Of a DNA stretch of 64,000 nt, positions 1-64,000 are shown piece after piece. Location: positions 496,001 through 560,000 of the forward strand of contig CBFDEM010000014.1 in NCBI GenBank assembly GCA_965603825.1, written 5' to 3'. The notes under the pieces were generated by a model, which saw only the letters and a program-made list of their open reading frames with translations, did not search any database and was not told where the DNA came from. The translations under genes were made by a program, and so were the position numbers. The first letter of the stretch is position 1; every line of letters starts with the position of its first letter. This DNA is from Blepharisma stoltei ATCC 30299. Taxonomy: Eukaryota; Protista; Ciliophora.

Positions 1-884
1 CCTGCAGCGAACAAGAAAACAAGTGAAATTATAGGACTGGCCAGAACAACTGAAATATATGAGCATGATTTGCACTTTCTTGTTCTCCAGCTTCAAGCTT
101 GATCGTCTATTCCAGCCCAATTTTCAGATATATACACAATTATTAGCCCTGTTTCAAATGGGAATAAAATTCAAGCAAACAGAAGCACAAGCAAGAATGT
201 CCAAGATGCATTAGAATACTTTCCTCCAAGCATACATCTTAGCATGTCATGATTAATATCAATGATTTTACCACAGTTCATACAAATATTAGCTCCGCAT
301 TTACACATAACAGATGGGCAACCCCATGCTTTTTCAATGTAAAATTTGCAGCGAGGGCATTCTTTTAAGCCATTTTCTTTGATATAAGATCTTAATTCAG
401 GCTCCTCTGGTTGGCATGCACCTTCATGATAATCATGACTGCAATTTCCACAGTAAGTGTATCCACACACATTACATGAAATCTTGAGACCCGAATTTAT
501 AAAGCCATATCCTTGGCAGTTTGGTTTTGGGCATCATCTCAGGTTTGGGTCTTTTTCTAATATTGCATTTCTTCTGAAAATTTTGTATTTTTCATAGAGT
601 TTTGAGTCTACTATGTCTATAATTGACGAATCTATGTCTTTATTTTGGCAGGTATATCGCGGGCACTCAATTGGGAATACTTTGCGCTCACTAATTCTAA
701 ACTCTACATAGCTCTTTAAACATGATGAGCAAAACCTATCATTGCATTCTTTAACTTGGATGAAGTGATTACTTGGAGTGAGTTGAGTGCAAATTTGGCA
801 AATTTCAAGTCTTTCAGGGGTTGAAGTATCATGCTTCCGAATATAAATCATATCGAGTTCTGACATTAAAGGTTCTATACTCAT
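1..884 (-). CDS. RBR (RING-IBR-RING) E3 ubiquitin ligase with hydrophobic C-terminal segments; 3' end beyond window
   Basis: ORFs 534..884 and 171..470 join through TGA=Trp (NLR-W-CPKPNC). RING1 CQIC..C..C, IBR, RING2 KECPRCKFYIEKAWGCPSVMCKC. Frame stays open to base 1. Confidence 0.85.
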
Positions 885-1195
885 ATGTAAATTGATTCAT
901 TAACATGGAGATTTTTTTCGATTACAAAATATAGCTTTTCTGATAAGAATAATTAAGATTTAAACAAATAAAACATTCAGTTAATAAATAATTCTATTTT
1001 GGAAACATATTAAATGCTTTTAATATTTAATCAGATAAATCAGATTTTCTCTTAATTCAACCTAATAAAACTATTGAATCGCTATACCACCAGAAAGTGA
1101 CCAGAATTTGTCCAAGTAAAAATTAAAATCTTCAGAACAAAATAACAGCCTTTAATGCTCAAATGGAATTCATTAACTATTACCAGCTAATAAAT

Positions 1196-2071
1196 ATGGA
1201 TAGACTTTCGCCTGTATGCGTGTTCTTTCTTTTTTATTTTGTTATCGCATTAATTTTCTCAAGACTTCTTAATCCGCCTCATTATCTTACGATTAAAGAG
1301 AGTAAGGATTATATTGGACAACACATTTCTATTATCCATGCCTACTGTGGCTTATTACTCGCCACAATAGTTTACTTTATTGAAGGAGGAATCAATTATA
1401 ACGCTCCCACAAATTATCTTCACATTATAGTTTTTGCAGTATTTGCTAGTTAGAATTCGCTTGGGTATTTTATTTACGATTCATTTTACGCAGAAATTTT
1501 TAAACTTCATGACTGGCCTATGAGATTCCATCATGTTGGAGCTCTTACGGCCTTGACTGGTCTGTACTTTGCGGAGTATGGAGGTTCAGCTGGAGTTTGT
1601 AATTTTTATTTAGTGGGAATCATCTTAACTGAAATTTCCAATCCTTGTATACTGAAGAGACACATCATGAAGGCAATGTGCTTAGAAGATACCCCAAGAT
1701 ATAATTTTTACGAAACAACGTTTGCAATGCTGTTTGTATTTTCCAGGGTTATAGTGGGAACATGGTATATGCTGAATGTCTGGGCTTCAGTTATTACTCC
1801 AGTATATAAACTTACTGTTTCTGCATTATTTGGGGTTTCGCTGTTTTGGGTTTTTATATTGGTTTTTATGGTTGTTAAAAAGATCGAGAAGAATGATGAC
1901 AACAGAGCTTTTTTAAAACGGATTATTTGGGGAATTAACTGGATAAAGCATAGAAAATTCGTATTGCTTTCTTCAATACTCCTAATATCTTTGGCACTTC
2001 CTTATATTTTAACTCAGGTCATGAAGGTTAAATTTTTACAGCTCCGAGTAGACGGATTTGCAATTCTTTAA
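1196..2071 (+). CDS. TLC (TRAM/LAG1/CLN8) domain membrane protein, 2 introns
   Basis: Splicing 1439-1453 gives NSLGYFIYD; also RFHHV and ILTEISNP motifs; multiple hydrophobic helices. Confidence 0.8.
1439..1453 (+). other. 15-nt intron GTATTTGCTAGTTAG
   Basis: Removes in-frame TAG and restores TLC motif; A at position 10. Confidence 0.9.
1599..1613 (+). other. 15-nt intron GTAATTTTTATTTAG (stop-free, frame-preserving)
   Basis: Best-consensus match to the other introns; not forced by a stop codon. Confidence 0.7.
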
Positions 2072-2362
2072 AAATCAATTAATCTTTTTCTAAAATTAAA
2101 TTTAATAGCTATAAATTTTAATGTAAGTTTTCAGATTTTATAAGCCAGCATGATAGCGAAGATCATTATTTTTAGTAGTTAATCTATTAAAATTGGAAAT
2201 TAATTCTTTGCATTAAGCATATCACATATTTTAGTAAATTTTCTAGAAGGAAAAAAAAATTAGTATTCTCTTCGAAAAATTAGTAATAAAAATTGGATAA
2301 CACTTTTAATTTTTGGATCATTTATAAATTTGTTTGAAGTTATTAGTTATAACTAAAGTCAG

Positions 2363-3307
2363 CTAAATTGTTACTATCGCATCATCCAGCATCCTAATCC
2401 CTTCTTGCAATAATTCAAGATTACGATTTTTAAGGACGTAAAATCCGTTTTCCTCCTCAAACCCAGCAGCTTTCAAGAAAACAATAGCTCCACTAACTTT
2501 AGCAATCCTATCTTGGAATGCTTTATTTTCGATTCGTATTCTCTGGAATTTTTCCTCTTCAGGATTGCTGACAATATTTGTTATATATGCTTTCAAAGTG
2601 TTCAAAGTTTGTGCCGCTACACCTGGATTTCTGAAATTCGGATACAATGTCTTTACAGTCTTGATAGCACTTGCCATTTTTTCCTGTGGAGGTTTTGCAC
2701 TTGCAGCATCTTCAGTTGCTTTTTTCCCAGTTCTAGCTTCCTTATCCTTTTTAAGAAGTTCATGCATTTTTTTAAGCTCATCTTCTGTTTTCTTTTTCTC
2801 CCTTAAATATAGTTCAGTTGCCCTCTTGCTTTCTTGTTCTTCGAATTTTCTTTTTGCTTCTGCTAGTTCTCTAGTCGACCGTATTCTGTCCTTTTCTCTT
2901 TGTAGCTCTTCTTCTTTTTCTTTTTGTATTCTTTTGCGCTTAAGCTCTTCTTGCAGCTCCCTTGCTTTTCTTTGGGCTTCTTCTTTGCTTAATTTTTGCT
3001 TATTTTGAGCCTGCCCTACTATTCGAAGTTCTTCTTCAAAATCAGGATCATTTTGATGCTCGTTAATCCATTCAAAAGCAGATTCTACAGAATTATTCCC
3101 TGTCAAAAATAGTGATTTTTCGCATACTGTTGTAGAAAATCCCATTTCTTTCAAAGTTTGCACAAGAGATTGGTTAACCATTCCGCTTATTGATTGGCCC
3201 TCTTCTGCTGGTGGCTCTTCAGTGTTTTCAGCACTAGGGGTTGCATTGTTTTCAGGTTCGATTTCCATATCTTGAGCTGCTTGATTTGGCTGAGAATCTT
3301 GCTCCAT
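2363..3307 (-). CDS. UBA + coiled coil + PUB/PUG domain protein (p97 cofactor-like)
   Basis: LKEMGF..CEKSL..TGN.SVESAFEWI (UBA); NIVSNPEEEKFQRIRIENKAF..FLKAAGF (PUB). Confidence 0.85.
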   Translation of the reverse strand: MEQDSQPNQAAQDMEIEPENNATPSAENTEEPPAEEGQSISGMVNQSLVQTLKEMGFSTTVCEKSLFLTGNNSVESAFEWINEHQNDPDFEEELRIVGQAQNKQKLSKEEAQRKARELQEELKRKRIQKEKEEELQREKDRIRSTRELAEAKRKFEEQESKRATELYLREKKKTEDELKKMHELLKKDKEARTGKKATEDAASAKPPQEKMASAIKTVKTLYPNFRNPGVAAQTLNTLKAYITNIVSNPEEEKFQRIRIENKAFQDRIAKVSGAIVFLKAAGFEEENGFYVLKNRNLELLQEGIRMLDDAIVTI

Positions 3308-3398
3308 ATTAATTATAATTATTTTATTTTGGAGACTATTAGAGAGATTACTATATAAACACCTTGATGAATTTAAATTTATAATCTATTATTGGTAT

Positions 3399-4442
3399 AT
3401 GAGAGAAACAAATAAGCTGAAATCTTGTGGGTTGATTGCAAATCGGCGATCTTCTTTGAATATCCCTCAGTCGACTTGTTCTGGAGACGGGAAAGCTTTA
3501 TATAGCTCACCTCTGATTATTCCAAACGTTATCAGAACGGTGAGCTGCTATGGAAATATCCCTTGCACAGGCAATTGTCCACCCCCGTTTTCGCTGGACT
3601 CAGATAACTGCACATCAAGCCCGATTGAATCAAAAAAATACACAGAAAAGATAAAAAAGCCGAAAAATCCCAACGAAGCTGAATACATACAAAAAGCGAT
3701 GGACTTTTTAACAGGGATTGAAACTAACAACGAAATTGACATCCAGATGCGAGTGTCTCTTGCACCTGGTGATACAAATTTTGAAGGATTAAGAGAAGAG
3801 TCAGGGGTTCTCGTATGAAAATCTCACTCAGGTAAAATCCATAAGTCATATTCCTATTGCTTAAGGGCTAACGATAACAACTTTCATAGGAGTCCCCAAA
3901 TTGACCTAAGTGATGCCCCAAATGTAGTAAGAAACTCTCCTTTGAAGGTAAACTTGAACGAAGAATTCAGAGAAAGATATCCATTTTTGGATGATAAGCT
4001 TACATTGAGCAAAATTGCAAACTTAAAAGAGAAGCTAATTATCAAGGTATGCAAGGAGCTTGATGTTGAAGCTTTTACAGTCGCTGTTGCTTGATCTTAT
4101 TTCCAAAGATTGCTTGGAATGAATGTAATAACGAAAGCAAATAGAAAATTGTATGCAGCGATCTGTGTATTGCTTTCTTACAAATTTAATGAAGAAATCA
4201 ATTTTGTGAAAATGAAAGCTTTGATTCATGCACTTAGGTTGGCAGATAAAAATGATATTTTACAAAGCAAATCTATTGCGAAGTACGAATTTGAAGTGTA
4301 CTCGTATTTAAAGTTTTCGATGATGGTTCCAGTTGAAGAGTTTGAAGATAATTTTCATTATATTTTGAAGAGAATTCACACTTCACCGAAAAAATACTTG
4401 AAAAATTCTTTGGAATTTTCTGGACTGAGGCATCCATTTTAA
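3399..4442 (+). CDS. CABLES-like cyclin-box protein
   Basis: Joined through TGA=Trp at 3816 and about 4092. C-terminal LNEEFRERYP..LTLSKIANLK..TVAVAWSYFQRL..NRKLYAAICVLLSYK resembles the CABLES cyclin fold. Confidence 0.7.
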
Positions 4443-4689
4443 GGAGTTGTTTATAGTGTTGATGCTCAAATCATAAGAGCATTAGTTTAGATAAATAAAT
4501 ATTTATTGTATATATAAGGCTACAGGGTTTGTAATATTTTCTATAAATGCTATTATAATTAATTAGAATTTATTTATCTTGAAGCTTTAGATATAAAAAA
4601 TATTAATAAAATAAATTATGAAATAAATATTAGCTTGTCTCTTCTTAATTATAAAAAACTTAGAATATTCAGCCAATATTCATCGCATA

Positions 4690-5895
4690 TTATAATTTAA
4701 CTTTTTGATTAAAAAAACGCTTATCAAAATATTTCACAGACAGCATCTCAATATATTTTTTCAAATTATAAAAAGCTGATTCATTTTCTTTTGCGAAGCT
4801 TTGATTTTTGTCAATATCGTTTTCATTCTTTTCATCAAGTATTTTATCTCTACCAATTGTTCTATTATGGATTACATCCATTATATCTTTTAAAGTTATG
4901 ATCCCAATAGATTTATTTCTTGGACTATTTTCATCAACAATTATTGCAATCTGTATTTCATTTTGATGCATAGCATTTAAAGCCTGAAATATTGTGTATT
5001 CTCCCTTAATAAATAAGGGAGCTTCTAGATGTATTTCAGGGCTCTTAAGAGAAACACCTTCATCAATTCCTATCAATTCTTTTGTCAGTAATATCCCTTC
5101 AATAACTTTTTCATCTTTTTCGTTGTGAATTAGCACTTTGCTGTGCTTAGACTCTTTGATAACTTTCAAAGTTTTCTTAGTAAAAGTGCAACTTATACTC
5201 AATTTAAAAGTTTGCTCGATTGGCTTTATGTATTTATTTATCGACTCATTCCCAATAGTATTTTCTTCAGTTATTTCATCCGAACCTATGCTATTTATGC
5301 TCCTACTGCACTTGCTGTCAGTTATAGAGTGAAGTTCTGTTAGGCTTCCATTTTGGGCAGGTTCCTCTCCTTTACCTAATAGCCTGTCAAGAAATAAAGA
5401 TATTGGATAGCTCAAAGGATAAAGGAAATAGGTTACAATGTTCACCAATGGTACTAATTTGCTTGCAATCATAAGTTTATCAGGTCCTGTGCAAAATGCT
5501 TGCGGTAAAACTTCTCCAAATATCATAAGCATGGGTACACTTATAAGTATTGCTCCACCTCCTCCTACCATCATTTCAAGCATAATCGGCAAAGTCTCCA
5601 TAGCAATTGTGTTTCCCAGAAGTAGTGTAACTAATAGTAGATGATGCTTTGAAACAATTGGAAGGACTCTTTTGGCGTATTTTAGCTCTTGATCAGTTCC
5701 ACACATAATTTTGCTTTCAAGCTCCTTAACACTAAATGACATTAATCCTACGGTCAGGCCAGACATCGCTCCTGCGAAGAGGATTAAGCAAAAAGTTATA
5801 GATATAAGCAGGATCTTTTGGTTTCACGAAAATTCATGAAGGCTTTCTGTACTTGATGCTAGAGCTGCGTCTATTAATATTAGATAAAATATCAT
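4690..5895 (-). CDS. CNNM/DUF21 transmembrane + CBS-domain metal transporter-like protein
   Basis: LFAGAMSGLTVGLMS, HHLLLVTLLLGN..METLP, FGEVLPQA. Extended 43 codons upstream through one TGA to ATG 5895 with a signal-like N-terminus. Confidence 0.85.
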
Positions 5896-6162
5896 ATAAG
5901 GCAACTTATAATTTCTAATATCAAAATATTATTGAAAAAATAAATCTCTCATTCTTATTTAAGAATTTTTATATGAACTTAAATTTATATTTTTGTTTAA
6001 AGAATAAATTCATAAAGAATGCTATAGGAGCATATATAACTCTTATAAGCCGTATATAAAAGCTCTTAAACCGCACCCGATGTTTCTCTAGCATCATTTC
6101 TGTTCGGTTTTATTATTTTTTGGAGCGTAACTTGAAAATATGCCAGCTATGATTATTAAATA

Positions 6163-6867
6163 ATGGAAGGAGGCGAAAGATCCGTACAATTTATTTATGG
6201 AAGATCAGCGGTTACTCTTAAATGAGACTCTTCCCAAATTTCTGAAGACATGGCAATGGACACTATTGATAATCTCGGGAAAAGGTTTCTATCACATTTT
6301 CAAGGCTCTATCTTGCATTTTAAAGTAATAAACAATAAGGATCAAGAAGGAAATATCACAAGTATTGCTGGGATTGTAATGAATTTGGTATCTCCTATAT
6401 TTGTGGTAGTTGACGATGCTGCAAAGCATCAGTATGATTTTGATAAAGTAGGCGATAAGTAGATCAAAGCAATGAAAGATCGGAAATTTGTAAAGCACGA
6501 GTGCTATAGGGTTAGAGAAGATGGAGCTTGTGTTACTGATCAAGATATTCTGAGGAGGTCTACCGATAGTGATTTAGCTTCTTCTGCATCAAGTCCCTCG
6601 ATAGTTGCTGAGCAGCAGTCAGAAAAAGAACCCAAAACAGTAGGGCGAAATGAAGTCGCGAAACACAATAAAAAGCAAGATTGCTGGACTATTTTGAATG
6701 GAAAAGTATACAATATTACAAGTTTCATTTCCTCTCATCCTGGAGGAGATATAATAATGCAGTGTGCAGGAACGGATGGAACACAATTATTTAACAGGTA
6801 TCATGGATACTTGAATCCTGATGACCATGTTGGAAGAAGTCTTGTTGGAAATTTGTCACAAAAGTAG
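6163..6867 (+). CDS. Cytochrome b5 heme-binding domain protein with N-terminal extension, 1 intron
   Basis: EVAKHN..DCWTILNGKVYNIT.F..HPGG..H. Upstream exon joined via TGA=Trp and intron 6448-6462. Confidence 0.8.
6448..6462 (+). other. 15-nt intron GTAGGCGATAAGTAG
   Basis: Removes in-frame TAG between two in-frame ORFs; A10. Confidence 0.8.
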
Positions 6868-7051
6868 CATAAATTTTGAAAAATATAAGCAATGACCACT
6901 ATTTAATTTTTATATTATAAAAATTATTTATAGTGAAGAATTAATTATTCATCTTCTTTTTATTTTCATTATAAAGCATTTCAGTTTTCCTCCTATCTCC
7001 TATAATTTTGAAGTTAATTTATAAAAGAAATACTATTAGCATTTTAATAAA

Positions 7052-7933
7052 ATGATTGATAGATTGCAAGAGCTTAAAGGTGCATCAAATAACCCTTCAC
7101 ATGAGATATTACTATCAGATCCACAGCCTGCATCAGGTCCAAACATGCAATTTATGATTCAAATTCGAAAGGCCCAAAAGTCAATTGAGCGTGTCCGCTC
7201 AAATACCGAGCAAATAAGAATTTTAAAAGACGAATTCAACCAATGCACCCAACCTGACCAGGAAGCAAAAATTAATAAGAAGCTGAAAGAATTAATTGAT
7301 GTTAACAATGGAGAACTAAACACAGTCCGCGATATTGCCGAAACTCTTGCAAAAACAATAGAAGATGGTCGAGGGACATCAAGTGATACAGAAACAAGAA
7401 TGCGATCTACAATGCACGCCACTTTAATTAAACAATTTCAACAAGCCCTTGGAGAAGGCGAAAAAGCCCAGAATATATTCACCGAGGCAGCTAGAAATAA
7501 AACGGCAAATCAGCTTAGAATGGTCGATGAGAATATTTCTGATGAAGTGATTGAACAGTGCTTAGAAGACCCTCGGCAAGCACAGATGATGGTCGAGAAG
7601 AAGATGATTGGAGCTCACTCCGATATCATTCAAATGGTCAATAGCATTGAAAGCAGACTTGAAGATATCAAAATGCTTGAACAAAACATCAATATCATGC
7701 ATAGAATGTTTCTCGATCTCGCTGCATTGGTTCACTCACAAGGAGAACTCTTGAATAGTGTAGAAAAGCATGTGGATAATGCCTCAGACTACGTCAAGCA
7801 AGCAGAAAAAGCACTTGAAGGAGCTAAAAGCCACCAGGAGAGGGCTAGGTGGAAAAAGTGTTGCATATTAGTGGCAGTACTGATTATAGCTCTTGTGATA
7901 GTAATCCCAACAGTAGCAACTAAAACTTTATAA
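7052..7933 (+). CDS. Syntaxin (Qa-SNARE, plasma-membrane type)
   Basis: MIDRLQEL N-peptide, Habc helices, SNARE motif MFLDLAALVHSQGELLNSVE, C-terminal TM. Confidence 0.92.
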   Translation: MIDRLQELKGASNNPSHEILLSDPQPASGPNMQFMIQIRKAQKSIERVRSNTEQIRILKDEFNQCTQPDQEAKINKKLKELIDVNNGELNTVRDIAETLAKTIEDGRGTSSDTETRMRSTMHATLIKQFQQALGEGEKAQNIFTEAARNKTANQLRMVDENISDEVIEQCLEDPRQAQMMVEKKMIGAHSDIIQMVNSIESRLEDIKMLEQNINIMHRMFLDLAALVHSQGELLNSVEKHVDNASDYVKQAEKALEGAKSHQERARWKKCCILVAVLIIALVIVIPTVATKTL

Positions 7934-7949
7934 TTGTAAAGACTTAAAG

Positions 7950-8396
7950 TTATTTTTTAGCTGGTGCTTCATTGACTTTATTGGAGTAAGGGCTTTTTCT
8001 TGTCATGGTATAATAGCTATTTGCATATTTTGTTTCGGCACAGCTTGGCTTTGTATGCTTCCAAGTACTTCTGTACTGAGGCATATCTGCATCCCATCCA
8101 AATTCTTGATTTGATGTTAAGGGATGGCTGGTTTTCATCTTTGGAACGGCTGAAAGTCGCATGAGCTGGTCTTTAAATTTTGGGCTATCATCATTTGCTT
8201 TAGCTTCTTCATTTACATTGAGAATTCCTGTTCGGTTTGGCTTATCAGACAAAAGCACAACTATTTAGGAATTACGGCTTCTAGGGTTCAAAGTGAAAAC
8301 AGTATTTATACGAGAATATTGATTCTCTTTCCTGATTGCTTCATTTAAACAAGCATGCTCTTCAATTGGATTCAATCTTTTAGGAGGTGATGACAT
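7950..8396 (-). CDS. FAM183/CFAP144-like ciliary protein, 1 intron
   Basis: LNEAIRKE..FTLNP; PLTSNQEFGW; CAETKYANSY. Exons joined by intron 8261-8275. Confidence 0.7.
8261..8275 (-). other. 15-nt intron GTAATTCCTAAATAG
   Basis: Removes in-frame TAA; A10. Confidence 0.88.
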
Positions 8397-8620
8397 TTTT
8401 GGATAACAGTTATAAGCAACTGAGCAAATAAAATGAAATTGCTCAAACATTTATTCAAGAATTTCTTTTTTAAGGATATTATTTTAATTCGGAATCTAGG
8501 AGGAATAAAATTTAAAATAATTGAAATAAATAGTGCGAAGAACTATCATAATAAGAAATAGAGAGTTTTATTTTTAAATTTGACTAATAGAAGGTAAATT
8601 TCGTAAGATGTGACTTAATT

Positions 8621-9319
8621 TTAATGGCTATGATTGTGCTGGCATCCTGGCCCATGTTGGTGTTGCTGAGGGGCCATTCTTTGCGGTTGGTTAAGTATGA
8701 GATCCATACGTGTAACTTCATTCCATCTCTCTTTAAGTTCTCTCAACTCCGCGTCCGGATCACTTTCATATTTTATCGCGAGGGCTCCTAACTGTATTTC
8801 ATTCAGCCCATAAAGTTGAAAAACTTCATCTGCAGATGCCGTCTGAGCGACCATCGATGAAATTTGATCAGTAACTGTATATTTTGCAACCTCTGCCGTT
8901 TGGATTCTCAAGATTTCTTTGAACCTCTCTTTATCAAACTCTTCTGGGAATGGCTGCCCTTCGCACATATCTCCAGTGATGGTTTGCATAAGAGAAATCA
9001 TATTCTGCACTTCAGGGTCGAACATGTGTTGCTGAATTGAAGAGCCGATCGAGGCGACGTTGACATTTTGCTCTTGGCACACTTCGACTAAAGCACCTTG
9101 GATCAATGCTGGTTGGCCCATTGCGAATTTCATAATGCATTCCTTGTATTTGTCAGCGTCATTCTTATAGAATTGAATTCGTTCTTCGATGTTGGCTCTT
9201 TTGGCTTCTAGCATTCGTCGGAGGATCAGCTTGCGAGCTTTTGAGAGAATCCTGACCAGCTGAGTCTTTGGAATAGGTGGACCTTGCGCACCTCCAGCTC
9301 CTCCCATCATGTTGCCCAT
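8621..9319 (-). CDS. Hypothetical helical protein with N-terminal Gly2 and His/Cys-rich C-terminal tail
   Basis: 232-codon ORF, GC-richer than flanks; MGN start; ends HQHGPGCQHNHSH. Confidence 0.75.
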   Translation of the reverse strand: MGNMMGGAGGAQGPPIPKTQLVRILSKARKLILRRMLEAKRANIEERIQFYKNDADKYKECIMKFAMGQPALIQGALVEVCQEQNVNVASIGSSIQQHMFDPEVQNMISLMQTITGDMCEGQPFPEEFDKERFKEILRIQTAEVAKYTVTDQISSMVAQTASADEVFQLYGLNEIQLGALAIKYESDPDAELRELKERWNEVTRMDLILNQPQRMAPQQHQHGPGCQHNHSH

Positions 9320-9858
9320 TTTAATAATGATAGCATAAATATATTTAGTTTATTATTAAAGTTGTAGAGGATTTGAGCCTGTATTTTGATGATTTAGCAA
9401 TAGAATGCTTTAATGATACTCGTTTCAAAGAGTGATAGAAGCTCTGTGGGATTTTTTTTAGCCTTAATTTTATGCAGGAAACATAAAAGTGAAATAGCGA
9501 TTTTATTAATAAAAAATACCAAGATCGCATTGATTGCTTAGAATTTTTTTATATTATAAAAAAGTGCTGCCTAATTAATTGCTGCTGTTTACGAGCTCTA
9601 GTTAGCAATTTTTGAATGAAGCATTTAATAAAATAATTCATAATAATATTTTATAAATAAGAAATTGCGCCTAATTGGAGTTGGCTTTTTGAGACTTAAT
9701 TTTATTATTCATCGATATCAACTATCATATCAATAATTGACAATCTTTTTAACTACAATTTTATATTTTATACCAAAAATAAACAAATCAGTTTAATTTT
9801 TTAATTTCCTAGCATATAACTTTTCCGCTAAATTAATTTAATTTGAATTTTTTTATAA

Positions 9859-11241
9859 ATGGATAGGAAAGAGATAAACTTCATTGACAATAATAAGCTG
9901 ATGTCTAGGTCAACTTCATGCTATTGAGATAGTCCTTTATCTACCTATAAATATATGGACACTGAAAAAGGAGTTGAGTTAGATAGTGTTGAGCTGTCCA
10001 AAATTACGAAATCAATCTTATATGACCACTTCGCTGCGATAAAGCAATACATCGAATCATGCCAGGCATACATTGCAAAAAGTGCTTCAGTACTTATTGA
10101 TCAAATTGCACTATGTGAAGCCAAAGCCCAGCAAAGCTTGAATGAGTCTAAAAAACTATGCATGAGTATAATGCACGAAGTAAACTTTCCATCATCAGAA
10201 AAAAAAGGGTCATATACAGAAATGGCTCTCAAGCTTCACCCCAGCAAAATTTGTGATATACTCCCTGCCTGAGAGTTTTCCGAAGCTTCGATTGATTTGA
10301 ATTCTGTGATAAATTGCTTAAGTAACGCTTTATCAGTTAGCTCTTTAAGATCCAGTATCGAAAGCTCAATCAGCAAAATTTCTGATGATATTGAAGAAAT
10401 CGAAGCTAGCTTTACCATTCCAAATCTTAACGTAATGGCATCATTCAAAAGTGGAACAAAAAATCTCATTGAATTAGATCTTAAAAATAACTCTCAAAAA
10501 GTTACTGCTTTAGCTTTACCTGTGAGCATGAGTGATCACTCCAGCGTATGCCAGCTCCCAGATAGTAGCTTATTTTGCTTTGGGAGTCTTTATAGAGAAG
10601 AAAACAAAAATATCTTCAGCGGAATCACTTTTATTGTTTCTCCAAATTATGATATCAAAATTTTAACTTCTGGTCAGCCTCGCATTAAATCAGGCACAAT
10701 TTACTTTGACAGCTATATATTTGCTTTTGGGGGGGATAATGGGCAAGCACTTGACTTTGCTGAGAAATACGATTTTACTTGCAATTTATGAAAAAAAGTT
10801 GCAAATCTTCCTGAAACTTCTGAAAACTGTTCATGCGCTTTGTTTAAAGACGAAATTTTGGTTTTAGTCCAGAAATCCAAAGTATTTTCGTATAATCCAC
10901 TATCCAATTCCTATTCAAAAATGATAGAGTTTCATAAGCATAATATCCAGCAGTTATGCGTTGCTAATGGTAAAGCATATTTATTAAGGAGCAAAGCAAT
11001 TTACGAATCTGAGTTTGAAGATGCTACAATGTGGAGAAATGTGTGTGCGCTGAACACTCCGGCTGGTGACACCATCTCCTATTTGATCGTAGATGAGAGT
11101 ACGGTGTTTTTCATGAGATATTATGACGTTTATAAATTTGACTTCAGGAAAAAAAGAATCACTTGCATTTATGAGCATGAAAAATTTTTGGAGACTGAAG
11201 AAGACCACAAATTCAAAAGATGCGAAGAAGCGTACCAATAA
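9859..11241 (+). CDS. Coiled coil + Kelch-like beta-propeller protein
   Basis: Three same-frame ORFs joined by TGA=Trp; YIFAFGG..AEKYDFTCNLWKKVANLP Kelch motif. Confidence 0.75.
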
Positions 11242-11283
11242 ATATTTATTTCACTAAGTCTAATAATTAATATTACGTTAAAA

Positions 11284-11718
11284 ATGAAGCACTCTATTTA
11301 TAAAGAAGTACAGATCCTAAGCACAAAATTAGATATGTTAGGCGATGGGCAAATCAAGCAATTGAAAGTAACCTCCCTTCAACATGTAAGAGTTGTCGTA
11401 CAGCCGGATTCAGGAATATGGTCAGGCAAAAATTTAATATTTGAAATAAAAACCAGAAATAAATATCCACAGGAGCCATGCAAAGTTATTTGCATCACGA
11501 GCATAAAGCATCCAAATATTTTGGAATTGGATGGAGAAGTGTGCTTGAGTATGTTTGATGACGACTGGTGCCCTGATATGAGCATTGAGCATTACATGCA
11601 GGGAATTTTATATATCCTGCATCATCCCAACTTCGATGATCCGTTAAGTGATTATTTCTGTATTGCGAAAGAGCAAGGTAGAATTGAAGATGCAATTCAA
11701 CAAATAGCATTGGCTTAA
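11284..11718 (+). CDS. Ubiquitin-like conjugating enzyme E2 (Ubc12/NEDD8 E2-like)
   Basis: YPQEP, HPNI..DGEVCLS (catalytic Cys), DWCP, PNFDDPL. Confidence 0.85.
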   Translation: MKHSIYKEVQILSTKLDMLGDGQIKQLKVTSLQHVRVVVQPDSGIWSGKNLIFEIKTRNKYPQEPCKVICITSIKHPNILELDGEVCLSMFDDDWCPDMSIEHYMQGILYILHHPNFDDPLSDYFCIAKEQGRIEDAIQQIALA

Positions 11719-12378
11719 TAATCTAATTAATCTGCATTTACAAATAAATGAATTGATGCAATAGTATATTTTCTTCAAAGGAATATAAATGATAAAAATC
11801 ATATCATTCTGATTATAAAGAGTTTATGGTTTATTTAGTTTTAAAGTTTTATTAGATTTGCTTCGATTCATTTTGCTGCTAAATTCTAGACCTGCTTGAT
11901 GTCTCCAATATGCTTTTTTTACTTGCCTTAATGGAACTTACAATGAGCTCTCATCAATGAGCAGGGTTGAATTGTTTTCCCATGAACAGTTTCTTCAACA
12001 ATTCTTGAGTCTTAATTAAAGATCATAATTTGCCCGTATAAGAAGCCTTGCTAAGTAACTCACACTCCTTGAGATTTCTTCGTAAGCCTTTTTCCTTAAA
12101 ATTTTTGTGCAGAATTGCTTTAAGTGCTCTAATTAAATAAATATTGCTGATCTCGAAGACTCTCTTACTAGAAAAAACATAGAACTTCGCCACAGTTCCA
12201 TGATAGAATTATTTCTGATATCTTTTTGTTTGGAGATACAATAGAGCCCGAGCAAAGAGTAGGATTGGACTTATTCTATTATTTTTGTACAGGTAGCCTA
12301 AATAATACTTAATTTATGACTGAAGAAATTTGAATGCATTACCTATCAAAGAAAAAGTTAAAATAATCATCTTTATTC

Positions 12379-12882
12379 TTAAAGGATTACTCTTTGTCTC
12401 ATCCAGGTGTCAATCTTTTCGCTCTCCTTTGGTTCAGGTTTCTTAGGCTCTCTTTCCTTTGGTGTAAGTGGGAACTCAGGAAGTTTCCTCAATTTCTGGT
12501 CCTGATATATCTTATTAGTTCCCCACATATTAGGCATCCACGGTCCTTGAATGCTCGTGTTAGTCGAAATTACTTTGTTCCCAGCATGTTTATAAGCATG
12601 ATGCCCAATTTGATTTCTTGCTTGCTCCAAAACGTCCATGATTTCCTCTGGCTTCATGTTTCTTATGCTAAGTGTTCTAGTCCACCCATTGATATACTGA
12701 GTATAAATATAAGGATGTCTGCTTCTCCTCATATATGCTTCAAAAGTCATTCCAGGGTTTCTATCAATCCAATCTTCTACAAGCTGAGTTTTAAAAAGGT
12801 CTCTGACCCCTTGTGAGCTACCACCCCAATCACAGAATTGAAGCTTGACAAGCCTAAGCTGGAATACTCCTCTATTACACAT
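12379..12882 (-). CDS. MRPL43: Mitochondrial ribosomal protein mL43
   Basis: GVFQL..FCDWGGSSQGVR, HPYIYTQYING, SIQGPW. Confidence 0.88.
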   Translation of the reverse strand: MCNRGVFQLRLVKLQFCDWGGSSQGVRDLFKTQLVEDWIDRNPGMTFEAYMRRSRHPYIYTQYINGWTRTLSIRNMKPEEIMDVLEQARNQIGHHAYKHAGNKVISTNTSIQGPWMPNMWGTNKIYQDQKLRKLPEFPLTPKEREPKKPEPKESEKIDTWMRQRVIL

Positions 12883-12950
12883 TTATATGTAAGAAAATAT
12901 GAACCTTATTTAGACCCCTTTGCAAGGATTCCAGCTAGGAATATAAAAAT

Positions 12951-15401
12951 ATGGCTTTTCAAGGTGATCATAAATCTCGTTTGCCTCATTTGCAGAGGCC
13001 TCTCTATCAAGAAGCAGAGCCTCTTACTGTGAAGTCAGAAATGATGCAGCAAAATACAGTTCCTGATACGATTGCTGAACGTAGAATTCAAGCTGAGCAG
13101 CCTAGAGAAGCACGCATTCAAGTAGAAACTCTTCCGAGACCTCTACAAAGGCATGATGAGTTTTTAGGCCAGTTCACTGCTATGGGACAATTAGCTCCTC
13201 CGATTTTAGACAATTACATCGCAAAAGAGCAAGCTGTAACTTCGCCACGCTTCCTTCGCTTTACGTTTTCACAATGTGCAATTGATGAAAACACCCAAAA
13301 AACGACTGGCTTGCCACTTGCAGCAGTTTGGCATCCCTTAGCTGATGTCGGTCCTGGAGAAGATGCAATTTCAATCCTCAATAAAACTCCGTTCAGGTGT
13401 AATAGATGTTTGGCATTTATAAATCCTCATTTCAGATTTGTGGAAGGAGGGAGGAAGTGCATTTGCAATATTTGTGGGCTCGTCCAGGATAATTCTGATG
13501 AATATTTCAATGATAGAGACAATAAGCCTGAACTTTTGGCAGGGACTTATGAGTTTGTTGCTCCAAGTGACTATTCAAACCGACCTCCAATGGCTCCACT
13601 TTTCTTTTTTTGCATTGATATATCAGCTGGCTCACTCTCTACAGGACTTCCCCAGCAGATCCTCACATCAATTAAAGGAATTCTTGACTATATAACCCTT
13701 CCTGAACGATGCAATATTGGAATAATGACGTTTGACATATCAATGCAGTTCTATAAAATCGGGCCTACAGGAGAAGTGTCAGAAATACTCGTAACTGATG
13801 TAGAAGATCCTTTTGTTCCGGAAAATGTAGATGGGCTTGCATACAATGTAGCTGAGCAACGAGAACAACTAGATGGACTTTTAGATAAATTACTGACCTG
13901 GGAGTGGACACAGCCTACGAAGGTTAATTTATCTGCTGGAACGATAGCTGATGCATGTAAAAATTATTTATTGAAAGGAAGAGGAGGCAGAGTTCTCATT
14001 TTCACTTCCCAGCTTGGAACAGTTGGAAAATACAAATTAACTAATAGGGTAGACCCGAAGCTGTTTAACACAGAAAAAGAAAAACTGATGTATGCTCCTC
14101 TTGAAAGCTATGCAACTTTAGCACAAGAATGCACAGCTGAAGATGTTTGTGTCGATATTTTCCTCTGCACAGGCCAATATGCGGATGTTCCTTCCCTAGC
14201 CGCACTTTGTTCACAGACTGGAGGTGACTTAAACTACTATCCAAGCTTCAATGCATCTTTTGATGGTGAAAGAATCTATTACAAAATCTTTAGAATCTTA
14301 ACAAGGACACAAGGATTTCAAGCAGTCATGAGAGCGAGATGCAGCAATGGAATAGCGATCGACCAATATATAGGGAAATTCAAAAGAAAAGGGCCAGTTG
14401 AGATGGAACTGTCTTGCATTGATTCAGATAAGACGATTGCTATCATACTCAAGCATGACTCAAAACTGCAAGAGGATATTGACTTGCATGTCCAGTGTGC
14501 CATGCTTTACACAAACCAGTACGGACAAAGACTCATAAGAATTTTTAATGGCCTGATGAGAAGCACCAAAATAGTCCCTAATATTTTCAAAAGTGGCGAT
14601 GCTGATACAATTGCAAACGTAATTGCAAGAATTAATGCGCATTCTCTATATGAAGAAATGTTGGGAACCATCAGAGAAAAATGGCATTCAAGCATGATAC
14701 AGCTACTCACGACACATAGAATAACCTTAGAAACTGCAGAAATGAATAAAATTTTGGCTCCTGAGAACTTAAGACTTCTTCCTCTATACAGCAATACGGC
14801 TATGAAACTTCCAGCATTTTCATTGACTGGGGTGCAGCTTGACTCAAGGCTTTTTTCAGTCCACGATCTATTAGGAATGAGTATTCATCAATCACGACTG
14901 CTTTTTTACCCATCTATTTACAGTCTGCATGATATATCATACCAACCTCATCAGCCAGGTACATTAAATAGCTCTGAGCTTCTTATCCTACCTAACTTGG
15001 TTTGCTGCTCTTTAAACAGTATAAACACAAATGGTGCTTATTTGCTATTTAATGGCGAGGTTATGCTTTTTTATATAGGAAGAAACACAAATGAGGAATT
15101 CTTGCAAAATGTTTTTGGGATTTCTCAGTTTGATGAATTAAGTGAAAATCCTGAATATTGGGTTTTGAATGATTTAGGAAATGACGAGTCAGCTAAAGTT
15201 ATAGCAATTGTTGACGAGATCAGAAAGCGAGCCCCATCAGCCTACCCAACATTATACTGACTATTTGAAGGAAAAGGTGATGATTTCATATTACGAAGAT
15301 TCATGGTTGAAGATGCAACTGCTAGCGAAATGAGTTATAGTGATTATTTATTAAGACTCCACAAAATAGTGCTGAATAAAGTGGCAGAGAGAAGAGGATA
15401 A
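12951..15401 (+). CDS. SEC24: COPII coat protein Sec24
   Basis: Zn finger RCNRCLAFINP..CNIC, trunk FFFCIDIS, QTGG. Reading TGA 15258 as Trp adds the conserved FMVED..SYSDYL..LH C-terminus. Confidence 0.93.
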
Positions 15402-15543
15402 TTAGAAAATATAAGTTTAAAATCCTAAATATTAATTGCCAAACTGAATTTATTCCGAATTTAAGTTATTTGATATAAATAATTTATGGCAATTTTCTGC
15501 AAAAATAATTTAAGCAAGCATAACTATTACTATAAATTTGCAA

Positions 15544-17431
15544 ATGTCAGCTTCTCATATGAAAATTTCTGAAGTGCATTCCTTTGAAACCATTAGAACG
15601 ACAAGGCTTGAATTAGAGCAGCTGCAATCTTCACCACTTCCTGGAGCTCCATTAGTAAGCTTTGATCTGCACTTCGATAATCTGAAAGTATTCTTTATTT
15701 TAGGATTTTCTTAATAGCGTATCTCAAACCGTTAACCACCATGGCACTCTTATCAAAACCCTCGCAGAAGAGCTTAGAACTCGAGTCAGCACTTCAGAAT
15801 TAATTGAAATTTTTGGACTTGCTGAGAGATCTATCACTGATAAGCTCGGATCTGCTGGTAGAGATCGAAGTGGGGATGACTTTAAGGATGCAGTTTATGC
15901 ATTTGCTGATAAAATAAAGATTTTAAGTGATAATGTGCTTGACTTAAAGCAGTTCAAGTTTGCTACTGAAACTAGTATAACCAATATTAATGAAGACCTT
16001 GAAAAGAAAATTACAAAAAATGAAGCTAAGTCTATGACTAAAAAAGTAAAGAGTAAAGTTGAAAAAACGGTGAAAGATAATTAGATTAGAGAAAAAAGCG
16101 AAGAATTGCGCAAACAAATGTTGCAAGGGGATCATAAATTGAGCGAAAAAATAGCGGAAATTGAAAAGAAACTTTCAGATCTTGAGCTAAATACGTTGTG
16201 AAAAATAAAAGACTGTGAAGAGCTATTGAAAGTCAGAGTTAATGAAAAATACGTGCATGATGCTATTAGAGGAATTGAAGATAAGCTAAGAAATGAGCTG
16301 ATCACTTTTAATGAAGAGAGTATGGCGAAATATGAAATAATGCTGAAAGATTTGCAAAGGGGATTCGAAAAAAATGAGCATGATTTTGCTAATAAATTGA
16401 AAGGAATAAAAGAGGATGTTAAAGATCTGTCGGAAATTTTAAAGAAAAAAAGTGATTTTGATAACTGCAGCAAAGAAATTAGCTCGATAAAAGAAATTTT
16501 GCAAAATATTAATTTAGCCGAATTTCATGGGAAATTTTTAGAAATGGATTTGAAAATTAGCAAATTTGATGAGAAAATAAGAGAAATTGTAGGGAAATTT
16601 GTGAACGAGACTTCAAACGAAGATGTTGAATACCTTAAGAGAATGATAGAGATTCTAAAGCAGCAGCTTGAAAATAAAGCAGATATATCAGTTATTCAAG
16701 AAATTTTAGCTAAAAATCAAGAAAAATCTTCAATTTCCACCTTGCCTCCAATTCAAGAAAAATCTGAAATGAATGAATTTTGGAAGTTTAGAGAGAAAAT
16801 GATTGAGCAAATCCATATCTTAGAATCCAAAGTAGAGAAGCTTGGGAAAAATTCTGACTTGAGTTCAATAAAAAAGCTCTTGAATAGCAAGGCTGGTGAA
16901 GAAGATATGAAGAACGAACTAGGGGCTCGAGATGCAAGATTAGGAGATCTTGAGAATGGAATTTCGCAGAACATGAAAGACTTAGATCATTTATATTCCT
17001 TGCTTAAAAAGCTTCAGGCTTCATTATTTGAAATGAACTCAAGATCTGGATATGCTTTGGTTGGTAGAAAAACATTTATGCCTGCAAATTGCTTGTCTTG
17101 TGGTAGGGGAGATGCAAATTTTTCTCCTATCCATCCTCATGTTGTTGGTAGAGATGGAAAAGTATACAAAGCTGATGGAGTCGTAAAAGGCCCTTCAATA
17201 AGCTATGCTGAGCTTGAAAATTATCAGACTGGAGCAGATGTTTTTACAATTGATACTCATGAGCAATTCCATCATAAAACTGCATGGGAGGAAGATGAGT
17301 CTCCTCCTAGCAATGTATCAAGATCTCAAAAAACAGCTATAAACATAGTTGTCAATAGAGAGCTGCAGAAGAGTTCTAGCACTCTTCCTTCAACAATCAA
17401 AAAACCTAGGCCACTTAGTGCTAAAAAATAA
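15544..17431 (+). CDS. Hypothetical coiled-coil protein with C-terminal CLSC motif, 2 introns
   Basis: Continuous frame after removing introns 15688-15703 and 16070-16084 and reading TGA as Trp. Confidence 0.72.
15688..15703 (+). other. 16-nt intron GTATTCTTTATTTTAG
   Basis: Needed to link the ATG 15544 frame to the downstream frame; A10. Confidence 0.75.
16070..16084 (+). other. 15-nt intron GTGAAAGATAATTAG (GTG donor)
   Basis: Removes the only in-frame TAG in a long coding stretch; A10. Confidence 0.8.
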
Positions 17432-17601
17432 TTAAATTTTTCTTAAGCTTATTAATATAAAAATTGATAAGGGTAATCTAGATTCCATTTTAAAGCTACT
17501 TACCAACTTCAATTGACCTAAGAGATTCTCTTGTTAAGAATTTTAGAGCACTCTAAAGTTTAAGCCTACCTAATATATTATTATTATGCTTATAATAATT
17601 T

Positions 17602-17976
17602 ATGTTTTCAATAAGAATTTTCAGGTCATACAAAATCTATACCAAAGAAGAAATTTTGAAGCCACTGATAGGTAGAAACTACAAAAGTATATTTGAAATC
17701 TGCTCGCAATACAGAAGTCAAGGTGTAGGCTTCCAATTTTGGCGAGCTACTTGGCCTGCTGATTCATATTATATAATCACAAGAATCGAGTACTCTGATC
17801 CCAGACATGGAAAAGTTTGGGGAATCAAAACTTGGAAAGGGCTGAAAAGTGAAACGGAAGAGCAAATAAGATCGTCACTCAAACTAGGAACCTGGAGGCA
17901 TAGGATTCCTGCATCACATCCTGAGCTCAAAGCAAATGGGATTTCCTTAAAGATAGAAAAGGAAGAAAATCAATAA
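17602..17976 (+). CDS. MRPS34: Mitochondrial ribosomal protein mS34-like
   Basis: GVGFQFWRATW..SYYIITRI..HGKVWGIKTWKG. Confidence 0.75.
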   Translation: MFSIRIFRSYKIYTKEEILKPLIGRNYKSIFEICSQYRSQGVGFQFWRATWPADSYYIITRIEYSDPRHGKVWGIKTWKGLKSETEEQIRSSLKLGTWRHRIPASHPELKANGISLKIEKEENQ

Positions 17977-18414
17977 TCTTAATCTTAACTCTTCACAATA
18001 GTAGAATAAAGAAATTAAATAATCAAAATCTCTGATATGATAAACCACATTTCATGGTTTATCTGAGTTTTCTTTACTTAAGCCTTTATATTGGTTTACA
18101 ATCTAGCACACCCTATCTTTATTAGTAAACCGCAGAAATATTGTTTTATGCTTCGTTTTCCTTTAGTTTATTTAAACGAAAATTTAAATAAATCTTTATA
18201 ACTTTAATTTAAGGTTAGATAAATAGATCTATATTAATATAACATTTTATGCCTTACTAATTAAGTTTGCACAATAAATTATCTAAGCCTTAGAATTTCA
18301 TTTAATTAATTTCTATCATATTGGGATAAGTTATGCTCTAATTAAAATTGTTCTGCATAATTAAAGTTTTTTCGGATTTAATCACCAATTATGCTCTAAA
18401 TATTTGACTTATAA

Positions 18415-19917
18415 ATGGACCCTCCAAGAACGCCAAAAAGAGCTGAAACCAGAGATCAGCCACAAATCTCAGCTGCATCAAGAGAAAAAGCTGAAGCAGC
18501 CAAAGCTTTTATAGCTGAAAAATATTCGAAGAAAAAAAGAGAAGAAACTGAAAACCGTGAGTATTGAGACGAAATCAACAAAAAAATGACTGAGCTAAAC
18601 TTGTCTGAAACCGAGCAACAAATTGTAAAGGAAGAAATCATGCATAAAGAAGCTGAAAGACTTAGGCTGATGCGTGCAAGAATTAGCATATTTGATTTTG
18701 AACCTATAACCATCATTGGAAGAGGCGCATTTGGCGAAGTCAGAGTCGTTAGGCATAAAACTTCTAATGAAATCCTTGCCTTGAAGAAGATGAACAAAAC
18801 GGAAATGATAAGGAAAAACCAAATCCAGCACGTAAGGGCCGAAAGAAACGTCCTCGCTAAAGCAAATAACCCATGAATTGTAGAGCTAAAATACTCTTTT
18901 CAAGACGAAAAATACCTGTATCTGGCAATGGAATACTTACAAGGTGGTGATTTGATGACTATTCTTATTAAAAGAGACATTCTTCCTCAGGATGAGGCCA
19001 AATTTTATATTGCTGAAATGGTTTTGGCTATCGAATCTGTGCATAAGTTGAATTACATCCATAGAGACATCAAGCCAGATAACGTATTAATCGGTAGAGA
19101 TGGCCATGTCAAGCTTTCCGATTTTGGGCTCTGCAAACTAAGTGAGGTCCAGCCTGACAATTTATACTCAAACTTGAATAAGCTCGAAGATGAAGCTAGG
19201 GCTAAGCAGTATATAGAAAAGAAATCAGATTACAAGAGAAACCGTGCACTGGCTTACTCGACTGTGGGAACTCCTGATTATATTGCCCCAGAAGTCTTTG
19301 GCAGAGGAGGGTATACGGAAACTGTAGATTGGTGGAGTGTTGGAGTTATTTTATTTGAAATGGTGGTTGGGTATCCACCCTTCTTTTCAGATGAACCTTC
19401 AATAACTTGTCAAAAGATACTGCATTGGAGAAGCACTTTAGCAATCCCACGTGAAGCTAATTTGAAGCACTCTACTTGTGATTTAATAAGAAAATTAGTA
19501 TGCGATGCCCCAGACAGGCTTGGAACTCGTGGGGTAGAAGAAATTAAAGAGCACCCATTTTTTAATGGAGTTAATTGGGACAATATTAGAAACACCAGAG
19601 CACCATGGGTTCCTGAGGTATTTTTTAGTTAGTTAACAAGTGACTCAGACACAGCCAATTTCGATACTTTTGAAGAAATGGAGCCATTTTACCCACTTGA
19701 AGGGCAAAGAAGGAAAAAAGGGAAAAAAGACAACAACTTTGTAGGCTATACCTTTAAGAAAGAAAACGAAGAGCAGACAAATACACTGCTAAATGCGTTG
19801 CAGGAGCTTGAGTCTATCAATAAGTCAAATTCAGGCATGAGGCCAGTCATTTCTCCTTCACAAGGAAGCAACCAAAGAAGATTTGTTCTAGACTCTCAAG
19901 AACTTTATTCAGGTTAA
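18415..19917 (+). CDS. NDR/LATS-family AGC kinase (paralog 1), 1 intron
   Basis: GRGAFGEV, HRDIKPDN, DFG, AYSTVGTPDYIAPE, hydrophobic motif FVGYTF. Two TGA=Trp. Confidence 0.93.
19618..19632 (+). other. 15-nt intron GTATTTTTTAGTTAG
   Basis: Removes TAG; spliced PELTSDSDTANFD aligns with paralog PELRGDTDISNFE. Confidence 0.93.
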
Positions 19918-20002
19918 TGTCTATTTTTAAATTTCTTTACAAGAAAATCTCATATTTTTTAAAGCTAAATATCAAAGGTGTGAGCCATATTATAATAATA
20001 CA

Positions 20003-21190
20003 ATGTTGATGGCGACATTGAGGCGATTTTCAACCGGAGCACTTAAAGTAAGTGTCATATAGAAAACTGCTTTGTTTGATTTTCACGCTAATGATCTGCA
20101 AGCTAAGATGGTTCCGTTTGCAGGCTATGAAATGCCAGTAGAATATAAAGAGCGTAGCGGTGGTGTTTTGAAAGAACACATGCAATGCCGACAAAAAGCA
20201 GCCTTATTTGATGTGAGCCACATGGGACAGCTCAAAATCCGAGGAAGAGACAGAGTTGAGTTTATCAATTATCTCACTGTTGCAGATCTGAACCAAGTCC
20301 CTGCCAATTCTGCTGTGCTTTCTTTAATTATGATGTCTTATGGAGGAATCAAGGATGATACTATCATCACTAGATTTGAAGACCATATTGGAATGGTCAT
20401 TAATGCTGGGTGTAAAGATAAAGACTTAGAATACCTAAATCATTTCCTGCAGGAATTCAGAAATAAAGGAAAGGATGTCACAATTGAGCATTTAGAGGAC
20501 CGAGCACTTTTAGCACTCCAAGGCCCAATGGCTGCTGGAATTCTTCAGCCATTAGTAGAAGCTGATCTTGCTACCACTAAATTTATGCAAGCAAGATATA
20601 CCCAGCTGAAGCCATTGAATGAGCCTGTTTTAGTTACAAGATGTGGATATACTGGAGAAGATGGGTTTGAAATTTCGATTGACCCAAGCAAAGCAGTTGA
20701 CCTTGCAAGAATCTTGCTTAGCGCTGGAGGCGAAAACTTATTGCCATGCGGCTTAGGTGCAAGAGACTCTTTGAGGCTGGAAGCTGGGATGTGTCTTTAT
20801 GGGCATGATCTAGAAGAAAATATTACTCCAATCGAAGCAAGCCTATTATGGACTATTCCAAAAACTAAAAGAACTAATGGAGGCTGGCTAGGAGCAGACA
20901 CAGTGATGCAGCAAATCAGAGATGGAACCCAGAAAAAGAGAGTTGGATTTATCGTCCAAGATGGACCTTCAGCGAGAGAAGGAGTGGTTCTCTATTCAGG
21001 AGCTGAAGAAGTTGGAAAAGTTTCTTCAGGAACCTTCAGTCCTATTCTAAAGAAAGGAATCGGCATGGCTTATGTCAATTCACAGCACGCCAAAACAGGA
21101 CTTGAATACGAAGCCAAGATAAGACCTAATAAATCAGTCCAGGTCAAGATCGAAAAAATGCCATTTGTTCCAAACAATTACTATAAATAA
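20003..21190 (+). CDS. AMT: Glycine cleavage system T protein (aminomethyltransferase), mitochondrial, 1 intron
   Basis: Presequence MLMATLRRFS; LKKTALFDFH, FDVSHMGQ, RCGYTGEDGFE, GLGARDSLRLEAG. Confidence 0.95.
20048..20062 (+). other. 15-nt intron GTAAGTGTCATATAG
   Basis: Removes TAG and gives conserved LKKTAL; A10. Confidence 0.92.
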
Positions 21191-21205
21191 TCAAGAAATT
21201 ATTAC

Positions 21206-22669
21206 TTACAGTTCTCCATTATATAACTCTTCTGATGATGGGATATAATTAATAGGCTGGTTTTCCCTTGCAGAGGATGCTCGAATGGCTTCAAGCTCCT
21301 CAATTGCGCTGGTCAGCCCAGTTCGTTGTTTTTCTACATCTTTTTTAAAAGTATACCCTACAAAATTCACATCTTTTTTTTGTGGCCTCTTTTTATTACT
21401 GATAGGAGGGTAAAACGGTTCAGTTTCTTCGAATTGTTCAAAATTCGAGATATCAGTATCTCCACGAAGCTCAGGAGCATAAGGAGCTTCTTGGTTTCTT
21501 ATATTGTTCCAATCAATACCTGCAAAGAAGGGATGGGCTTTTATTTCTGCAACTCCTCGGATTCCAAGTCTTGTATTGGACTCACATATTAGTTTTCTTA
21601 TTAAATCTATAGCAGCGTGGCTAAGCCTTGCTTCTCTAGGAATAGTGAAGTAATTTTGCCAATTAATGATTTTTTGACAGACTTCTTTAGGCTTGTCAGC
21701 ATAAAATGGAGGATATCCGACGAGCATTTCAAAGAGCATGACTCCGACAGACCACCAGTCGACTGTTTCAGTGTAGCCTTGCCGAGAAAATACCTCTGGG
21801 GCAATATAATCAGGAGTCCCAACGGTAGAAAATGCCAATTTTCTATTGCGGTGAAACTCGTTTCTTTTGTCAACATATTGCTTCATCCTTTCTTCTTCCA
21901 ACTTTCTTAACACTTCTCTATGCTGAGAAGGAAATATTTCAGCCTGTTTAGATAAGCCAAAATCTGAGAGCTTAATATGGCCTCTGTTATCAATAAGTAT
22001 ATTATCAGGCTTCAAGTCTCTATGTATATAATTCATTTTATGTACAGAGTCCACTGCAAGTATTATCTCTGCAATATAAAATCGGCTTTCAGCTTCAGTC
22101 AGGATATTTTTCTTAATCAATAAATTCATAAAATCGCCTCCACCTAAATATTCCATTGCCAAATACAAGTATTTTTCGTCTTGGAAAGAACATTTCAAAT
22201 CTACAATCCAGGGATTTTCTGAATGTGCAAGGACATCTCTTTCAGCTTTAATGTGCTGGATCTGGTTCTTACAAACCATTTCAGCTTTGTCCATTTTCTT
22301 TAGTGCGAAGACTTCTCCTGTACCTTTCTTTCTTACAACTCTGACTTCTCCAAAAGCGCCTTTTCCTATTATCGCTATTGATTCAAAATCATAAACAGTT
22401 ATTTTTTGGCGTTTCTCTCTGAGCAGTTCTGCTTCTTTATGCAGAATTTCTTGCTTGATCATGCTTCTTTCAGAAGAAGACAGGCAGAGTTCGTCCATAA
22501 TTTTATTCAGTTCTTGTCATTCTTCTCTACGTCCTTCCTCTTCTTCTTTGAGCTTTGAGAATCTTCCTTCTATGTAGGCTTTAGCAAGCTGAGCTCTATC
22601 ACGAGTGACAGAAGATATTTTCTCCCCTTCTTCTTTTCGTCTTTGAGTTGCTGGTCGAGGACTGGCCAT
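21206..22669 (-). CDS. NDR/LATS-family AGC kinase (paralog 2)
   Basis: Same motifs as paralog 1; extended 57 codons upstream via one TGA to ATG 22669 (Mob-binding region AKAYIE). Confidence 0.93.
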
Positions 22670-23253
22670 TTGAATAATTATATTTTAAACTTTAGATATA
22701 AATGAACCTTTAAGAGAGCCGTTGTAAATCTGATGGCAAACTTAGGGTTAATTAATGGTTCTAACAACAAATAAATAAAAATTGTTCTTTTAAGTAAAAG
22801 TATAGATAATTCTGCCTTAACTTTGAACATTTCTTTAATTATTGTATAATTAGTTATGGTGGTGAATTTTTAATAAACTTAATATTATTTCGAAGAGCTA
22901 AAAATTACTTCAAAATAATAGAAAAAACAAGGTTTTGCCTGAATTTAGCATTCGATATTTTCAAATTTTAAATAAAATGTCGGATCAATAGATAAAAAAT
23001 TTTGTTTTCTTATGGTAAATATTATTCAGTAAAAATGAAGCACTAAAAATCAGTTAATGCATAGATCATTTGAAGATTGAGACAATCTTTATTTTTATTT
23101 ATTTTGAATAAATATCCATCAATTGATAGAGCAGTTATTAGGCTATTTAAATATATCGATTTGATGTCTTTTATTTGATTAATAATAATAATATAAAAAA
23201 GTTTTGATGGATTAGGATTTTATTGTAAAAGTAAAAATTATTCACATTTATAA

Positions 23254-24504
23254 ATGAAATCTGAAATAGACGAGATCAATCAAGAGTATGTTAATGATAA
23301 TACAACTAGGTCTGTTTTTCAAATGGGAAAAACAGCATCCAACACAAGTGAAAAAGGATCAAGACTAGGAATTGATAGAGAGTTTGCAAATGACTGTGCA
23401 AAAACCTTCTCAGAGCTCAAAGAACTTCGTAAAAATGAAAAAAAGGATATTGCAAGAGCATTAAAGGACAAAATTGGAGAAGTGCCAAACAGGCTCGAAG
23501 TGAAGTATGAAAACCCCGAATGATGGATGAAAGATCCTTTGTAACTGCTATGCAGGATGAAAACTTCAAAAGACTTGGAAAAGCGAAATGTTTTAGAATT
23601 GCGAGCTTCATTAGGACTCGCTGCTCCAACAGAAGTCAAAGAGCTTTCCAAAATCCCATCAACCACTTACTTACAGTCTCCCAGAGCTAAAACATTAGAA
23701 GAACTAAAAGCTATGCGAAAAGAAGAAATGCTGAATCAATTGCATCAGAAAATCGACTACAGCCACGCATCAAGAGAAAAAAAAATGATAGAGCGAGAAA
23801 TGAAGAATTTATATTACATCCCTGAAGGGGTTGAATTCCCAACAATTCGTAAAATAAAAGAAGACGTCAGGATTCAAACTAATGAACATAATATTCAAAC
23901 TTTTTCAAATAATACTATAGGAGTTCATGGGCATGAGCTGCCAAAGTTTGCTGAAGCCCAAAAAGATTATTGGACTATTCGTGACTCATATCAGCCAAAC
24001 CCAAAATTTTCAACGAGAACGTCTCTTAGAATGTCACAAAGAAATTGGGCAAAACCAGATATTTATGATGAGCCAATAGAGCCTAAAACAGGAAAGATAT
24101 TGCCTAGATCTTTATCTGAAGCAAAAGTTACAGATAAGCCCAATCATATTTGGCCGTTCCAAGTTTATGCTCCAGTTGAAGGTGATGAGCCAGAAAATTC
24201 AAAGCCAAAGCATAAATATCGGCTGAGCACAATTGTAAATTATTTTCTGCATAGTGCAGCCAAAATGGGGATCTCTCTAGCACCTTTGGGTGACCAGCCC
24301 GGCTTGCACATGACTCAAGAAATAAAAGAGTCAACGAAGACACAGATCATCCCTGCTGAAAGTGGCAGCCAATTGCTAAACTCTCCTATGCTTGGGAAAT
24401 CTCCAACGGTAGCAATGGTAGGAAAGAAATTTCCTTTAGCTAAAGTTCCAAAATCTCCAATTAGATCCAATGGGTTTATAAAATTTAATAATATTGATAA
24501 TTAG
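23254..24504 (+). CDS. Hypothetical protein, 1 intron
   Basis: ORFs 23254 and 23557 share a frame; joined by TGA=Trp and intron 23541-23555. Confidence 0.75.
23541..23555 (+). other. 15-nt intron GTAACTGCTATGCAG (CAG acceptor)
   Basis: Removes in-frame TAA; A10. Confidence 0.85.
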
Positions 24505-24509
24505 TATCC

Positions 24510-25532
24510 TTAGGCTTCACACGTATGTTCTAGTTTGCTAATTCTCTCAAATTCGCTTAGCATTTCTGTTATTTGTTGTATAGTCTCCCGTGGATTGTCC
24601 CAGTATAAATGATGGCCTGAGTCTGATATTGTTTTGATTCTTATCGAGCTAGGATGCTGCTCTCTTAGTTGCTCAGCTCCTCTAGTGCTTACCCAATCTT
24701 TGTCTCCAAAAAGGAATCCTATAGGGATTTTCAAATTATTTACTCTCTTACATAATGGCATTTTTGCTCACGCGCCTGGATAGCATAAATAAAGCAGGGC
24801 TAATTCCCCGCTTGCAGGGAGCAAGTTAATCTGCTCTAAATATCTCTCTAAGCTCCTCAGCTCGCTTTGTGGGATTTTGCTTATTTTGCGTATCGAGTAC
24901 AATTCTAGAAGCTTTCCTGAAAATGGCCCAGCTTTTCTCATAATGCTAGTAGGCGTCACATTTCTCGTCCAAAAGAAGACCAGAAACTTCATAGCCCAAC
25001 GGTACTTTCAATCCTTACTTTCCAGTGTATAAAGATAATTATATCCAGGCGGCTGCTCAGATATGCCGACAGGTGATAAAAATATTAAAGATTGTATATA
25101 CTGAGGATACTTAGCAGCATAACAACCGGCTATATACCCTCCAAAAGAATGCCCAATTAAAATGAATTTCTCCAAACCGAGTTCTCGTCTGTAGTTCTCT
25201 AAGGGCTCGACGAAAAAGTCTTCTGAATCAGATATAGAAGTTGCCGTAAAATTTGGGCGAGATGATCTTCCCATTCCTAATAAGTCCACAAGATAGATAT
25301 AGTAGAGAGATGCAAGTTGAGAGAGAATTTTATAAAAAATCATTCCAGCTCCACAAAATCCATGCAATAAAATTAATGGTGGATTAGAAGGATCTCCACA
25401 GATGGAAGAATAAAGATGCTGCCCATTTCCTACTGGAATTATTCGGGTTGTTATCTCTATGCCTGAAAATAATTTTAACTGTTCTTCAGCAAGGTCAAGC
25501 TCAGAAGGAGAAAATCTAGACCAACTTGACAT
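24510..25532 (-). CDS. Alpha/beta hydrolase, ABHD4/ABHD5/Cld1-like lipase-acyltransferase
   Basis: LLHGF, DLLGMGRSSRP, GHSFGG nucleophile elbow, GDKDW, HHLYWD (HX4D). Two TGA=Trp. Confidence 0.9.
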
Positions 25533-26343
25533 ATTTAATTGTTTAAATATAGCTATCTGTTTGGTAGATATGCCAATAAGCTTTAATATTCGTGTTAGGA
25601 TTTACATTGATTTAGCTTATTTATTTCCCTAATATGGTAGGAAATGGTAAGATCAGTTTCATATTTTTGAAATTTACTTCCAATTTGGTTATTGTGGTCT
25701 TAAGCTGAATTTTACCTCTCAAAAATATTTATTGGGCCATTTATCTTTCTAGATAAGATTGAATAAATTTTTATTATTTGAGATTTTAAATTTTAATGAT
25801 TTGAAAATATTTTTATCTTATTTTGGAAATAATAGTGCAAATCAAAATAAATATATCAATCTTAAAAATTAAAGTTTGAATTATTTTCGTTTGAATAATG
25901 TTTATGTCTGATACTTATTTTTAATAAAACCAGTGATAGGCTGTTGGATTTATAATTGAGGTGCAGTAGAAATACTTAATTTGAAAGCTGGGCATCTGCT
26001 TTTACGCATCCTTGCAAAAATAAAAAAGAACAATTAATTCTAATCTGGATAATAATTTTATTCAGATCTCTTCAAAAAGCCTCATTTATAGGCTTTGTAG
26101 ATAATCAAATTAAAATAAAAAACACCATTTATCTTCAAGTTTTAAGAGTAGAGCAACTCATTTATAAATAGCACAATATAATCATTAAAATAAAGAAAAA
26201 GATAAGACTTTTTAATTAAAAAGTTTTTTATGTTCTATTTAAGCTATGGCGCTGAGGAAAATAGATATGCACCTGCTTTCTCTTTCATAAAATTATTTTC
26301 AAGAAACTAAACTTGTTTATAATTTAAATCAGATAAAAATTTA

Positions 26344-28818
26344 ATGGCAAAATCCAGTGTAGAACCCCAGCAGAATCAAATTTCTGAAAAAATTGATGAA
26401 TTGAATTCTGACCAACGCTACTTTAAGGGGTATGACTGTATTAAAAATATTCCTCTTTACTGGGGCAATGGAAACAGGAAACCCAAATCCAAGCTTTCAA
26501 AGTGAGCTTCCTGAGTACTTGACAATTGGATCACTCAAGCTTATCTAATGCTTCTCACACTTTTTGCTTTATTTGGCGATGACATCAGACTCTTAGCTAC
26601 GGAGCAATCATCTGATGGCTACTTTTTTTGAACAGCATTTGTTTGCCTTGTTTCTTTTGCTGTAGAAATTATTTTATCCTCAATATCTAAGGAGAAATAT
26701 TTCAACAGTTTTTTCTTTTGGCTTGATATCTTAGCGACTATATCTCTTATTCTTGATATTGGCTGAGTCTGAAGCTTCATTACAGGCAAAAACTCCAACC
26801 AAGATTCGGAAGACGTCCAGGAAAGCCATGTTTCTCTTAACAGACTGCAAAGTATTACTGGCCCAAGAAATATCAGGCTTATGAGAATTTTTCGTGTCAT
26901 TAGGCTTGTTAGGGTCGCTAAAATTTACAAATTAGCAGTCGAGCGTAACCTACAAAAAGACGAAACGAAAAGTGAAAAAAGAGTAGAAATTCGCTTTAGA
27001 GGAAATGAAGCCCCAATAATAGTAGAGGTATGAGACCAAATGCCTCTTAATAATGAAATAGATTTTGATAACTTAGAAGATCAGTCTTCTCACTCTTTAA
27101 GCTCTTTTTCATTAGGGCCGTTTTCACAGGCGGATCATCCTTCATCCGATCCTGCTTCTACTGGCTTGAATTTTGACGTTCCTTCGAATATGATTGTTAT
27201 ACAAAACGAAGCTAAAAATGTTGAAAAAAAGGAAAAACCAAAGTCAGACCCTGAGGCCAAACTTGGAAACAGATTGACCGATGTCATTATGAACCGAATG
27301 ATCATTCTGGTTATTGGCGCTGTACTTGTGTTTCCCCTGTTTTATCCTTCTTTGTATCTAGATGACTATAAATTTTTTGAATTCGGCTTAAAAGCAATTT
27401 ATGATGTTATTTTTGAGCATGAAGAATTTGAGGTGGCTTGAAATTCATATGTTGACTCCTATAAAGATTTAAACAATCCCTTAATTTACCTGCAAGTCAA
27501 AAACAAAAAACTGTGGAAAGGAGGAGCCTGTCTGGACGATTTACGATTGTCAGAAGTTCTTATATACACAATTGACGGGATGAGCTCTGACTATTACTAC
27601 TGGATAGTCGCGGTTTTTGACATGAAGAATACAAGTAAAATGGAAGCATGGATGAGTATGCTGCGGACAGCTTTCATTTGTGTTGTAATTGGGGTTGCTG
27701 CATTATTGCTTGCGAAAGATACAAAAGAAATTTTGTTAAAGCCACTAGAAAAAACAATAAATCGTGTGCAGAATATGTCTAATGACCCACTGCTTGCTAT
27801 TCAATTAGAAGAATATGAATCCTATACAAAAAATTTAAAAGAGAAAAAGGCATGCAAATCTGAGCCTGAAGAAATTAAGCTGCTAGATAACGCAATCAAT
27901 AAAATCGGCTCACTTTTATCGATTGGGTTTGGAGAAATAGGTGCGGAGATTATTACTTACAATATGAAAACTAACGGAGGTGAAATTAATCCATTAATTG
28001 CAGGAAGACGGTGTTTCTGCGTTTTTGGAGTGTTATGCATAAAAAACTTGCAAGAACTTACCTCTGATTTAAAAGAAGACACTATTCAGTTTATTAACAA
28101 AATTTCTTTAATCACTCATAGCATTGCTTCTCAGTACTTAGGCTTAGCTAAAAAAATAACTGGAGACAAGCTTTCAATTGTATGGAAATTCCCTGAAGAG
28201 TGCATTGAGCTTGATATCTTCAGCAATGCCAAAAAGGGTTTGAATGATAATTTATTTGTAAAAGAATTAGCAGACATGGCAGTTATCAGTTTTGCAAAAA
28301 TTTTGGCAGAACTCAAGAAAAGCCAGTTTATTTTGAATAATGGAAATGGTACAGAAATCAGAAAAATAATTTCTGAAGAATGCAGCGAAATTGGAATAGG
28401 GCTTCATCAAGGCTGGGCATTGGAAGGAACTCTAGGCAGCAAACTAAAAATTGATCCTGTTTATTTGTCCCCGAATTTGGACATTGCAATTAAACTAGGA
28501 GAAATTACGAATGAATTCCAAACAGCAATTATGATTAGTGAAGATCTTTTTAAAATCTGCTCACAAAAGACACAATTACAGCTTAGAGAGACAGGGCGTG
28601 TTGCAATTTCTGAAGAAAAAGAAATCGGCGTATATACATGTGATTTAGATTTATCCAAAGTTTCCTTATTGGAACCAGATATTCAAGATCCTGAAAAAAG
28701 CAAGACATTCAATAGAATTGCAAGAGAGAAGCTTAAAGAATTATCAAAAAGCGGCGAATATCATGTGTCAAAGCTATGGGAAGAAGATAATGACTTAAAA
28801 AATATGAAGAGTATATAG
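26344..28818 (+). CDS. Alveolate-type voltage-sensor/adenylyl cyclase fusion with degenerate catalytic residues
   Basis: ALFGDDIR, FFFWLDILAT, S4 RLMRIFRVIRLVRVAKIYK, LLSIGFGEIG, GLHQGWALEG.LGS..KID..YLSPN. One frame with multiple TGA=Trp. Confidence 0.88.
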
Positions 28819-28903
28819 AATGCAAAATGAAGCTTTCAATTAAAGTAAGCTTAATCATTTTCGCTTTAATACAAATTTGTATAAATAATCATAAATATAT
28901 TAA

Positions 28904-29806
28904 TTAAATTTGTGGAACCCCTGATATTGCCTGTGAATCAATACCGCATTGCCCAAAAGCAATGAAAAAGAATCCGTTAAGTCCCCAACTGCTCCCTAGA
29001 GAATTCGCACAAATTCAATAATTGAATCCATTCTGGCTTCCCCAGCCAATTATTTTCACGGAGAGATTTCCTAAATAAGCACCCGTAACATGTGTATAAA
29101 TTCCTCCTGAGTAGCTCATGAAGTCTTGGTAGACCATAAAAGTTGATTGTACAGGGCCATTCATTAGAATTGCAGCTTGAATTGCTGTCTGGCCAATATA
29201 CGTATACATCATCGATGGGTAATATAAAGTCATCTCTAGCCCATTTGAGCAAGTTGAAGGACAATATGTAGTCTGGCCATAATATGGAATGCAGCTTGAT
29301 GTAGGGACACCATTAGCCATAAACTCTCATGCAAGGTCAGCATAGCCGCCTGTGCATCCATCATTCATGTAATCACATGAAATTATGTATTGAGCAGAAA
29401 GGACTATATTTGTGGAACCTTTAGAAGCAATGCAAAAAAGGTCTGATAAAACTTCAGAAGCTGCAAAGGCTCAGCTTGAGCTGCATTTCCCTTGACTTTG
29501 GATAGGGTGAATACATTTTGGCCATTGATTTCTAGAATCAAATCCTTGAGGAATTGTGAGGAAATTCAAAATAAGTCCCCAGTCATATTCTTTAAAAGTG
29601 CTTGGCTTTATTTGAGTATGTGTGTATTGCATGGCCTCTGCTATAGTCATTTCTCCAACCCAGCTAGAAGATGCTGTCCATAAATCTTGGCTTTGATTGA
29701 CAAAATCTATTGATTCTTGAGGCATTACCAACTCGTCCATGTGAAGCGGATAAATTGATTTCACACAAAATACAGATACAAAAATTGAAAGCACAATAAT
29801 TTTCAT
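28904..29806 (-). CDS. Cathepsin B-like papain-family protein, predicted catalytically inactive
   Basis: Signal peptide, FDSRNQWPKC, QGKCSSSWAF, GCTGG, GPV, GNLSVKIIGWG, YWICANS. Three TGA=Trp; 301 codons. Confidence 0.9.
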
Positions 29807-30177
29807 TTTAATTCTTCACCAATTTATAAAAGATTGGTTTATAGAATTAAGGCCATAATGTCAGAAAATGGATTCTGAAGGTAAATTAATTAATCGTAGA
29901 AACGAAACTTGGATATCAATATATCCCAGCACAATTTAACATTGAGCACAGCAATTTGAGATTGGATAATTGTAAAAATTAACCTTAATGATTTTTAGTA
30001 ATAAATATTTAAGTTCAGATAAGATAAAACTTCAATCAAATAAATAATTATTTGAAAGTACAATAAAACAAATATCTTACCATATATTTTTATATAAACC
30101 TATAAATGGGGTGCCTTATACAATCCCTTATAAAAAATGATAATCCTAACGCCATTTCTCTTATAATATAATTTCAC

Positions 30178-33000
30178 ATGCCAGAGCAGACTAAGCCTTG
30201 CTATCTTATAATTGACTATGAGGTGCTAGCTCCTCCCACCAGCCAAGAAATCTCTAAAATCCTTCAGCAGGGCACTGAGGAAGAAAAAATCGATGCCATG
30301 AAAACCTTAATCCTCATGATACTTCAAGACGACCATTATCCAAGGATGATTATGACAATAGTCCAACACGCAATGAGAGCAGAGTCAAAAGACATGAAAA
30401 AACTGCTTCTTCTATACTGGGAAGCTATCGAAAAAACAAATCACGACGGCACCATCAAAGATGAAATGGTTATGCTCTGCAATGCTTTGAGAAACGACTT
30501 GCTCAGTCCTAATGAATTTGTCAGAGCCAAAACTCTTAGATTAGTAGCCAAGATGAAGTATAGAGAAATGATGGACAGCTTACTTCAGCCAGTCGTGGAC
30601 AATCTGACTCATCGCCATCCGTATGTTAGAAGAAACGCGGTTATGTGTGTGTACAGCATTTATATGGCATTCGGTGACAGCTTGCTCCCTGACGCTGTAG
30701 AAAAGGTTGATGAGCTGCTTAAGAGTGAAACTGATTTAAGTACTCGCAGAAATGCATTGCTCTTTTTATTTGAAGCAGAACCTAATGTGGCGATGAAATA
30801 TCTGAATACAATTCTAGCTGACGAAGAAGAAAACTCCTCTGCTTATGGATCAAGTGCAGATATTTTACAGCTTGTGGTGCTAGATGAGTTGAAGAGAGTC
30901 TGCAAAGCAAATCCGCAAGAAAAAGGAAGGCATATCAAAGCAATTTTCCAGTTAGCTAATTCAAGTAAATCGCAAAGTGTGCTTTATGAGTGTGCATCAA
31001 CTTTAATGCAGTTAACTAAAGCACCTAATGCAGTCAAATTATCAATTTCGACTTATATAAAGCTTCTCAATGATCCAAGTGCCGACAACAATGTAAAATT
31101 GCTTGTGCTTGAAAAGTTGGTAGGAATAAAAGAGCAGTTTCCAAAGCTCTTACAAGAGCAAGCTGTCGATTTATTGAGATCTCTGTCAAGTCCATCGAAT
31201 GATATTAGAAAAAAATGTTTAGATCTGGTTTTAGGGCTCCTATCATCAAGAAATGTTGAAGAAATTGTGAGGATCCTGAAAAAAGAACTTCTCAATGTCC
31301 AAAGCCAAAAAGAAGAGCTTCCTTATCAAGAACTTTTAATTATTTCACTCCATAAATGTGCTGTTAGCTTTCCTGACATAACTGGACAACTAGGTCTTGT
31401 TGAGGTTTTAATGGATTGTTGCCTACTCCAAGCATCAACTTCTGCAGAAGTTGCAAGCTTTATTCAACAGCTAATGTCAAGCTATCAATCACTCCAAAAC
31501 ACGATCATTGATAAGCTGCATCATATTTTTGCTGAAATCTCATCTGCACAAGTCCACAGAACTGCTTTATGAATGCTTTCAGAATACACCAGAGATCCAG
31601 CCAAAACAATAGTTCTCATTCTCAATACAATTGGTGAAGGACCATTTATAAACAAACGGGAAAGAATTGCTCATACAGAAGTAGCAAAAGATGAGCAAGA
31701 TAAAATTCACCGCACTGTGATTTTGCCTGATGGGACCTATGGGACACAAATTATTTCGTCTTCTGACTTTTCAAGGCAAAAAAATGTAAGCGGGCTGAGG
31801 AAACTTTTGACAGAAATCGAAGAAGTTGACTTCTTTTTGGCGACCGCCATATCTGTATCGCTGACTAAGTTACTGTTCAAAATTGAAGAAAGAAATAGAG
31901 AAAATTATAAGCAGGATATTTTATTGATGTTATGTGGGTTGGTACAGCTAAGAACATATCCTTTAAAACATAAAAATGAAAAAGAGTATAGTGAAGTTCC
32001 ATACTCAATAGACCCAGATAATTTTGAAAGGATCGTTCAGTGCATTCAAACACTTACTGGAATGATTTCTCCTGACTGACTTGAAGGTGGAAAAGAACTT
32101 TATAGCCGATCTCAGAACATTGCTAAACAAATTGAAGAGCAATTAGAAGAAGTAAAACAGATTTCTCAGCCAGATGATTTAATTCCAATTAAGCAGCTAA
32201 GAGGTAGAGAAGGGATAAGTGACATGGATTTCATCATCGAAGAAGACAGCTTTAAGGCCATTTTCCAAGACACAGACGAAGAGTATTCCAAAAGAATTAG
32301 CAGAGTCAGACAGCTGACAGGTCTTGGAGATCCTGTTTATGTTGAATGTATGATGAGGATGCATTTATACGATATCGTCTTGGAATTCTCCGTCTTTAAT
32401 AGATCCTCTGAAACGATTCAAAATTTAACTCTTGAGCTTGCTTCTCAAGGAGACTTAAAAATGGTAGAAAAGCCTCTACCCATTAATTTAGCACCTGGAA
32501 AGTCAGCCCAAATCAAAGCCAGCGTCAAAGTTAGCAGCTCAGAAGCTGGACGCATTTTCGGGAATTTAACATATGACTCTCCTAAAGGAGGAAATTTAAA
32601 TGTAATTACTCTGAATGAAATAACTATTGATGCCATTGAATATATTCACCCTGCAACTTGTAGTGAAAGCCAATTCAGGCAACTATGGCAAGAATTTAAA
32701 TGGGAAAGCCCAGTAAACGTTGCCAGCACTAAGACGAATCTTTTGGACTATATTCAAAAATTATCAAAAATATCTAATGTAAATATTTTGACACCTGAAA
32801 ATGCAATGCTTTGTAGTGAACATTTTCTTGTGTGTAATATGTATGGGCAGTCAAGATTTGCTGAGGATGCGTTGATGAATGTGTCAATTGAAAGAAAAGA
32901 TAATGGAATTATTGGGAGTATTAGAGTCAGAGCGAAAACTCAAGGAATGGCAAAGTGTATAGGAGAAAGAGTTGGAGCAATTATCCAGCATATTAAATAA
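30178..33000 (+). CDS. COPB1: Coatomer subunit beta (beta-COP)
   Basis: LRNDL.SPNEFVR, HPYVRRNAV, ILPDGTY, QLTGLGDPVY, RAKTQGMA. TGA=Trp at 31570 and 32077. Confidence 0.95.
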
Positions 33001-33089
33001 TCCTTTATTAATTAAAACTGAAAATAATAGTTTAAGTGCTGGTGAAATTTTAATATTAAATCAGGAGCAAAAATATATAATTGCATTTA

Positions 33090-34106
33090 ATGAAAAAAAT
33101 AGCTTTAGGATTTGTTCTATTGCTATTAGTAGTAGTCCTATGAGTAGGAAGCAGCACTCTTATCCAAGAAATCCTCACAAATGAAAATTTCGATAAGCCT
33201 TTTTTCTTGACTTACTTCTCGACCTCCAATTTTTCACTCTATTTAATCTCTCTTACTTGAAAACATAAAACTTTGAAACTAGGCACTTGCCCAGACTTGA
33301 AATCTACCGCGAAAATAGCTTTGCACTTTTGCCCTCTCTGGTTTTTTGCGAATTATTTTTTCAATCTTTCATTATCATTGACAAGTGTTGCATCTAATAC
33401 GATATTAAGCTCAACCTCAGGGATGTTTACGCTGCTTCTCTCTATCTTTTTTCTTAAAGAATCACCTGAAATTATAAAGTTTTTAGCTGTTATAACAGCT
33501 ACAGGTGGAGTTATTTGTATAGGCTTGTCAGATGATGAGGGCGGGAGTGATAATGCTTGAGGGGATTTATTTGCATTATTTGGGGCTATTGTATATGCAA
33601 CTTATAGTGTTTTTATTAAAGCAAAAGCTTCAAATGTAGATATGGTGATATTTTTTGGATGTGTAGGGGCTATAAATGTTTTTCTATTATTTCCTGGGTT
33701 TATCATCTTAAATTTTAGTGGGATAGAGCCTTTTGAGTTTCCATCAGCTACTACGTTAGGACTATTATTTCTCAATGCTTTATTTGGCACTGTGCTATCA
33801 GATATGCTTTGAGCACTAAGTGTGAGATTGCTTAACCCTGCATTATGCACTGTTGGGCTCTCTTTGACTATTCCTTTGTCAATGGTAGTAGATACAATGC
33901 TGCATCAATTTACTTATTCCGCTGTTTATATTTTAGGTGCTTTACTAATCGTGCTAGGATTTGTACTTTTGTCAATTTATGAAAACCCCAAACTTAGAGC
34001 CAAAATTTCAAATGAATCAATATTCAAAATTCTGGGAATAAATCGCAATAAAGAAACCGAAGTTCTATTAGAGAAGAAAGAAACTCAAGAGATATCAATG
34101 ACATAG
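33090..34106 (+). CDS. SLC35F5/Thi74-like EamA (DMT) transporter
   Basis: VVLWVGSS, FDKPFFLTY, LWFFANY, TSVASNTILSSTSG, SDMLW, GLSLTIPL. Four TGA=Trp. Confidence 0.88.
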
Positions 34107-34189
34107 AGATCTACATTTAAATCCTTGATAAATATCTATCTATTGCCAGATATTTATTCAAATAGTTTTGCTAAGTAAGATTATAGTAA

Positions 34190-35161
34190 TTATTGTCGCT
34201 GTTCTAATAAATATCTACTAAATGACGACAGTCTTTCAGTTCCCCTGACTTCTTCTTCCAATAAAGGGCACACCACAATATGGAAATCTTCATACAGCTC
34301 CTTTATTTGATCCATATACTTCTGCTGCATCCTTTGCCTTGCAATGCACATTCTGCATTTATCTTCTGGAAATAGCACTTGATTGACAACAATATGCTCA
34401 ATATTTATATTAAACTTGCACAATTCTTGTACTAACCTCTCTGTTTCATAAATAGACAAAAATTCAGGTATACACACAGCTACAAAAGTCGTAATAGAAG
34501 GGTCCTGGAACTGCTTATTTACCTCTTCAATAATATTTTTCATCTGCTCCATTCTTTCAAACGCCGTATTATAAAGCTGCTCCCCTTGCTCTCCTCTTCC
34601 AAACATATTCGATACTTGATTTACCAAAGCTCCTAAATTTTGCTTAAGTGATACAATTTTGGCTAATCCTTTGTTAAGAATGGTTGGGAAATTAAGCAGT
34701 CTTAAGGTATGTCCAGTTGGGGCTGTGTCAAAGATAATCATAGAATAGCTCATTTCTTGCACGGTTTTTAATAGTTCAGAAAAGCTCATCGCTTCATCTA
34801 TGCCTGGGATTGATGCCATTATTTCGCCCATTAAGCTTTTGGTTGCTGGGTCAGCTTGGACACCAAAAAACGAAGGCATTTCGACAGAATCCATCGATAC
34901 TTGAGGCTTAATTTCCATGCCATAAAGGTTAGGAACTCCATTGATTCTTGTCGGTGTTGGTCCAAGCTGCTGATCAAAAGCATCACTCAAATTATGTGCT
35001 GGGTCTGTAGAGATAATTAATACAGATTCACGATGTCTTGATAGCAGAATTCCTAACGAGGCCGCCACAGATGTTTTTCCAACCCCTCCTTTGCCACCTA
35101 CAAATACCCATTTTAAAGATCTTTCGTCAAGAATGCTTTGCAAGGTGTGTGCAGGCTCCAT
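34190..35161 (-). CDS. GET3: Get3/ASNA1 ATPase (tail-anchored protein targeting)
   Basis: GGKGGVGKT, STDPAHNLSDAF, DTAPTGHT, EFLSIYETERL, CxxC. Confidence 0.96.
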   Translation of the reverse strand: MEPAHTLQSILDERSLKWVFVGGKGGVGKTSVAASLGILLSRHRESVLIISTDPAHNLSDAFDQQLGPTPTRINGVPNLYGMEIKPQVSMDSVEMPSFFGVQADPATKSLMGEIMASIPGIDEAMSFSELLKTVQEMSYSMIIFDTAPTGHTLRLLNFPTILNKGLAKIVSLKQNLGALVNQVSNMFGRGEQGEQLYNTAFERMEQMKNIIEEVNKQFQDPSITTFVAVCIPEFLSIYETERLVQELCKFNINIEHIVVNQVLFPEDKCRMCIARQRMQQKYMDQIKELYEDFHIVVCPLLEEEVRGTERLSSFSRYLLEQRQ

Positions 35162-35313
35162 TTATTATAAGGTTAGTAGCAGAACCAAATTTGCTTAAAT
35201 AAGTGTCAACTACTAGCTGTATTCAAATGAATAATAACATAAAATCGTTATTTTCTTGGAGAAATTTAATTTTAAGTGACAGTCAATTAAATGGAATTTA
35301 TTTAAACAAAATC

Positions 35314-35589
35314 ATGGGTTGTCGTCCTTCTCTTGGAAAAGCAAAGATAATGAGAAAGTCACAGGTCTCAGATTTTACAAAAATTTATCCTGAACAGGAA
35401 ATAATTTCAAAAGGCGTGATTTATACGTCAGTTATACAAACAAGTACAAAAGACAATCTTCAGGAAGATGCAAGGCATTCCACGGAAGATACATGCCCGA
35501 ATTCGCGAGTATCGTCAATTCAAGCAAAGAATAAAAACATTTATGTTTCAAGAACTCCAGAATCTGAAATTAAATTAGATGATATGTAA
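35314..35589 (+). CDS. Small hypothetical protein with MGC N-terminus (possible dual acylation)
   Basis: 91-aa ORF MGCRPS..; GC-richer than flanks; no recognised domain. Confidence 0.5.
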   Translation: MGCRPSLGKAKIMRKSQVSDFTKIYPEQEIISKGVIYTSVIQTSTKDNLQEDARHSTEDTCPNSRVSSIQAKNKNIYVSRTPESEIKLDDM

Positions 35590-36469
35590 AGTTTAATTTT
35601 CGTACAACTAAGAAATTTATCCAAACATTTTAAGGTGATTTTATAAATATTTTCTTAAATGGCAGATTAAAAGTGATATTATTTGATAAATATATTGCCT
35701 GAACTTGAAAAACGATAACAGCTAACAAAACAAAAAGTTTTATTCTAGTAATTTTATAGAAAATTTCAATTTCTTTTTATGATATAGGGTTTTTTTTTCG
35801 ATTTCTGAAACGTATTTAGGCTAGCTTTAAGTTGAAATATTTTAAAGAAACAAATTTAAGAAATTATAGCATTTACTCTCAATCTCTGATTTCAATATTA
35901 GAATTAATTTTCTTAAATTAATCTATTTCATTGTAAGATGCATTTGAAATTGCTAAAGCATTGCATAAGTATATACTTAAGATTCTCTAGACCACCATTT
36001 TTTTTGGCTTCAGACTTGATTATTTACAAGGCATATTTCTTCAAAGTCTATATTTTGATAATTTCAGCTTTTAATAAATAAGCTATTTATGTAAAATATT
36101 ATCAAAGAACACTTAGTTGCTAAACGAAAAAATCTCGAATATTTTTGGTAGCAAACCTTTTATTTAAACTCAAACTAAACTGTGTCTATATAAGCTTGTA
36201 TATTGTGCATGCTAATTATTACTATTTTGACTGAATTTTATACAAAATTTAGTTATATTTTTCTTATGAAAAAAATTGCCCAACGCATATCATTCTGAAT
36301 TTGAATATAGCCAAAGAATAGACAAATCAATGATTATAATATTTAAAAGCCAAAACTATGCTAACTATCTTAAAAATAAAATTTAATGCCATCTAAACTT
36401 CATATTTTCAAAATCTGCAACTTCTTCTGCATTTTATTTATAATTTATAACTATCAGTATTGCTGAGTA

Positions 36470-37870
36470 ATGCCAAAAAAGACATGCAGCTCACATAACG
36501 ATTGTAACGATCACGGCGATTGCATATCTGATAAATGCAGCTGTGATTTGGGATGATTTGGGGACAAATGCAACAAGAATGGAATTGATGAGTGAGGCGA
36601 AGAAACCTGAAAGACGCTAGTAATTGTATTTTCTATTATGTTTTTCCTTCTCTTTACGCTAGCTTTAACCAAACTCTATAAGACTATTAACAGCGACAAG
36701 CATTGAGGAATCAACCGGACTTTTGTTAGATTATTCAGAAGCCCAAAGCACTTAAGTTTATTTTACATAAGCCTAGTTGGAGCCTTAAGAGGGATTTGAA
36801 TCTCTTATGACCCTTATAGCCTAAACAATAAAATGCCTCGAGTTGGAGACCGTTTGCTTTGTGAGATGGTGTATCCATTACTTTATGGAGTATATACATG
36901 TGTTTTATTAGTATGAGGCGGCTTATATCAAGGAATAGCATCTAAAAAAACGGATCCTTTTAGAATTTTAAGAAGAGTTCTGTTATGGATTATGATTATC
37001 TCCTTCCCTGGAATAGCCACACTGAGTATTCTTAAAGGAATGAGATATTCTAACACTACTGCTTTTATCCTTGGGTCTGTCTGTGTAGGATTGGGAATTG
37101 TAATTCTTGTTTTTGGGTTTATATTATTTACAGTATTACTTTTCTGCTACATAGACAATAATTCTAAAAAGAATGATCTCGAAGAAGGCAAGCTTTATAG
37201 TGCTACCTTAAGTGAGGCCCAGCCAATGCTGACGACAGAGAAACAAGATGATATCCCTTTAACTCCAAATTTATTCAGAAGGGCATCACAAATTTTTATG
37301 TTTAACGAATCTGTAAATAAAAATCAAGAAGAAGTGTTAGCTGATAGGTCAGATGACGAATGAGATCGAAATATTTATCAAAAAAAGCAATCAAGGACTT
37401 GGTACAGCTTTCAAAGTGAGGACTTATTTGAAGACAGTGGAAAATTTGTGAGAACTAATACTAAATACGAGAGCTTTTCCATAAGATATCCATCAAAACA
37501 TGGGCAAGTAAGTCACTATATTCTTAACCTCACTAAAGAAGACGGTGTGGTATTCAGAAAGATCGTTATCTTATCAACTCTTTCAGCCATTTTAGGAATA
37601 AGTGTTCTACTCCTTTACATTTCGTTTACAATGAGTAACTGAGGAGACAAACCTCATGGTACCCTAACCGCTATTTATGTTTCGTTTTCGCTAGAATTAT
37701 TTTCTTGCGTGATTATCTATATTGTATTTACAACTCAAATAAAAGTTGAGGCTAAAGAAAGACTTAAGTTTGTTACAAGAATTTGTATTGATAAATCTGA
37801 TAAAGAAGCAATTATATCGTACCCTAAAAATTTGGCTCATATTGGAGACAAATTATATTACTATTTTTAA
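36470..37870 (+). CDS. EGF-like domain + seven-transmembrane receptor-like protein
   Basis: 467 codons with 8 TGA=Trp. CSSHNDCNDHGDCISDKCSCDLGWFGDKC, then about 7 hydrophobic segments with a long polar loop after the fifth. Alternative in-frame ATG at 36386. Confidence 0.8.
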
Positions 37871-37900
37871 TTATGTTATTGCATAGGCGTTGACTATTTG

Positions 37901-40900
37901 TTAAAATTTGTTTAAATCGCATTGTGGTTTTATAAATCTTTTGCTAACTCCTGAAAAAATAGACAGTACTTCTTTATAGTGATTCCTTATTAAAAACAGC
38001 CCAGTTTGAGAATTGACTTGACTAAGCATTTGGCTTAAGCTTTTACTTTGTTCTTCTACTCTTTGGTATTTCTATATTACCCTTACATATTCAGCAATAA
38101 ACGCTTTCTTCTTCATTTCTCTTTTCTTTTTAATTCTCCAAAACCTTTGTATAATTCTTGCAGCTGCATCCTTTGAATCGAACAGCCTAACAAAATCTTC
38201 ATGCTTTTCTCTATATTGTTGAAAATGAATATTTAAATTTTTAAGTTCTCTTTCAACTCCTTTTTTAGCATATTTGCACTCATCAATTTCTATTTCTTTT
38301 CTTGCTATTACAGAAACCAAAGTTTCTATTAAGTCTCCTCTGTCTTCAGATATCCATTCAAGCTGAATGCTAAATAAGGATTACTTTTTAAACAAAATAC
38401 TTGAATAAAGCGCTGATACTATGGTAAGGAGGCTTGTTAAGTGAAGTGTAAGGTCTTTTAAATTTGATGGGTTCTTGCTTGGAGAAGTAGGAAATGCAGC
38501 ATTTGTCGATAAAACTTGCCCAATTCCAGTAACCTCGAATTGTTTAAGTTGAGATAAGTGAAGAAATGCTTCAGTTTCTTGACTTCTGCGAATTAAAGCT
38601 TCTTTCACGATTTTTCCAATCGGCAATTGCTGAATACTTATTTTTTCGTTTAATTTTTGGAATGGGAATTCTGAGCTTTTATTCACATTTTTATTTGGGC
38701 TAAGCTTTGCAGGACTTACTGATTTGCATTTCATTTCTTGCAGAGACCCTTCAATAGACTCCTGCATTTCTAAAATCATAAGCATATGCTCCATTGTTTT
38801 ATTGACCGTTAAGCTCTCTTCTTTTTCAGCATCTTTTGCTTTTTTCATTAGTGCCTCTTGCTGCATCTGTATCATAGTTTTCGAGTTTCCAGTTTGGATC
38901 GACTTAGGCAATTTATTTCTTTCAATCCCAAACTCCTTTTCTATTTCTAAAACAGTCTTTTCAAATGGCTTAAAAACTCGAGGATTTTTTGAAGCTTGAA
39001 GTCGCACTTGTTGGAGGAATTTATCATGTACGACCTTCGACAAATGGAAAATCTGGATGTTGTCTTGGCGGTCTAGCTGCATTCGGTCAACAATTTTACA
39101 GTAAATTGTCACTAATGATGATAGAAAATCAAAGAAGCTACCTCCTGGAGGCTGCTTATGATTTTTTAAAAAATATTTTAGCCATGGTATAAGCTGCCAT
39201 TCTTCTTTTGTAGGATTTCTGGAGTTTCCTGACCTTGCTTCTTCTAGTTCTAAAGCTAGCTGCATATTTTCTATCACATATGAAGCAATACATTGGTATT
39301 CATCTTGCTTATTAGCTTGCTGTGAGTCTTCAGCATTTTTTGTCAAATTTGTTTTTGACCGAGATCTTCCTACAGTTTTCGTTTCTTCTTTTGTACTAAA
39401 AAAGTTCATTTCAACCTTTCTTAAAGCTGCCTTTGTAGCAATAACAAGCTCAGTAGCTTCTTTTAGATCCTTTTTAAGTAAAGAATTTTCTAACAATAAA
39501 TCATTTATCTGCTTGGTGTCAGCTGTTACTGTGCTGCTTTTTCTTCTTGTGTAGAGCTGAACTTCTAAAGAAGTTGATGGATCATTATATCTTTCACTTG
39601 GAAGCTGAGGAGACGGTGATTCTTTGTCTATATTGAAGTCCTCGCTCATTTCTATGTCTTTTTCTCTGATAATTGATTCCATTTGTACAGTTAATGATGC
39701 GATTTCTTCTTTTTGTTTTTTTATTGTTGCTTCATAGTCTTTAGTAGCTTGGATGCTTGATTGAGTAAGAGAGTCTATTTCTTTTTGTTTTGCGTCTACA
39801 ATTAATTCAAGATTTCTTTGGTGCTGAGCTTCGCTTTCTCTTTTGTCTTTATCAAATTTGGAATTAATCTGCGTGATTTCACTCATATATTTTTCTTTGA
39901 TTTGTTTCTTTTCATTCTCAAGTTTAGCTGTTAATTCTTTTATAATTTTTTCTTTTTCTGCTAAAAATTTTGAAGAAAGTTCATTGAGCTGGCTGTTTTG
40001 TTTGGAAATTTGGTCATCTTTATTCTTCAGAATAAATTCATGCTTCTGTATTTCAGTGTGATATTCTTTCTCCTTTGCCTCGAGCTGAGATTTTAAAGAT
40101 TGAGACAATTCTTCTAATTGCTTATCAAATGCTTTTTTATCTTTTTTAATTTTTAACTCATAATGAGCTTGAAGGTCTTTTGTGTCCTTTACATACTTTT
40201 CTTCAGCAGCTTTTTCCAACATTTTTTTCTCTTCATCAGACTTTTTCATTGCTTCTTCAAATTCACATTTGATTTTCGTAATTTCAATTTTTGCCTTCTT
40301 TTGACAGGTATATTGTATACCCAATAAATCATTTTTAAATTTCTGAATTTGCTCAATTTTTTTATTAACTCTTTCAGTAATTTCGTTTTGGAATTTGTCA
40401 AACATTTTTTCAACCGTCCTAAATCCATTAGCAAATTCATTTTTTAAGTTTTGGAATTGTTTGCTTCTATTTCTGACTTCTTGTCTATAGTTTGAAATAG
40501 CGTTTTCTTTTTCTTTTAAGTCTTCATTTAGCTTGCTAGCTCTTTGCTCAACAGCTGACTTTTGAGTATTTAAATTTTTATTTTCCCTTAATAAGCTTTC
40601 ATATTCTACCTTTAAGTGAGTATAAATGTCATTTAATTGGCTTAGCTCGCCTTCTTTCTTTTCAAGCTTATCACGCTCTTCTTTTATTTTTTCTGCTAAA
40701 ACACTCTTTTTGTTGGCTAGTTTTTTATTGCTTTCTCCTGTCTCTTCAAGCTGTCTTAGAAAAGTGTCCTTGTCTATGACTAGCTGTGTGTTATATTCCT
40801 GAGCAGATTTTAACTCTTTTATTAAATTTTCGCATTGAAGCTGAGCCAGCATTTTTTCTTTTTCAGCATTTTCTAAAATAATCGCTTTTTCTTTTAATTC

Positions 40901-43099
40901 TACTTCAATTGTATCATGCTCTTTTCATGCTTCTTCAACTTGACTTTTTAAGTCTAAATTGTCAGAAATGAGTTCTTGCAGCCTTCTTTGTGTATCCTTT
41001 AGCTCATTTTGCACATATTCTTTGCTTTCTTCTAAAATCTGCACTTCGTGGATTTTTTCTTCAAATTCTACTGTTTTTGTTGAAAGTGACTGAACTTTAT
41101 TTTGCAAATCATTTTTCTCTTTTAATAGGCTTTCTTTATCATTTTTATATTTTTCAGCTTCCTCTTTTACCATTCTTAATTGCTCTTTAAACTCGTTAAC
41201 TGTTTTTTCAAACTCTTTTTCTTTCTCAGAAACTTGTGCTTTTAATAGTAATCTTTCTTTTTCAGCTGCTGATTTTCATTCCTCAACCTTTTTCTCCGTT
41301 TGCGTTTTAATTTTATCCTGATTTCTCTTAGCCCTTTCCAGTTCTTTCTCAAAAGTTTCAATTTCTTCTTGATGCTGGGCTTTTGAAAAAATCAGTTCAT
41401 CTCTTGTTTCCTGCAAATCTCTGTCTTTTGCTTTTACTTGTTCTTGTAAATTTAAAAAATTTGACTGGATTTGAGCGACCCTTTCTTTTTCAGTGCTTAG
41501 TTTATTTTTTATTTCATCTAATTCAGTTGATAGTTGGCTTGTCCTTATAAGCCTGTCATTTCTTTCCTGCTCCAGCTCAGCTTGACACCTCTTTAAGTCT
41601 TTCTTTAGTTCTTTATTTTTTTCTTGAATTTCCATCATCTGCGATTTAGATTGATTTATGTCTTGTTCTTGCTCAAGCATAAGCTTCTCTATTTCTTCCA
41701 TATCTCTTCTTTGATCTTCATCTTTTTTGTTTATTCTAGCTTGATAATAAGCATGGATTTTTTGAATTTCAGCTTTTTTGCTTTCTTCAAGCTCGATTAA
41801 AGCTGCAGGACTGGCACCTGAGTTTTTTTTAATCTCTTCAATTAAAATTTCCAAGTTTTCTTTTTCTGTGGTAGTTTTTTCAAGTTTTTCTCTTAGCCCA
41901 GAAATTTCATTGAGCAACTGTTGTTTTTCTAAATACCATGAATTGTTGCCATCATTTATTCGATCTAGCTCTGCTTGAAGTTGAGCGCATAGTGCTTTAT
42001 AATCAACTTTCTTATTGATTTCAGGCCTGTTTTCTACTTTCATAGCTCTCGTTCCAAACGCTAATGAAGAAAGACTTTCCTGCAAATGCGAAATAGAAGG
42101 TCCAATTGTTAAAATCAATGAAGTCTTAGAATTCCCTCCAAGTGAATCTTCAAGTAGCCTTGTTAATTTTGAATCCCTAAACGGCACATATTTTGCTTTC
42201 TTATCAGCCAAAGCTTGAATACAATTCCCAAGTGCTAAAAGTGCCAAATTAATATTTTTCGCTTCATCAAGCCTGCTTCCTACAGCTTTCGATTTTTTCA
42301 CTCTTTCACTTCCTGCTAAATCTACCAAAAACAATGTACTTTTCGTCATGCTATTATCGCCGCTTTCTCCTTGTTTTTCTAATTCTTCTATCTGTTCTTC
42401 TGTCAATCTTACTCTTTTTTCAACTTTTACCATATAAACAGCATGAGACCGGCTAGACGTCGAATTCATGCTGGTAAATGCTGTGTTTCTATTTTTATCG
42501 CCAATATACATGAGCTCCATACATTCCCTTGTTGAGCCTACATTTACTCATGAAATTCCAGATAAATAAACCCCTTCATCAGGGTCTTCTCGGATACGAA
42601 TTTGTTTGTCATTGCTGGGAAATAATAAATCCTGAAGCATTTCCATGTATAGTTGAAGAAATCCTACTTGGACTGTATAAGCGTGATTGGAATCTTCTTG
42701 AATATGCTGAAAAATCTGCTGTATTGCGCGAGGAGTTACCCCTCTAGAATCTCCTTGACCGCCCATCATTGTAAATGTTTTTCCTGTTCCTGTTTGTCCA
42801 TATGCAAATATTGTTCCATTATATCCTTGAAGAACGCTATCAACTACTGGCTTTGCTGCTTTATCGTAAACTTCGGACTGTGAAGTACCATAATCAAAGG
42901 CAGAGTCAAAATTAAATGTCTTTTTGTCAAAATCCTTTTTTATTACAACAATTCCTTTTGAAGGATCAATAAAATCAATTGATGAGTCCCTGCCAGATCT
43001 ATTTATATCGTCATCATTAAAGGGGCGAACTCGTAAATGTACCATCACTCTTTCGTATTTACCTTGCTTTTTGAGCTCCTCAGGTATATTGGATGACAT
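37901..43099 (-). CDS. Large N-terminal-motor kinesin with long coiled coil and C-terminal IQ-like motif, 2 introns
   Basis: YGQTGTGKT, NSTSSRSH, LVDLAGSE, VPFRDSKLTRLL. Three TGA=Trp; introns 38370-38384 and 38072-38086; AARIIQRFWR. Confidence 0.9.
38072..38086 (-). other. 15-nt intron GTAAGGGTAATATAG
   Basis: Removes TAG; frame continues 57 codons to TAA 37901; A10. Confidence 0.78.
38370..38384 (-). other. 15-nt intron GTAATCCTTATTTAG
   Basis: Removes TAA between same-frame ORFs; A10. Confidence 0.88.
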
Positions 43100-43543
43100 T
43101 ATAAATTTTAAATTGTTATTATTGGAAAAGAATGGATGTTTGATTATTGGGCATAAGAATAAATAAATTTAATGCCATTGATACTTTTATGCTAGTCCTG
43201 TAAAGGATAGGTTTTAAATTTTAAAATTGAAAAATTAATTATTTCAACAATATTGATTTTGAAGATGTGGAGGCTTACAAGTTAAGTAAAATTAAATAAT
43301 TAAATTTATTTTTTATTTTGGTAAAATTTATGCAATGATTTCAATGCATTTCGGATAGCTGCTTCAACTTATTATAAATTAATTTATCTAATGGGAAAGC
43401 TTTAAATTAAATTTGAGACTATTATGCCGGCCTTATTATATTTATTTAATTATTATATTGAATAGTCTTATTCGTTCCAAGCATCAAACCAGAAAAATAT
43501 ATCAAATTATAAATAATAGTATTTCAATTTTAAATATTAAACC

Positions 43544-45454
43544 ATGGAGTGCGCTCATAATTTTGCCTATGCCGAGGAAGAAGACGAGGATCTTGGAATG
43601 GATCTTTTTGGTGGTGAGGAGGAAAAAAAGCAAGTTTCAAAGCCCTCTGATTCAAAAATGCATGTCAGAAGTTCATCGATTGAGATGCTGCCCAATCCAC
43701 AGCAAAAGGCTAGATCCCATCCTCAAAGATGTCAAGTTGACACTAATGTAGTCGAAATTAATCTCAACTGTCTTCAACAAGACTTTCAGCTTGCAACAGG
43801 AGAGCCAATGTTCTGCTCAACATGCAGTTGCGTTTTTAATTCTTTTAGCCACTACGTCAGACAGGAACAGAACATTGTATGGACTTGCGAATTCTGTGGA
43901 ACTATTAATAATTTGCAGATAGAAGATGAAGAAATCCCAACAGTTGCAGAATTGACTTATGTAGTAGAAAGTGCTGGCGAAGTTGCTGAAGCTCGACATG
44001 GAACTGACGATAACTCTGCTATTATTTTCTGTATCGACATTTCTGGCTCTATGTGTGTAAGCAAAGCTGTATCTGGCAACTTAAATTTAAAAACTAATAA
44101 GCAGCAAGAACTTATGAAGCTAGCTGGCTTAGACGAGCAAGAGCAGCACATGCCTGGAGAAAGAAGAGATATTACTTATGTCTCAAGGCTTGAATGTGTA
44201 CAAGGCGCTATCGAATCTCAGTTAAAAGAGCTTAAACATGGCGCCTCAAATAGAAGAGTCGGAATTGTAACTTTTAATGGAGAAGTCAGAGTCATTGGTG
44301 ATGGCAGAGCTGATGAAGTAATTGCTGGGGATAGACTTTATTCATATGATAACATTTCTAAAGCTTTTGAAGGAAGATTCGAAAGCCTTATGGGAAGAAG
44401 AGTTGGGGAAACCGCTGAAGAACTGATAGCAAAGGTTTACCAGCTAGAAGAAGGAGGCCCAACAGCTCTTGGTCCAGCCTTGTTGGCTTCAATTATACTT
44501 GCTGCTCAAGGTGGAGCTGGTTCAAAAGTGATTATTTGTACAGACGGCCTTGCAAATGTGGGACTTGGGTCGCTAGAACTTGGACTTGAAGAAACTTCTG
44601 AAGCATTTTATGCTGAGCTCGGCAGATTTGCATCAGAAAAAGGTATAAGTGTTTCCTTGATTTCTATTGAAGGGGAGGAATGCAAACTTGAGCGTCTTTC
44701 TACTATTACTGAACTAACAAATGGAGATATCTTAAGAGTTCAGCCAGAGCATATAAGTGAAGAATTTGCTAATATTTTATCAGACAATGTTATAGCTACA
44801 CACGTCAGTTTGACTGTGATTCTCCATAAAGCTCTTTATTTCAGAAATGAAGACGCAGCTGACTTGTCATGGAATAAATCACGCCTTAATAAAAAAATAG
44901 GAAACGCTACAGCAAGCTCTTCCGTTACATTTAGCTATGGCCTGAAGCAAAATGCTATACTCTTACGTGAAGGGATTGACAAAAATAAGCTTAAAGAAGT
45001 CCCAATGCAGTCTATTATAAGATATTCAAGCTTAAATGGGATGAAATGTGTCAGATCCATCACAAGAATCCAGCCTGTAACTTTTGACCTTAACCAAGCC
45101 AGACAAGATGCTAAATTTGACATTTTGGCCAGAGCAGGAACTAGACAAGCTGCTAAGATGGCTATGGATGGAAGATTTGAAGCAGCCAAAGAGCACGCTC
45201 AGCTATGGAAAGAGAAACTCCAAGAACAAGTTGTAAACGAAGAACAAGAAATGGAGCTAAATGCGCTTGAAGCAGATTTAATGGAAATTAATGAAGGAGT
45301 AGAGAATCAAAAGCAGCTAGAAAGAGACATGGGGATTGCTTTTGAAGAAGATATAGACGTAGCCGAGCTCAAAAACGAAAGAAGAAAAAATTATGGGGAT
45401 GATTTCACTTCAAAATTCAAAGGTCTTTTTAAGAAGAAAAAGCGCAATAATTAG
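43544..45454 (+). CDS. Sec23/24-type Zn finger + vWA protein (resembles the non-Ras part of circularly permuted Ras protein 1)
   Basis: CSTC..WTCEFC; IIFCIDISGSM MIDAS; GPTALGPAL; ICTDGLANVGLG. Confidence 0.78.
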   Translation: MECAHNFAYAEEEDEDLGMDLFGGEEEKKQVSKPSDSKMHVRSSSIEMLPNPQQKARSHPQRCQVDTNVVEINLNCLQQDFQLATGEPMFCSTCSCVFNSFSHYVRQEQNIVWTCEFCGTINNLQIEDEEIPTVAELTYVVESAGEVAEARHGTDDNSAIIFCIDISGSMCVSKAVSGNLNLKTNKQQELMKLAGLDEQEQHMPGERRDITYVSRLECVQGAIESQLKELKHGASNRRVGIVTFNGEVRVIGDGRADEVIAGDRLYSYDNISKAFEGRFESLMGRRVGETAEELIAKVYQLEEGGPTALGPALLASIILAAQGGAGSKVIICTDGLANVGLGSLELGLEETSEAFYAELGRFASEKGISVSLISIEGEECKLERLSTITELTNGDILRVQPEHISEEFANILSDNVIATHVSLTVILHKALYFRNEDAADLSWNKSRLNKKIGNATASSSVTFSYGLKQNAILLREGIDKNKLKEVPMQSIIRYSSLNGMKCVRSITRIQPVTFDLNQARQDAKFDILARAGTRQAAKMAMDGRFEAAKEHAQLWKEKLQEQVVNEEQEMELNALEADLMEINEGVENQKQLERDMGIAFEEDIDVAELKNERRKNYGDDFTSKFKGLFKKKKRNN

Positions 45455-45619
45455 TTACTAATTAAATTATCAGTTGCAGTGTTCATTATGAAAAGGCTAG
45501 TATTACACGTGGTCTCATTTCTGCTAATTAAGCAAATAATTGCTTACTTAATGCTTTCTTTATCCAGAAATATATAAAGAAAAGCTTGAAATATATTTTA
45601 ATTTAGTAATAAAACCTTC

Positions 45620-47152
45620 ATGATAAAGACTGATGAATTGCCTCAGAAGCGAGAAGCAGACTCAGAAATTCCTGCAGCATTGAAAAAGAAAAAAACAAAA
45701 GACTCAAAACTCGTGTCAAAATTTACATTAAAACCACAGCACACAAGTCCATGCTTGTCTGATATTCATAATCTCTTACTTTGGATATTATCAGAAACGA
45801 GAGGAACAATGCCAAAGTGAGTATTTGTGCAAGTAATATCTTTGTAGAATAAGAATTTAATCAACCAAGTTGTTTTGCTATTCTTGCCTGGACTTGATCT
45901 TTGTGTATTAAATGAGCATTCAGACCATGCTCCTTTTCTATCAGCATTGACTAAAAGGCATGATATTTCGACTGTTCTTAGACATGGGAAACGGCAAATA
46001 AATGGAAAATATATTCATACGGTGATAGTCAACCAAAAATCAATTAAATGCAAAGTGGATCATGGACTTGAAAAAATTGGGATAGAAGGCTATTTGATGA
46101 CTGAAAATCAGTTATTGGCAAATAATTATGAAATACAAGAATATGAGGGATGGGTCACAACTGGGTGCAATAAAAATGCTGTGCCAATTATCGCTTTGGA
46201 TTGCGAAATGGTAAGGACTCAGCAAGGTTTGGAGCTTGCAAGGGTATCAATTGTGGATGCTGACTCAAAAATTATTTACGATAAATATGTGAAACCGAGC
46301 AGTCAAATTTTAGATTATTTGACTCCTTTTTCTGGAATAACTCCAGAAATTTTAGAAAATATTAACATTACTCTTCCACAGGTCCAGCAAGAAATATTGG
46401 GTATTGTTTCGTCAGACACAATAATATGTGGGCATTCGTTAGAAAATGATTTAAGAGTCTTAAAGCTTATACATTATAAAATCATTGACACTTCAGTCAT
46501 ATATCCTCATCCTACGCTTGGTTTTAAATATAGCTTGAAAAGTTTGGCAGCCAAATATTTGAGAAAAAATATACAAAACGGTTCTCATGACAGCGGAGAA
46601 GATGCAGCCGCGGCTCTAGAGCTTGTTACAATGAAATTATGCCATGGGCCATCTTTTGGAATTCCTGATATAAAATATATAGATTCAAATTTATTTGAAG
46701 ACATTGCTTATGAAGGTAAAAAATCAGTTATGGTCGGGATTATAGGGAAAAATGAATTAATTGCTGGAAATCTATCAGTTGATTATTCTGGAAAAATTGA
46801 TAAATATTTCTCGAAAAATTATGCACTAATTGTATCGGAGTGAAGAGAAATTATTGAAAATAAATCTTTTCAGCATAGGGAAAGAGATATTCCAAGGATT
46901 ATTAGCGAATGAGACACAAAATTGAAAGAACTTGTTAAAACGGCACCACCCAATACTGCATTTATGATTATGTCAGGCGAAGGAGATGTACATTTGGCCG
47001 CCGAGTAATGGGTATTTAGAAATGATGAGCAAAGGTCAAAACATCAAGAAACCTGGACATCAGAGCAGGAAATCGAATGAAACAAGCTCCAATTCAATCT
47101 CAATAAAACTTTTGGAATCTTGTTTTGCCCTAATCAAGTGAAATTAGAATAG
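45620..47152 (+). CDS. DEDDh RNA exonuclease (Rex1/REXO5-like), 2 introns
   Basis: ALDCEMV, ELARVS, GHSLENDL, IDTS, HDSGEDA. TGA=Trp; introns 45833-45847 and 47005-47019. Confidence 0.88.
45833..45847 (+). other. 15-nt intron GTAATATCTTTGTAG (no A at position 10)
   Basis: Removes in-frame TAG; yields WVFVQNKNLINQVVLLFLPGL. Confidence 0.8.
47005..47019 (+). other. 15-nt intron GTAATGGGTATTTAG
   Basis: Removes TAA; frame continues 44 codons to TAG 47152; A10. Confidence 0.8.
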
Positions 47153-47218
47153 AAATAATTTATGAAATTTTAAGTAACTGATTTATCATTGTTGCGAAAT
47201 AAATAAAAAATATTTAAG

Positions 47219-48997
47219 TTAGTTAACTAATTTATCAATATAAACTTTGGACTGTGACAAAATTGTTTTAAGCCTTTTTTGCTTTTCTTTTAGTGACTGT
47301 CTTAAGGCAAATTCTTTTTGAAGCTGGACTGAAAGAGTTCTAGAAAATGTTGCCATTAGGTACTGGTATTGAGCAGATTTATAATTCTCTGTAATCAGTC
47401 TCCATTTCAATAGCCATAATTTTTTGGAGTTACTATAATTTTGAGAAAATCTTTCAAAATATGGTAGAAGCATGTAAGCACCTTTTTGGCAGAGATTCAA
47501 ATTTATTTGGTCAGGGCTAAATTTAGGCGAGGGCTGAGGAGAGTCTTGTGCGAGGGAAAATATTTTTTTGCCTAATACATGAACTTTGGTTGAGTATATT
47601 TTTATGGTCTGATTTCTATATTTGTAAAAATATTTAAATTTATTCCTAAAATCACAATTTATGATGATTTCTGCAAGGTTTTTTAATTTGATTTTTGAGG
47701 ATGAAAAATAGCAAGATTTTATTACTTGAATTCATTTTTGCTTTTGAAGAGAATCATCTAAGCGCAGCATATCCCCAAGTAAAGCTTCTCTATTTCTTAT
47801 TCATAATATATCTAGCCAGCAGTTTAAATTAGAATCTGAATTATTATGCTTGGCTGATCTCAACGATAAACATTTAATTTTCCACCCTGAAAACATGAGC
47901 TTGAAAACTTGTAAGGTTTTTGATACATTTTTATCTTGGCAATATTCTACCCATTTATTGAGTGAGAAGAGAATTTTTCCTTTTTCTTTCTCTTCAGTAT
48001 TATGATTTTGATGCACATTGACAATATCATTTAGTTCTTTTTTGAATAAATCAAGCCTTTCCTTTGACAAAAATTGAGAGCCTATCATGATATCAGCTAA
48101 TTCAATTAATTTTTGGCAATCACTTTTTAATTTGGATTTTTTCAGTTTTATTTTATCTTTTATCAATTGAAACTCATTCTTTTCATCATCTAATATCATT
48201 GATTTAATATCTTGTTCTTTTATAGCGAGTTCAGATAAACGAATTGAATATTCACTGTTTTGCCTTTCAATTAAAGCGTTTTTTATTAAATCAAGGATTT
48301 TGTGATATCGATCAGACTCGAGAGTATCCTTGTTTAATTTGTCAAGATTTTTTTGATCATCAATCAAAGAACTTTTGATTTGCAAGGCTTTTTCTAAGGA
48401 TAATGCTTTGGATAATCTTGATTCCAAGTACTCAAATTTTTGGTTATAATGCTTTTTATATTCTTCACTTAATTTCGCAATTTTTGACTTTTGGCTTTCA
48501 TTTAATTCCCAATCAGATTCAAAGCTAAGGGATTTAGGGAGAGATTGATTTCTAGTTGGGCTGTCATAACCAACTTCTACAGGTTCAGACATTTTCTCAA
48601 TAGTCTTACTTGGCGAATAAATAATTGGAAGTGCATTAGGCCTAATAATTTCTTCTTCTTTTCTTCTGAAATCTGACCTAGTGCCATAAATTTTATTGGC
48701 ATTTTCATTTTTTTGCAAGATTTGATTTTGGCTTTCTTCATTTATCATTGATGATTGAGCTTTAATTTGAAAAATCAAATGAGAAATTGAGGTTTTGTAT
48801 TTCCATAAATGAAATGAGAACTTTTTTGACTCAAATTTTCGTTTCAAGCCTTCTAGCTTTAAGGATGCTATTAAAATAGACACATTATAATTGAAGTCAA
48901 TTGTTTTTTGAGTCATGAACCCAGTTTTACCGTTTTTGCTGTTTGTAGTAAAATTTTCTTTCTCTTCATCTGTATTACGCTCAGACAATCCAGACAT
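47219..48997 (-). CDS. Hypothetical Lys-rich coiled-coil protein
   Basis: ORFs 47801..49099 and 47219..47500 join through two TGA=Trp; likely start MSGLSER. Confidence 0.7.
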
Positions 48998-49237
48998 TTT
49001 TAAATACGACGTTAATTCATCATAAATTAATTTGAAAAATGAATTTAAAGTGCTCTCTGGAATAAGTCTTATTTGTATAAAAATTAGAAGCAAAGACATT
49101 TTAAATATACATATTTTAATATTATATGTTCTATTGCAAGTATAAATTATATTTTTGAATAATAAAAATATTTAATATTTTTTATGCATGATATTTATAA
49201 CAGCTATTTTTGGAAGGTTTCACAATCATTAATAATT

Positions 49238-51946
49238 TTATTTCTTCTTTTTCTTATTTTTTGGCTTTTGCTTCTCTTGAAGTTTTGTAATTTTATCATT
49301 CAATCTTCTCTTAAGCTCTTCTTTTTGCAAATGAGAGCTTGAGCTATAATGTGGTTTTGGAATTGTATCTTTAAGCCCTTCCCTTGCACTTTGATGAGCA
49401 GCATCACCACACCCATGAACTTCTGCAACGCCATGAGAAAAGCAAAAAACTCCTCTGCAAAATTTGCATGTTTGCATCAAATTTACAATAGGCTTGTTGC
49501 AACCTTTATAGTTGCAATACTTATTTTGATTTATCAGCTGATCTAAAAATTCCATTTCATCAATATTTTCTCCTTCAGGAACTGCTTTAATTAGTTTATT
49601 TTTCTGTGGTTTTTCTTTTGTGATAATTTTAATGTCAACAACTTTATCTTCTTCTTTTTTTTCCTCTTCTTTATTAGTATTTATTTGTTTTTCACCTTTT
49701 TCTTCCTCATTTTCTTCGCTTTCTTCTAATTCTTCATCTTCAAATCTTTCAAATTCATGGTTATCATCAGGAATTTCATTTTTCATTATCAAAATGCTTT
49801 TAATTTTACCGCTTCCTCTTGAGTAATGGAACAATTTTAGTTTTTCACACAAATCATGGACTTGTTTTCTTTCAAAGCCATTTAAATCTCTTGCCATATA
49901 TTCTTCAGCATTTTTATTTTGCTTAAAAGATTTAACTTCTTCTAGAATTTGGTTTAAATCATTTTTACTCTGAATTTTAGCTTCATGCCACTCTTTAAAT
50001 TGCTGGGCTTGGCTTTTTACGTTTTTCTTTGGTTTTTTATCTGACTTTTTCTTAGGCATTTTTTCTTCCTCAAAATCTTCTACTATTATCGGGTTAGTGG
50101 CACCAATATTAAACAAATTAGGATTCCTTAATTCTGCATTGGCGTTAAAATATTGGCACATCCTTTGTAAAAACTCAGGAGATTTGGAATTACCAACTGT
50201 ATCAGAGTCTCCTACCAGACAAACTAATTTTCTCGCTCTTGTGATTGCTACGTTCATTCTTCTAAAGTCTTTTAAAAACCCGACATCTTTTTTATTATTA
50301 GACCTCACAAGTGACATAATAACAACGTCTTTTTCTCTGCCCTGGAATCCATCCACAGTTGAAATTTCCACATTTTGTATATAATTTTTCAATAATTCAA
50401 CCTGAGCATTATAAGGGGTAATTACCGCAATGTCTTTTTCCCCAGCCTCCAGAAGCTCTTGCACTAAGTCCCTAACAATATCAACTTCCTTTAAATTGTA
50501 TTTAGAGGCACTTCCAGCATCATTAAACCCTGCACCATTAGTATCTACAAATACTAAAGGACCAGGCTCATAATTGGCTAATCTATGCTCAGCGACTGAA
50601 GGATCAGCTTGAAGTCTTCCATTATAAAATTCTTGGCTTGATCATGTCATAATTAGCCTATGCATCCTATATTGTAACTCAAGCATTCTTGTTGTTTCTG
50701 AATTAATCCTGCATATTCTTGCCATAAGTGTGACATCTAAGCCTCCTTTGACAGCTTTTTCACTCTTGATGGTAGGAGGCAGCTGATTGTGGTCTCCAGC
50801 CATAATTAATTTTTTACCAAGCAAAATTGGGATCCAGCAGCTTGCTTCAAGAGCTTGTGCGGCTTCATCAATTATAACTAAATCAAAGCCCTTGATTTTT
50901 TCAGCGAACTTTTGCAAGAATTTGTGTCCTGCTGATATATTTGTAGTCAAAATTACATTACTCTTGGAAAAAACTTCATCAATTCCTTTGTTGCTTCGCA
51001 TTTTCTTTTCTTTTTCGAGAGATCGCAAGTGTCTTTTAAGCTCTCTTGCAGCAATTCCTTTTAATCCTTGGAGCTGCCGATTAATTTGCATTATTTCTCG
51101 GTTGATATCATCATTAAGGGATGCTTGATCTGACAGCTTTAAAAGATTGTCTAAAGAATACTTGCTTATGTGAGGAATCATCCTTGCAGGATGCCCAATT
51201 CTGCATATGCTAGTTTTTCCATCTAATTTTTCCACTAAGTTATCTACAGCAATATTAGAAGATGCAGTAGCAAGGACTTTTAGCCCTTTACTTACAGCCT
51301 GCAATATCACTTCAATAACTGTCGTCGTTTTCCCTGTCCCCGGCGGTCCATGTATTATTCCTACATCCAAGCACTCATTCATCACAAATTGTACAGCATT
51401 TTGTTGAATTTGGTTCAAATCCTGGTTAATTATTTGCACTATGTTATCCGGCTGCTTTATCCTCGGAGCAGACTCCCCAAGCAACACTTGTGATAAATTA
51501 TACGCATGAGACTCAGTCTTCAAGGCAAGCACGTTTTCTATTGCTTTTCTCTGTTTCTGGAAAGTGACTTCATTAGCAAGCATTACAATAGAGCATGAGA
51601 CTTCTTGTAAGCTAAAACTATCACATGCAATGATGATGTGATCTGAAGAAATTTTATAAACAATTCCTTCATCTTCAGGATCAGTAATGTCACTGGAAAA
51701 TATCCCTACCACGTCTCCAGCTCCAAACTTGTTTGTCGGTAATTTTCCGAACGGTTTAGCTAATTTCACTAAAAGTCGGCCAAATAGTCCGGCTTTGACT
51801 CCTTTGCAAGTTAATTTCTTAATTAAAACACCTTCATTTTCTAGCACTTTGTGACTGCATTTTGTCCTGTGTGTGTAGTTTTCCTCTTCCTCAGCTTTGT
51901 GCTCTGTTTGAAGTAGCTCTAGCTGATGCCTGAGGTGTTTTTCCAT
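49238..51946 (-). CDS. IGHMBP2: SF1 helicase IGHMBP2/SMUBP-2 with R3H and AN1 zinc finger
   Basis: HGPPGTGKT, IIDEAAQ, GDHNQLPP, QYRMH..IMTWSS (TGA), VDGFQGRE, RRMNVAITRAR; R3H ERKQVH; AN1 C..C..CKFC..FC..H..HGC. Confidence 0.93.
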
Positions 51947-51973
51947 TAAAAAAGTATATTTAAATAAAGTTTA

Positions 51974-53119
51974 TTAATGTATAGAGCATGATTTGTCTGA
52001 AGTTTCAGTGCTAATTTCTGAGACTAGCTGTCTAATCTCAGAGAGTTCTTCTTTAACGCCTTGAATCCCTTCACTTATCGACTTTCCTTCCAGCTCAGTA
52101 ATTGGGCCAGGGCCTAATATAAAGCTTAAATTTACATTTTGTCCTGTAAATATGCTTTTAGCCAAACATTTCAGCAATGAAAGTTCTTTTTTTACTAGCG
52201 CGACTTCTCTGGCATATGCTCTATTTTGAATGGCAGAGTCTTTTCCAACTATTTGTTGACGTTGCTCCTGATACAGCTCTTTCTTCAAATTATTATTTTC
52301 ATTTATCAGCTGGTTTTGCATGCCTTCAAGGTCTTTTAATTGATTCTGAATTTTATTGCACTCTTCTTGGCTTATCGTTATTTCTTTCAGCTGTTTTAAG
52401 CTTGAGCTAAGCTGGGTGTAATTCTGCTTTAATTCAAAATTTTTATGCAAAAGTTCTTCTTGTGAAGGAAATTGAGGTAGATTTTCTAATTCATTGTTAG
52501 CCTGCTTTAAAAGTTTTATTTCGCTTTCTAATTTTGTTTTGGTTTCTAAATTGTCATTCAAATAACCATGCAGATGTTTATTTTCCGATTTAACTCTTTC
52601 TTCTTCACTTTCAGTCAAGCTTTTAAGCCTCTTCTTAAGCTCTTTGTTTTTCGTTTCAGTTTCGTTCAAAATTTTCCTTTTTTCTTCATCTTGAGCTTTG
52701 TGTGCAAGTAAGCCTTTGATATTTTGGTCATATTCCTGCATGTTTCTTTTAATGTATTGCATACGCTGTGCTTGGCTGTTTATGTCTTTTTTGTATTTGT
52801 CGATCAATAGGTCAATTTTTTCACTTTTTTGGCTACTGCTGGCGCTGCGATAAGAATTGGAGTCTTGATAAATATTGGAGATATCGTTGAGGCCTTTTGG
52901 AATGTTGGTGTCAATGGATTTTTCTTGCCGCTTATTTTGAGGAACTGACCTTCTTCCTCTGACGGGGGTAGGATTTGGGCTATTATAAGTTTTTGAGAGT
53001 TTGTATTTAGGAATATTTTGAGATATTGAAATTGTTGCTGAGGTATCAGATGGGACACAAAGAAAACCTTTTTGAGAGGAAATGGAATCGATACTCTTGT
53101 GGGAATTGTTCCCTGACAT
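51974..53119 (-). CDS. Hypothetical coiled-coil protein
   Basis: Long ORF from ATG 53119; Ser/Pro-rich N-terminus then heptads; ends CSIH (CaaX-like). Confidence 0.75.
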   Translation of the reverse strand: MSGNNSHKSIDSISSQKGFLCVPSDTSATISISQNIPKYKLSKTYNSPNPTPVRGRRSVPQNKRQEKSIDTNIPKGLNDISNIYQDSNSYRSASSSQKSEKIDLLIDKYKKDINSQAQRMQYIKRNMQEYDQNIKGLLAHKAQDEEKRKILNETETKNKELKKRLKSLTESEEERVKSENKHLHGYLNDNLETKTKLESEIKLLKQANNELENLPQFPSQEELLHKNFELKQNYTQLSSSLKQLKEITISQEECNKIQNQLKDLEGMQNQLINENNNLKKELYQEQRQQIVGKDSAIQNRAYAREVALVKKELSLLKCLAKSIFTGQNVNLSFILGPGPITELEGKSISEGIQGVKEELSEIRQLVSEISTETSDKSCSIH

Positions 53120-53386
53120 TTTGAATTTTAAATTGAATTTGTCTAAGAAAACTTTTAGCTTTCTCAAATTATAATGCTTTTATTCTTAGATAAATAAAAA
53201 TGATTAGCATGATAAATGAGCTTTATAATCTCTTTAGGCTTAGCCAGCCTTTACCCTTTGTAAGTGGCCATTAAATAATATTAAAATATTCATGGTTATA
53301 CTAATATAAACTAAACTATTCTCTTTCAAATTCTATGACATCTGATGAAATCTCTTTATTAAAAGTTGAACATACTTGTTGATAAA

Positions 53387-54430
53387 ATGGTAAACAAACT
53401 GTTGGTTTTCCTGGTTGCGCTATTCCTTGCTAATGGAAGTTATCTTCGTCCAGATCTTCATAGGTGGGGTGATCACGAATTTGATGAGGATTCTCTAATC
53501 GTCCCAGAGCAAAATATAACCAGACCAGTTATTGGGATCCTCACAATCCCAATTTTCCCATACAATAATTGGAATACCACAGCAACAACTTATATTGCTG
53601 CTTCTTATGTTAAATACGTCGAAATGGGAGGCGCACGAGTTGTCCCTCTTAGGTCAGACCACAGCTATGAAGAGCTGAATTATTTATTTACCAGACTCAA
53701 TGGCATCCTTTTTACCGGGGGTACTGCAAATTTATTTGATAACAGCACCTACCCAGTTCCAACCCTAGGCCCTGACTACGCAGCAAAAGCTTGCTACCTT
53801 TACAACTTAGTCAAACAAGCTAACGACAATGGCATTTATTACCCTCTTTGGGCAACTTGCTTAGGATTCGAAACCATCCAAATCTGCGAAAACACTGAAT
53901 ACGCCACACTTGGAAACTTCAATGGTGAGCCTCCATATATCAGAGCTAACAACTTCACCAAGAAAGCTTATACAAGCCGCATTTTCAATAACATTGGCAG
54001 AAGATATGGAGAAGTCATGATGAGAGTTATGACAGAAAAACAAACTTCGCTTCTTTCTCATTCAAATGGAATTTCGACTTCTATGTATTCTTACCAGAAT
54101 AACTTGACTGAGTTCTTTGATGTGCTCAGTGTTATGCATGATAAAAGCGGAAACCCGTTTGTAGCAATGATAGAGGCTAAAGATTACCCTATTTACGGGA
54201 CTCAATTCCACCCAGAGAAGAACATTTATGAGTGGTCTCCTGCTTCTCCTCAGCCTCATGACTTTTATTCCGTTAAGGCTTCGACTTATTTGTCGAATTT
54301 CTTTGTCTCTGAAGCAAGAAGAAATAACAACACTTTTGAGAGTGAACAAGTGCTGCAGCCTTATTTGATTTACAACTGGTGGCCTCTGTACACGAATAAT
54401 TATTTCACTCAAACCTATGAGTTTAAGTAA
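53387..54430 (+). CDS. GGH: Gamma-glutamyl hydrolase (peptidase C26), secreted/lysosomal
   Basis: Signal peptide; RPVIGIL, YIAASYVK, GILFTGG, ATCLGFE (Cys), TQFHPEK (His). Confidence 0.95.
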   Translation: MVNKLLVFLVALFLANGSYLRPDLHRWGDHEFDEDSLIVPEQNITRPVIGILTIPIFPYNNWNTTATTYIAASYVKYVEMGGARVVPLRSDHSYEELNYLFTRLNGILFTGGTANLFDNSTYPVPTLGPDYAAKACYLYNLVKQANDNGIYYPLWATCLGFETIQICENTEYATLGNFNGEPPYIRANNFTKKAYTSRIFNNIGRRYGEVMMRVMTEKQTSLLSHSNGISTSMYSYQNNLTEFFDVLSVMHDKSGNPFVAMIEAKDYPIYGTQFHPEKNIYEWSPASPQPHDFYSVKASTYLSNFFVSEARRNNNTFESEQVLQPYLIYNWWPLYTNNYFTQTYEFK

Positions 54431-54630
54431 ATTTATTATTGCTTCTAGATGATAATTAGTTTTTATAAAATATACATGAAATTGATTGGAAGAGTTATAC
54501 GAGCTTGTGATTGACATAGGTTCAATGGAACGCTTGTCACCCGGGCTCCCTCTATTTCGGACAATTTTGATTCAGATAGCATTGACTATCCAAACTTCGA
54601 CTTATCCTATAAGTAAATATTGAATCAATA

Positions 54631-54696
54631 AATTCAGCAGGAAGGCAGTAGAGAGTAATAGACATCACTAATAAGTGCTCTCTTATCATCAATAAA
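54631..54696 (-). ncRNA. Box C/D snoRNA, snR52/SNORD83-like (SSU rRNA Am420, yeast numbering)
   Basis: Box C TTGATGA (54686-92), C' GTGATGT, box D CTGA (54634-37). Guide CTGCCTTCCT is complementary to conserved SSU AGGAAGGCAG; the D+5 rule points to the first A of GGAAGG. Confidence 0.8.
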
Positions 54697-54703
54697 GTTT
54701 TAT

Positions 54704-54764
54704 AAATCAGTGGAAGGAGAAGCTCTCATAGGTAATCGAGCGGTCATAAGCTATCATCACCATA
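54704..54764 (-). ncRNA. Box C/D snoRNA targeting SSU rRNA 3' region GGAAGGAGAAG
   Basis: Box C GTGATGA (54754-60), box D CTGA (54707-10). 11-nt guide CTTCTCCTTCC is complementary to SSU AGAGGAAGGAGAAGTCGTAACAAGG. Confidence 0.8.
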
Positions 54765-55007
54765 TTTAATTATAAAATATCATAATTCTTACTTAAATTA
54801 TGCATATTGTAAATATGATCAAATCTCTTAAAGCAAGCTTATAAATTTCATAGAATGATAAAATTATAAACCTTCAATTATTTATAACTTCAGGTTTATT
54901 AGTAAATATTTTTCCATTAAGACTGTAAAAAAATATATATATAATGCTTTCAGAAGCTATTTGGCTCATTTCCTACTTATTGAAAACATAATTATATTTT
55001 TCGTAAT

Positions 55008-55760
55008 ATGGAACCCGTGATAACTCCAATTTACGTAAGAGATTTTGCCAGAAAAGCACTAGACCTAATGAATCCTAAGCCACAAAAAGAAGAGCCAGTA
55101 ATAGAGCGAGAACCCAGAGAGCCTGTCGAAGGTCCAGGAAGAAAAATTGGATTAACAGATTATAAAAAGTGGGAAGAGTTCAAAGCAGACGAAGAGGAAG
55201 AAGAAAAGAAAAAAGAGGAATATGCCAAAACAATGTGCTCTCAAGATCACAGAAAAGAAATCGAATTATTTGAAAGACCCAATCCAGAAAAGCTAGAAGC
55301 TGCTTCACAATTTAAAAAGCAAGGAAACGATGCCTTCAAAGAGAAAAATTATTCCTTAGCTGCGCTGTTTTATAGAAAAGGTTTACTACAATTAGACTAC
55401 ACTTTCCCAGAAAATCCTTCTGAAGAAGATAAATTCAAAGAACTGGAATTGACTTTGCACCTAAATATGTCTTTAGCAAAATTCCATATGGACGAGCTGG
55501 ATGAAACTTTAACACATGCAGGGCAAGCTTTAAGAGTTCAGCCAAATCATCCTAAAGCGCTATTTAGGAGGGCTCAAGTATTTTTTAAAAGAGATTTAAT
55601 TGATGATTGCAGAAAAGAAGTCCAGAAAATTCTTGAGCAAAACTCAAGTAATGTTGAAGCACAAGAGCTGCTGAGAGAGCTAGATAAAAAAGTAGCAAGG
55701 TATAAAAACAAAGAAAAACAAATATTCAAAGCTATGGTTTCCTCTGAAGAAGGTAATTAA
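55008..55760 (+). CDS. TPR protein (FKBP/cyclophilin-40-type three-TPR co-chaperone domain)
   Basis: DYKKWE; KKQGNDAFK..Y..A..Y; LHLNMSLA; KALFRRAQ. Confidence 0.85.
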   Translation: MEPVITPIYVRDFARKALDLMNPKPQKEEPVIEREPREPVEGPGRKIGLTDYKKWEEFKADEEEEEKKKEEYAKTMCSQDHRKEIELFERPNPEKLEAASQFKKQGNDAFKEKNYSLAALFYRKGLLQLDYTFPENPSEEDKFKELELTLHLNMSLAKFHMDELDETLTHAGQALRVQPNHPKALFRRAQVFFKRDLIDDCRKEVQKILEQNSSNVEAQELLRELDKKVARYKNKEKQIFKAMVSSEEGN

Positions 55761-55847
55761 TTATTATATCTATTGCTTATGAGATATAGAAATAATTTTA
55801 TTCGTGGTATTTCTATTTTTAAATTAGTTTAGCCAGTAATGTTTTTT

Positions 55848-56657
55848 CTAATTGAGTTTTAGTAGCCTATTTAATTTTCCAGTATCAAACTTATCAGAAA
55901 TTTCTAGCAAATAATTTAGTAAGTCTTCAATCGAGGATTTTCGTTTTTCAATTACTCTAATATCAAATCTTCCTAGTTTTGGCCACACACACGCAAGTCA
56001 CTCAAAATAAGTTTTCTTGGGAAAAGGAAATTTCTTTAGCTCAGGATAAACTCTAATAATTTCACTTCTCAACGCAGAGATATCTGAATATCTCAATTCT
56101 AAATTTCAATTGGTCCCATCTATCTTATTTACTGTAACCTGATATAGCGTAAAGGCATCTTCACCTCTTATAATTATCCGGTAATCGCTGACTCTAACAT
56201 TCAATTCATTTTTCAATATATAGTTCGAAATCTTTACATATATATGCAGCTGCGGCGACTCTCCTAAATTGCTAATTAACCCTGTTTTCAAAATTCCCGC
56301 AATATTCCCTGACGATTTTTTATTTTCTGACCCAAAAGCAACCCACATATCTTTAGCTTTTTCCCCATATTCAACGAGATCATTATACAAAAACGTGATT
56401 CTCCCTACTTCATATTCTCCGTCTTCATCAGTAGTATAAAGTGATGCGATTAATGGCTGGGAAGGCTCCAAAAAGATTTCAATCTCTTGATTTCACAGAT
56501 GCTTCATGTCTCCCTTTGCGATCCCTACTCCTGTCCTAAAGTGTTTATCGCCGTTCTGGAAAATTATAAAAGGCTTGATGCTAAAATCAGCTAATAAATG
56601 CAGATTGGCTCCTTCTATTATGCTTAAAATTAGAGGCGTTGGAGGCAATTTTTGCAT
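55848..56657 (-). CDS. C2 domain + PX domain protein
   Basis: 270 codons with TGA=Trp. LSIIEGANL..PFI..RT..WNQEI (C2); TLYQV..LRYSDI..FPFPKK..IEKRK (PX). Confidence 0.8.
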
Positions 56658-56666
56658 TAATTAATT

Positions 56667-56984
56667 ATGAGTAACAAAAAGACCAATATTTCACACAAGG
56701 TCCTGAAGATGAAATTCATGACCAAAAATAACGCAGAAGGAGAAAATAATAAGAAAATTGTTATAAAAGAAGAGGAAAAGTGAAGCCTAAAGCATCTTTA
56801 TAAGAATGTAAAAGATGATAAAAAATCGGAAATCTTGGATGAGGAAAATACAACACGCATGTCGTTTGGGAATTTTAATCCTTGCTTTGAGGTAAAAAAG
56901 AAAAGAGGAAGAGCAGCTGAAGGAGAAATAGTGGAAGAAGGAAGAAAACAGCAGAAATTAAGTGGAAAGCATACAGATAAATAA
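56667..56984 (+). CDS. MPP6: MPP6-like exosome cofactor (absent from ORF track)
   Basis: MSNKKTNISHKVLKMKFM..EEKW(TGA)..RMSFGNFNP matches the MPP6 motifs MKFM, W and RxSFxxFNP. Confidence 0.78.
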
Positions 56985-57091
56985 TTCATTTTAAAAAATT
57001 AGAAATAATGAATTTGAAGTGTTTGAAGGATGGATTAGTTATTAATATTTTTGTCTTTAGCATCAAAGAGCCCTGATTAAATAATTAAAAT

Positions 57092-60000
57092 ATGGCAGAT
57101 CGACCAAGGCGTGCTCAAAAAGCCCGCAATGAAACCTCCAAGTCAAAATCGCAACCAAAAGCTCCAAAAATCCTATACCAAAAAGATGAAGGGCTAGCAA
57201 TTAAAGCAAATAATTCATTCAGGTTCTGCATCGCTCTAGAAGATGTATTAGCCAAAAACCAATCATTTCTGGCACTTACACTAAAAGAGGCGGGTCAAGA
57301 AAATAAATACCAGAAGCTTAAGGAAGAAAGAATTCCTATAGGTGACGTTATAATGGAGGCTGTGCTCAAAAAAGACGGGAAATTTTTCAAGATAACCAAA
57401 AAGCAGCTGCAAGACGTCAAAAATACATTTAAAACAAAATATAAGCAGCTCACAATTGATGGCAAAGAAGATGAGTCAGAAGAAGAAGAGCAAGAAGAAA
57501 TTAAACAGCCTGTGAAGAAAATAGCTAAAAAATCAGCATCGCCAAAGCCAAAAGAAGAAAAGAAAAATGAAAAAGCTTCACCTGTTAAGAAAAAAGTAGA
57601 GCCAGCAGCAAATGCAAGACTTACCAGATCAAAATCAATAGAAGAGTCTCAAAAAACCAAAGTAGCAAAAAAGAAATCTCCAGAGAAAATTGTAAAGAAT
57701 GAGTTAAGTTATGAAGAAGAAAGCGAGGAAGAGAGCGAAGAAGAAAAGCCAGCAGCAAAAACTCAAAAACCAAGAAGGGCAGATCCGATGGATGAAGACT
57801 TCAGTGAAGAAGACGTCAAACCTAAAAAAAGAACTGCTGCAAAATCTCAAAAAGCAGCAAAGCCTATAAAAAAGGCTAAAAACCCAAAACTCCCCACAAC
57901 CTACAAAAAAGGCAAATACAATCCAGCAGTCCAAGTCCTTGACTTTACCAAGCACATGCTAGATCCTTCAAACGATCCATTTTTCGACGTATCCGTCCTA
58001 ATGAACAACAAAAATCTCCACAGGGCTTGTGCAACCAACAACAAAGCTTTATTTAAAAAACTTTTAAACTCAAAAGAAAAAATTAGTTCAATTCTAGCTC
58101 CATGAAGTGCCGACTGCCGAGTCACTGGTTTAGAGCTTGCAATTATGAATAATAATGATCAATTCGTAAAAGAAATAGTCAAAGAAGTAATAACCCCCAC
58201 AATAAAGCGCGCCCATCCTCCTCAAGTTGGGATAACCCAAGTAGGCACTGGAAGTGTAAGCATTGAAGCCTATGGGGTTATGACAAGAAAAGTTCAGATG
58301 TCTCGAGGGGGAAGAGAAGGAAATAATGCATTTCTTGGGGATATCCCACAGAATGATCATATAAATCAACTTGTTTACGATGTGAAGTGGCTAGAAAGGC
58401 TATATTTAAGTAACTGCTCAGAAAATATCCTGAACTTATTGAGAACGATGATTCCTAACTTTGAAAATACTATATGTGGTACTGTTGGTGAATGCGTGCG
58501 AGCCGGCAATATAGCACTTTCTTCGTACTTAATGGCCCTTGCAATAAAAAATGGTGGATATGGCTTTAACATGCTCCATGAAGAAGTTTTTAAAGATGGC
58601 CCACTGTCTCCATTCAAAAAGGTTTCCATCACCAAAAAGCCAATAATGAATTACTTAGTTGCTCCACTCCATTGTGCATGCATAAATCCTGACTCCACCC
58701 ACCTTAAAGAGTTGATCTCACAATGTGATGACATTAATTACCCAGACATGGAAGGCAGAAAATCCATCCATTACGCAGCAGCTTGTACCTCTGCAGAGCC
58801 TCTCAAAGTTTTGCTTGATCATGGAATGAACCCAAATGATATGAGTCGAGATAAAATGACTCCTTTAATGGTAGCTGCTAAACTAAATAGAGTGGAAAAT
58901 GCTGAAATTCTGCTTGGAAAAGGAGTAAATGCTAATATTAAGGATAAAAAAGGATATGCTGCTTTACACTATGCAGCAGAATATGGATGCATTGAGATGA
59001 TAAAATGTTTACTTGAGCATGGAGCCACTGTAGATCAGCCTGGCCCTGACAGAAAGACCCCAATGATGCTAGCATCAGTCCAGGGACATTTTGAGTGTGT
59101 TCAAGTACTCATTGATAACAAAGCTAAAGTTCTTAAAAGAGATAAATGCAGAAGAACTGCATTAACCCTAGCAGTGAAAAACGGCCAAGCAAAGGTTGTT
59201 AGCCTTTTATTACAAAACGGCTCTGATTTTAATGACCCAGACTCGTCTAAAAATTATCCAATTCACTATGCCGCTGCTTATGGCTGGATAGAGTGCATTG
59301 ATTTATTAATCCAAGCTGGAGCTGACATCAATGCAGTTAATGACTGAAAGCTGCAGCCTCTATTAGTAGCAATGCTAATGGGGCAAACTGGCTGTGTTGA
59401 CAGACTTTTAAAAGAGCCAAACTGTGATGTAAACTGTAAAGATGAAGAAGGAAGAACCCTGCTTTCTCAAGCCATAGAAATGCTTTCTATAGAAACTTTA
59501 TCTCAGATCAAGTTTTTATTAAAAGAAAAAGGAGCTGACCCCAATATTGCTGATCGAAATGGTATGACTGCTTTACATTATTTGTGCAGAAAAGGAAAGC
59601 CTGTTTGCCAGATTCCTAATTTGACTCCTTATGAAATAAAAGACTGGGAAGATCAAGCTTCAGACTTCCAACATGAAGCCCTTGAGCTGCTTATTGAGTT
59701 TGGCGCTGACGTGAATTTAAAATGCAAAAGCGAAAACACTCCTTTACTATATGCCCTGCAAGCAAAAAATATCAGAATCTTCCAAGCATTGATACATAAA
59801 GAAGCAGATTTAGCTATTACTAGCAAAAACGGAGGAGGAATTTTCCATAAATTAGCCTGCTTGGATACAGATTTTCTGGGAATGTATCATCAGTTGCTAA
59901 ATATGCCCAGAGTTGTAAGTGCTGCGATTGATATTGTTGACGATAATGGTTTTACCCCATTTTTAAAGCTTATTGATGAATTTGCTTCAAATCATTCAAC

Positions 60001-63000
60001 TGCTTGGCAAAAGATATATGACTTAGAAAGAAAAATAATGACGAATGAGCTGGAAGAGCAAAAGAAAATAGCAAAAGGCGAAATGCTGGTGGAAACAGCT
60101 TCACCAAGTAGACCTGCAGTGCATGGGAAAATAAGTGGAAAAGGACCTTCTAAGACTATTAAGCAGCCTGTTCCTGAATCATCAGAAGAAGATGAGGATG
60201 TGGATTTTAGTGATAAAGTTGTGCATGGAAAAATAACTTCAAAAAGGCCGGCGAAGAGTATTAAGAATGCAACATTTATTAATAATGAAGACTTTTCTCA
60301 AGGCCTTGCAATGCTCTCAGAGGGGCAGCTAAATCAAACTCAGTTTTCTCAAGTCCCTGCAATGGCTATAGGGGGACAATTTAATTTAGTTCAGACTCCT
60401 ACAGACCCTGCTATGGGTTTTCAATCAAATCAAGCTCAGCCTACGCTTTTCTTCCAAAATTTTAACTCTGAGGCTATAAATTTAAATTACCAAGAACTTG
60501 AAAGAAGGTCCAAAGAAAAATTCGCAGAGCTAGTAGAGATAATAAGAGGAGTCCTTGTCGATCTTATAAACCACGGAGCTAACCCAGCTGCTACAGTTGA
60601 AAAATTGCTAAAATACAAAGAAAATCCTGACCTTATTTATCAAGAAGAAAAAGAAAGCCAGATTCAAGATGCTGGTGGCGTATATAATAGGTATGGGCAA
60701 TCAGAACAAAGGAAATTTTTTATTACTGATATTGATGGTACAAAGAAATATAAAGAGTACGGAGACAAAGGCCAGCAAAATGCTCTTCACCTTATAGCGA
60801 TGAAGCCTGAAAAGCCACTTCTAGACTTTCTGCTATCTCTGCCTATCCCTATTAATCAAAGAGATTTTTATGGTGATACTCCGCTTATTCTATTTGTGAA
60901 AGCAGTCCAACACGTAAGTGCTATTAAAACTTTGATAGACCACAATGCAGACCCAAATATATATAACTGCGAAAATGAAGGCCCTCTATTAAAAGCAATT
61001 CAGCATAATTTGCTAGATATAATAGATCTGCTTATTAAGAATCGGGCTATGATAGAAGTCACCTCAAAACTTGGGAAAACTCCACTGACGTTAGCAGTAG
61101 AAATGAAAAATGTAAAAATCGCTAGAAAATTATGTGAGGCAGGGGCCAGTGTGAATTTTAAAGACCCAAAAGGCCGCACAGCTCTCCATATTGCTATTAA
61201 TTCTGCAGAAGCTACCTCAGACGCATCATTCGACATGGAGTCTCTTTTGCTCCACTTTGGAGCTAACATAAATGCAGTGGACAACCGAGGAAGATGCCCA
61301 TTGCACTATGCTTTTGTAAAAATTGGGAGACCATTTGATAAATCCCAGATAGATCCTATTGAAACTGTAAGCTCAGCTTGCTCAAGATCAGACATCAACG
61401 TAAATATCCAAGACCAGTGGAAAAAGACACCACTCCATTATGCTGCACAAAGGGGAGCACTGACATCAACCATGTTTATGCTAGCAAAAGGAGCGAAAAT
61501 TGATACAGAAGATGAAGATGGAAACACCTCTTTAGGAATTTCTATTAAATTTGGCCATGCAAACTATGCAATTATGCTTATACAAAAAGACGCAAATGTG
61601 AATAAGCTGCTAATAATTAAGCCAGCAGAAGAAAAAAATGAAGAAGAAGTAGAAGAAAACAGGCTCGGGCTTTTTGGAGGAGCAAGAACCAAACAAACAG
61701 CGCGATCAGGTATGTTTGGAGGAATGTCAAGGGCACGACCTACAAAGCCATCCACAAACTCCTCACTACCACAAGGCACTTATTCCATGTTTCGAGCTGC
61801 TATAATACAAGGTTGGCAAGGTGCTGCTTATTTAATGCTATACAATGGCTATCCTTATATGCTAGCAATGCAAGACGCGATGAACGAAATGAAATTTAAA
61901 CTAGTCAAAACTCTGCTTGCCAAGGTTGGGGACGACAAAAAGCTACAGGAAATAAATGAGGATGGGCAAAATCTTTTCCATACATTAGCCATCAAAGGAT
62001 CTGCAGCTGACCAAGAAATCACACAAATTATATGTGATGAATTATTTGAAAGAGGAGTTGACTTATTTGCAGTTGACAATAAAGGCAAAACACCTCTTCA
62101 TTATGCTGCTGCTTCTGGATATCGCTCATTGTGCCAATTTTTATTAGGAAAAGGCTCAAATCATGCATTGCCTGATAATAATGGAATTGTGCCATTAGCA
62201 TATGCATTGCAAGGAAGCAAAATATTGACATCAGAACAAATGATCTTGATTTTCAGAGGATATGGGGCATCCTTGTCTTTTACTTTCAGAGAAGACGGAA
62301 TTGATCTGACCCCAATTCTTCATGCAATCTCTCAGAAAGGCCCTCCGAGGTTAATAACTTTTCTACTGCAAAATGGATGCTCTTTAACTGAAGTGGACAG
62401 CTTAGGAAGGAATGCAGTGATGCTAGCTATAATCAACAATGATATAAAAATGGTAGAAGCACTAATTAAAGAAGGCTCACTTGACATAAACCATTCTGAT
62501 AAGAAAGGACGAAACGCAGCCCACTATGCTGTGCAGCCTTTAGAATATGGCTCTTATGAAAATATAGATATACTAAAACTCCTTATAAGCTCAAAGATAA
62601 ACGCAGGGAAATTTGATAATGAAGGATGGTCACCATTCTGTCTGGCAGCTTTACAAAGGTCAAGAAGAATGGCCAAGCTGCTTGAAGCCCACAGATTCAA
62701 GGTTTCAGAGTACCCAGAACGAAGACTTTCTGTTTTTGAGCCCAGCATGGAGGTGGACTATGAAAAAGACGCTGAGTCATATCTACAAAAGCAGTCAGAG
62801 CTTGTTAAAGAAGAAAAAATAAAGAGACTTCCAGACAACACACAGGACTTCCCTGACTATTATGAAGTGGTTGACGACTATGACTTATACATGACCAAGG
62901 TAGATCTTCAATATGGCCCTTACTCTCAATATCTTTTCTATAGAATGCAGTTATTGCATGACACAAATAGAGATAACTATATCATTTTCACCAGATGGGG

Positions 63001-64000
63001 AAGGATTGGAGAAGTAGGAGCTTTCCAGAGGACGCCTTTTGCTGATAGAAATGAAGCAGAAACAGAGTTTAAAAAGATTTTTAAGTCAAAATCTGGCAAT
63101 GAGTGGAGAGAAGACTTTGTAAGAATTAAAGGAAAATATGTAAAGGTTGAATTCGCGAAAAAGAAAATAAGTCATAAGGACTTTATTAATGATTTTGATT
63201 TAGAAAGAGCTCCAAATAGCAATTTAGTTGAAGAGCTGCAAGTAGCGGTAAAGCATTTTACAAAGAATTCAATATATAGAAGCTATTTTGATCAGTCAGG
63301 AATTGATGTCAACGTTCTCAACTTTTCTTCAATATCAAGAGAAACTATTTTAGAAGCTGAAGAAATTATAAGGAAAATTGCTGTTTTGGTTGGGGAGCTC
63401 AGAGATTCTCAGGATGTTGATAAAAATCTAGATATCAAACAAGAAATTTCTGACTTATCAAGCAGATATTATGAATTAATACCATCTCCTGGATTTGAGC
63501 ACACTGCAGTTAGCCCTATTTTAGCCCCTTTAGATGTTAAAGCCAAACTTGATACTCTTGACAGCTTAAAAAACATCCAAATTGCAAGCAAAATTATTTT
63601 GGGTGCCATTAACAGTCAGGATTCTATCAATCCTCTTGACTATACATATCTTGCCTTGAATACAAGCTTAAACCTTGTAGACTCTAAAAGTCCAGAATTT
63701 AACGTTATTGAGAAATATATGAAAGCAGGAAGAGGCGATGATACACAAATTTTAGGCTTGTTCCAGGTAAATAGAAGAGGTGAAGCTGAAAAAATAGAAA
63801 AATTCAAAAATATAGAGCAAAGAAAGCTATTATGGCATGGAACTGGATCAGCGAATATTATTGGGATTTTAACTCAAGGACTAAGAATTGCTCCCCCTGA
63901 AGTGCCTAATATGGGCTGGATGTTTGGAAAAGGTGTATATTTTGCAGACATGTTTATGAAAAGCTTGGGATATGCTCATTCAGAAGCTGGAGATACAAGC
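57092..64000 (+). CDS. Giant ankyrin-repeat + WGR + PARP regulatory + PARP catalytic protein (PME-5/tankyrase-like); 3' end beyond window
   Basis: One frame from ATG 57092 with TGA=Trp at 58103 and 59345. Many ankyrin repeats; FYRMQL..FTRWGRIG (62990); SSRYYELIP; LLWHGT..GLRIAPP..MFGKGVYFAD. Confidence 0.92.
60119..60265 (+). repeat. Two imperfect 45-bp coding repeats (VHGKISGKGPSKTIK / VHGKITSKRPAKSIK)
   Basis: 60119-60163 and 60221-60265, separated by an acidic spacer. Confidence 0.75.

Follow-up and report, generated by a model that had tools for sequence, protein, structure and literature searches.

Why should a giant ankyrin-WGR-PARP from Blepharisma stoltei carry, in a loop between two blocks of ankyrin repeats, eight residues that exactly reproduce the N-terminus of histone H3? 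The question arose from an initial annotation of a 64,000-nucleotide stretch of genomic DNA (hereafter, the window), which described the copy as a mimic of the H3 tail. The match proved to be real, and it lies in a ciliate-type genome. All coordinates below refer to the window, and all features are on the + strand.

The gene was delimited by a frame scan with extension into the surrounding genome. It starts with the ATG at 57092, stays open past the window end (57092-64000), and terminates with TAA at 64304-64306, 306 nt beyond the window. The product has 2404 residues (270 kDa) and is identical to the public protein P0001. The only breaks in the frame are two in-frame TGA codons, at 58103-58105 (residue 338) and 59345-59347 (residue 752); P0001 has Trp at both positions, and UGA is read as Trp in B. 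stoltei (PMC9942806). The TGA-broken frame was searched against Pfam in pieces or through P0001, and was compared with the in-genome paralogue with the TGA codons as X. Ankyrin families matched with E-values down to 1e-78. Ankyrin block B (residues 1216-1505; 60737-61606), located by Pfam and modeled by AlphaFold2 with pLDDT ~90, lies between inter-ankyrin loop 1 (residues 986-1127; 60047-60472), defined by anchored loop extraction, and loop 2 (residues 1506-1561; 61607-61774), defined in AlphaFold2. Block C (residues 1562-1880; 61775-62731; Pfam and AlphaFold2) is followed by the WGR domain (62879-63112; PF05406, E 5e-19), the PARP regulatory (helical) domain or PRD (63218-63649; PF02877, E 5e-17), and the catalytic domain (63689-64000; PF00644), through which the window end cuts. 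The alignment of the full protein to the WGR-HD-CAT region of human PARP1 (E 1e-72) showed an intact H-Y-E triad in the motifs WHG, GKGVYFADM, and NEYIVY.

The FastTree phylogeny of the WGR-PRD region, built without a PARP1/2 outgroup, placed the protein inside a 70-row clade (support 100) with proteins of Paramecium, Stentor, and Stylonychia. As judged by its domains, triad, and tree grouping, the protein is a Clade 1A (ankyrin-type Clade 1) PARP. The same order of ankyrin repeats, WGR, PRD, and H-Y-E catalytic domain is known from the Clade 1A or 'Clade 1-ank' PARPs, including Dictyostelium ADPRT3, C. elegans PME-5, and proteins from Paramecium and Tetrahymena (PMC2964712, PMC4245714). Tankyrases (Clade 4) share the ankyrin repeats and the PARP catalytic domain, whereas our protein has WGR and PRD, and Pfam matched no SAM domain in it. 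Citarelli et al. also put such ankyrin proteins in Clade 1, apart from the tankyrases.

The copy of the H3 N-terminus, ARTKQTAR, occupies residues 1531-1538 (61682-61705) in loop 2. Translation of 61622-61801 in the PARP frame reproduced exactly the peptide quoted in the annotation, and all nine H3 genes in the genome encode the same eight residues (8/8) at positions 1-8. Directly before Ala1, alignment A1 places L-F-G-G (residues 1527-1530; 61670-61681). Further upstream is the acidic run EEKNEEEVEE (61628-61657), as in several homologues, where the module likewise comes after an acidic run. The 8-mer is followed by a second, degenerate unit, M-F-G-G plus MSRARPTK (residues 1541-1552; 61712-61747), whose ARPTK is shared with the Euplotes crassus homologue, where it stands after GGLF and behind an N-terminal H3 tail. 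K9 and the remaining H3 tail are missing from the loop-2 copy, which reads R-S and not K-S. The earlier wording, that K9 was deleted before S10, is accurate with respect to canonical H3 and to the K9-S form of the family, but not with respect to the organism's own H3, which has T/P and then S in this region and so lacks S10.

The stretch was carried colinearly by four sequencing runs, which come from one study and are not on record as RNA. Across 60713-61929, contigs from these runs showed 0 differences from the window and neither joints nor indels. Inspection of loop 2 by eye gave no in-frame 15/16-nt GT...AG intron candidate. When both strands of the 41.46-Mb genome were scanned in six frames with a degenerate back-translated ARTKQTAR pattern, 10 matches were obtained: nine in H3 genes, each immediately behind the initiator Met, and one at the PARP site. 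Hence, this PARP holds the sole non-H3 site of the 8-mer in the six-frame genome. The reversed control pattern gave 0 matches in the same genome, and base composition predicts an estimated ~0.002 chance matches per genome. As to a possible capture from an H3 gene at the DNA level, the resemblance between the module and the H3 genes was limited to 24 nt (20-21/23 identical), for which codon bias is a sufficient explanation, and the DNA flanking these 24 nt showed no H3-gene similarity.

Loops of the homologues were compared by anchor-based loop extraction with BLAST. Among ~165 retrieved family members, we found 15 other internal copies, all of which follow L-x-G-G and read ART(K)xTAR(KS) (14 of them in P0017, P0022, P0026, P0078, P0031, P0023, P0028, P0032, P0034, P0036, P0037, P0087, P0127, and P0302). 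The L-x-G-G before Ala1 is invariant in all 16 internal copies, with a free choice of F, R, M, Q, K, or Y at position -3 (LYGG in P0302, for instance). In alignment A1, L, G, G, A, R, and T are invariant (14/14), another G, T, A, and R are conserved at 90% or more, and the flanks are unalignable. Module-bearing members fall in both of the tree's major clades and are a minority within Clade 1A. Two members carry H3 residues 1-28/30, with 23/27 positions identical to the tail of the Willaertia magna homologue (P0129). In the latter, the H3 tail is at the true N-terminus, with a stop codon right before the ATG. The tail is also N-terminal in the E. crassus protein (P0310), which begins where other members have their loop-1 module. 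Outside the family, an H3-like stretch was seen in an unrelated SET-domain protein (P0301), without LxGG. The contigs of metagenomic homologues bear eukaryotic genes (RIB43A, EF-hand, LRR).

As it emerges from these alignments, the module is composed of a preceding stretch (acidic here and in several others), G-L-x-G-G, and A-R-T-K-x-T-A-R(-K-S...), and this composite turns up repeatedly in disordered linkers across the Clade 1A ankyrin-WGR-PRD-PARP family. Thirteen consecutive residues are the same in our protein and in P0017, which is only 39% identical overall, inside a loop that is unalignable even to relatives with 50-60% identity. Across three orthologues, P0017, P0022, and P0026 (73-84% identical), synonymous differences affect 12 of the 14 module codons and no amino acid is changed; the residues next to the module do change. 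The module is, by this comparison of distant homologues, under purifying selection at the family level, and the 8-mer is evidently a copy of the H3 N-terminus that was inherited and selected, with the evidence of selection likewise at the family level. The expectation that the 8-mer would be conserved within an otherwise variable loop was borne out at that level, as a conserved island in unalignable loops of distant homologues.

Among close relatives, the picture is different. The in-genome paralogue, with 55% overall identity, has highly similar loop flanks, but its loop is unrelated, 21 residues shorter, and devoid of the module. Neither the nearest relatives, including Stentor, nor the named Paramecium, Stylonychia, and Oxytricha-like homologues have it; therefore, loss is frequent and tolerated, and the module history on the family tree requires at least 8 to 11 changes. 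The short-query database search for close orthologues, e.g., from other Blepharisma species, returned generic ankyrin proteins only. The annotation had named lack of conservation in close orthologues as evidence against a functional mimic, and absence from the paralogue and the nearest relatives is what we found. The location also varies. Our module is in loop 2, whereas all other internal copies with a mapped loop are in loop 1. Loop 1 of our protein holds only a degenerate tandem pair, VHGKISGKGPSKTIK / VHGKITSKRPAKSIK (60119-60163 and 60221-60265), resembling the GGKAPRKTI upstream of the P0022 module. No DNA repeat shared by loops 1 and 2 was detected.

In two AlphaFold2 models, residues 1514-1557 of loop 2 had pLDDT values of 29-41. 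The strands predicted at 1506-1509 and 1562-1565 pair the loop ends on a continuous ankyrin solenoid. According to these models, the module loop is a disordered, exposed excursion of ~45 residues off the solenoid, ~400 residues upstream of an intact catalytic module of the PARP1/2 DNA-break-sensing type. In PARP1, too, a disordered segment, the automodification region, lies between the interaction domains and WGR. The models showed no docking of the loop onto ankyrin blocks B/C or WGR-PRD-CAT, so the suggestion that the loop binds the protein's own ankyrins gained no support from them, although it is not disproved.

We favor the explanation that the PARP displays a surrogate H3 N-terminus, bound by a reader of A1-R2-T3, with a probability of roughly 0.6. 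A binder of these residues, either a WDR5-type WIN-site reader or another protein, would grip the module displayed in the loop, and binding would tether the PARP to that chromatin machinery or compete with nucleosomal H3. The module might be read as an internal motif, or only once it is cut behind LxGG. The conserved residues are LxGG, A1-R2-T3, and T6-A7-R8, and not K4 or S10; therefore, a surrogate N-terminus for an ART reader is favored over a Ser-ADP-ribose acceptor. K4 itself is replaced by F, R, or T in 5/14 aligned modules, and the idea of K4 modification as the conserved function was not supported. The WIN consensus is [GV]-[SCA]-A-R-[AST]-[EKR], and the N-terminal ART also binds WDR5 (PMC7871196). 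G-G-A-R-T-K fits this consensus at five of six positions, the exception being position -2 (numbered with the consensus), where G replaces S, C, or A. The WDR5 ligands with WIN motifs (MLL/SET1, KANSL1, KIF2A, MBD3C, and PDPK1) include internal and N-terminal ART forms, as does the PARP family (PMC7871196). However, the WIN definition contains neither L(-4) nor T6-A7-R8, both conserved in the PARP module and not explained by a WIN-type contact.

The surrogate N-terminus is compatible with a further proposal, that a ubiquitin-protease-like enzyme cuts after L-x-G-G, which we regard as possible but tentative. The cut would yield a C-terminal fragment of 99 kDa, made up of ankyrin block C, WGR, PRD, and the catalytic domain and starting with a free H3-like Ala1. 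The continuous solenoid could keep this fragment and the 171-kDa N-terminal part together. Counting from Ala1, all 16 internal modules have an invariant L(-4), G(-2), and G(-1) and a free position -3, and three of them have LRGG, as in the ubiquitin C-terminus. The junction is always between GG and A. The same L-x-G-G before a small residue marks the LXGG cleavage sites of ubiquitin and ubiquitin-like precursors and those of papain-like or USP-type proteases. The H3 tail comes right after the start Met in two family members, the Euplotes protein starts at the architectural point of the loop-1 module, and the H3-like stretch of P0301 has no such prefix. On the other hand, the sequence upstream of LxGG is an acidic, disordered stretch and not the ubiquitin-like fold that most deubiquitinases require, Gly/Phe motifs of the GLFG type abound in these loops regardless, and an internal WIN-type motif works uncut. 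The annotated idea of Gly-Gly cleavage exposing Ala1 has thus gained comparative support from the invariant LxGG and the two N-terminal tails, and is weakened by the missing fold. Somewhat less probable still is the fuller version, in which L-x-G-G/A-R-T is a dedicated processing site and the nicked, break-activated PARP fragment gains a free H3 N-terminus for histone readers and writers (ART readers; K4, R2, and T3 writers). If true, this PARP would pose as a nucleosome tail and couple break sensing to the histone code, it might act in programmed genome rearrangement in ciliates, and the genes starting with M-ARTKQTAR (Euplotes, Willaertia) would be a hard-wired version of the cleaved product.

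Alternatively, the loop could copy the enzyme's principal trans substrate, the H3 tail, and serve as an automodification acceptor, ADP-ribosylated in cis, or as a pseudosubstrate that fills the active site. The H3 tail, with HPF1-dependent modification at S10 and S28, is the best-known PARP1/2 substrate. PARP1/2 acting together with HPF1 are reported to target serines of the H3 tail that lie in K-S motifs (10.1101/2021.07.06.449314). The catalytic triad of our protein is intact and ARKS is kept in 5/14 aligned modules. Other histone-like stretches occur in the family, i.e., an H4-like tail in P0105 and a KAARK stretch, similar to the H3 K27 region, in loop 2 of P0032 (weaker in P0034 and P0037). 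Nevertheless, the Ser after K9 is missing in 9/14 aligned modules, our copy has R-S and no K-S, and the best-conserved residues are LxGG-ART and not the acceptor position. AlphaFold2 left the loop undocked on the catalytic domain. HPF1 (PF10228) had no match in six frames of the genome, a weak negative obtained without a positive-control genome. Consequently, Ser-ADP-ribosylation of the S10-like serine, put forward in the annotation, is not supported as the conserved function, and we consider the acceptor or pseudosubstrate unlikely.

We give equally little weight to the module being a relic, functional in the family ancestor and now an undecayed remnant with no present function. Losses are frequent across the tree, with the 8 to 11 or more changes given above, the paralogue and the nearest relatives are without the module, and in our protein K9 and the remaining tail are gone and the loop-1 copy has degenerated. 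A neutral relic, however, would be expected to decay like its surroundings, yet the thirteen residues shared with the distant P0017 persist inside an otherwise unalignable loop.

A histone-type nuclear localization signal, by which the basic H3-like peptide would direct a 270-kDa protein into the histone import pathway, appears less probable again. The N-terminal tails of H3 and H4 are reported to be Kap123 import signals (PMC5677370). The family has both H3-like and H4-like tails, and FG-like motifs lie beside the module. Yet an import signal does not explain the invariant L-x-G-G-A-R-T, and the paralogue and many relatives do without the module. Structural work on Kap123 reportedly shows contacts at the later tail lysines (K14 and K23), which are missing from our copy and several others. 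Finally, a chance match in low-complexity sequence, such as a large scan could meet somewhere in many gigabases, has negligible probability given the ~0.002 matches expected per genome and the empty reversed control, and is refuted by the recurrence of the module with its LxGG prefix in 15 other family members and by the synonymous-only codon changes.

Histone mimics include the automethylation site of G9a and the tail of influenza NS1. Others have reportedly been found in SETDB1 (histone-mimic motifs), EZHIP, and JC virus. Like the PARP module, known mimics are short copies of histone tails in disordered regions of chromatin-related or nuclear proteins. Most of them, however, are 4-6 residues long and surround a modifiable lysine (ARKS/ARKT), whereas the PARP module copies the extreme H3 N-terminus, over 8 residues here and up to 28-30 in relatives, together with a conserved LxGG. 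Moreover, the PARP module conserves A1-R2-T3 and T6-A7-R8 rather than the lysines. The Clade 1A surveys (PMC2964712 and PMC4245714) make no mention of histone-like sequence. The literature searched contained no description of an H3-tail module in a PARP, in keeping with the annotation, which knew of none for a ciliate PARP.

Until now, histone mimicry has been described chiefly in a small number of viral and metazoan proteins, usually as 4-6 residues around one lysine. In the present case, a family of DNA-break-type PARPs has a recurrent, selected module that copies 8 to 30 residues of the H3 N-terminus. The module is spread over several lineages of eukaryotes, its carriers being ciliate-type proteins, a heterolobosean, and many uncultured protists, and its conserved LxGG prefix hints at proteolytic exposure. 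Antibodies to the H3 N-terminus or to H3K4 marks may cross-react with module-bearing PARPs. These proposals are testable in B. stoltei, E. crassus, and W. magna, species represented in genome papers or public records. The module suggests a previously undescribed histone-tail docking or decoy site built into the enzyme. If functional, it would connect poly(ADP-ribosyl)ation directly and physically with the machinery reading the H3 N-terminus, and would be the first specific feature of the functionally obscure Clade 1A PARPs.

Translation of 61622–61801 (+) reproduced the peptide quoted in the initial annotation, with ARTKQTAR, the histone H3 N-terminus, at 61682–61705 (+). A degenerate DNA pattern for this 8-mer matched the whole genome ten times, counting both strands. 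Nine matches were H3 genes, right behind the start Met, and the PARP-gene site was the only one outside histones. The reversed control pattern gave no match in the same genome, and the chance expectation estimated from base composition is ~0.002 matches per genome. Four sequencing runs from one study, not on record as RNA, were colinear across the second inter-ankyrin loop (loop 2), which holds the site, with neither joints nor indels. We also observed minority contigs in public runs, at ~1/4 to 1/3 of the depth, in which short parts of the catalytic region depart from the window sequence by ~5%. These parts include 62825–62875, 63469–63589 and 63626–63770, and none lies in loop 2; allelic or strain variation may underlie them.

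In the frame scan, the host reading frame (+) stayed open between 57089 and the end of the window, except for two in-frame TGA codons at 58103 and 59345, both Trp in P0001, the same protein in the public collection (2404 aa, 270 kDa). The ORF terminates at a TAA 306 nt beyond the window end, as seen by extension into the genome, where the window spans C14:496001–560000, and its three TGA-free pieces encode numerous ankyrin repeats followed by the WGR, PARP_reg and PARP domains (Pfam). The C-terminal 525 residues of P0001 aligned with the WGR-HD-CAT region of human PARP1 (E 1e-72), with the H-Y-E triad intact. The genome (41.46 Mb, 64 contigs, UGA = Trp; 32–40% G+C in the PARP-gene stretch of the window) is consistent with the published B. 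stoltei ATCC 30299 macronuclear genome of 41 Mbp, with 66% AT, UGA = Trp and tiny introns (PMC9942806). Besides three small PARPs, it encodes two giant ankyrin-WGR PARPs, namely P0001 and its contig-54 paralogue. The P0001 architecture is that of ankyrin-type Clade 1 PARPs, which include ADPRT3 of Dictyostelium, PME-5 of C. elegans and proteins of ciliates. Citarelli et al. (PMC2964712) term this group Clade 1A, and Perina et al. (PMC4245714) Clade 1-ank; neither survey mentions a histone-like element.

In AlphaFold2 models built with family alignments, residues 1216–1900 and 1506–2404 had mean pLDDT of 86.6 and 85.8, respectively, unlike residues 1514–1557, which scored 29–41 in both models. 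Short paired strands at both ends anchor loop 2 on a continuous solenoid. Together, the low pLDDT and the anchored ends point to a module that is, as modelled, an exposed, flexible display loop. The models predicted no docking of loop 2 on the ankyrins or the catalytic module, a result that neither supports nor disproves the initial proposal that the peptide binds the protein's own ankyrins.

A scan of the retrieved homologues identified the module in 15 further non-redundant members of the family; in every case A-R-T comes after G-L-x-G-G. P0017, P0022, P0026, P0031, P0034 and P0302 have ARTKQTAR exactly, P0023, P0028, P0032, P0036, P0037, P0078 and P0087 have near-exact copies, and P0127 has a reduced GLKGG-ART. 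The copy in P0302 runs on through the H3 K27 region, and that in P0023 (residues 248–277) spans H3 residues 1–30 with K4F, K14M and A25V. Lys-to-Met histone changes act as methyltransferase traps, and the P0023 copy could be an inhibitory variant. Across 14 aligned modules with 25 residues either side, L, G, G, A, R and T were invariant, G(-5), T6, A7 and R8 were conserved at ≥ 90%, and the rest was unalignable. Conservation within a variable loop, the check proposed initially, is thus seen at the family level. In three orthologues 73–84% identical (P0017, P0022, P0026), 12 of the 14 module codons differ synonymously with no amino-acid change while neighbouring residues vary, direct codon-level evidence that the peptide is under purifying selection. 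A 13-residue stretch with the module is identical in P0001 and P0017, whose whole sequences share 39% identity.

Conservation in close orthologues, on which the initial annotation made its proposal depend, was not found; taken alone this would weigh against the motif, but the recurrence of the module across the family alters that verdict. The 2376-aa paralogue (C54:720510–727637, minus strand, no in-frame TGA) is 55% identical to P0001 overall and very similar on both flanks of loop 2, which is itself unrelated, 21 residues shorter and without the motif. In the paralogue, loop 1 is poly-acidic and loop 2 is rich in Asn and Tyr. The module was also absent from Stentor and the closest database relatives (50–60% identity around loop 2), which keep just Gly/Phe-rich low complexity in loop 2; a short-query search returned no closer orthologue fragments. 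In many family members (P0003, P0006, P0007, P0009, P0011, P0041 and P0045), loops 1 and 2 are FG/GLFG-rich (e.g. SLFG, GLFGN, NLFA series), resembling nucleoporin FG repeats.

Internal modules were placed by pairwise BLAST (P0017, P0023, P0028, P0031, P0034, P0036, P0302) and anchor-based loop extraction (P0017, P0022, P0026, P0031). Where mapped, the others lie in loop 1 (P0001 residues 986–1127), and that of P0001 lies in loop 2 (residues 1506–1561). In loop 1 of P0001 just two degenerate tandem units are left, VHGKISGKGPSKTIK and VHGKITSKRPAKSIK, encoded by 45-nt repeats 78% identical at 60119–60163 and 60221–60265 (+). The pair is similar to GGKAPRKTI (H3 12–18-like) upstream of the P0022 module and possibly represents a decayed element of that kind. 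In P0023, a degenerate copy, GG-IRRATKTTAF-GRGMFG, occupies the place in loop 2 where P0001 has its module, and loop 2 of P0032 has a KAARK stretch resembling the H3 K27 region (weaker in P0034 and P0037). From these degenerate copies, H3-like units seem to have been present in both loops at an early stage of the family, with the P0001 gene keeping that of loop 2. A second loop-2 unit (61724–61750) resembles the N-terminal MSRRKQxKP motif, the RBBP4-binding motif of FOG1, SALL4 and BCL11A; the resemblance is a candidate lead only.

Two members carry the tail at the N-terminus. The ankyrin-WGR-PARP of the heterolobosean Willaertia magna (KAL9658090.1, P0129; L020:3001–9813; 2270 aa) has H3 residues 1–27 straight after the start Met, with a stop codon immediately upstream of the ATG; the P0023 tail matches it at 23/27 residues. 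The Euplotes (Moneuplotes) crassus PARP P0310 (1442 aa) also begins with the tail, as M-ARTKQTAR. Since its residues 116–538 align with ankyrin block B onward of other members, P0310 appears to begin where these have the loop-1 module; further on it reads GGLF-ARPTK. In a FastTree phylogeny of the WGR-PRD region, all internal modules except P0302 fell in one 70-row clade (support 100), scattered over both halves, alongside Paramecium, Stentor and Stylonychia proteins; P0129, P0302 and P0310 fell outside. The labels require at least 8–11 changes. The module must then be ancient with frequent losses, or else repeatedly gained, accompanied by the LxGG prefix under either history.

Conserved LxGG, A1-R2-T3 and T6-A7-R8, with variable K4 and Ser, favour recognition of the very H3 N-terminus. 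The PARP loop would show off a surrogate H3 N-terminus, on which an ART-binding chromatin factor would dock, a reading to which we assign a probability of about 0.6. The module's G-G-A-R-T-K matches five of six positions of the WDR5-binding WIN consensus, [GV]-[SCA]-A-R-[AST]-[EKR], whose internal and N-terminal ART forms both bind WDR5 (PMC7871196); such binding would fit both the internal and the N-terminal forms seen in the family. Compatible with docking, though tentative, is the Gly-Gly cleavage proposed initially: L-x-G-G is invariant in internal modules (LRGG in three proteins), which together with the true N-termini of P0129 and P0310 suggests a cut freeing Ala1, but no ubiquitin-like fold precedes the site. 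A role as acceptor or pseudosubstrate is improbable. F, R or T replaces K4 in 5/14 modules, which speaks against K4 methylation as the conserved purpose; Ser-ADP-ribosylation fares no better, as Ser follows K9 in only 5/14, P0001 has R-S, and a six-frame search of the genome yielded no HPF1 match. Host H3 itself continues as K-T-(T/P)-S and therefore lacks S10. That the module is a relic in this gene is likewise improbable, and an import signal is the least likely of these lesser alternatives.

P0105 (3008 aa), at about residues 705–735, has a tail resembling that of H4, GRGKGGRGLGKGGARR (also given as GRGKGGRGLGKGGARRAVRK), behind a poly-acidic run, so histone-tail mimicry in the PARP family appears, from sequence, to extend beyond H3. 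We must also note nine non-PARP proteins of 1500–2600 aa (P0303, P0306, P0307 and P0309 from oomycetes; P0292, P0300, P0301, P0308, P0311), most of which start with a 19-residue Met-H3 tail stretch; the sources of four are Saprolegnia, Aphanomyces and Thraustotheca. P0300 and P0308 have the Met-H3 tail at residues 197 and 20, respectively, P0311 fuses an H3 tail to H4-like GGGAKRHRKIL, and P0301 is a SET+FHA protein with internal H3 3–34. Some further matches were ordinary fusions of H3 genes or erroneous gene models (PF00125).

In agreement with the initial annotation, our literature search found no description of an H3-tail mimic in PARPs, including those of ciliates, or in ankyrin-WGR ciliate proteins. 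The module is absent from the named model ciliates, and this may be the reason that it has been overlooked. Histone mimicry is known, as is the host PARP family; the H3-tail module within this family is a new variant of mimicry.
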